A stretch of DNA of 63,674 nucleotides, counting the filler, from Olpidium bornovanus S191 (Eukaryota > Fungi > Olpidiomycota), in NCBI GenBank assembly GCA_017911155.1. It is 28 parts of 28 records of this genome, joined end to end, with 100 filler letters (N's around TTAATTAATTAA, not from the genome) between each part and the next. Parts side by side here need not be neighbours in the genome. Positions count along the whole stretch, not along the records: positions 12,142 to 16,180 come from JAEFCI010007647.1; 27 more parts are not named here. One strand, 5' to 3'. The notes under the pieces were generated by a model. The model saw nothing but the letters and a program-made list of their open reading frames with translations, searched no databases and had not been told where the DNA came from. The position numbers and the translations under genes were made by a program. This document shows, piece after piece, positions 1 through 63,674 of this stretch (position 1 is the first letter of the stretch; each line of letters begins with the position of its first letter).

Positions 1-871
1 CATGCTGAGACGTAGGCGCCTCGCGGCCGGCGGGGCCATGCGGACATGCTGAGACGTAGGCGCCCAACTCGTTGACGGCACCCCAAGAAGCTAAGTACCG
101 CCGCAACGCGTCGCCTGCAAAAGCGGCCTGAAACTGTTCCCCGTGTTCGAGAAGCTCCGCCAACAGCACGCCGTGGTTTTTGAAATATGTCAAATGATGA
201 ACGTTCAGAACCATCGCCGTGTCCAGGTGCCGGAGTACTGGCGCCCACAGCTTCAACAGCGGCAACGGGTTGGCAGCCGTCGGGTCCGTGAACCCGAGCT
301 CCTGCAACGACGACTGCATGTCCGTAACCGCCAGGTCAAAAGACGACTGACGCAACGAGCCGATGTTGTCCTTTGTCTGCTTGAAGAAGTCGCGAAGGCG
401 TTCGACCAACGCGGTTGCCAACCTATCCAGCCCTGAGCTGACCTCCTCGTTATCGATCGACGTTAGACAAGGTAGGTTGTCCCCCGGCAGGACTTCATTT
501 GCCTTATCGTAGAACTCTATCAGTCGTTCAAAAAGCGCGACTCCACCAGGAGAGAAGTCGCAGAGGGTGTTCTTGGCTTCCAAAAAAACACTGGAGACGG
601 CGTTTATGACCATCTGCGTCACTTCGATATGCGCGTCAAGACTCCACAAGACGAAATCGGTGTAGGAGCGGAAAGGATCCGCGCCTTCCCAAACGTCGGA
701 AACGGAAGAAGCGTCGTCCGGCAGCGTCGGCACCGGAAAAAAAGACACCGGATAGGACCGCGAGGGCTGATTGGGGAACAGGCGGGAGGAGCACTGGCCC
801 ATGGGTACCGCCGCGACGAGAGCCGGGACGGCGGCGGCGCAAAGCGCGAGGAGGGCGGCGAAAGCCCTCAT
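1..871 (-). CDS. Orphan secreted protein, intronless, 3'-truncated (about 290 codons)
   Basis: Manual translation: ATG at 871 after an A-rich run, MRAFAALLALCAAAVPALVAAVPMGQCSSRLFPNQ...LLKLWAPVLRHLD..., no stop down to base 1 (hence absent from the ORF track). Signal-peptide-like N-terminus. Confidence 0.7.
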   Translation of the reverse strand, partial: MRAFAALLALCAAAVPALVAAVPMGQCSSRLFPNQPSRSYPVSFFPVPTLPDDASSVSDVWEGADPFRSYTDFVLWSLDAHIEVTQMVINAVSSVFLEAKNTLCDFSPGGVALFERLIEFYDKANEVLPGDNLPCLTSIDNEEVSSGLDRLATALVERLRDFFKQTKDNIGSLRQSSFDLAVTDMQSSLQELGFTDPTAANPLPLLKLWAPVLRHLDTAMVLNVHHLTYFKNHGVLLAELLEHGEQFQAAFAGDALRRYLASWGAVNELGAYVSACPHGPAGREAPTSQH

Positions 872-1139
872 TTTTTTTGGCAGGCGGGGAGTCTGTCGCC
901 GGTGGTTCCGCCGGAGGAAGCGGCGACGAGATTTTGCGGCGGCGAGATGTTGCGGCGGCGAAGTGTGGCGGCGGAAGAGGGTGGGGGGAGTTTGCCCCTT
1001 GCCGAAAAAAAAGGGGGCCGGGGAAAGTTGGAGGGGGGAGAAGGCGCAAACAAACGCCGGGGCATGCAAGAACGGCATCATGCTCCCGGGTGCGTCGTCC
1101 CTTGTTGTCGGGTGAAAGCGAGGAAGAGCCGGAGCGTGG

Positions 1140-2600
1140 CGACGCTGATGACAGGAGGCGCGGCCTCTGGATAATCGAGTCCATACAGCGGCGCGCAGCC
1201 CTGAGCGACTCCACGTATCTTGAAATGCTTGATGGTGCCATCTGGGTTTGGCATATACGCGAAAACTTATTGGCCGCGAAGAGCCCTGCGGCGGGGGTGT
1301 AGGCAACGCAGCTTCCATGCAGGATAATCCGGGAGGATGTGATATTTTTCTAGGAAGCCACCAACCAGTACGAAGCATCAAGCGACGGCCATTGCCTCGG
1401 GCCATGGTCGCGGAGGGTGACCACGAGGACGCTTTCATATAATATTATGTAAAGAGTTATTTGAAAAACATTGCCGTAAGGGAAAACGAAGATTTAGCAG
1501 GTCAGATGGCCATATCAACGTAAAAGGGATAATAGGAAGTTGTGCGTCATAATTGTAGGCTGGCAGATCGGCTTGGTCAGCTGTCGGATAAGTGATGTCG
1601 TCGACGGAATTGTGACAAAGGCCAACGCCGGTTCTTCCGGCTCGGCCGGGATTGTCAAGAGAGCCAACGTGCCTGCAGCATCTACTGCAACATTTGGAAT
1701 GGAAATCTTGGCGTGGCGGCATTAGCAATCAAGAACGTCGGCGTAGTTGAGGAGATTGCCTTCGGGTTTATTCAGAACTCGTAGTCGCCATCGGGTGTGA
1801 CGCGATTGTTCAGAATCCGGAGCGACAGTGAAGATGGTAGGATTTTCGTGATTGGTAGTTACACCATCGGCTCGGGCGGCGTCTGTGGGCCAAATTTGAG
1901 ACAAAGGAACATTTTCATCAATGACCTCATCGCATCTGCCGACGATCTTGTCCGTAACGGAGTCCCACAGCCTGTAGCCCTTCACGACGGAAGGGTACCC
2001 GACGAAAACGTAGCATTGCGCAGCAGTCGCAAACTCCCATTTTCCGTCCTTCTTCAAGACATAGCAATATGCCACAAAACCCTGATTTTGAATGTGTTCC
2101 AGGTTGATGCAGTGGTCCCCTTGCCCGTGGATCATGAGGGGGTGATCTTGCCGTGATGCTGTGTGAAACCTGATCCTTGGTATAAAGCACTGTGCGCCAA
2201 ACCTCCGGCCAGCTCCGTACAGGGAGGCATATGCTGATGCGCACAGCGCACACACGATTGGCCATGGTCAAATGAGTTCGTTCGCCAGAGCCATTTTGAG
2301 CGGATGTATTTCAAACGATAACGTGTTCCTTAATCTCGTACGTGAACAGGGTCTGACAGTAGCGTGTATCAATGACTTCGCCACCGCCGTCAGTTTAGAT
2401 TTTGTCCGAACTCGACCTCCAGCTAAGCGAGATAATCTTTGAGAACAGCGATGGTGTGGTCCTCGAGCTTGCTCCAAACGAAGTATGAGCAGATGTGACG
2501 TGCAAACTGTGAAGTTTTTGCCTTTTCTGTTCGAGTGAGCGCACGAGAAGAAAGAGGAAGGAAAACTTTAGGCGCGTCGTCACCACCTCATCGTTTTTAT
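1140..2600 (-). mobile_element. Degraded Ty1/copia retrotransposon (integrase then RT start)
   Basis: Broken frames give LPVRSWPEVWRTVLYTKDQ (integrase core end), FVGYPSVVKGYRLWD (integrase C-terminal domain) and PDGTIKHFKIRGVAQGCAPLYGLDY (RT start). INT before RT is the copia order; stops and frameshifts present. Confidence 0.8.
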
Positions 2601-2829
2601 CCCCGAACGCGTGCCATTATCTGTACGGCCGACTCGATGATGGCGGGGACGCAGTTGAAAAAGCCGACAGCGGTGTTGAACCATCCCCCCCGGAGCCTGT
2701 GTTCAATGCAGGCGTTGCGATGAGCACGTCAACCTTGTTCCCTTTCCATGAAGTTCTATGACACGCGCGCAGGCAGCACGTCTTTTATGTGCGCGGGGCA
2801 TGCCGAGGCGCGAACGCGCTAAGGCGCGG

Positions 2830-3000
2830 TCGCGCAGGGTGCGGTTCTGGGTAGTGGACCTGCGCGGGACATGGCGTGGCACATGTCAGATTGTTGGTGC
2901 TGGTTTCTGGCTCAGAGAATATTCCGGGGGGGAAATTCTCCAAGGACGGCACCACCACGTTGATGTTTGGGATGCCATGCAGGTGATATCACTACGTACT
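2830..3000 (-). repeat. Interspersed repeat, homologous to 33360-33540 (+)
   Basis: Reverse complement aacatcaacgtggtggtgccgtccttggagaatttcccccccggaatattctctgagccag aligns with aacaccaacgtggtggcaacgccctcaaagaatttccccctggaatattttctgagccag at about 33401. Confidence 0.75.
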
Positions 3001-3095
3001 CTTCTCTATCGCAAGCACAACGCTCAATGGAGTTGGCGTCTGGTTTGACCCTGATGGTGGAGTCACCTTCCTTGACCAAGCTGACCTTATGCGCC

Positions 3096-3195
3096 NNNNN
3101 NNNNNNNNNNNNNNNNNNNNNNNNNNNNNNNNNNNNNNNTTAATTAATTAANNNNNNNNNNNNNNNNNNNNNNNNNNNNNNNNNNNNNNNNNNNN
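3096..3195. other. Artificial contig spacer (44 N + TTAATTAATTAA + 44 N); first of 27
   Basis: Identical 100-bp six-frame-stop linkers start at 3096, 4347, 5764, 7416, 10461, 12042, 16181, 19393, 21833, 23857, 25357, 29581, 30700, 34741, 37809, 39990, 41097, 43507, 45047, 48205, 49535, 51215, 52773, 54772, 56024, 58939, 60474. Confidence 0.99.
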
Positions 3196-3206
3196 GGGGG
3201 GGGGGG

Positions 3207-3249
<43 letters not shown>

Positions 3250-3328
3250 CGCCTGGGGGTTCCGTTTTCTGACGTCTCTTTCTCTGTTCTTTTTTTTTTC
3301 TCAAAAAAAAAATAAAAAAAAAAAATCA

Positions 3329-3364
<36 letters not shown>

Positions 3365-3397
3365 TTTTTTTTTTTTTTTTTTTTTTATGACGGGCAG

Positions 3398-3585
3398 ACC
3401 TTCTCGGAGGCTTCGTGGTGCGGCAGAACGCGCGGCGCGGCGCCCGCCGGATATTCAACGCCATCCAAAACCCCATCCTTAACCAGCACCTGATCTACCG
3501 CCTCTTCGACGAGGTCGTCCTGGCCTGCTACGGCCGCGAGGCCGGGGACGTGGTCTGGACCCGCCACTCGACCGACTCGTTTTGA
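3398..3585 (+). CDS. Last exon of an MDM1/SNX14-like sorting nexin (Nexin_C)
   Basis: After a polypyrimidine tract and CAG acceptor: DLLGGFVVRQNARRGARRIFNAIQNPILNQHLIYRLFDEVVLACY...SF*, matching the Nexin_C pattern. Confidence 0.7.
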
Positions 3586-4467
3586 GAAAGCCCCGAGAAG
3601 CGCGGCGTGATGATGATGGTGATATTTTCTTCTTTTGACCTCTCTCTTGATCTCTCTCTCTCTCGCCACTTACGGGAAGCAGCGGAGGAGTTTTCTCGCT
3701 CTCTTCTACGGAACCCGACTTCGTTATGTCCGCCTAGCCTATTCTTTATATGGAAAGCAGCAGGCCCCTTTTATGTCCGGGAGGAGCCGCCAAGAAAGAG
3801 GACTCTCGCTTTTAGTACTTGTGCTGCGCCTTCTTTTTACGATACGACGGACGAGGAGAAAAACTGGTCCCCCCTCCCCTCCCCACCCGTCGCATAAAGC
3901 CTGTTTGTGCGGAGCACAAAACGACTTGTCGTCGTCGTCGGTCTCACGGGGACCCGCGTGCCGCATTTTTGTTGTCTAACACGGCAGCAAACGTAAGTAA
4001 AAAACCGGGTTGCTTTCGTCATTGGCTTTTCCTCGCCGCCGGACGAAAACAGGGGGGGAAAAATGCTCCCCGGGTCTAATTTTGGAACGGAAAGAGGTCC
4101 CTTTCCCCCCTCCGGGAGACGCCATTCGCAGGCGGGGAAGGTGAAACGGCCGGAACAAATAAGCGGATTACTCGGGCTTTTACTTCTGGTGGAGGCTTCT
4201 TTTCTTTTTTTTTTGGCTATCCGAACATGTCCTTCTGCCCTTTAGTCTCCGCCAACACCAAACGTCCGTGTTCTTCAGTCCTCCGCGTCGGAATCAAACG
4301 TGATCCTCGTGGCTTTGACACTGTAACCGCAGCAGTCGCCCCAGAANNNNNNNNNNNNNNNNNNNNNNNNNNNNNNNNNNNNNNNNNNNNTTAATTAATT
4401 AANNNNNNNNNNNNNNNNNNNNNNNNNNNNNNNNNNNNNNNNNNNNAAAAAAAGGGGGGGGGGGGAG

Positions 4468-4506
<39 letters not shown>

Positions 4507-4618
4507 GGCGGCGCGAGGCGCACGCGCGCGCGCGCGCGCGCACCCGCAACCGCAACGCACCGCCGGAAGCCGAGAAAAACCCCCACAAAAAAAAAAAAGG
4601 ACAAACAAAAAAAAGACC

Positions 4619-5763
4619 ATGTCGCGCGATGCGCGGAACATCGCGAGGAGGCAGATGGGATCCGAGGGGGTCGCGGCGTCCCTGAAACCCTCGAGGGGAC
4701 TGCGGTTAGTCAGGGTGGAGGGGGGAGGGGGGAGCGCTTCTCCGGGCTCCGCGCCGGGTTGGTGTGCGTGGGTGTACTACAGAGGCGTGAAGGGGGGGGG
4801 GGGGGCTTGGGGACGGCGTCGCGTTGGCCGTGTTCCCTCTCCGGGACGACGGTGCGGCGGCGTTTTTGCCCACGTCTTTCCCATCGAGGGACGTTTGCAG
4901 TTGACTTGCGCCACGCGCACAAAGCAACAAAAGGGCGCGCGCCACCCCTCCCCCTTCGCGCCGAAAAAGCGAAGAAAAAGAAATAATACGTCTTTTGTTC
5001 TCTCGTTTTTCTTTTTTTGTTTTTTTGTTTTTGTTTTTTTTTTTTTTTTTTTTTTTTCCGATCACAGCGACGACATCGTCAGCAGGGGCGGGGTGCCAAA
5101 GGACCACGGCCGCGCCAACCTGGAGCACATCAGGGCGGTGGAGGCGAAGCAGAGGGCGAAGCGAGAGGTGGGAAATGGACGCGCGCGTGGGGCGGAGGGG
5201 GTCGCCGTTGGTTTGCCTCTCCCTCTTTCCCCCCGCCACGACGTTCGCGCTCGGGTCCCGGAAGCTTGAGATCGGACCGTTTCTCCGCCGACGCGCGGCG
5301 CCTTCTGTTCTTTGCCCTCCCCATCCGGCTACCATCCAGGAAGAAGCCAAGCCTCCCCCGCCGTCCTTCGTGCTGCCCGAGTTCGCCAACGTGCGGTCTC
5401 GGGTGATGGACTCGGTCAGCGAGGTACGCAGACGGCAAGAACGCCAGACGGTCCGAGAGAGGCAGGGATCTCGGCGACGGGCGGAAAATTGACCGTTTTC
5501 TGCATTCCCCCCCAACCGCCCCCCCGAAGGCCAGCAGTAGAAAAGGCTCGCCGAAGCCGCAGCGGAAGGAATTTGCCGAAGCAAGGACGAGGAGCGGCCG
5601 CGAGCCCGCCGAAGCGTCCGCGTGTCACCGACCTCTCGGAGGCATGCTTCGACACCTCGAACAGATGATGGCGAATTCTGCGGGTTGTGACGAAGTGCAT
5701 AATCACGAAATGCTATCCCAAGAGGAATTTCAACCGCGATGCACGCAACAGGGATATCGATGA
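4619..5763 (+). CDS. Enkurin-domain-containing (ENKD1-like) protein, 3'-partial
   Basis: Phase-consistent exons 4619-4704, 5068-5167, 5340-5423 and about 5531-5763. PKDHGRANLEHIRAVEAKQRAKRE and FANVRSRV resemble the ENKD1 N-terminus (PKDHEKENLRRIREIQ...YDKVESRV). The enkurin domain itself lies beyond the contig. Confidence 0.5.
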
Positions 5764-7515
5764 NNNNNNNNNNNNNNNNNNNNNNNNNNNNNNNNNNNNN
5801 NNNNNNNTTAATTAATTAANNNNNNNNNNNNNNNNNNNNNNNNNNNNNNNNNNNNNNNNNNNNCATGCGTGATAGGGACGCGGCCGGACAGCACGCCTGC
5901 GTCGAAAAGATGCGGACTGGTGCAGCCCGTCAAGCATCCGCGTCGCGTGCTTCCTTCGGTTGGGCTTTCGCTTAACTTCCGGCTGCCGCTGTTTCTCTTG
6001 CGGAGCCGGCTCCCCGCTTTTCCTGTCCCGCGCCTGCTATTTGTTGGGTGCTCGCCTCGCTGCGACCGTCCCGCGTGCTCTTCGCTGCCCGGCTACGCCG
6101 TCAAGCCTCAGATGTGGTCGCCGATGGCCGACACCTTTGAGACGGACAGCCGGTCCTACGGCTTTCGTGCCGGCTGCCAATGGGTCGGCCTTTAGCTCTG
6201 CTTGCAGTAACGTAGGCGCTCGTGTCACGGGCTCCGTCGTTAATAGGCTTGCTTACTTCGGTTTCTTCGGAGTCCGCAGGATACTGCCGTGCTGGACAGG
6301 ACGTTTATGATCTTTTGCTCAGGGCTCCATATGGAATTACGAAACTGATCCCGGACGACCGGAAACGTAGGCAGTCTGCTCGGAGTCGAGGTCCGAGGTC
6401 CCTCACCTGATTTTTTTTTTCGTTTCGGCGGAGCCCACCGCCCTTCCGTTCTGGCGGAGAGCTTACAGCCCTTTGGTTGCTTTGTTGCGCCGCGGCTTTT
6501 CGTCTCGCTCGTGCTGTGCCCCACGCACGCACCCGTTGTTTCTTTCAATACCAATTCGGCAGGCTCCCCGTGCGTGGGACTTTCCTGCTTCCCCTGTCGT
6601 TCAAACCGTTTTGGTTTGCGCTTGTCACCTGGTGAAAAAGTGTGTGAGTCTCGGCCGAAAGAGACGCGGCCTGCGTGTTTGCTTCGCGAATGGTACGCCT
6701 TTTAACCGGCTCCAAAATTCCCGTCGAAAGATCAGCGCTGCGGGCCGTTGGCGCGGTTGGTTCCCTTCGCGGAACCGCTCCGGGCCCCACCAGCAAGCTG
6801 CGCATTCTCCCGCCCGCGGAGGACGGGGAGGGGGCGGGGGGGTAGGAAAAAAGGGGGAAAAGGGGAGGTGGCCCGGACCGCAGCATTCCGCGTCGTGGGC
6901 TTTCTCTGTGAACCCTCTGTGATTCCGCTAGGGAGAGTTCCCACTGTAAAAAGACTAGAAGTGGATAGCGGAAGGTCGGTTCTTTCACGAGAACTTCTGG
7001 TCCGATAAAACGGTCCTTAAAAAACGGTTCAGGTGTGTACAGAAGAATTGATGAATGGAAGGGCTAGATTCTTAAAGCCGCTCGGATAGTGGGAGGCGGG
7101 GGTGAGCCAATTCGCACATGATGCTTTGAAGGCCAGAGGCCGTAGAAAGGGCCCAGAAAAAAGAGAAAACAAAGAGGCGGGAACTGAGCAGCAGAAAACA
7201 CAAATTTCGGAATTTCGCCGAACTCGACTTTGCCGCCCTTCACCAGCGCAACCGGCTTTCCCGACAGGATGTTATAGAAAGCAGTCTTTGGAGGAAACAC
7301 GGAATGCTTGTTTTCCAACCGGGTGATTTTTCAGCGCTTGCCCCTTACCCCCCCCCCCCCCCCCCCGGGGGGGGGAAAACCTTTTTTTTTTTTTTTTTTT
7401 CTTCCCCCCCGGGCGNNNNNNNNNNNNNNNNNNNNNNNNNNNNNNNNNNNNNNNNNNNNTTAATTAATTAANNNNNNNNNNNNNNNNNNNNNNNNNNNNN
7501 NNNNNNNNNNNNNNN

Positions 7516-10155
7516 CATGTAGCTGTTGGGTGGCCTGGACGTACGGCATCGTATCAGTGAGTTCGGGATGCCGCTGCCGAAGATTGTGACGCTCCTTGAG
7601 ATTATGAAGCTGATGAGTAATCTGGAAAGGTACGTGGGGTTGTCAGATCGGCAGGCGAGTCCTGCCCACTGATCGCCGTTGGCTGCAGAAGAAGAACGGC
7701 AAGCAAGGCAGACGCACTGCGCAGTGGAGGCTCAAATCACGAAGGTGGAAGCAATCGGCGGAATGCAGCTGGTCGGTATTGAACATCTTAATCATTGTCG
7801 AGAGCAGGCGCTCCTGCCCGTAGAAATCCGCTCCGATGGCTGGTGCCAACATCTCGTTATCTGATACAAGAACATGTTTCCGTTGTCATTCAACGTTTGA
7901 CGCCGTAACTGCGGGATCGACCTTAACGCGAAGGTACATACGAAAAAGTTGCAGGAGCAGCCAGATGAGCCCGTTGTCCGGCGGCAGCGCGTCACGCGCC
8001 GGCGACGTGTTGTAGTCCGACAGGCCTCCACCATCCGGCGGAGATAGGCCTACTAGGTTTTCGAATGCTGCTACTACCTCTTCGAACGATACGATGGGCG
8101 GAGTTTGGCCGTCCTCGCCACTGAGTAACGGAAGGTCCAGCGAGAAACGACCAGCGGTCAATAATGATCTAGTGCTAAATATGAGCTTGACCATATATCA
8201 AGTACCTAATGGACACGAGCGTGTAAAGCTGGTCCGCAACCTCGTTCATAAGCTCCCACGAATCCAGATGAGCGGGAACTACAACGCCGAAAGAATTGGG
8301 ATCGGACAAATCCGCCTGCTCGCCTTTGGCGGGCGTTCATTTCAGCTGGATATCTGCTTCGACGCCCCATTACTGAAAACGCATGGAAAAACAACTCACC
8401 TTCTCGCCGAGTCGCGTAGTCTGACCGCCGGCGGATCTGCTTGAGGCATGCCTTGATTTTCAACATGATGGCGTCGAGTATCTGGTTGCGACCTCCGCGC
8501 AAGCCGGAAAGCGGGCTCTTCTTCCAAGTCGCCCGCACCGTTTCCCAGGGTACGCTTTGGGTTAGCATGTCCTGGAATTGTTCCGCCTTCGTGGCCACCT
8601 GGTGCGTCCGAACAAGTTCGTCCTGCACAAAACGACAACCTCAGTCCAATAAGCAACGGCCGCCACGTTTTGAACAGCCACTCGTACCATGTCGGCAAAG
8701 AACAATCGATGAAATGCGACTTCTCTAAAATTCACGTATATGTTCGGACGGCTCGGTATTGGGACTACAGGCCAAGACGCATCTAGAACCGGCATTGCGA
8801 AATCAGGGACATCCTTCGTTGGGTCGCGTCGAGGACATAATCCTTTGATAAAAAGAAAATTCTCACCCGGAGCTATAAACAACCGGAGAAGGTTTCGCCT
8901 CCGGCGTTTCACATCTGCAGCAAACGCTTCTAGCGTCCAGTGAACTCGACCCCCTGTGGGTGTGCCAAAACCGGTACCTCCGCCGTAGTTATGCAACTGT
9001 TACCCCGGTGGCCGTCATCAGTACACTTCGGCGGCCCGTGAAAGGTGCTGACAGCGCCTGACACAGCTCACCCCTACGAGCAACTCGTAGTACGTCAGCC
9101 ACGCTGTCCCATATGGATTGGTACCGATCAACAGTGAATCGATCACGTCACAGCCAACAGCCACGCATTCCGTTTGGGTTTCGTCTATGTCAGCCGGGAG
9201 ACGGCCGATTTCGCTGATTATGCGGTGGACAATTGCCAAAGCCATATCCTTTCCTATTGTCAAAGCAAACTCCTTCTCTCGAAAGCCGGCCGTCACAAAA
9301 TTCCACCCCGACACCCAACGTGCCGGCGATGTAATGTCCAGTGTCGGAAGAAGAGTGCTGACGATATCCGTGAAAGGTATGCTTGGGTACTTCGGGTGGG
9401 CAGCAAACGTCAGCGCCGCTTTCCAAAGCAGAGAGAGCAGGACGTGGCCTGCTGCTTCGAAAGCTGGTTTGGCCGGCGCTGCAAGGACTTCAAGCAGGTG
9501 TCCGAGCGGCTCAAGCTGCAGAGCCCAGGAGAGCGGGTGCACGTCAAAACTCGTTTTTCCTCAGAAACAACTTGCCCTGATGGGAAAGTCAGTACAATGT
9601 ACCCACCGGAGACCCCTCAACTTCAGCAGTGCGAACCAGTTCATCGAGAAGCAGCTGGAGGGCCTCTGTACTTCGTGCACCGCGGGAACCATCTTCAGCG
9701 TCAACATTGCCGGAAAACCGTTGTCCCGAAAGGAAGTTTCCCCTGTGTCCGCCAGAAAGCGGGTCATTGTCAGGAGGGGTGGTGATCAGCCGCGGCTCAA
9801 AACTGAGGAACATAAGATCTGCGATGGGAACCTCGCCAGGCGTTCCTGGCGGCCAATCACACACCAGCGCCAGCGGATGCCCGGGTGAACCTTGCAAGCG
9901 TCAGCCTGCGACAAAAGTGGGCCAAACCGGTTACTGGCGGCCTGGCGTCTGAATCGCGTCCCCGGACGCGGAGTCGAACGGCAGCGCAAGCAAGGGTTCC
10001 TGCCCGTGCTTCTGCCGTCGAGCTCTCGGGGACAACCGCGAGCGCGGCCGTTCGGCGGAGCAGCGGCCGGTGGTTACCTCACTCGCAGCAGCGGGGGGGT
10101 ACAGGGTTTCTCCCTCGAAGATCAACGCCGCCACGAGCTCCCTGAACTCGTCCAT
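7516..10155 (-). CDS. MED23: Mediator subunit 23-like, multi-exon, 3'-partial
   Basis: First exon MDEFRELVAALIFEGE...|GTAACC. Blocks IISEIGRLPADIDETQTECVAVGCDVIDSLL, VHWTLEAFAADV, SWELMNEVADQLYTLV, SFEEVVAAFENL and DNGLIWLLLQLF follow the order of human MED23 motifs (ILEKILTIP, PHWLLGNLVSDF, LWQHLSSQLIFFV, DHLMWVLLQFI). Confidence 0.65.
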
Positions 10156-11556
10156 CTGCGCGGTGGGGGCAGGGATGCGCGACGGTTGGCGTGTTCGGCG
10201 GCGTTCGCGCGCGCTGCCCAAATATGTTGTTTGGTGGGGAAGAACGTCAGCAGAGCAATTCCGGCCAGGCGGCGACCTCGTCACGTGCCCTCCACGTTAC
10301 CGGCAAGGGGAGGGGGAGCGTTATACAGGAGGAAAAGCACATGATCAGCACCCGATACATTTTCCACCGATGTCTAAATCAGCAGCTTCCGTCCAAAAAA
10401 GATCATAGCAGGCATCACAGCGCTACCAACGAATGCATACTTGATATTTCATTTTCCCGGNNNNNNNNNNNNNNNNNNNNNNNNNNNNNNNNNNNNNNNN
10501 NNNNTTAATTAATTAANNNNNNNNNNNNNNNNNNNNNNNNNNNNNNNNNNNNNNNNNNNNCATGTAGTAGGATCAAAGCTAAACTCATCAGATGCTTAGA
10601 GCATACCGTAAGTAAAAAGACAACGTGCAACGATGCACACTGAAGGCATTAGCGCAAGACAAGCCTCTAAAAGTCTAAAAGTTTTTTCATTATCGTTCAA
10701 AAGGTTTGTGGGTGTTGCAATTTGCTCTCCATTTCTTTCTGTCTTCTTCTCTCTCTCTTGCGCGCCTTTGTTTATGATGAGTAGCAGGAGACTTCCGGGA
10801 AGGAAGGCCCTCTCTACGTCTGGCGTGTTGTTGTCACGTGGACTCACGGGCGATTACGTCCAAGTTCTAACAGTGGGAGCACACAATGGTTTTGTAGCAG
10901 GCGGTGACAGACGGGAGCCAGGGGCGTGGCAAGCATATGCGGCTCAAAAAATTTTCCGGTCATACTGCACTGGCCAGATGGACAGCGCCAAATGTAACTA
11001 GCACTCGAGGCAACACATTGTACAGTTATTCCGGATCCTTTTGCCCGAGTTTTCATTTGCTCCTTGTAAAAATACAACTCAGGCTCTCATTTTTGAGCTA
11101 CATTTCCACACTCAGCGCTCTTTCGCCTCCTTCGCAGCCGGAGTGCGCAATGTACATATAGGTTATTTGCTGGAATAATAAATAACTGCACGGTGCAGTT
11201 TGCTAATAATGCTCGAAGAGATTAGACTGATTACCCATGATTATTTATATCTTTCGCGTACAGAATTCACATAAATAATGCAGCGTGCGGTTCCGCGCGC
11301 GTGTGCGAGGGTGTGTGTGTGCGCGGCGGGCGCTTGTGCGGGTAAACCTGTTTACGCGTCCGCCCAAACGGCGACGCGCCGCTCGCGGAGAAGGGAGGTT
11401 TTGGGCGCGGCGGCGCGCGCTCGACCCGCTCGAACACCCCCTGCCCCCTCTCTCCCCATCTTCGGCCTCGCTCAGATCCCGACGGGCGAAGACTCGCTTC
11501 CCTTCGGCGAATCCTTCCCGCCACCGCCGGCCGCCAGCTGCTCCGCGCCCGTTGCG

Positions 11557-11773
11557 ATGGCCTCGGCCCTCTCGCCCTCTCCCGCCGCCGCCCGACCGCT
11601 CGTTCCCGCCGCTCCCACTCACGTCCTCCCCGGTTTGCAGGCAGAGCCGCCGCCGTCGCCCTGCTGCGCAGGGCAGGGGGCCAAAAAGCGGTGCTTGCCA
11701 GAAAAACCACCGGTTGACCGGAAGCTTGCCACCAAGCCCGAGGACTGCAAGATCCACGACGAAATGCTGAACG
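11557..11773 (+). CDS. Probable first exon of an unknown protein
   Basis: ATG at 11557, MASALSPSPAAARP...KLATKPEDCKIHDEMLN, ending at a GT donor; contig then breaks in poly-G. Confidence 0.3.
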
Positions 11774-11887
11774 GTGTGTGTGGGCCGCCCAGGGACCAGG
11801 GCAGAAGGGCCCGCCGACCGCCAAGCGCGCGGTTTGGTCCAAAACGACGGAGGAGGAAACCGCGGGTGGGGTGTTGAGGGGGGCCGT

Positions 11888-11925
<38 letters not shown>

Positions 11926-12141
11926 AAAAAGGCAGGGGGTCCCCCCAACCGTTGGGGTTTTGGAAAGGGAAAAGTTGGCTTCCACCCCCCGCGGGGGCGG
12001 GAACCCCCCCAAAGGCAAAACGCGGAAACCCTCACGTCCCCNNNNNNNNNNNNNNNNNNNNNNNNNNNNNNNNNNNNNNNNNNNNTTAATTAATTAANNN
12101 NNNNNNNNNNNNNNNNNNNNNNNNNNNNNNNNNNNNNNNNN

Positions 12142-15100
12142 CATGTCGTGGGTGCCGAACCTCGTCCGCGAACGCGCCCCCGAATCGAGCAGGTACCTGC
12201 CGCTGCAGGACGTCGTCCGGGACCTCGAAGGGAGATGGGTCGTGGGAAACGACGTGGCGTCCGATTTCCTCGATCCCGACCTCGCCTGGAAGTCACTGGC
12301 GGCGGGCGGGAAAGGCGGCAAACCCGTGTTCCTGGAGTTGCACCTCCGGGCGCTCCTGGAATACGGGGGAGAAAAAGGAGCAGGAGGGGGGGGCGAGCAC
12401 GTCCGGACGTTCATGTTCTGCCCGCTTTACGACCTGGAGCCGTTCCAGCGCTCCGGCTCCCCGGCGGGATTTGTCGTGTCCCAACTCGAAGTGTCCAGCG
12501 AGACCACGTTTTTCACCTGGACGGACATGGCGACGGACACCTACCACCTGCGTGACGACGGTGGCAAAACCCTGGTCGAAGACAAATATCGGCAAAGGGC
12601 CGATTTCGAACCGGACAGCCGACATCGGGTCACGTTGAACTTCGAAGACGCGATTACGCACAACCGGTGGCAGGTGGTTTGCACGCCGGCGAAAGGCGTC
12701 ATCCGCGGATACGCGTATCAGGTTGCGGAAGCGGTCGGCGGGGTCGGAATTTCTGCGAGTTTCTGTTTCGCCATTTTCGGAGCGTACCAGATGAAAGTCA
12801 CCAAAACAATGCGAACGGAAGCGAGGAATGCGCTCGCTTTGGTGGATAAGCAGAGAAAAACAATGGCAACTCTCTCCATAATTAGCTCTGCGGTCATCCA
12901 GGCAATTCCAGGCAAGTGCAGAAAGTTTGTCGCCAGGTTGGAACAGGATCTCTGAACTTCGATGGTTTCTTCGCTTGACAGACCCGATTATCACCCTGGA
13001 TTCTAACGGCCGCATCACCGCCGCGAACGGTAAGCGCAGCGCAGCGTGGCAATAAGCGATGTGATGAGAAGCGCCGTTTCGCAGGGCAAAGATCTTTATT
13101 TGAGCGTTGTCGGTTTTGCAGATGTGGCCCTCAGCCTGATTGGGTTACGACAAGCGGACATTGAGCACGGCGTAAACGTGTCGGACATTCTGACAGTTAT
13201 GGACGGATCGAGGGAACCGGGAGGTTCCGGTGACGAGGTTGGATGCTGGATTTCTCGCCAACCGCCTAAACCGGAGGGATCTTCGCAGGTTATAAGGATC
13301 ATTCCAGCGGAGGGCGGCGTAAGGGAGGTCATCGTCATGCGGAGGAACGGCCCCAGCTACTTTGCCGAAGTGACTAGCTCCAGGCCGTCGGAACACGTTG
13401 GCGATTTCCACCAAGTCATCGTTTTAAGAGGTGGCGGGCTCTGCCTTTTGCAAAACCTTGTCTGCGCGCCGAAGAAAAAGTTCGTGACAGCGGTTTTTTT
13501 TCCGTTCCGTCCCTTCTGAATTGGGTTCGTTTCTTTTTTTTTTTTCTTTTATTTTAGACATCTCGGAACAAAAGACGTACGAAGCGTCACTGCGGTCGGC
13601 GAGAGACGAGGCGGAGACCGCGAAGGCGGAAAAAAGCCGTGTGCTGCTCTTCCTGTGCCACGAACTGAGGAACCCGCTGCACGTCCTGAGCGGGGGCGTG
13701 AGCCTGATTCGCGCGCAGAACATGCACCCGGAACTGGTGGACGAGCTGTCGAGCCTGGCGCACGTGGCGAACCTGATGCAGATCATCATCGACGACGCGT
13801 GGAACCTGTCGCTTCTGCAGAAGGAGATTTGCGAGGGGCGCAGGGCGTCGCAGCTGAAATTCGCGCTGAGCCGAACGCGCACGCAGCAGCACGCACGGCA
13901 GTCGGTGAACGTGGTCTCCCTCGTCCGCGAGGCGCTCGCCGTCGTCGGGCCCACCGCCGAGAGGAAGAGGCAGTCGCTGCAGCTGATCACGCGCAAGTCC
14001 GCGACGATCATGCTCGCCGAGTCCGACCTGGCGGTGGAGATGCAGCTGGAGGACATGCAGTTCGCGATGGACGCGCCCAACGTGCGCCAGGCGCTACTCA
14101 AGGTTCTCGAGAGCAGCATCCGGAGCACGGGGCCGGACGGCCAGATCGTGTGCAGGGTCGAGGCGGACGACTCCATCGAATTCCGCCTTTCTACCCTCGG
14201 CCGCGCGTTCGCCTCCATTTCCCCCATCCCAGACTGCAGCTTAGCCACGCTCCTCCAGCTGTCGGTCGAAGACACGAGAGAACCGCCTTCGCAGGAAGCG
14301 CTGGCGTCGCTGTTCGATCCGTTCAGCTCAAACAACTCGTCCCAAGGAGATTCTTTCGAAAACCCCGGGCTAGCCATGGCCCTGGCGAAGTGCATGGTCG
14401 ACGCGATGGGAGGGAACGTCTCCGTCTCCACCGTCGAAAGCGGAAAGACTTCCCAGGGGTTCACCTTCCTCGTGAAGCTGACCATCCCGCTCTGCTCGGT
14501 GCGCTGCCACCGGTGCAACTCGTTCGCCTGCGAGTGCCGGAGTCTGGCGTTCGAAGACGAATCTCAAAAAGCGGCCAAGTCCGCGAGATCGCTCGCCGGA
14601 TTGAAGGCCGACAAGGCAAGGGCGATTCCCGCGCCTCTTGACTTGACGGGCGAGAAGCCGAAGGACGCTCGCGTGTCGGCAACCGGACCTCAGGCGGCGA
14701 CATCTTCGAACGCGCCGGACGCTTCGGGACCGAGCGCGGCGGCAAGGGAGTCCCCGCGGCCGCCCTCGGCCCTCGGTGATGGCGGGGAAAACGCGCGGCT
14801 TTCGTCGTCGTTATCGCCGGCGATGGTCGATTCGGGAAGCGAGGAGCGGAGGCAAACGCCGTCGTCGTCTCGGAGCGTCTCGTTCGCCGCGGAGTATGGC
14901 GGCGCCGGCCGCGGCATTGACCCCGCCGTTCCGCAAGCCGGCGGGCTTCCGCCAAAAGCCGCCGGTACGTCGGACGGAGGTACGCAAACCGACATGGCTT
15001 CCGGTGGTCCTGGCGGCTATCGGACAAGGGAGCTCCTCGATGACGTTAACGTGCAGGAAAGCTGGGAGGAAAGTCTTGTTGAGGCGGCGGCGGCGCGGAA

Positions 15101-15925
15101 GACACCGTTCGTCCGCCAGAACCAAGCTGACCTGTCGCGGGCCGAGAGCCCGACAAGCGTAGTTTTCCGGCCGCGGACGCCCAGCCGGCAGCTTAATTCT
15201 TCGCCCGACTGGCCAAACCTCAAGCAACCGTTCTCGCCCGACGACACCTCTCATGGGGGGTCTCCGATAACGTCGGGCACCGCGTACACGAACCCGGCGG
15301 CGGCGTCACATGGCGGTGCCCTGCAGATAGTGGACGGGGCTGGTCGAGTCGTCGTCATAGCGGAGGCAAGGCGTGCGGACGAAAGAAGAGGGCGCCCCGG
15401 CTTATCCGGCTTTTGCTCGGCGACTGACCAGAAAACGTGTTCTTCTCTTTTTTATTCGTCATGTTGGCGGGCCGGTTACAGGATAACGGGCTGGTCGCCA
15501 AAATAGCGAAGAAGCAGCTCGAGCGGCACGGGTACTCCGCCCTGCTGGCGGCGAACGGCAAAGAGGCGGTGAACGTGGTGAAGCAGCGCGCCACGAAGAA
15601 GACTTCCGAGCGCGACCGGACCGCCGCCTCAGCGCCCCCAAGTCTTGACGTGCCGATTTCGTGCATCACGATGGACATACAGATGCCGGAACTTGACGGG
15701 ATCGAGGCGACCAAGCAGATCAGGGTATTGGGATACGACGGCCCGATAATCGCCGTTACCGCAAACGCACTGCAGTCGGAACGAGACAAGTGCTTCGAGG
15801 CAGGCATGACGGCGTTCATATCGAAGCCCCTCAAGGAGGCAGCACTTTTGGAAATCGTCGCCCGGCACATCGCCGACTTCGAGGCAAACAATCCGGGACC
15901 GGCCGCCGGCCAGGAAAGCAGCTGA
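12142..15925 (+). CDS. Hybrid histidine kinase: CHASE-like sensor, TM, PAS, HisKA, degenerate HATPase, receiver; 5'-partial
   Basis: Exons <12142-12911, 12982-13029, 13122-13430, 13558-15365, 15482-15925 splice in frame. PAS AIPDPIITLDSNGRITAAN...RDISEQK; H-box FLCHELRNPLH; receiver IAEDN...TMDIQMP...AVTA...SKP. Confidence 0.92.
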
Positions 15926-16280
15926 ACAATTTTCGTGTTCAATTTCGTATTCCGGTAATACCGTATACCTTCCGTGAACGAATAGAGCAGTCTTGTGGAC
16001 GAAGCCTCTCCGATTTAGTCGTTCGCCCTGTCCTCCTGCGGTGAAATTGAGATTGTACGCCAGGACGGTAACCGATTTCGCCTAGATAATTCACGACGCT
16101 GACTTCCCCTGTCATAACGGAAACCCTCCATCGTAATTCCTCTTCCGTCCGTATGGAAAAGACTTTGGCATTCACTGCCCNNNNNNNNNNNNNNNNNNNN
16201 NNNNNNNNNNNNNNNNNNNNNNNNTTAATTAATTAANNNNNNNNNNNNNNNNNNNNNNNNNNNNNNNNNNNNNNNNNNNN

Positions 16281-16312
<32 letters not shown>

Positions 16313-16475
16313 GGCCGGCCTTCTCACGCCAAAAAGAAGTGGCGAGGGAGAGAGCCGCGGCTGTGGGTGAAAGGGAAGCAGGGGAAGAAGGAGGAGGAGG
16401 AGGAGGCGGAGGAGGAGAAGGAGGCGGGGGAGGAGGAGGAGGGGCCCCCCCCAGGCGGGGCGCGGGCGCGCAGCG

Positions 16476-19058
16476 ATGCGGCTGCCGCTGCTGGACCGCC
16501 TGGGCCTGAGGGACTACCTCAACATATGCTTTACCCTCTGCGCCTTCGGCCTCGAGTGCGCGCTGCGGCTGCTCTTCTCCGTCTTGCTCCCCTTCACCCC
16601 GCAGTTCGTCGAGGACTTGTTCCGGAAGTTTATCGCTCTGTACGTTGCTGCTGCGTTCGTTGGTTCACCTTGTCGCACTTTTCCCCCTCCTCCCCCCTCA
16701 CAAAAGAAAAAAAACCCCCACAAAACGCGCACGCCGCACGCGCCACGCGCACGTGTGCACACGCGCACGCGCGTACTCGCCTGCCGGGGCACGCTTTTGC
16801 GCCCGCGAGTTCGGGAGGCAGCGAGGTCGCCGTGGAGTTCCCGCGGGAACGCTTTCTCCGCGCCGCCGATAAGGCCTTCCTCGCCCTTCGGTTCGACGGT
16901 CTCTCGCATGCCGTGGGGGAGAGGGGGGAGGAACCGTGACAAATCTCGCCTTTGGGTTCCGAGGCCCCCCCTGAACACCTTCCCCGGCGCGCGCTCTCCC
17001 TCTCGCTCTCTCGCATTTCGCTCGCGGCCGCGAAACTTTTTTTGTAGCTTGCTACGCACGAAACCCGGCAGCGAGAAACCTCGGAAGAACGACAGGGACA
17101 GCGTCAAGAGCATCCTCGACTACTGGTGCGTTTTGGAGGAGCGGGGGAGGGGCAAGTCGCCCGAGCGGGGATCTCCGCGCAATGGAAAAAATTGCGGGTG
17201 GGGGCTGACGCGGGAAAATGACCAGTCGCCCTTTTTTATATTTTTTTTTTGTTTATAGGGGCTACCCGTACGACAGCTATGTTACGCCCACGAAGGACGG
17301 GTACCTCCTCGGCCTGCACCGCATCCCGTTTGGGAAGACGGCGGCTTCGCGGGAGCCCCGGTCGAAGCCGGTCGTCCTCCTGTGGCACGGGTTCATGATG
17401 AATTCCGAGGTTTGGGTCTGCTCGAATGACTGCGAGCGGATCCTGCCCTTCGTGCTTGCCGATCTCGGGTATTTTTTTTTTATTCCACGCCGTCTCGTTT
17501 GGAAAACGTGTCTGCTCGGCTGATCCCACGCCGACAACTCTGGCCAAAGGTATGATGTTTGGTTGGGCAACACCCGGGGCAACAAGTATTCATGCAAGCA
17601 CGTCTCGCGGAAACCCAACTCCATCGAGTTTTGGGATTTCAGTATCGACGAGCTCGTGCTTTACGATTTGCCTGCGGCAGTTGACGTTAGTGTGCCTCAA
17701 AAAAAATTTTGTTCTTCCAGTTTGGTTCGGTCGGGGCCGCTTCATTCGGGGGTCGGTGAGGCGCGGACTGGAACACGCCCGCGTTTTCCTTTGTTTCACC
17801 AGCACATCCTGCAAACGACGGGCGCTCCTTCTCTGACATACGTCGGCTTCTCGCAAGCCACGGCGCAGTGCTTCGGCGCGCTGTCGCTGTACAACGACTT
17901 GAACCGAAAAATTAACTTATTTATAGCGCTGGCGCCGGCCACTAGACCAAAAGGTAACGCCGTCATCCGTTATCCAAAACCTTTTTTTGAAGACGAGGTT
18001 GGCGTGACGCTGGTGTAACCTACTGACCATGGCAAATTTTCCATACGTACGTCGGGTCCCGCAGACCTCCGGAATGGCATGATACAAGCTTTCATCAAGT
18101 CATCCCCGAACGTTATATACCTCTTTCTTGGCCGAAAGCGAGCCCTCTCGGCCACGCTGTTCTGGCAGTCGGTGCTTCCGCGAACAGCGTATGTTCGCAT
18201 CATCGATGCGTGCGTCCACTTCTTGTTCGGATGGGGGAACGGCTGCATGTCGTTCGAGGATCGCGCGACATGCTACCGACACCTATACTCGTTCACGAGC
18301 GTGAAGAACGTTGTGGTGGGTTGCGCGGGGGCCATTTCGAGGACGTTTGACGTCTCTCCGTCTGCACCGTTCTCAACCGCCAACGGCCTTCTTTCATCCC
18401 GACGGGCCGACACGTAGCACTGGTTCCAAATTATACGCACCGGTTTCGCCATGTACGACGAGATGTCGCCAATTCTGCCGGCAGGTGTCGGCGGGAGATT
18501 GGGTCACGTCGCGCACGCTTTTCCCACGCGGCACATCCGCGCCCCAATCGCCATCATGTACGGGGGTGCGGATTCGCTGGTTGATGTCGACATGCTGCTG
18601 AGCGATTTGCCGAAGCCGGTGTTCCTGAAAGAGGTGCCGGACTACGAGGTGGGGAGGGGAGGGGGGGGTTCGTTCATCCGATATTTTTTTCTTTCGTTTG
18701 TTCTTTGCCGGACGGCTACCCGGTTTTTGAATTTACGAACCGCTGCCACCCGCGAGCAAGCTATTCTGACCGGAACGGAATTCTCCATCTCCCTCTCTTC
18801 TTCTCTCCTCGGTTTTTTTCTCTCTCTCTTTCTCCCTTCTTTCTTTCCCTCCCTCTCTCTCTCTTCCCGCAGCATCTGAGCTTCCTGTGGGCACAGGGCG
18901 TAGAAAAGCAGGTGTACCCTGCCATAATCGGCCTGCTCACGATGTACCATGTGTTTCCTCCGTCTAACGGACAAGCGGTCGCACCGGTCGACCTGGAGAA
19001 CGGCAAGTCGGTCCATCCCGAGGTCCCAGCAACTATACTTGGAAGAGTGAGCCGATGA
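16476..19058 (+). CDS. Acid lipase / steryl ester hydrolase (TGL1/YEH-like alpha/beta hydrolase)
   Basis: Multi-exon: N-terminal hydrophobic segment, GYPY...TKDGYLLGLHRIP, LLWHGFMMNSEVW, YDVWLGNTRGNKYS, FWDFSIDELVLYDLPA, nucleophile GFSQA, C-terminal YEHLSFLW. Confidence 0.92.
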
Positions 19059-19492
19059 GTTTAGAAATAATAGAGGGGAGAGAAAGGAAGGGGGGCTTTC
19101 TTTTCCCCCACGCGTTTCCAGGATTATCCGAAACCACGGCTTTGTGGCTTCGCCGGACGATGAGATTTGATGATTTGGAGGAGAAATTATTGAAGGCGGC
19201 TCGCGGAAGGGGGGGGGGGGAGTGTTAGATTTTGGAGCCGAGAGGAAGGCTGAAGTCGAGAGGGAGACGGGGTCGAAAGAAGAATAGAAGAAATGTACTT
19301 GGGTCGCTTCGCTATTTGCTCTAGACGCTTTTATATGGCTCTGGGTTATCGATTTCAATAAAAGATTTCAGGGGTTTGGTGCGCGCAGTGCANNNNNNNN
19401 NNNNNNNNNNNNNNNNNNNNNNNNNNNNNNNNNNNNTTAATTAATTAANNNNNNNNNNNNNNNNNNNNNNNNNNNNNNNNNNNNNNNNNNNN

Positions 19493-19945
19493 CAGATTGG
19501 GCTGGAAGTCATGTTGATCGCAAATCAATTTCGGGTCTAGTTGCAGTGGCCCACGGAGCTGCAGTGACTTGGAGCGCACGACGGCAACAGTGCGTTGCTC
19601 AAAGTACGCTTGAGGCAGAATACATAGCTCTCGCTGAAGCAGTGAAGGAAGAATTGTGGTTCTCTATTCTAAAGGAAGAGTTGACTCGGAAAATCGGCGA
19701 ACCAATTGTAATACTCTGCGATAATCAAGGATGTCTGGCATTCAGCAAACATCCTGTTCATCACAATTGCACAAAACATATAAACATTTGTCTTCATTTT
19801 GTTCGAGACACAGTTGCCTCAAGGAAGATACAACTGTAGTACATCCCGACGGGAGACAACGCTGCGGACGTCTTAACCAAGCCAGTTGGACCGCAAGTTC
19901 TGAATCGTCATCTGGATACGATTGGTTTAAGGAACCAGCAGTAAA
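19493..19945 (+). mobile_element. Ty1/copia RNase H end, pseudogenised
   Basis: WSARRQQCVAQSTLEAEYIALAEAVKEELW...CDNQG...TKHINICLHFVRD...L*YIPTGDNAADVLTKP; in-frame TAG at 19837-19839. Confidence 0.9.
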
Positions 19946-20065
19946 TGCACCTTTGTGCAAGTTTTTTGTTTTCTTTCTTTCCCCCTCCTTTGTTTTTGCA
20001 AAATTCCTGATTCGATGCTCCCCCATTCATTTTGTTATTTTGTGTTTGAAAGCATCGAGGAGGAG

Positions 20066-20690
20066 TATTGTGGGGAGTTTCTAGTTAACGGGGGGCAGTC
20101 AGAACCCCTCAATGTTGTACTACTATTATTACTTCTTTGCGTACGAACAAACCAACGCACGGCTTGCACGCCGGAACGCGTAAAAACTCAGAAAAAGAAC
20201 AAAGCAAAGGGCAGCGGGCGAAGGCAGGCGCAGGGCAAAGGGCGGCGGAAGAAGGGCGCAGAGCAAAGAGCGAGAGGCGGTCGAAGGGCGGAAGCGGCGG
20301 CAGGATCGAGGGGACGGCCCCTGAACCCAGGGGTCGACCAATAGAATAGCCCCCCTTGAAGCCCGCCAATCGAAGAGCGCTTCCCCCCTTCCTCCCTCCA
20401 AGTCCGCCGATCGAAGGGCTTCCCCCTTGCCCCCTTCCCCCCCAGAGCCAAACATGGGAACCCCCACCAACCGCAACCCCCCCCCCCACTGCCCCGCAAC
20501 CCCCCGCACTCCCCCGCACCCAAGAGCTCGGAGCCCCGCGTGGTAACTGCGCGGGAAGGGACCGGACGCACCGCGTCGACGGACGCGACGCCGAAGGACG
20601 GCTTTGCCGTCGAACTGCCCTCTGCTCGACGTCGACGAGCATAAATAGCGTCCCTTCCGCTCCGTAGCTCGACTTCGACCCCACCTAACA
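20066..20690 (+). repeat. Candidate 3' LTR of the copia element
   Basis: Polypurine GAGGAGGAG at 20057-20065 followed by TATTGTG; TATA-like ATAAATA near 20641; ends TAACA. No second copy is present to confirm. Confidence 0.35.
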
Positions 20691-21932
20691 ATTTAACTCG
20701 AACCCGAACCTTTACCTTTCCCTTTCAACTGCACTGGCAGCCCTCGTCACCTTACCTGTAGCTCCTTGCACAGACCTGACGAGGGAGAAGAATAGACGCT
20801 TAACCTTGCCGCAGTACACCACCGCCTGCTGCCGCACCATTTCCCCCGTCGCGACCCCGCTGCCGCGTTTGTTTTTGAGCTTGTTCTTGCTCACCGCGCT
20901 TTGGTCTTTATTCGCTCCATTGCTTTTGCCATCGACGACAGCCGCTGACGATGCCCTCGCCGCGTCGTCGACGCCGTAAAGGCGCGACGCCGCTGCCGCT
21001 GTCGCCCCACGTCACGGCGACCAGCACCGCTCCCTCGCCGCCGGCCATCGCGCCGTCAAATCGTTCGGCCGCGTCGTCACCCGCGCCTGTCAACCCCGCC
21101 GTCCTCCCCATCCCGCCGTTGCCGTCCCTCGACGCACGGATGGACCTACCGCCGCTTTGCTTTCCCTGTTCATCCTCGAACAGGCCGCGCCCGACGCCAC
21201 TCCCGCCGCCAGGCCCGCCGCGCCCGCTGCTTTGTCCGCCCGTGCCGAACTCGAGGCGAACCGCCAAAACCCGGCTTCCGCCCCTGCTGTCGATGCTTTC
21301 CTTCGACAGCAGAAGCTGGCTGGCCTCGCTGAGTGGCGCGTCTTCGATCGTTACCCGCGTCGGTGCTGTTACCGCGGCTGCGCTTTTAACTGACGTTGAC
21401 GCCACCCTTCCCGCCATTGTCGACGACCCATCAATTTCGTTGCAGGAGTTGAACGTTACCGGCGCCTCGCTCGACGAGCGCCTCATCGAGATGGCTGCCT
21501 CGTACCGTGCGCCGAGCCACTCCCTGTCGCTTCTCCAGGCGAGGCTCGACCGCACGGCTGCTCGACTCGTGGACCCATCGACGACCGTTCGCCCGTCGAC
21601 CGCCACCGCGCGTATTCCGTCTCATCCGCCCCCCGCTCGGTCTCGTCGTCGTTCTTCGACGAACCGCCGCCGCCGCCGCCGACGATCGTCCTCCTCGTCG
21701 ACCGAAAGCTCGTCCGAATCGTCGTTTTCCGATTCGGAGGAAAATCGCTCGCCGTCCCCGAGCTCCGGCCGTCCCTCTGGTGGTGCTGCGTCGACCGGCG
21801 TTCCCCGTGTCGTCCCTCACGGCCGCCGAGCCNNNNNNNNNNNNNNNNNNNNNNNNNNNNNNNNNNNNNNNNNNNNTTAATTAATTAANNNNNNNNNNNN
21901 NNNNNNNNNNNNNNNNNNNNNNNNNNNNNNNN

Positions 21933-22873
21933 GCTCACCAGCAGCAGCAGCAGCATCTGCAAATGCAACATCATCAGATCGCCGCTGGGCATGCGAAGCC
22001 CGAACGGCCCTCCCCCGGGCCTACCCTCCGCCCGTTGAAGGTTCGTGTCATGCGTAACGCAATGGTGTCCAGTCACTTCCTAGCTGCTTTTGCTGATGTT
22101 CGACACGGCAATCTCAACAGGGTGTTGCTGTAGCACGATCAGGTCAACCGTTGCAGAAGTTGCAGGGGGGTCCGTCTGTTCAACTCCCTAGAGCTGTGCA
22201 TTCATCCGTTCCGTCGCAACTGCCGTTGCCGCCCCCCAACGTTGCATTGGCAAACCCACCTCCACAACAGCAGAGGCCGGTGCTGCAATCGCAAGCTCCG
22301 TGTATGCCGCAGCCGCCGCGAACACAGCCGCAACAAATTCAGCAGGAGCTTTCGGCAGCGAAAGCGCAGCATCTGCCAAAGGATGCGAGCGTCGCGGAAG
22401 GCCAGAACCGAATCCCGGCGAACAGCAGCCAGGCGCCACCTAATGCTTTCTCCAAGGAGAAGGCTGGCAGCGCCGCCGGCGGAACGGGCGTCGGCAAGTT
22501 CGTAAAAGGGGGCGTGCCGAGCACTGCCGTTGCCGCGAGCAACCGCCCTCGCTCCATGTACCTCGGCAAGGGGCCCCGCCCTTCTTATGAGGTCCGGCGG
22601 CGGAAATTTTTAACGGCCAAGCCCACAGACTGGATATGCGCATTTTGCGAGTACGAGCAAGCGGTCTGGCCGGACGGCGAGTTTTTCTCGTGGCTCATGG
22701 GCGTCGTGCCCAGTTCCCGACCGGTTGGGCGGTTGGCCGGAGCAGTTGCGTCCGAGAGGCGCGAAGGTCAGGGCAAGAAGAAAAAGAAGAAGAAGGTGCC
22801 CACGGACGTAACTGAGTGCAGACCTCCGACTGGGGATGTCCCAGCGCCCAAGGGGCCCACGCTGCGCGCGTGA
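21933..22873 (+). CDS. Q/P-rich unknown protein with a C-terminal CxxC motif, 5'-partial
   Basis: Poly-Q start, probable intron near 22040-22130, then long ORF to TGA containing DWICAFCEYEQ. Confidence 0.45.
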
Positions 22874-23956
22874 GGCGCTATCCGGTCGATGCCCGTCGGC
22901 CGGGGATTGCCTAGCCAACGAGAAGACGAGAGGGGGCTTTGCGCTGAAAAAGCAGCGGGCGAGATGCACTGGGACCGGCAGTATCGGTTCGCTGTACCTC
23001 GCTTCCTGTGACGGCCTTTCGGCAGCGCAAATGCGTACTTCCCGGGCGGCGGACACACACCCCGAGGGAAGTTACTTTGTGACAGAAGTTTGGCCCCGTC
23101 GGGCGCCGCGGCATTTGCCGTCTCTTCGATTCTGTTGGTTTTTTCTTTTGCGCCAGGGCGAGATATTCGCCGAATTACGGAGCCATTTCTTGCTGCCCTG
23201 CGCCTTTTTTTTTTGTCACCTTCTGTTATTACGTTTTTCCGCGAACACCTGATCTTCGATACCAAGACGCCTGCGCGTCCACTTAGGGAATTTACTTTAT
23301 TTTGCTCGTCCAATCCGTGTTCCGAGGCCGAGCGTGCAACGTTTTATCTCATAGAGTAACAGCAACCTTACGCCGTTTTCGACGTATCAGTTTTTCTTCC
23401 CCCGCCCTTGTTTTTCTTCTGCGAATGCAATGTACAGTCCATCTGCTCCCATCTTCCCCGTTCGAGTGCCTTTTCTTCTCGGCTCCCTTCCCTCCTCCTT
23501 CCCTCCCCCACCACTTCCCCACCCTCGGCCCTCTCCCTTCTTTTCCCGCCCTGGCCCGCCTCTCCCGCCCCTGCCCTAATTATTAGAGCAAAATCACCTT
23601 TTACTTTCGGTTCCCTGTCGGGGCTTTGTAACATAGTTCGCTGGAACTTCGACATTTACGGCTCGCCCCGCGCCTGCTGCCACGCACGTGACCGTTCATA
23701 ACGACGAACGCGGTTTTTTTTTTGCGGCGACCGGCCATGGGGGCTACGCCTCGTTTAGTGACGTCACGTTCCTCGTCACAAGTGCCGTCACGAAAATGTA
23801 GAATCGCCGGGCGGAGACGGGGAGTGGTTCGCAAAGTCCATTACGGGCCGGGCTCCNNNNNNNNNNNNNNNNNNNNNNNNNNNNNNNNNNNNNNNNNNNN
23901 TTAATTAATTAANNNNNNNNNNNNNNNNNNNNNNNNNNNNNNNNNNNNNNNNNNNN

Positions 23957-24696
23957 CATGGTCTTCCCTGTACCAACCGACCCGTAAAGATACAGACCCC
24001 GAGGTCCGTACTGTACAGGAGAGCCGCTGTCGGCGCTGCCGGACAAGTTTCCCCAGACGGCGGAAGCGACGCGCCCCAGAAATGAATCCGGCGGCGTAGC
24101 GGCCGGTGCAATGGTCGGGAATGTATGTTTTGATATGGACTCATGGAGTTCTTCCAACACTCGAACGACCGACCTCTGGAACGGGTCGTTGGCGATCTGG
24201 CCCCTTGCGATCAACTGGTCGTAAGCGCCCAAAGGGGCTGGGTAAAGCAGATTTGGAAAATTCAACGAATTACACACGTTAGCGCAGAAGACAGAAGTCC
24301 CTCCGGTTGAGTGGATACCCTGTCGGGACACGGCGCCCGTGGTAGGCGAAGACACCCTGGATCAGCTCACAATCTATCAGTTTCGTGTGAGGGACGGGGC
24401 CGGAATAATCGGATGCCTGTTCTTTGGCAGCGGAGGTAGCGGGCGCTGGGTGGTCAGCGACAGATGACGCAGAGCTGACTCCGCAGTAGGCTGCTCCGGA
24501 GACACTGCTCTGGGGGAAGACCCGTTCCCTTGTCGGTGCGGTTGGCTGGACGTAGAGAAATCCCCGCCAGCAGGGTAGCGTGGCCATATCCCGACGCCCA
24601 TGGCTGAAACATTCGGTTGGCGACGCCCGTCTCCGCAGCATCCTGGCTGGCGAAGTTGGCGAGAACGCCGCAGCGGCGCCTCGCCAAACGCAGCAC
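23957..24696 (-). CDS. AFG1: AFG1/LACE1/ZapE-family ATPase, N-terminal part
   Basis: PLGAYDQLIARGQIANDPFQRSVVRVLEELH...PRGLYLYGSVGTGKTM (Walker A); Arg-rich presequence-like start at 24696 (start position uncertain). Confidence 0.88.
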
Positions 24697-25456
24697 AACA
24701 CGGAACCGGCGACCGCTCCACTATCGAAACGGGCCCTCTGCGTAGGCGCCATCACAGGCGCTGGAAGCTGGTGCTTTTGCAGCCGGGTTGCGTGCGGTTG
24801 ATGTTCCGCTGGCGATGAAAGCAGCACCCGGTCAGAGGTGGGAAATCCACGAGGACAGCACAGATAAACAGAAAGGAAGCGGGAACGCCCTTCCACCTTT
24901 GCTCGGCGATTTGTCGAAACGCCCAGTGAGGCAGCTGGGCGTCTGAGCCCTCTGTGCTCCCGATTGGAATGGCGCCTCGGCTTCTTGAAACGGCCTTCAT
25001 ATATCGACTTCGGCAAGGGGTCAGAGGCCCTACTCGGAGGCAGGGGGGAAACGTGGGGGAGGGGATTCTTCCGAAGACACCGGGGAAAAACCCGTTTCGG
25101 CGGCCGCCTTGCGAAAGAGGAAAATGCCCCCCGGTTGCGGAGCAGAGATGTCGGCGGAAACAAGCAATAGAAAAGGAGGCTTCTCGCCGTGGATCCGCAC
25201 AAAAAGTGACAAACAAAACAGTCACATCTCCATTGCATGAAAATTGAAAGCCCACTGCCGCGGCAAACCCAAACCATTATCCCAAAGAATTGAAAAGTGT
25301 TTATTCAGACATATGCATAACAGGGACGGTTTAACTCAATGGGTCGATCTTTAGAANNNNNNNNNNNNNNNNNNNNNNNNNNNNNNNNNNNNNNNNNNNN
25401 TTAATTAATTAANNNNNNNNNNNNNNNNNNNNNNNNNNNNNNNNNNNNNNNNNNNN

Positions 25457-25702
25457 TGATCCTTTAGCAGCTACTGCCTGCTCTGCTTTTCGTCGTCGCC
25501 TTGTGCGCTCTGAGTTCCCGACATAACGCAATGGACGTGCTGGAACGTCCGGCAGGAGCTCAAGCCTCTCCACAACAACACCAAGCTCAAGTGCGCTGCT
25601 GTGGGCGTCCACCTCCACGTCGCCGGTGTACTCTTCGTCCGCAGAAAAGATATGCTCTTCCTCCTCCTCCTCCTCCTCCTCCTCCAATTCCTCCTCCTCC
25701 AT
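25457..25702 (-). CDS. Acidic exon of an unknown protein
   Basis: Open frame EEEELEEEEEEEEEEHIFSADEEYTGDVEVD...RTRRRRKAEQ running to the contig end. Confidence 0.3.
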
Positions 25703-27314
25703 TTCGACGGTGGGAAAGGAGGGTGAATTGCAAGTAATTAGCTCACCATTTCGCGTTTTTTTTTTGCGTTCCGAGCGCGTTGAAGGTGTCTAGCATGCTT
25801 TGTAGGAGGAGCCATGGTTGCTGGACGTGTTTGAGGACGTTTCCGAGACTTTCTTTTTGAAAAACGTTTTTTTTTTGGAATTTGGCCGCGATTTTGGGGG
25901 GTAGGTTGGCTTTAAGTGTCGTGCACCGTAAAAGGCAGCCGCCCCCGCGCGAGGCCCCCCCCCCCCACCCCCCGTATCGTCCCCGCACCACAAACAGAAA
26001 AGGGTCATACCCGCATCCCTCGCGCCGAGCCCCGCGCTCTTCAGAATCCAGCGCTTCCGCGCCTTTCCTTACCCCACCACAAGCGAAGGAAACGGAAGAC
26101 AGCGCGAAACTAGTCGCGCACTTCCAGCAGCGGCGCGTGTAAACGCGAAGAAAGAAAGGTCAGTGGTTCCGTTACACTTCCTCTCTTGCCATTGCCGGTG
26201 GAACTTGGCCGCCCACTGTGCGCAGTGCAGACGCTCCCCCAGCGCCGACGAAAGCTTGCCTAGGTACTCGGGTAGAACCCTGTGCGAAGATTGTCCCAGT
26301 AGGCTCTGGCAGAGAAGAAAAGACTCTCCCTCAGCAGACTCATTCTAACCTGAATTTGCCGTGGGCAACTGAGTAACCGGTTGCTGGCATGGCACGGGCC
26401 GCCTGAAGGTCGGCAGCTGGCGCGTGGCCGGCTGGCATATCCTTTGCACTTCGATAACAGTTTGGCCTGCCCTTCTCAGCGGTTCTTCTCGAAACTGTGT
26501 TAGTCCACTGGACGCACTTGCGTTCGCGTTTCCGGGATTGGGTCCACGAATCGAACCATCAGCTCTGCCTTTCATGCTTCTCAAATACTTGCGGCTAACG
26601 ACCCCAATCCCGCAATTCCGTTTTTTCGTGACTCCTCTGAACGACCAGGGTTTTCTTTACCTCCTTGACGGTTTCTTTTTTCCCAAGAAAAAGAAAAGGG
26701 AAGATCGTCAAACACCTCCACGTGGTGCTTCCTGGGCAACGGTTGCGAAACCGGCTAAGTTTGACGCATGCACGAAACCGGCTTTGTTTGACGCATTTTG
26801 CATGCAACACTTGAAGGTGCAAGTATTTCACCCATAAAATACATTATGTAATCTACTGCACCAGTACATTATGTTATGCGCCAGTAAAAGATGATAGTAC
26901 TATAAATATAATGGGTCGGGAAAAAAGGACGGCGACCGTGCCCGTTTCTTTTTCTCTTTTTTTTGCGGTCCGGTCATCCGCTGGTGAAGCATCTGCTAGC
27001 TGGGGAGCCTTCGGTTGAACGGTCGCAGGCATCCCGGGGAAATACAAGAAGTGGAAACCAATGGATCAAAATCAAGGGAAGAATGCTAATTCGTTCAAGC
27101 AAAGTACCCATCAACAGAGTCAGGAAAAACCAATAACGTTGACCACGATACGAAGCAACTGGCTAAGTGCACGGCGCCATCAAGGCCATCCGGGCATGCC
27201 GCCGAGGAGCGCGGTTACCATCCACACATCAGCGCGTCGCCATCCCGGCCATCCGTGTTCTCACACATCATCCGCAGCTGTCCTGTTTGCTTTCCTTTTT
27301 TTGGCAGCCGCCTA

Positions 27315-27783
27315 CATTTTTCTATTCCGCAGCTGCGTGATACCCGGGATTGGCGATATCCGCGGCCTGCTCGCCTTCTCCTTCCTGGCATATTTTTTTT
27401 GGCTTTTCCGGCAGTTGCCTGCATTCATCCATTTTCCTTTGTCTTTCTGGCGTTGCAGGAATTGCGCGTGCATGGGCGAGCGAGAAGTCTGAGCAACACA
27501 TTTTTACTCTGAAGCTTCGGGATTCTCGGGATTTGGCGAGATGGCACATTTTTTTTGGATTTTCTGGAGGTTGCATGTGTAAGCAGCAGGGTAAACAGGG
27601 TAGAAACTAAGTGTCCTTTGTCTTTCCGGCGTTGCAGGAATCCCGTGTGCGTGGGTGAGCAAGGCGACATTTTTTAATCTGCAGCTGCGGGATTCTCGGG
27701 ATTTGGCGGGATGGCATATTTTTTGGCTTTTCTGGAGGTTGCCTGTGCAAGCAGCGAGGTAAACATGGTAAAAACTAGGTGCA
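27315..27783 (+). repeat. Degenerate ~180-bp tandem repeat, about 2.5 copies
   Basis: Units start cctttgtctttc at 27436 and 27615 (period 179) and share gggattctcgggatttggcg and ttttctggaggttgc; a partial copy lies at 27315-27420. Confidence 0.85.
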
Positions 27784-27787
27784 CCTC

Positions 27788-28282
27788 CGAGCCTTAATTC
27801 ACATGAGGTTCATGACCACAATTCCAAGGCGCAGGGAAAATGCACCCATAAAATAGCTCAACTTTAACCCTGAAACAGATAATTACTATGATGCCAAACG
27901 CCACATGATTGTATACAACAGATACAAGACTGCCAAATGGTACAAACGTTTTGAATTTGGAATCTCGGAGGAGACGGCAAACCTCATCGAAATGTTACAA
28001 GTGTGCCTGCACAAGAAAGGAAAACTTCGCGACTACATGCTTTTTGACAGTGCAATCACAGAAGATAGGATGCTTGATATGTGGAGTAGGATTACCCAAA
28101 GTCACACCAGAGCAATCTATGGAACAGAACTTACAGTTTTTGATTTGAGGAAAATCTACGTGTCTGACATGTCAACCTCTGGGAAACTTGCATTCAACAG
28201 GGACAAGATTGAATTAGCCAGACAGGTGGGACACAGTTTGTATGGCCAAGCCGGGTGGTATACTCTTCGTTTTAGGGATTAG
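27788..28282 (+). pseudogene. Tyrosine recombinase catalytic domain, viral/PLV-like type, one premature stop
   Basis: Single frame: ALIHMRFMTTIPRRRENAPIK*LNFNPETDNYYDAKRHMIVYNRYKTAKWYK...VFDLRKIYVS...LARQVGHSLYGQAGWY. Catalytic R, K, R, H and Y are positioned as in YRs; TAG at 27854; intronless; one counted line is about 37% GC versus about 60% in a host exon. Confidence 0.75.
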
Positions 28283-28588
28283 TAAGATTTTCACTTTTAA
28301 AGTTGTTCATCAACTTAAAGAGTGTACTTGTGAATATCACCATTTCCGAAGTACTAATACATCAACTGTAAGATATTCACCCTTTTTTCTTTTTTTTAAA
28401 GCCGGACGTGTCTGCAGGAGAGCAAAGATAAGAACGGCTCGGCCGGCCCCGTCCAAGGAGACGCCAGGCGCGCTCGCGAAGAGGACGAAGAGGAGGACGC
28501 GTGCGGCGAAAGAACGCGCGCGCGCGAGAGAGAGGTCCGTAGAAACAGAGAGAGCGAGGCCGGGGACCGTCGAAGGCCGCTCGCTCTC

Positions 28589-29266
28589 ATGGAAGAGCAG
28601 GTCGACTACAGCGACGCGCACCGGCTGTTTGTGCAGGCGTTCATCTCCAGGGGTGTCATGTTGGACGCGGAAGCGAAGGACCTGTTCAGACACTGCAGGC
28701 AGCTGACGGAAGGTGAACGGGGAAAGGCGCTGGCAGCGGGCGCAACGCGTCTTCCGTCGTCCTGACCGCCGGTGGGAGAGGAAACCCCCCCTGCTTTCCC
28801 GCGCCAACCTCCTTGCTCTGGCCCCCCCGGTGCGGCCCCACCCGCGTCCAAACGTCTCCGCCGCCGCAGGCGATGTTGAGGCGCAGTTTCCGGCCTTCCT
28901 GTCCCACGTGAACTCCAAACTGAACCTGGTCGACATGGTTATCCGGTCTGGTCACTCCGACAAGCCCGGGGGCGGAGTCATGTGGGTCTTGGTGAGGAAG
29001 AAAGCTTTGTAACGGCAGCGGAATCGTTCCGTGCGAGAACGCTCCTGCGTCGCGAACATCCCTTTCCCGGAATCTTCGTTTAAAACCGGCAAAGGGGATC
29101 CGATACGACGCCTGTTCTCGCGAGGCAGTAGCAAGGACCGCCGGCCGCCGGCTGACGTGCTCGCGTGTGCTCTCCCGTCGCTGTAGATCAACACCAATGG
29201 TGACGACGTTGCGTAGATGGCCACGGAACACACACGCCAGAGTAGATCGCGCTCTTCAAACGAGTT
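28589..29266 (+). pseudogene. NSE1: NSE1 (SMC5/6 subunit) N-terminal exons; exon 3 disrupted
   Basis: Exons 28589-28712 (YSDAHRLFVQAFISRGVM), 28870-28991 (FLSHVNSKLNLVDMVIR...WVL) and from 29187 (INTNGDDVA*MATEH, +2 slip, TPE*IALFKRV). Confidence 0.7.
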
Positions 29267-29526
29267 GCACGTATCTCGTTGTCTATAACGCAATGCGCAC
29301 CGTCATTGCCGGCTACTTTTACGGAAGATGCAGTTTGCAACGATGACAATCACCCCCGGGGGCGCCGGGGGGAGGGGCGGGGAGGGAAAAGCCGGGAGGG
29401 GTTGGAGCCGGGCCGAAGACGAAGACGAAGGAGAGAGAACTTTATTCTGTGTTCTGGGCGTCTGTTTGCTAGTTTGCTCTAGCCCTATTTTATACCACGG
29501 GGAGCTGGGGATTCTACAGGAATCCG

Positions 29527-29580
29527 CCTGTAAATCCCGCACGCCGACGCCACACAAAACAAACCAAAAAGCCTGTAGAA
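29527..29580 (+). repeat. ~54-bp repeat shared with 51889-51941 (reverse complement)
   Basis: cctgtaaatcccgcacgccgacgccacacaaaacaaaccaaaaagcctgtagaa versus the reverse complement cctgtaaatctcgcacgccgacgccatacaaaacaaaccaaaaacctgtagaa. Confidence 0.85.
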
Positions 29581-29680
29581 NNNNNNNNNNNNNNNNNNNN
29601 NNNNNNNNNNNNNNNNNNNNNNNNTTAATTAATTAANNNNNNNNNNNNNNNNNNNNNNNNNNNNNNNNNNNNNNNNNNNN

Positions 29681-30187
29681 AATGGACGCGCGGTTAGCCT
29701 CATTCCGCAGGCTCATGCACCTGTCCGGCCGACTCGAGATGGTCAACACCCAGATCTCCGCACGCCATGCCCGCCTTGAAGCAACGGATGCGACTCCCGT
29801 TGGAGAGGAAAACGAACGCGATGTGGTTTACGTCGAGGGAGAGGAAGATGACGATGCCGACAGCATCGACTACGTGTCTGGAGATGATACGCTGGACCTA
29901 GGAGACATGATGCTGGATGAAGACGAGGTGCGGAATTGGGTATTGGTGATTTTGTTTGGCATCTCGCCTACCTGTTATAAAATCCAAGCTTATCAATTTT
30001 TTGGTCACGTTTGGCTCTGTGTTCAACGGTCGGGAATTCTCCCAACACACAGGCCGAGTACGGCACCGATGACGAAGAGATGGAGTCGGAGCTCAGCGCA
30101 GCGGAGCACGAGGAGAAGGATGAAAGTCGAGGGCGCAACGCGGCTTCGAGCGAGACTGGCGATGACAGCGACGAGGACGAAGACTAA
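29681..30187 (+). CDS. UTP5: UTP5/WDR43 C-terminus (Utp12-type domain plus acidic tail)
   Basis: DARLASFRRLMHLSGRLEMVNTQI followed by a D/E-rich tail; one intron; TAA at 30185. Confidence 0.65.
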
Positions 30188-31627
30188 GAAGAAAAGAAAA
30201 AAGATAAAACCTCCTTTACCTGCATCCCCTTCTACCTTCCTCCCCCCCCTCCTCCCTCTCTTCCCCACGACGCCACGTTGATCCAGTGCGCCCTGTGCGT
30301 GCCCCTCTCCTTCCACTCCTCTTCCAATGGGCACGCCCCACCCTTTTCCCCGGCGCACGGCGCAAATCTCAAATTTGATATCTCCGAGCAAAATATAATG
30401 GAATACTAATATGAATTGAACAGCATTATACTTTTTTACTAAAAGTAATCGTGTATTCCAATACCACCGTGCAGCAATGTAAAAAAGCAAAAAAAGATCA
30501 ACAAATAAACCTTGTGACCGCGCCCGTATGACCGCCCCCTTGCAACCGCGCACCACGACCGCACCCGCGCGTTTTTGCGACCTTCCTTACACGCCTTTTG
30601 TTTTCCGCGGTTCTCGCTCCCCGGCCCCTTTTTTCTCACCATCCCCGTGCAGCTTTTCTTCTCAAGTGAAAAAAAAGACCGTCGCGGCGTATTTGCATGN
30701 NNNNNNNNNNNNNNNNNNNNNNNNNNNNNNNNNNNNNNNNNNNTTAATTAATTAANNNNNNNNNNNNNNNNNNNNNNNNNNNNNNNNNNNNNNNNNNNNA
30801 CCTCCCCCTTCACACACACACACACATTTTACAATTCACTCATGATTTACACGATGTTTTCAACGCAACGCATACCCCAATTCACGTCACGTGTACTAGC
30901 ATCCTGCAGCATGTGTTAGCAGACGCCGAATAGAACGCCGTCAATCCACTTCTTGATATTTTCCGTCCGCTTTTCGCATCATTAACCTCAGAAAGCGGCG
31001 GGCATTACAGAATGGTTATCTTACCAGCCCTAGCCTCGATAAATCCTCGCCGTCTTCAACTGGCGGGCGGCGATTTACCACTACTCGCGGAGAATCCTGC
31101 CGAGAGGGTCAATTCTGGAATCGCAGGGAAGAAATATCGCGAGAGGCCGTCTGCCACCGCCAAAAGGAAAAACAAATTCGAGAAACCAAAGTAGTTTCTA
31201 GAAAAGACCCGAGAGTCACCGTCCATGACGCGCCAACAGCCGACCACTGGCGAACAAAACCTGTGCGGACGCGCGCGCGCCCCCCCCCACTTCCCTTCAA
31301 TTTTTGGTTCAGCCGTTTCGACACCGCGGAAGTTTCGCATACTTTTGTAATCTCCATTGCGGACACGAATGAAGCGATAGGACAACAGTATTCCGGGTTT
31401 TTTAATCCGTCGCCGCCGGATAGGTCATTTCCACCGGCCACCCCGAACATCCTCGCGGCCTCCGCCCAACCCAACCCCCCGCCGAAATCTTGTTTCGCAA
31501 CGTTCCTCAAACGCCGAACGCGCGGGGGGAGAAGGGGAGGGGAGAGAAGGGCAGGCAGATGTTTGGCTCTTCTATCTTTTAGCAGGCCCAAACTTCCCGA
31601 CACGCCGAAAGACATCGGTCGTGTTGG

Positions 31628-32211
31628 TCACTCCTCCTCTTCTATTCCTCGGACGTAGAGCACGTTGTTGCATCTACGAAAACGCGGCGGGGCAAAACGT
31701 TTAGCAGGAAGTCTTCCTAGCCATGCAGAGGAGGAGGGGGGAAGCGGGGGAGCCGTGACACACCACCGCGGCGATCTCTCGGGGGGGTTTTTTATGTATA
31801 TATTTCACTCCTCACCTTATCAACACTTCACCGAGCGTCCCGTTAGTGGACACGCCGTCAACGAGCTCCTCCGTGTTGGCCAGCTGGAGGTTCATGTACG
31901 AGTCGACCGAGACGAGGTAGCCCTTGTAATCCTGTCCCCACTTCAGCCGGACCGAAACGGGCTTCCCGGTAAGGCTCTGCAAAAGGGGCTTCGGGTTCAC
32001 GGGAACGAACTTTTTTTTTTTTGTGGCAACGCGGCGTTCGCAAGTTCGGGGACCGGAAGACGGGGGGCGAATGAGGGGGTGTCGAGTCGGGCCGTCAGCA
32101 CGGAGGCGGAAGCGCGAGGTAAGAGGGAAGAGCGCGGCCGGCGCCGAAAATTCCCGCAAGGAGTGCGAAGATTGCGGACGCGGTTCGCGGGGTGGCGTGC
32201 CTCACCGACAT
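31628..32211 (-). CDS. SMX3: snRNP core protein SmF, complete, 81 aa
   Basis: Exons 32211-32206, 32009-31816, 31673-31628 (246 nt): [50 protein letters not shown]...[17 protein letters not shown]. Confidence 0.96.
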
Positions 32212-32699
32212 CGCCGTGAGCTGACGTGGCGAGCTGAGGGTCGAGGGCGCGCGCGCGCGGCCTGCGGCGGCGGGACGGCGGAGCGGGAGAGGGGTGCTTG
32301 CGGGCTGGAAGGAAAGGAAGTAGAAGAGGAGGAGGAGACGGAGAAAAAAAAAAAGGGGGATGAGACCTTCAACGGGGTGGGGGGTCCATGTGTGTCCGAG
32401 CGGGGAGGTAACTTCCTGGCAATAAAAAAAATAGGTGAAGATCGAATCATTTCTGTTGTTTGCATACACCGCGAAACCGGCCCGGAGCTGAAAAGTCCCA
32501 GAGCGACAGACACAGAGGGCGGTGGTTGGGCTAGAGTGAAGACACCCGAGACGTAGGAGCAACACCATCCATCCGCCGCCGGAAACCCGCTTCCCCACGC
32601 ACTTGCCAAACCTTTTTCCTGACGGGTGTTTTCTCTGCCCCTCAACGCAGTATGCTCCTGTTGGAAGTCGCTCCCGAAGAAGCACCCGGCCAACAACGG

Positions 32700-34740
32700 A
32701 AGCAGGCGCGGACAGCACAGGTAGCCAGACAAAATGAGGTAGCCAGTGATTTACTTTTTGTCAACAAAGGAACAGGCCCAATCTGCATCCGAGAATGCAC
32801 TCAATTGGCTGGAAGCGACATCGGCCCAGTTAATGCGGCTAGGGAAGAACAGCACGTGATCACGTGTGCCTTGAGGATGCCGGAATACCCTCTTCAGGGC
32901 AGTCCAGTGGATGGCGGACGAGTTGCTGGTGAAGCGAGCAAGAAAACCTATCGCGGTGGTGATTTCAGGTCGAGTTCTATGCGAAGTTGATGAGAGATCT
33001 GATGAGTTGCCGTAGCGCATGATTTTGTCAACGGTAGCCTGATCAATACGATTGTCCATAGAGCCAATGGCAGAGGGGTCGAGAGATGTTGTCGCAGCAG
33101 CGCCGTGAATCCCCTTCCCTGCGAATCGCCAAACCACTCACGTGACGTCATGGCTGCGCCAAGCCGCCCGTCCAAAGCAAGCGGCCGCACGAGTGTGTCC
33201 GTTGCCACGTGGCGTCATTCTTCCATGACTGCGCCAAGGTAAACCGCTGAGCAAATCACGCGACGTTATCAAGCACAGAGCCCAAACCGCTAGACACAAT
33301 GCCGATGTGCTTTGGTGTGTCTAGTCGCCCAATCACGTGATTAATCCAGACCAAGACCAAGTTCCAGTGTGCGTAGTGGAGCTGCTGGCGTGGTGTCTTA
33401 AACACCAACGTGGTGGCAACGCCCTCAAAGAATTTCCCCCTGGAATATTTTCTGAGCCAGCGGCCAGTACCAGGCCCTACAGCCTGACACACGCCACGCC
33501 CAGACCCACTACCAAGAACCACACCACATTGCGACCCCGCCGTGGCGTGCCCGCACCTTGAGGCCACCATGTGCGTATTAAAGGCGCGTTGTCGTCGCGC
33601 ATTCCGTCGAATTTTAGGCCCTTCCAGACCCAGATTCAGACCCAGCGCTAGAACCGTGAATACAATCTCCAGACAGCTCTTCGCACAGATTAAGTAGTTC
33701 ACGTGTTACAGGTGTTGCCTCGAGGTTGGCACCATTGTGATTTGATTGCCGGAAAACTGTGGCGATGTAATGCAACTGCAAGAGGTAGATTCCGGTCGCA
33801 TTCCGATGAACTTGAATTCCCAGAACATATTTGAGGGCATTTTGGTCAACCAGAGGGAATTGCCGATAAAGGACCTGTTTGTAGTGTTTAATAAGTGATA
33901 CAACAGGACTGGTGAGAGCAATGTCATCAACATAAACATCAAGTATCAAAGAGCAATTGTTGAACAAGCCGTTTTGTTTATTTGTTTCGGGGACGGGAAA
34001 AAACAGCGGGTGCCGGGAGGCGTGTGGTGGGGGTCGGGGGTACAGGAAGGCGAGTTGTATATAGCATAACCTATAGCGTAAGAGCAATGGAGGAAATAGA
34101 CGAAAACAAAGGTGGATAATCAGAGGTTGCCGCAGGGATGCGGTTTTCGCATACGTTTGACATCGTATTCATTGGAGTTGTTTGCTCTGTCCGGAGCATA
34201 CTCGTGTTGCTCTTCAACGGCTGTCACCGTGGTGAATGTATGGTGGAAATTATTTGGTTTGTTTATGCGAGATTCATTATTCTGCAAGTCGAAGAGCTCA
34301 AAGATAATGCCCTTGACAAGATCCCAGAATCGATATAGCCTTTGGCGGTTTCGCTTTAAGCAAGAAAAACAAGTTGTTCGCTGGCGGAAGATAGTTTGTG
34401 GGGACGTTGGGTTTTCAGAACATGTGAAACGTGTAAGAATTGAGTACCCGTAAATTTGACACATTGGGGATGTTATTTAAATTGACCACGGTAATGAGCA
34501 GTTGATGGCTAGTGGCGAAATGCAAAAAAATTTATATAATCTTACAACTGCTTTCCAAAGTTCTCGGCAGAGACCCAACTCGACAGGTGTTGGGTTCAGT
34601 AAAGCGTTGTACAATTGCATTTCTTGATTGTTCTTGAAAACACATTACAAAGCCGTTCTGGGGTGGTGTCGCCCGTATGGTGAGTTGCTGTTGGATTCCA
34701 TTTTCTTCGAGGTATTTGACGTATTGGCAGGCTGTCATGG
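32700..34740 (-). mobile_element. Degraded Ty1/copia element (INT-RT) with a nested insertion
   Basis: YLEENGIQQQLTIRATPPQNG (integrase), RLYRFWDLVKG (integrase C-terminus), LDVYVDDI (RT active site), TRPEITTAIGFLARF...HWTALKRVFR...AFSDADWA (RT end); unrelated sequence interrupts at about 33140-33700. Confidence 0.9.
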
Positions 34741-34840
34741 NNNNNNNNNNNNNNNNNNNNNNNNNNNNNNNNNNNNNNNNNNNNTTAATTAATTAANNNN
34801 NNNNNNNNNNNNNNNNNNNNNNNNNNNNNNNNNNNNNNNN

Positions 34841-35466
34841 CCATGTTCGGAAGGGGAACCGAACGGCTCCCAAGTCGCAGGACGTTTACCTGCGTCTTTT
34901 GGTGAAGGTGAGAGGATTTTTCTGCATACCGTTGCATCGAATAGGCCATTGCAGGTTTTCCAGGTAGTGGGGCGCTGCTGACAGTCGTTTTGCCACAGCT
35001 GTACCGCTTCCTTGCCCGCCGGACAAACGCCAAATTCAACAAGGTTGTTCTGAAGCGCCTGTTCATGTCCCGCGTGAACCGGCCGCCGATGAGCATCTCG
35101 CGCATCGCCCGCAACATGAAAAATGCCACGGGCAAAACTGCTGTCCTCGTCGGCACTGTCACAGACGACGTTCGCCTAAACGAGGTCCCCAAGCTCACCG
35201 TCGCGGCGCTCCGTTTCACGGGGGCCGCTCGGGCGCGCATCGTGAAGGCCGGCGGCACTTGCCTGACCCTTGACCAACTTGCTCTGAAGGCCCCCAAGGG
35301 CTCCAACACCGTCCTCCTCCGTGGTCCCAAAAACGCCCGCGAGGCGTTCAAGCACTTCGGAGCCGCTGGGGTCCCCGGCAGCCACGCCAAGCCCTACGTC
35401 CGCTCCAAGGGACGAAAATTTGAGCGCGCACGTGGCCGCCGCGCCAGCCGCGGGTTCAAGGTCTGA
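34841..35466 (+). CDS. RPL18: 60S ribosomal protein L18 (eL18), 5'-partial
   Basis: [22 protein letters not shown] | intron 34908-34998 | [25 protein letters not shown]...[12 protein letters not shown]. Confidence 0.98.
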
Positions 35467-35519
35467 CGATAAAGCACACCCTAAAGCACACCCTAAAGCA
35501 CACCCTCACACGCACTTTG

Positions 35520-36100
35520 CACGATTTAGTGTCGCAACCCCCAGTGATTGCCAAATATCACCCATGCCGTGGAGATTGCACCACAGCATAGTGAGATGTT
35601 CAATGCAGGTCCACACCGACCTGGAGGTTTCTTTTGATTTGCGCTGTGTCATGTGTGCACCGCCTGGGCTATTTTTCCAACTAGGGCCTTTTATGTCGAA
35701 AACCGCCTTGACCTGGGCGCGTGTGATCGCATCCTGTTTCGGTTGCGGTGACTTATCAGAGATTAGTGCCGGCAATATTTGTCACATTGGAACCCCCTTT
35801 TGAGCTCAGCACACGGAGATTGCGAGGCGCACTTGGATGTAAATGTTGTTCTAAGCCCCACACCATTCCTTTCGGCGGCGAGGAAACCTGGAGGGTGTTG
35901 GCGGATTATTTTCACGCGCACGCGTTCCCACCGGCAACCGCATTGCGTGGTGGGAGATGACGGAAGGGGGAAGGCCTTTCAATATCCGCGAACCGCAGCA
36001 ACAGCAGCGCACAGCAGAGAACCTTCAAGCTCCTTGAACTTCGGAGTGCGTCTTTTCTCTGAGGCTGCGGCGCGTCCACCAAGCACCGGTTTCATCGACG
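35520..36100 (-). mobile_element. Possible highly degraded Pogo/Tigger-type transposase remnant
   Basis: Weak frame fragments KRRTPKFKELEGSL (CENP-B-type HTH-like) and AVFDIKGPSWKNS...RKSKETSRSVWTC (start of a DDE domain), in the expected order. Confidence 0.25.
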
Positions 36101-36257
36101 GGTGGTGCGGGCGTCGCGCCAAATCTCCCAGTGTAAGACCTCTTCCCTCCAGAACAGGGTAGGCCGAGGGGGGAAAAAAGCCAGCCTTGGGAACTACACC
36201 GGGGCAAAACCAGCAACCTGTTCGGCGACTTAAGAACCCACCTCGACAAAAAGGTAA

Positions 36258-36329
36258 GGCCCTGATCCGGGATCGAACCGGAGACCTCCTCGACCCGAAC
36301 GAGGAATCATACCACTAGACCATCAGGGA
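36258..36329 (-). tRNA. tRNA-Pro(CGG), intronless
   Basis: 72-nt cloverleaf: D-arm GTCTAGTGGTATGAT, anticodon arm CCTCG-TTCGGGT-CGAGG, T-arm TCCGG-TTCGATC-CCGGA, oligo-T terminator downstream; position 1:72 is a T-C mismatch. Confidence 0.88.
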
Positions 36330-37908
36330 AGACTTCCTTGGTGTTTTTTACCGGGACTGGGCAAACAACTGGACTACACCATTTTTATTTTTTTTTGCAT
36401 CAAGTGTTTGATATGTTCGGGGAGTAATCCTTAAGATCCCCTAATGTTTCGTTTCCAGGTGTATTAAACTGGAGGGGAAGCAGTACGGAGGCTCGATACT
36501 ACAGATAACCGTCCGCAACAGAAAAAGCGCCAGTTGAAATGCTCCGCTTTGCCCGCTGAGCCCTCCCGACCTCACAAAAAAAGAAGGAGGAATAAAAGGC
36601 TTCCCGCGGAAATCCTCCAACCCCTCCCCTTCCTCGCCTGCTGATTGGCATCATTGATCCCCGCTGTGAAAAATTGGCCCTGCCGGATCTTCTCATCCAC
36701 GAGCGGGCCGAGAGTAAACGAAAACCGTGAGCGCGAAATTTGGCGGCGGGAACCGCATTTTTACGCCTTGGCCCTGCGTGGCGCCGGGAACCCGAATTGA
36801 CCGCACGCTTCTCTTGCGGTGCTCCGATCCCAGGGATGCGCCGGACGACCGGATGGACAAACGACGTGCTCGATCCGGGAAGTGTTAGAGCAGAAAGGAG
36901 AGCAGCTCAAGGCGGCCTTGCTCGCAAAAACAGCCCAAGTTTTCCCCTCCGCGAGCGCGCAGCAGCCACGTCGTTGCCCGCGGGGGATATTTCTCCTGGC
37001 CTGGAATACAGGGAGCACCTGGGAGGGGGGGCAAGGAATCAAAAAATGGTGCGGGGCAGGGGGAAACCTGGTGCTCCGCTGGGAAGTGGTGCGCCGCTCT
37101 CATCACGATCTCCTCGAGCTGGCGGTGCTCCTCCATCGACATTGCGCTCAGTTTTCCCACCACCAGGTCCCTCTCAAGTCAGCCGCGCGGCGGAAATCTG
37201 GCGGATGCGGGCCACCCGAGTTCGTCCCGCAAAAGCATCGGCGTCAGCGGTCGCCCGTTCCAACTCCGCAGTAAACCTCTCTCCGTCTTCGTCTGCCTCC
37301 CTTCGTCCTCGGGGCTTGTTTGCGCCGCAGGGGGAAGGCAAAAAAAAGAGAGAATAGGAAACCCGCGAATCCTTCCCCCCCAAAAAAAAAAAAAAAAGGT
37401 GAGCAAGAGAGAGAATCCTGCGAACCCGGCAAAAAAAATCGAAAAAAAAGGATAATCGAGGGGAGGGGGGAGGGTGCGCCGAGGAGCGCCAACCACAATT
37501 CCCGTCCAGCCACTCCTTTCCCTTCGTTTGTGGTTCTTCCCTGCTCCCGACTACGGGTCGTGCAAGTTTTATCTTGCAAGATTTCCACAAGGCAGCACGT
37601 CGAATGGATCCGCGTGGCCACGATGCACGTCGATGTATCCCCCACAATGCTGCCCTCCCTCTCCGTTTTTGTCGCGCGAGGAGTGTTATAGAACTGCTCG
37701 CCCGACGACGAATATACAAAACAAAGCCAAAAGGGAAGGAAAGAGACCTCTTTTATGCAACAGAAAGGAAGTGACTGGAGCAGAAGAAGCAAAGACGGCA
37801 ATCATTAANNNNNNNNNNNNNNNNNNNNNNNNNNNNNNNNNNNNNNNNNNNNTTAATTAATTAANNNNNNNNNNNNNNNNNNNNNNNNNNNNNNNNNNNN
37901 NNNNNNNN

Positions 37909-39395
37909 CATGACGAACACGGACTCGCCCGGTACGCCGGTCCCGGGCCGGGGCGTCACATTCTCTCCGTTATTGAAATGACATTCCGGGCTTCTTCATC
38001 GGCACCGCCGTTCTCGCTGATTTTTCGCTTCCGCTTGCGCTGCCCAGACGCGTCGCCGGGCGCGCTAAGGCACACCCTGCAAGGCCACCAGGGCCCCATC
38101 TTCGCGCTGAGGTGGAACAAAACGGGCGACCTCCTCCTCAGCGCTGGAGTCGACGGAAACGTTTTTGTCTGGGACGCCAAAACCGGGACGGCCGTCCAAC
38201 AGTTTCTCGTGCACAAGGGTAGAGTTTCCTTTTTGTTTTTTTTTGGCCGCAGGGTGTCGCAAGTTGTTCAACCTCGTGCCCTTTGGGTGGGCGCCTGCTC
38301 CCTGCTGAGTTGCCGTTTCTGGGCGCTCAATTTTATTTTTTTTTTGGTGTGCAGGCCCCGTTATGGACGCCGACTGGCGCGACGATTCCATGTTCGCGAC
38401 CGCCTCGAGCGACAACGACGTCGCTGTTTGCCAGCTTGGATGCAAGGGCGCGGTGAGATATTTTAAAGGTCACAAGGTCGTATTGCCAATAGTCTTCGGG
38501 GAATTCGGTGAGGAGTAGCAGCGGTTCTCGCTGACTTGTTTGTTCGCCGCTCGATCGCTGCTGTTGCCTACAGGGTGAAGTCAATACGGTCCGCTGGGAC
38601 GCCAGCGGCAGGGACCTCGCGTCCTGTTCGGACGACGGCACGGCCAAGGTGAAATCAATGATTTTTTCCGCGAATACGGAACCTAGGGCCGCCGCCGCCG
38701 CCGCCGCCGCCGCCGCTCGCGCGCAGCCCGTATGTCTCCTCACTTTTATTTGAACCGCAACTCGCTCACGCAAAAAAAAAGGTGTGGACAATGGACTCGG
38801 ACGAGCCCATGGTCACGCTGTCGCACTGCAGGGAGGTGTACTCCCTGCGCTGGAAGCCGGGCGAGACCGGCTCCGGTGCCATCCTGGCGACAGCGTCGTT
38901 CGACCACGTCGTCCGGCTGTGGGAAGTCCATTCGGGCGAGCTTGTGCGCCCGCTGGCGGGCCATGCTGACACCGTGTACGCCCTCGAGTTCGACCGGGAA
39001 GGCCGCCGGCTCGCCACGGGCGGCCTGGACGGCGGGCTGGCCGTCTGGGACGCGGAGACCGGAGCGATGCTGGCCCGCCGGTATGCCGGCGCCGGCGGGA
39101 GCGTGTTCAACATCGGCTGGAACAGGGGGGGGGACAGGGTCGCCGCCGCGGCGTCGGATCATACGGTTAGTTTCATTTTCCCCCCCCCTCCTTCCCCTTC
39201 TGGCGTTTCCGTTCTCTCTTTTTTCAATTTTTTTTTTCTCCTTGTTTTTTTGCCGTTGGTTTTTCAGCCGCGCGGCCGAGCGCTCCGCATTCGCCGACAA
39301 ATTTTTTTCTTTTTTTTTGTTTTCTTTCCGTGCGTTTTCCGACCTTTTCGTCAACGCTCGCACCGCAGGTTATCGTTCTGGATGTTCCCTCCTGA
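37909..39395 (+). CDS. TBL1/SIF2-like WD40 protein, C-terminal part
   Basis: LQGHQGPIFALRWNKTGDLLLSAGVDG...GEVNTVRWDASGRDLASCSDDGTAKVW...ILATASFDHVVRLWEV...VIVLDVPS*, across 5 exons. Confidence 0.85.
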
Positions 39396-39957
39396 TCAGC
39401 CCACCCAAGAAAAGCTCTAAACCAGCTCTGTCATCACGGCAGCAGTTTTTTTTTTTTTTTTTTTTTGCACCTTCATCAACTGTCCTTTTCCAAAGCTGTC
39501 ATTGACCCGGCGGCTCTCTCACGCCTTTTTAATCTTCTCTATCTTTTTTTTTCTTTTTCTTTTTTTTTTTTTTTTTCTTTTGGCCGGGATGAGACGAGGG
39601 CCGGCCGGGGAGGATTTTTTTTTTGATTTTTCTCCCTTGTCCCGACTGGGTCCGTGGGTGGGAAATGCGTCCGGCGATTCCCTCCCCCTCTCCCTTCCCC
39701 CTTTCCCGCCCCCCCCCCCCCTCCCCTTTTCATCTGTTCTTTGCCGCCATTACGTCCTTGTCCTCATGTTTGTTTCTTTTCCTTCTTCTTGTCCTTCTTC
39801 TTCTTCGCCTTCCCCGCCTTGATTTCGGCTCTCTAGTCCGCTTTGGTCGTTAATAAATCGTTTATTTGTCTTCGCTCTCTCCCCGTTTTCCGATCCTCTT
39901 TTTTTTCGCGGTCGAAATTCCAAATGCCGCTGCCCCTCCTTCCCAAACTTTACCCCC

Positions 39958-39989
<32 letters not shown>

Positions 39990-41196
39990 NNNNNNNNNNN
40001 NNNNNNNNNNNNNNNNNNNNNNNNNNNNNNNNNTTAATTAATTAANNNNNNNNNNNNNNNNNNNNNNNNNNNNNNNNNNNNNNNNNNNNCATGCCATTTT
40101 GGTGCCCGCTTTCCCGTGTTCCGCGAAGACCCCCGAAATTCCCAGGAATGCCAAATTATGACCAGTGAATCAATTGATAAAACGGTGTCCGTTCTTTCTG
40201 GCCGGACTGCAGAATAGCGCGCCGCCGCACAGGGCCTCCGCCGCCTTCGGGCGGCGTGCGCGGCTAAATGGCGGCTGGCAGGCTGCGGCTTTGGCAGCAG
40301 TTTGCGGTTGCGGCAGCAGCGACAGGAGCGTCGTTAAGAAGGTCGAGCAGCCGCAGCAGTGAGGCGCCGGACCACCCGCGCTTCCTTGCCCCCCCGTAGT
40401 ACGCGCGCTGCGCGACGCGCCTTGCGGGCGGGACAGGGCTAGGCGGGTGCATTCTGCCAAACAGCGACCTCCACGATCGCGGCCCGAGGAGACTTCGTGG
40501 CGAGAAAGGACGGGGCCGCAGCGGCGGGAAGACTGCCCCAAGTCGAGAGGGAGGCAACACAACCGCGGGGCGGGTTGGAATTACTACTCGGCTCACGCGG
40601 CCCAGCGGGCCTCCTGCGTTTTCAAACGGCCGTCGCGGCATCGCGCGGTGTGCGACCACGCGGCGGGTTGTCGTCGACCGGCCGAAACGGTTTGCCATTG
40701 GCAGTCTCCCGCGCCCTGGTCGCCCTAGTATCCTCTTTGGGCCGCGAGGGAGCAAAACATGCGGGGAGGCGGAGGTAACCATGGCTACGCGGCGGGGTTT
40801 CGGCGCTTTTCTCACGCGGAAAACGCCTCGGCGGGGACTGTCCGCCCAGATATCGCCATACCCCCACACCCCTCTCTCCACGCTCCACACTCCTCCGCTC
40901 GCGCAAATCAGCCGATAGCAAGCCTTTGCCACTCGGTCCCCGGAGGACGGCCGTCTCTTGCGTGTTGGACGCCTTCCCGCCCTACCACCACGTTCGCATC
41001 AATCGAGCCGGAGGAGAAGTTACACGGAAGAAGCGGGCAGACAGTCCTCCTCTGTCCTGACCCGCGGGGAAAGTCGTGGTTCACGGCGCAGCCATGNNNN
41101 NNNNNNNNNNNNNNNNNNNNNNNNNNNNNNNNNNNNNNNNTTAATTAATTAANNNNNNNNNNNNNNNNNNNNNNNNNNNNNNNNNNNNNNNNNNNN

Positions 41197-42393
41197 GCAT
41201 GGGCTCCGAGGTGATCGATCCGTTCGTGTCGCCGAGGAACGCCACGGCCCGCCCCGGCCGCGGCGGGCCGACCATCTCCTTAGGGTCCAGCACGGTCCCG
41301 TCAGGCAGGCGCACCTCTTGGCCGAGTTTTATCTTCCCGTAGAGTCCGTGAGGCTTAAACGAGGGGTCCTGCGCCCGCAGGGCCTTCTCGTTGCGGTCCA
41401 CGTGCGGCTTCACCAGATCGATCCGCAGCCGCCCGGCGGCTTCCCGCTCTCGGAAAACGTACCCCATTGACGGGATCGTGTGCGGCAAAGGGGCGGCAAT
41501 CACCTCTCCGAGGTTTCTCTCCGCGTCACCGAGGTCCAAATGCCAGCAACCGTCCTCCCCCTGACGGATGTCGGTTCCTTTGATCTCGCAAGGGTGCAGC
41601 TCGCCGTCGTCGACCATATCTTCCTCGTCCGGCCGAAGCAGCTCGTGCACCCGGTAAGGTCCCTCGATGTGCGAAGACGTTCGCCGGAGGATGTCTCTGA
41701 TGTGAACCCGAAGCGGCCGTGGTCCGTAGACGTCCAACGGAGGTTGTGACAAGTCGGCCGGCTTTTCGGAGTCCATGTCCACCGTGCCGCCGTCCGCTTC
41801 GCCACCACCTTTCGATGTCGACAACGTCCTGTTCTTCAGTGCTATGCATGACGACAGCGTTCCGGGCAGTCCAAAAACGTGGTCCTGGCACGGGAGCAGC
41901 GCGGGCGAGGCGGAAGTCGGTACGGCGTTGGCTTGCGAGAGGGGGAAACCGGGAGGAAACCACGTCGGCAGCTTAACGCTTTTTTTCTCGTTCTTTTTTT
42001 TTTTTTTTTTTTTGGCTTGGTCAAGCAAAAGGTTTCCCTGAAAGAAAAAAACAACCATACCCCGTGCATGTGCGTGATGAAGATCTTCGTGACCTTGGAC
42101 ATCTTCAGGTTCTCCGCCTTCGCCAACTGCACCTGGCAGGCCTCCCCGCAGTCGAACAGCCACACGGCAGCGTCGATCTTCAGCGCCACGCACGAGTGGT
42201 TTCTCGTCTTCGTGGGCCTCGCCGAGGAGGTCCCCAGGAAGGTGAGCTCGACGATGTTGGCGCTCATGTTTTCGTCGTGCCCCGGCCTGGGCCTGCGGAA
42301 GACGCCTGACGAGCAGAAGTTGCGGGAAGGCACTGCGAGGCGGCGCAGCAGCCGGGGGGCCAGGCAGCGGGCAACGTGGCAGCTCGCACGCAT
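41197..42393 (-). CDS. Short-form tRNase Z (ELAC1/RNase BN-like), 3'-partial
   Basis: Exon 42393-42061 with FLGTSSARPTKTRNHS, WLFDCGE, KIFITHMHG | exon from 41884 DHVFGLPG (HxHxDH), HTIPSMGY, flexible arm, PGRAVAFLGDT. Confidence 0.92.
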
Positions 42394-42700
42394 GTCCGAG
42401 GGTCGCCGGCCGAGGCAGAGAGGACGCGCGGACGGGCTGCGGGGTCTTTCCGGGATTTACCTTTCCGGCAGCGACACGCGCGACCGCGGCGGGGCTCGAC
42501 GGGCGGAGGGATGCGAGGGAGCGTTCCCGGCGGAATCAGCCGGAGCGGGCCCCGTTCGCGGGGCCCCGGGACAAACCGGCCGGAAAACAAAATAAACGAA
42601 AAAAAAAAAAGAATAAAAAAAACTAAAACAGAAACAGAAAAATTGCCAACGCGTCGCTCCTCTTCAAAAACGTATCACCGGGGCCGTTCCGACGCGAGGC

Positions 42701-42759
42701 CGGCAGGGCAGGAGAAGGAAGATACGGGCCCGGCAGGGCAGGAGAAGGAAGATACGGGC
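42701..42759 (+). repeat. 30-bp tandem duplication
   Basis: cggcagggcaggagaaggaagatacgggc occurs twice in tandem. Confidence 0.9.
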
Positions 42760-43858
42760 AATGCTGTGATGGGGTAGAGAATTGGCCCCCCCCCCAGCAG
42801 ACCTCCGCTTTCCAGCACCCTCGCGAACGGATCGACGTCACCGAAAAGCGGAGCGCGTCGCCGCGAGCGGGGATCGGTAACCGTTCGCCGCGTGGCCGTT
42901 TTCCGAAAGCGCATCGTAGAAAAGGACTGCTCCGAAAAATTCCTGGTACGCCGCTTGCTGAAACTACATCGGAACGGGGTGCTGCGGATTGGGCTCGGGG
43001 GCCGTTGGGGGCTCGAAGCCGCGGTTAAAAAGTCAGAACGCCGTAGAAAGTTTACGCGCGTTGCTGCCGTGTAAGAAAAGTACACAGGAGTTTGGAAATC
43101 AAAGCGGGTGCACGCCGGTCGGGCTAAGAGCCTTGTGTTGAAGTTGAAGGCAGAGGTAAAAGTGAAGGTGTGAAGTGACGGTTGAGGCAGAGTCACGTTA
43201 AAAAGCAAGCACTATCTGCGGGGCGTTATAGATCGGAGCCGCAGAGAGGGGCGCGCAGTTGCGGAAGGCAGCCTGGCCACGGCGGCGCGCGGGGCCCCGC
43301 GTGTCATCCTTGCTTCCCGTGTTGTGCAGTCCTGTGCGGAAGAAGAGGGGGCGGGTTGACGGGGAACCCGGCTGGCGGAAGGTCCCATGTCCAAGGGGTT
43401 CTGCACGGTGGAGGCGATGCGAAATACGCGACCCGGCAAGCCCGGACGATAACGCAAATGGGCCACCGAGGGCCGGTAAAACGCTGCCGCAGCAATGCCG
43501 CCGCGANNNNNNNNNNNNNNNNNNNNNNNNNNNNNNNNNNNNNNNNNNNNTTAATTAATTAANNNNNNNNNNNNNNNNNNNNNNNNNNNNNNNNNNNNNN
43601 NNNNNNAAAAAAACCAACAGACGACCTGAAACAGTACTCCTGGAGGAACTGGCGGACCGCTACGGCGACCTCATCCCCCAAAAGAGCGACACGCTGCAGG
43701 TTCATCGCCAACTCGGAGATCGTCATGTCCCTGAGGGAGTGGCTGGAAGTGTACGACAGCGCCGTCTCGTCCGGGGCGTTGGCGCGAAGCGCAGCAGAAA
43801 AAAAAAAAGAAAAAAAAGACGCATAAAAAAAAAATCAAAAAAAACAAAAAGCCCGCTT

Positions 43859-45046
43859 TCAGATGCTTGACAAATCCCTGCGAATATGTCGGGCGCAGGT
43901 TCGCAACGAATAGATAACATGGGAAGCGGGGGTTTTTGTTTCATCTTTTCATCTGTTTTCCTGTCTTGTACCCACCCCGCGAAACCCCCCTCCCCTCCCC
44001 CCCTTACCCGGGACGTACCTTCCAAAAAAGAACCGTTTCAACCAGTCTACGGCCAGAAGCAAGCGGGTCCGCGCGCTCAGCTGCTCGCTGAGGTAAAACG
44101 ATCTCCACAGGAAAAAAGCTCCCCACCCGCTCAGAGAGAACCTGCCGGGATACGAAACTGCATGCAGTAAGGCGGTTACGGGCCAGGTCGTTTCCAAGTT
44201 CCGCCTCCCCGAGGAAGGGTGGATGGGAACGAAGGGGGGGGGGGAAGAAGGGAAGAGATGCAAAAAAAGAATGCGCTTGCGGCAAAAGAAGCCGTTGCCC
44301 TACCCGTCTTTCCTAAATCCACGACCGCTGAGTTTGATCCGACGTACGCCAGGGAGCCCATGTGCTTGTAGACGAAAGGGTCCAGCCCTGATTCATCGTC
44401 CCCGTTCTTCGCCATTTTGTTCAGCCGTTTGGCAACGTATATCCCTTGCTGGGTCGCAACTTGCGCCGTCTGCGGGGCGGAGTGCAGACCGCGGGAATCG
44501 ATTTAGCGGAAAAAAAAAACAGGAAAAAAAAAACGAGAAAGTCACCGTCCACGGTGTATCCGGCTTACCGCAGGAAGACTGGTCAGCTTCTGGTCGACGC
44601 TGTCCAGGAGTTTCTTCAACTCGTCCACGTCGAGGCGACCGCTCTTGTCGACGTCGTATTCGCGAAACACTTGTTCCAATTTCACAAGGTGCTGCTTGGC
44701 GGCGGGGACCTGCTCGACCGCCTTCTTGGCGAAACACCGGAACTGCGCGAGGTCCAGGCCCTTCTCGGCGGCCGCCCCCTCTTCTTCAACTACTGCCGCG
44801 TAGAGTGTCGTCAGCTTCTCCAGAAGCTTAGGGTTTTCGACCGTGGAGCAGTCTCCGATCGCGTAGATGTCGCTGAACACGGGCGCCGGCGCCGACGAGG
44901 ACGCGGCGGTCGCGCCTTTGAGGCGCATGTGCTCGTCCGTTTCCAGCGCGCGGGTATTGACCTGCTCTTTGAGCATCGTGTTTAGCCGTTGGGCAAACGG
45001 CCTCATAGCCACGCCCGTGGACCACAGACAGATCCCAAACGGCAGC
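43859..45046 (-). CDS. Type II NADH dehydrogenase with EF-hand insert, C-terminal part
   Basis: LWSTGVAMRP, IYAIGDCSTVE, EF-hand DVDKSGRLDVDE, LTSLPATAQVATQQGIY, FVYKHMGSLAYVG, LWRSFYLSEQLSARTRLLLAVDWLKRFFFGRDLSSI*. Confidence 0.92.
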
Positions 45047-45281
45047 NNNNNNNNNNNNNNNNNNNNNNNNNNNNNNNNNNNNNNNNNNNNTTAATTAATT
45101 AANNNNNNNNNNNNNNNNNNNNNNNNNNNNNNNNNNNNNNNNNNNNCCCCCCCCTTCCGGCCTGTTCGCTGCGTGCCACGGGCGGTGGCCAGCGCGCCGA
45201 CTGCGTCTGCTGCACCCCACACCCACACCCTTCCCCTCTCCCAAACCACCCCTGCCCGGCGCTGACCGTTCCCCAGCCCTC

Positions 45282-45378
<97 letters not shown>

Positions 45379-45885
45379 TTTCTCTCTCGGGCCCGTGCTC
45401 TGAACCGTCGCCCCTCCTCTCCTCGCCCCGGTCCGTCCCGCGCTCCTCAGCCTGCGGCGGGCGCACAGCCCCTCCCCAAAGCCGGCCAGCCGCAGCTTCC
45501 AAATCGCGCTTCTTCTCGAGCCGGCGTGAGAGTGTCGACTCGTGCGCGCCCCTCCGCCCAAAGCTTCCTCTCCGGGTGCTGCCCGGGCGCCCGTTGCGCG
45601 CAGCAAGATCCGCCTGGAAAAAAAAAAAAAAAAAAAAAAAAAAAGGAGAAAAACGGGGGGTTCGCCCGACGTTGGGGCGCGGGTGCGGGAGAGAGTGGGG
45701 GGGAGGGGGGAAGAAAATGGACGGGGGGGGGTAGGAAGGGGTCGGGAAGTGTGAATTGCCGAAAGCTTCCTTTTGCGCTTGTCGTTCGCCAGCAGTTCCG
45801 CCCTTCCCCGCCCGCTTACATCTTTGTCCGCCGTGGTGGGTCCGCTGGCAAACGCAGTTTGCATGAGGAAGTTGCAGAGGCAAAA

Positions 45886-46796
45886 ATGAATTCCGAGATC
45901 CGCAGGAAACTCGTCATTGTCGGCGACGGTGCGTGCGGAAAGACCTGCCTGCTGATCGTCTTTTCTCGAGGGACGTTTCCGGAGGTGAGGAGATATTTCG
46001 CACCGGCCGCGGTCTCGGGGGTACACTTTCTTTTTTTTTCTTTTTCTTTTTTTTTTTTTTTCCGCGCGCCTAGTCGGCCAACACCGCTTCGGTGAACTTG
46101 CCGCGCCGGATCACCGCCGTCCGCGATGCGGCAGTAGAGGAAGAAAGGCCTCGCACGGTTGCGAACCCGCAGGGAGAGGGCTGAACCGTGTTCGTCCCTC
46201 CCACCTCCCCCATTCTTCTGTGGTTTTCGCAGGTCTACGTGCCCACCGTGTTTGAAAACTACGTTGCGGACGTCGAGGTGGACCGGAAGCATGTGGAGTT
46301 GGCGCTCTGGGATACTGCTGGTATGGTTCGACCGCGACCGCGACCGCGAAACAACCCCGCTTTTGGACTGATCCGAGTCGGAAAACCTGCAGGCCAGGAG
46401 GACTACGACCGCCTTCGCCCTCTGTCGTACCCCGATTCGCACGTCATCCTGATCTGCTTCGCGATCGATTCGCCGGATTCGCTCGAAAACGTCCAGGAGA
46501 AGTGGATTTCGGAGGTGACGCACTTCTGCGCAGGGCTGCCCATCATCCTCGTCGGCTGCAAACAGGACCTGCGGAATGATCCCCGGACCTTGGAAGAGCT
46601 GAAGAAGGTCGGCCAGCATCCCGTCTCGGTGGACGAAGCGACAGCGGTCGCCAACGCCATCGGCGCCTACCGGTACCTCGAGTGCTCGGCGAAAACGGGC
46701 GACGGCGTGCGTGAAGTCTTCGAGCACGCCACTCGGGCAGCCCTCCTCACTCGCCAGCGCCACGGGAAGAAGTCCAAGTCTTGCACCCTACTATGA
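45886..46796 (+). CDS. RHO1: Rho1 GTPase, complete
   Basis: Exons 45886-45984, 46233-46320, 46393-46796: [41 protein letters not shown]-terminal CAAX CTLL. Confidence 0.98.
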
Positions 46797-48155
46797 GCTT
46801 TGTCAACCTCCCCCTCCCTCCCCCTTCCCCGCCTCCCCCCCTTTCCCCCCGCCCTCTTCCCTTGTCCCCAACGCCTCCGCCGGTATGCTCGCGATACATA
46901 CTAACGCACGTATATATATATAGTGCATCTTTTTTTAACGAAGGGACAAAAGACGACGCGGGCGTGTGACTACCCGGCTTCCCGCGGGGCAGATGTTGCC
47001 CGCCGTGTGGCCCGCTCGCCTCTCCGCATCGAGAGCGTGGCCGGCACGAATCTGTGAGGCCCTTTGCGGGTACAAGTTGTCATTGGGAGGTGGATGCGAG
47101 GAGGAGGGGATAGGGTTGGTGGGCGGCTTGGCAGGTCACGTCTCTCCCACAGCCGACGCGAATCTGACGGCAAGGTTGTTTTTTGGGAGGGAGTGGTGGG
47201 GGTGGCCACGGGAGAGTGACCGCCAGTAGCATCTTAGAAGACTTCCGCACCCGTTCAACCCTGCCCTGCGTTGCGCAAAGCGACCCCCAAACCGGTCGGA
47301 GCGGGGGGAGAGGGAGGGGGAAGGCGGGGGAGGACGGCGACTGAAGGGGGGGGTGGGGGGGAGAAGGCAGCGGCGCGGTGCAATCGACACGCGCGGAACG
47401 CGAATCGGAGGGGGTCTCCGCAAACGATTTGAGCCGGCGATCCCCCAGACGTTCCTCCCCCCTCCCCCTCCCCCTCCTATCGTCTGCCTAAAAGGAATTT
47501 CGAACGCCCCACCCCCCAACGAAAAAAAAAGAGGTGAGGCGGCGTGCGGCGGCGTGCGGCGGCGTGGCTGACGCACAAGAACAAAACAGGACAAAAAAAA
47601 AATCCCGCTGCTTTCCGGGTCCCGAGGAAACGCCGGCGTTTTCGTGGGGCCGGGGTAGGGCGGCGGGGGGGGGGAGTTGCGCTGACGGAAAGGGGTAAAA
47701 GGGAGAGACGAGCGGATTAGCACTACGCCCACACCCAATCCTTTCCATAAAGTCGGGTAGAATAGAGGAATAGAACAGCTCCCCGAGAGCTCGCTTTTTC
47801 AAACCCCCCGAATCCAACGTGCGCGACCCCCGCCCCCCATTTCCCCCTCCACCTCCTTGCACCCCGCACCCCTCCACCCCTCCGCCCCTCCGCCCCTCCA
47901 CCCCTCCACCCCTCCACCCCGCACGCCCCGCACCCCGCACTTAAACCGCACTTCAGCGGGGGAAAAAATTCTCGGCCAAACGCTATTTTACTGCCGGCGA
48001 CGGGTGCGCGCGCGGGCCCGGGTCGTATCGCCGGAAGTTTATTACCGGCGCAGACGGCAAACGGGAACTGGACGGTTTTGAAACGGGAGGGAGGAGCGGG
48101 GGCGGGGGCGTTTGGATTTTAAGGGGGGCGGGGAGGGAGGGGGGGGGGGGGGGAA

Positions 48156-48194
<39 letters not shown>

Positions 48195-48304
48195 CGGGCG
48201 CGGCNNNNNNNNNNNNNNNNNNNNNNNNNNNNNNNNNNNNNNNNNNNNTTAATTAATTAANNNNNNNNNNNNNNNNNNNNNNNNNNNNNNNNNNNNNNNN
48301 NNNN

Positions 48305-49534
48305 ATCGCGGTGTCAGAGATCTCCCATAGTATTTGTCCTGGAAGATGAACCGGTCCGTAATGGTTTTGTAAACCTGTCCCATCCCACAAAAAAAAAAAC
48401 CAAGCGGTTTTAGTTTTCAATCATGGTTTTTCAGCGACGCTTCGTTCGAACAGCAGTGAAAAAAATCTCGAGTGCCGGCGGGCATGCGTTCACCAACCTG
48501 CATGCCGCACACGCGAACACCGAGCGTTCGGCTGGTCGTGCTCATGCACTTCCTCATCTGGCTGTCGCGCTTTTCCCGCGAGGCGTCCACGCCGTGCTGC
48601 CGGGTTCCCATTTTGAGGTCGAGAATGCACGGCGCCCGCATGCCTTCCGTCAGATCCTCCAAAAGCAGGAACTGGTGCAACGTTTCCTCACTCTGCCCTC
48701 CCGGGGTTGCTCGTAAACGGCGGAGCGACGAGTCGTAGCAGTGTTGAGACCACGGGTTGCCGGTACCGGGAGTGGACGCGGTAGGGGCGTCTCCGATCCT
48801 CGCGGCCGGTGGCGTGACACCATATGGTGCCGGCGAGATGGTGCCCAGCGGCGGCCCCGAAGACGGCCACCGCGCGCTAACCGCGGAGAGACTTAACGGC
48901 ACAAGTGTGCGATCGTCATTATTGCTGCTGCCGGCGCCCTTACTGGTCTTGATCGGACTGCCTAGGCCAGCGCAGCCTGCCCAGAACGAGTCTTCGACGG
49001 CGGGACACGTCTGAATATTGAGACCGGTAGGATAAACTTTGGAAGCGGCCGATGGACTGCACTCCTCCAGGGTCCGACTTCGTGGCCCGTCTACCGCCTC
49101 AGCCACCGGTCCGTTGTCACCGCCGTCGACAAAACTTGCAGCGACTCCACTCGGCCGGTTTGGTTGCTCCCGGTGGTCAACGCCGGCAATAAGTGCGGCT
49201 TTTCGCACTGAGACATCGCCGACGTTATCCTTGTGTAGGTCATAGTCGGCCAAATCACCAACCGAGGGCACCAGGTGCGACGGCGTGAAATTCCGTGCCA
49301 TGCGAAGCAAGGATGTTGCCCGCAGAGGGGTCGGGCAGGACAGGTCCGCAACGCCCGACAAGTCTCGCAGTTTCGACGGCTCCGCGTCAGCGACAACAGC
49401 GGTGGGTGAGGCACAGGCCATCAAAGCGGTACCATCACCGGCAACGGGAGAGTTGGACGCCGGTTCCGACGAACCTGACATCGGAGACAAGACCGTATTT
49501 GTCACCTGTACAGTCAGCGGCGTAAGGACATGCC
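48305..49534 (-). CDS. KCS1: Inositol hexakisphosphate kinase (IPK family), internal part
   Basis: [30 protein letters not shown]...[15 protein letters not shown] | [20 protein letters not shown]. Confidence 0.9.

Positions 49535-63674: not shown

Follow-up and report, generated by a model that had tools for sequence, protein, structure and literature searches.

A hybrid histidine kinase gene of Olpidium bornovanus with a probable, remotely homologous CHASE-type ectodomain

In plants, cytokinin is perceived by CHASE kinases, and this class of protein has become a basis for arguing that microbes sense plant hormones. The locus examined here lies on JAEFCI010007647.1, at positions 12,142–16,180 of the window (the whole 63,674-nucleotide stretch of joined Olpidium bornovanus S191 sequence that was analyzed), and raises the question of whether it encodes such a receptor. 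A preliminary description had proposed a CHASE-like extracellular sensor on a hybrid histidine kinase and, from it, a candidate sensor of plant-derived signals. We find that the evidence best supports a hybrid histidine kinase bearing a CHASE-like ectodomain, though only as a remote homologue: the profile, language-model, and architecture evidence agrees with this reading, but Pfam does not.

The gene is on the + strand, comprises five exons, and is truncated at its 5′ end by the edge of the piece. All four introns are supported by spliced transcript contigs, from RNA runs X1 and X6 for introns 1, 2, and 4 and from X1 for intron 3, and two of them (introns 1 and 4) have GC–AG boundaries. Reading frames across the exon joints were checked by translation, and the coding frame opens at 12143. 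This is an expressed, spliced, eukaryotic gene for a membrane sensor kinase. The coding sequence of the single continuous protein described initially is present but is split over the five exons. Intron 4 is retained in part of the transcripts, as one unspliced X1 contig spans 15337–15509. A tandem-repeat scan marked a T-rich tract at 13530–13555 inside intron 3. Scans of the 3′ untranslated region for RNA families, tRNAs, and terminator-like sites were negative. Attempts to recover the 5′ part of the gene or close relatives, by scanning metagenome proteins for a pattern and by matching an exact 27-mer, found nothing, and exact-product look-ups of three ORFs returned no record.

Table 1. Coordinates of the features of the sensor kinase gene in the window
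Feature	Position	Strand	Basis
CHASE-like extracytoplasmic sensor region (putative), aa 1–193 of piece	12143–12721	+	hhalign, MAFFT, language model; N-terminal part beyond edge
Predicted membrane helix, aa 194–215	12722–12787	+	Kyte–Doolittle 19-residue window ≥ 1.6 from aa 194
Juxtamembrane helical linker	12788–12911	+	Helix 220–254 in both AF2 models
Exon A end	12911	+	Placed by transcript joints
Intron 1, 70 nt, GC..AG	12912–12981	+	70 nt skipped by spliced X1 and X6 contigs
Exon B, 48 nt, start of PAS-like segment, PIITLDSNGRITAAN	12982–13029	+	Transcript contigs; too short for separate search
Intron 2, 92 nt, GT..AG	13030–13121	+	Joint in X1 and X6 contigs
Exon C, PAS-like segment (unconfirmed)	13122–13430	+	Position before DHp helix; DISEQK junction motif
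Intron 3, 127 nt, GT..AG	13431–13557	+	X1 contig jumps from 13430 to ~13558
HisKA/DHp	13632–13811	+	Pfam HisKA E 3.6e-5, 24.1 bits vs cut-off 26.9 (below gathering score)
HATPase_c catalytic domain, degenerate N, G1, and G2 boxes	14070–14480	+	Pfam HATPase_c E 2e-9
Ser/Pro/Ala/Gly-rich linker, ~290 aa, to exon D end	14481–15365	+	No Pfam domain
Intron 4, 116 nt, GC..AG	15366–15481	+	Spliced contigs, X1 and X6
Exon E, receiver domain and stop codon	15482–15925	+	Pfam Response_reg; translation
3′ untranslated region	15926–16180	+	Downstream of stop codon

The cytoplasmic part of the protein is that of a hybrid histidine kinase with HisKA, HATPase_c, and receiver domains. The phospho-acceptor His (codon 13659–13661) lies in FLCHELRNPLH, an H-box that aligns with those of 11 kinases, and the receiver (Response_reg, E 9e-21) contains the ED pair, Asp, Thr, and Lys, with the phospho-acceptor Asp, D65, encoded at 15674–15676. 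Alignment with the same 11 kinases reveals degenerate ATP-binding boxes. In the N box, NLLSNAIKFT is replaced by KVLESSIRST, with both Asn residues exchanged (for K and S); in the G1 box, DTGIGI has become DTREPP and DxGxG is lost; and in the G2 box, GGTGLGLA has become ENPGLAMA and GxGxG is lost. Because the N-box Asn and the G1/G2 Gly residues are replaced, ATP binding is probably poor, and autokinase activity of the AHK4 kind may be lacking. This degeneracy had been missed in the preliminary description. Transcript contigs show strain differences in the linker at 14601, 14770, and 14777.

Of the three domains initially placed downstream of the sensor, HisKA and the receiver are recovered by Pfam, but PAS is not. 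Exon C alone has no Pfam match at E ≤ 10 and no relevant PDB match, and it scores −0.8 bits, no signal, against a six-sequence PAS profile. A PAS-like segment is suggested only by the location of exon C ahead of the DHp helix and by a junction motif, DISEQK, that this region has in common with the PAS-kinase P0020. The kinases nearest to the kinase core are 24–27% identical to it, and none has CHASE; similarly, none of 230 plasmid matches to the core is annotated as CHASE. We considered these nearest kinases (aphelid and metagenome proteins) as a route to CHASE relatives and rejected them, as their N-termini are unrelated.

Turning to the ectodomain, all peptides quoted in its support are present in the + strand frame from 12143: RYLPLQDVV (aa 17–25, piece numbering), GNDVASDF (aa 35–42), AWKSLAAGGKGGKPVF (aa 48–63), TFMFCPLY (aa 89–96), AGFVVSQLEV (aa 108–117), and the hydrophobic stretch VGGVGISASFCFAIFGAY (aa 198–215). 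The CHASE assignment itself failed the Pfam check, as exon A and four sub-fragments of it matched no family, CHASE included, at E ≤ 10. The gathering score of PF03924 (25 bits) is not reached, and the ectodomain is not a Pfam-level CHASE member. An exhaustive phmmer search of 1.84 billion protein representatives with exon A found no true relative of the 197-residue region before the helix. Its 11 matches, all PKD-repeat proteins, were rejected as spurious, being repeated matches to the membrane stretch only. Exon A likewise had no match by phmmer against the PDB, by two word-index protein searches even at E ≤ 10, or by tblastn against plasmids.

We compared the region with a reference set of 76 bacterial CHASE domains, all matching PF03924 (best E 1.6e-67), whose profile recovers the sensors of AHK4 (3t4j, 8e-22) and Xanthomonas PcrK (6k62, 2e-33). 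Alignment of this set with exon A by hhalign gave a score of 29.3 (P 0.0013) over 177 colinear columns covering residues 12–202, extending as far as the membrane helix; none of 400 shuffles reached this score. With hmmsearch --max, the ectodomain scored 4.4 bits (P 0.001), a score reached by 5 of 5000 shuffles and by 6 of 762 (0.8%) real non-CHASE ORF windows. A P value near 1e-3 is significant for one pre-stated hypothesis and not across all of Pfam, and the test is not fully independent, because CHASE had been chosen from the same sequence signal. The hhalign score falls to 22.3 when the query is limited to residues 1–197. Taken separately, the two halves of the region align weakly. The full-length register is reproduced by the proximal half only; the distal half alone takes another top register (P 0.018), in which the EYxPVxYxEP motif is matched by FCPLYDLEP.

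MAFFT alone gives the same register as hhalign. In this alignment Y18, P20, and G35 fall in invariant columns and W3, P5, P94, G109, and W176 in conserved (≥84%) columns, with identity at 17 of 51 conserved CHASE columns. Conservation in the ectodomain also extends to all four near-invariant residues outside the search pattern (G, P, G, W). The full CHASE pattern runs W-x-P-R-V, E-Y-x-P-V-x-Y-x-E-P, G-x-D-x-x-S, P-V-Y, G-F, W..5..P. The hallmarks kept (W3, P5, Y18, P20, G35, D37, S40, P94, Y96, G109, F110, W176, and P182) follow this order, as W-x-P, Y-x-P, G-x-D-x-x-S, P-x-Y, G-F, and W..5..P; the Y-x-E-P half of the E-Y-x-P-V-x-Y-x-E-P signature and the A-R-D motif are lost. The spacing from Trp176 to the membrane helix is 18 residues, against a median of 16 in the CHASE set (10–90% range 14–21). 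The 76 bacterial domains are each only 11–21% identical to the region. In a language-model search with residues 1–197 alone, CHASE accounts for 25 of the 30 best named clusters, with top scores of 0.97, 0.94, and 0.94, compared with 0.86 for the highest-scoring dCache cluster; the nearest neighbors also include an unnamed cluster of mostly diatom proteins. The likeness to CHASE is above chance, but only modestly.

AF2 run on the single sequence gave an unusable model (pLDDT 35.8). AF2 run with the CHASE alignment gave a model (pLDDT 71.7) whose top PDB matches are AHK4 and PcrK; this model is circular by construction, and even so its superposition on AHK4 is poor (TM 0.28).

We consider it probable that the ectodomain is a remote homologue of CHASE that has lost ~36 residues. 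The N-terminal portion encoded by the piece would be the last ~195 residues of a ligand-binding domain of CHASE type, strongly diverged, which belongs to the Cache superfamily, is built of two PAS-like modules, and faces outside the cytosol. The long stalk helix that accompanies these modules in AHK4 and PcrK would, like the first membrane helix, lie upstream of the piece. The deletion would have followed the first strand, and a Gly-rich loop would have been gained; such a loss and gain would leave a CHASE-type domain below Pfam detection. The data establish the gene structure, its expression, the HisKA, HATPase_c, and receiver domains, the degenerate boxes, and a statistical likeness to CHASE; from these we infer the fold and topology, as well as the ligand control and the direction of phosphate flow discussed below.

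The ectodomain could instead, with lower probability, be a lineage-specific non-CHASE sensor, either from another Cache/PAS-like family or of unrelated fold, that matches the motifs by chance. The empty Pfam and exhaustive searches are consistent with this explanation, as are the low HMMER score equaled by real ORF windows, the competing register for the P-L-Y/E-P motif, and the unusable single-sequence fold. It is made doubtful by the agreement of three alignment methods on one register over 177 columns, by the conservation of every hallmark residue outside the search pattern, by language-model neighbors that are specifically CHASE and well above dCache, and by a membrane-helix spacing like that of CHASE. 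A different objection concerns the 5′ end. If the ATG at 12143 were the true start, the protein would have no first membrane helix and no classical extracellular CHASE domain flanked by two helices. The first complete in-frame codon is indeed ATG, for which a random cut in a coding region gives a ~2% chance, and the X1 transcript contig, 3167 nt long, extends only 231 nt upstream, short of the ~115 codons required for a canonical CHASE start and membrane helix. However, a contig ending exactly 1 nt before a start codon has a very low prior, and Logan contigs are often 5′-incomplete. The alignment also begins mid-CHASE at the conserved W-x-P strand, so that homologous sequence is expected upstream of the piece. 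Finally, the cytosolic kinase and the Lys/Arg-rich stretch after the predicted helix require the N-terminal 197 residues to be translocated, a step for which proteins normally depend on a signal or anchor. We judge a true start at this ATG to be very unlikely.

If the ectodomain is a remote CHASE homologue, it could still act as a true AHK4-like cytokinin receptor, in which binding of an adenine-type cytokinin would trigger autophosphorylation and phosphorelay. The CHASE-like domain itself would fit such a function, and cytokinin is bound by the bacterial CHASE kinase PcrK and by Nostoc all2875 (PMC7700396). The residues that contact cytokinin in AHK4 are Asp262, a small residue at Thr278, Tyr250, Leu284, and Thr286 (PMC3491891). 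In our profile mapping, which is a low-confidence alignment, only Asp262 has a kept equivalent, D44, at a position where the bacterial consensus is Arg; this stretch is weakly aligned, with a 4-residue gap adjoining D44. Thr278, the wol position, corresponds to the bulky Leu62, and Tyr250 to Gly31. The AHK4-type cytokinin pocket is thus, as far as the alignment can be trusted, not conserved, and the suggested sensing of plant-derived signals finds no support. The ~36-residue deletion and Gly-rich insertion in the distal module, the PAS-like segment absent from AHK4, and the diversity of CHASE ligands, which include a peptide, SDF-2, for Dictyostelium DhkA (PMC6324907), also argue against a cytokinin receptor, and the degenerate N, G1, and G2 boxes make AHK4-like autokinase activity unlikely. 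In sum, we regard this function as highly improbable.

For a remote CHASE homologue on this kinase, we propose that binding of a ligand to the ectodomain would displace the membrane helix and the juxtamembrane helix. This displacement would alter the state of the PAS-like/DHp region and hence the phosphorylation of the H-box His and the receiver Asp. With ATP binding probably poor, the protein would more likely serve an HPt protein as a phosphatase or phosphate sink under ligand control, or else be phosphorylated by a partner kinase acting in trans. A histidine-kinase fold from which residues for ATP binding and catalysis have been lost is likewise kept by plant subfamily-2 ethylene receptors and phytochromes. 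The protein described here resembles them in this respect but differs in its sensor type and in keeping the phospho-acceptor His and the complete receiver Asp pocket, so that phosphotransfer or phosphatase activity is possible. The full scenario, a CHASE-derived receptor diverged beyond recognition in a GC-rich lineage, with a kinase that no longer binds ATP and instead, gated by its ligand, removes or absorbs phosphate in a His–Asp relay as a phosphatase or sink, is one that we put forward tentatively and consider unlikely as a whole.

The arrangement recalls Arabidopsis AHK4/CRE1, in which a CHASE-type ectodomain directly precedes a membrane helix, with the histidine kinase and receiver behind it. 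Both ectodomains have Y-x-P-[VL], x-D-x-x-S, P-x-Y, and G-[FY], and an Asp of the present protein aligns with Asp262. Unlike AHK4, the present protein lacks Pfam-level similarity, appears to have ~36 residues deleted after the first strand and a Gly-rich insertion, carries a PAS-like segment between membrane and kinase, has degenerate ATP-binding boxes, and ends in a single receiver behind a ~290-residue linker. With PcrK and other bacterial CHASE proteins (PF03924) it shares an alignable profile and a W..5..P motif 14–21 residues before the second helix, here 18; CHASE–PAS combinations are common in bacteria, for example in Azospirillum CdgD (PMC7804937). In contrast to the bacterial domains, E-Y-x-P-V-x-Y-x-E-P has shrunk to R-Y-x-P-L, and the gene is eukaryotic with spliceosomal introns. 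CHASE kinases of eukaryotic microbes include DhkA, the early-diverging fungal group XIX, Ectocarpus EsiliHK2, and diatom FsolaHK22–26 (Kabbara et al. 2018, PMC6324907). Like them, the protein comes from a eukaryote other than a plant and joins a sensor of probable CHASE type, at its N-terminus, to a hybrid histidine kinase; they match the Pfam/SMART CHASE model, whereas this protein, set against them by description, does not.

These results highlight that a CHASE label tells little about the ligand, as the cytokinin pocket appears to be lost here, and the apparent catalytic impairment of the kinase suggests a phosphatase or sink role. Because CHASE-type sensors like this one can diverge beyond the reach of domain databases, their number may be underestimated in surveys of eukaryotic histidine kinases. 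Should the host lineage be one from which CHASE receptors are not yet known, this receptor type would prove more widespread than recorded, and if the reading of a diverged phosphatase or sink is true, the protein would be the first of CHASE type to be noted as a receptor in its lineage.

Frame-by-frame reading of the piece at 12142-16180 gives one plus-strand gene, truncated at its 5′ edge, with five exons (table). Contigs assembled from two public runs, X1 and X6, skip exactly the four introns between these exons, so both runs are RNA and the sensor kinase gene is expressed and spliced. Introns 2 and 3 begin with GT and introns 1 and 4 with GC; the two GC-AG introns (12912-12981 and 15366-15481) are backed by the spliced contigs, and intron 4 is retained in one X1 contig. 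TCCAGGCAAT, a 10-nt sequence directly duplicated across the intron 1 donor (12897-12915, 1.9 copies), creates two candidate CAG|GCAA donors 10 nt apart, the second of which is used in the transcripts. With a G+C content of about 62%, GC-AG junctions in two of four introns, and intron retention, the gene recalls the very GC-rich alga Emiliania huxleyi, in which GC-AG occurs at 56% of junctions (PMC4028052), and likewise the pelagophytes, in which the share is 14-17%; against an algal origin, part of the datasets containing the sequence carry a soil metagenome label. No RNA families or tRNAs were found on either strand of the piece, and its repeats are trivial only; the minus-strand ORFs are what a G+C content of 60-70% ordinarily produces.

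Exons of the 5′-truncated sensor kinase gene (window positions)
Exon	Position	Strand	Evidence
A	12143-12911	+	reading frames and transcript contigs
B	12982-13029	+	reading frames and transcript contigs
C	13122-13430	+	reading frames and transcript contigs
D	13558-15365	+	reading frames and transcript contigs
E	15482-15922; stop codon 15923-15925	+	reading frames and transcript contigs

Protein searches were run exon by exon. The HisKA and receiver domains that the preliminary description placed downstream of the sensor were recovered by Pfam: exon D matches HisKA (E = 3.6e-5, slightly below the gathering score) and HATPase_c (E = 2e-9, 14070-14480), and exon E matches Response_reg (E = 9e-21). 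The phospho-acceptor His (codon 13659-13661) lies within FLCHELRNPLH, and the receiver retains the acidic pair together with Asp (15674-15676), Thr, and Lys. An alignment that includes the 11 closest kinases (24-27% identical) reveals changes in all three ATP-binding boxes: KVLESSIRST replaces NLLSNAIKFT in the N box, with both Asn gone; DTREPP replaces DTGIGI in the G1 box, with loss of its glycines; and ENPGLAMA replaces GGTGLGLA in the G2 box, where two of three glycines are substituted. Such degenerate boxes alongside an intact H-box His and receiver Asp suggest a pseudokinase-like hybrid kinase. The PAS domain described earlier was not confirmed on exon C alone by Pfam (no family at E ≤ 10), PDB, or PAS profile tests; the sole pointers to it are where the segment lies and the DISEQK junction, which the PAS-kinase P0020 also has. 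The kinase-receiver linker (14481-15365) comprises about 290 Ser/Pro/Ala/Gly-rich residues, and differences between runs (14601 T>G, 14770 C>T, and 14777 T>C) are confined to it. Ahead of the strand bearing the phospho-acceptor Asp, the receiver is interrupted by about 25 inserted residues, KQRATKKTSERDRTAASAPPSLDVP (15580-15665), and its Pfam match is split into two stretches.

In the sensor region, all of the peptides quoted in the preliminary description occur in the piece. Residues 194-215 (numbered from 12143) are predicted to form a hydrophobic helix, after which comes a Lys/Arg-rich stretch; given that a kinase has to be in the cytosol, the 193 residues N-terminal to this helix would lie on the non-cytosolic side. 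Only 1 nt separates the edge of the piece from its first complete in-frame codon, an ATG (12142-12145), which may encode an internal Met or, with a small probability, be the true start codon. An X1 contig extends 231 nt (77 codons) upstream of the piece. A canonical CHASE domain would need about 115 upstream codons, or about 85 given a 36-residue deletion. Metagenome protein-pattern and exact 27-mer scans and exact-product look-ups of three ORFs did not recover sequence upstream of the piece edge.

Conventional searches with this region yielded no relatives. Neither whole exon A nor four sub-fragments matched any Pfam family at E ≤ 10, including CHASE, and PDB and two word searches were likewise negative. 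An exhaustive search of 1.84 billion representatives matched the sensor region only to PKD-repeat proteins, which we rejected since their repeated GxGxTASHTYxxxGxY motif merely resembles the membrane stretch. The sequence around the membrane helix, GYAYQVAEAVGGVGISASFCFAIFGAYQMKVT (12680-12830, residues 180-230), gives false multi-repeat PKD matches with phmmer E values down to 5e-11 and is a trap for automated annotation.

For comparison, we scanned bacterial and archaeal genomes with a degenerate 29-nt DNA pattern encoding [ED]-Y-x-P-V-x-Y-x-E-P. This pattern is highly specific for CHASE, as 90 of 108 pattern-bearing ORFs belong to one family of CHASE proteins from many phyla. An alignment of 76 windows of 300 residues each (A1) was built, all 76 matching Pfam CHASE; its profile retrieves the sensors of Xanthomonas PcrK (6k62, 2e-33) and Arabidopsis AHK4 (3t4j, 8e-22) from the PDB. 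Among the pattern-bearing loci (L001-L120), the distance between the end of the first membrane helix and the motif hardly varies, at 105-114 residues, measured to the E-Y-x-P-V tyrosine in bacterial CHASE proteins; the equivalent tyrosine position here is residue 18.

The preliminary description had proposed a CHASE-like sensor. Aligning the A1 profile with exon A by hhalign reproduced the register proposed there, pairing residues 12-202 with profile positions 134-322 over 177 colinear columns (P = 0.0013, score 29.3), and hmmsearch with all filters off gave 4.4 bits (P = 0.001); P values near 1e-3 are meaningful only for one tested family, which had been picked from the same sequence. When the ectodomain was shuffled and the membrane helix retained, 0 of 400 shuffles reached the hhalign score (top, 28.9). 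Of 5000 shuffles, 5 reached the hmmsearch score, as did 6 windows in a sample of 762 from real non-CHASE ORFs. MAFFT, which lacks profile logic, returned the same register, placing the opening S-W-V-P-N-L on the conserved strand E-W-x-P-R-V, before a gap of about 36 columns. Identity extends to 17 of 51 conserved CHASE columns, and all four near-invariant columns outside the search pattern (G35, P94, G109, and W176) are conserved. From the conserved Trp to the membrane helix the distance is 18 residues (CHASE set median 16, 10-90% range 14-21). As an independent approach, a protein-language-model search with whole exon A ranked a CHASE cluster third (0.89) after two unnamed clusters, one mostly diatom. 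With residues 1-197 and named clusters only, CHASE accounted for 25 of the best 30 (scores 0.97, 0.94, and 0.94; top dCache cluster, 0.86), and chance alone would not be expected to place a high score on precisely the family proposed in advance.

Against this profile, MAFFT, and language-model support stand the negative Pfam CHASE result and the behavior of the distal half, which, taken by itself, prefers a different register (P = 0.018) that pairs FCPLYDLEP with the motif Y-x-P-V-x-Y-x-E-P; the original register is recovered from the proximal half by itself (P = 0.01) but not from the distal one. FCPLYDLEP (12416-12442, residues 92-100) resembles both the CHASE signature Y-F-P-V-x-Y-x-E-P and a later P-V-Y motif, accounting for the second, lower-scoring register. 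AlphaFold2 reached a pLDDT of 35.8 from the single sequence and 71.7 with the CHASE alignment; AHK4 and PcrK are the top PDB matches of the latter model, a circular result with a TM-score of only 0.28, so the model would indicate compatibility with CHASE and carry no further weight. On balance, we regard the sensor region as probably CHASE-like.

The further proposal of a sensor for plant-derived signals did not find support. In AHK4, the cytokinin is bound by the distal module, which here bears a deletion and a Gly-rich insertion. We mapped the AHK4 contact residues Asp262, Thr278, Tyr250, Leu284, and Thr286 (PMC3491891) onto the sensor through the CHASE profile. Asp262 is paired with D44, a position occupied by Arg in the bacterial consensus and adjoining a 4-residue gap; Thr278, the wol position, aligns with Leu62 and Tyr250 with Gly31. 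Cytokinin is the CHASE ligand in AHK4, PcrK, and Nostoc all2875 (PMC7700396), and a peptide is that of DhkA (PMC6324907). A cytokinin or plant-signal role for this sensor appears very improbable.

When cytokinin is absent, AHK4 acts on an HPt protein as its phosphatase or sink, and the kinase described here may act similarly. We infer a mechanism in which a ligand would bind the CHASE-like ectodomain and the signal would travel via the membrane and juxtamembrane helices to the PAS-like/DHp module. With intact His and receiver Asp residues but a degenerate ATP site, the protein would more likely drain or relay phosphate than autophosphorylate, perhaps as an HPt phosphatase or sink; alternatively, a partner kinase may phosphorylate it in trans. 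CHASE kinases have previously been described in plants, Dictyostelia, early-diverging fungi, brown algae, diatoms, and bacteria (PMC6324907), and the gene would therefore be a strongly diverged variant of this known receptor type rather than a new kind of receptor.
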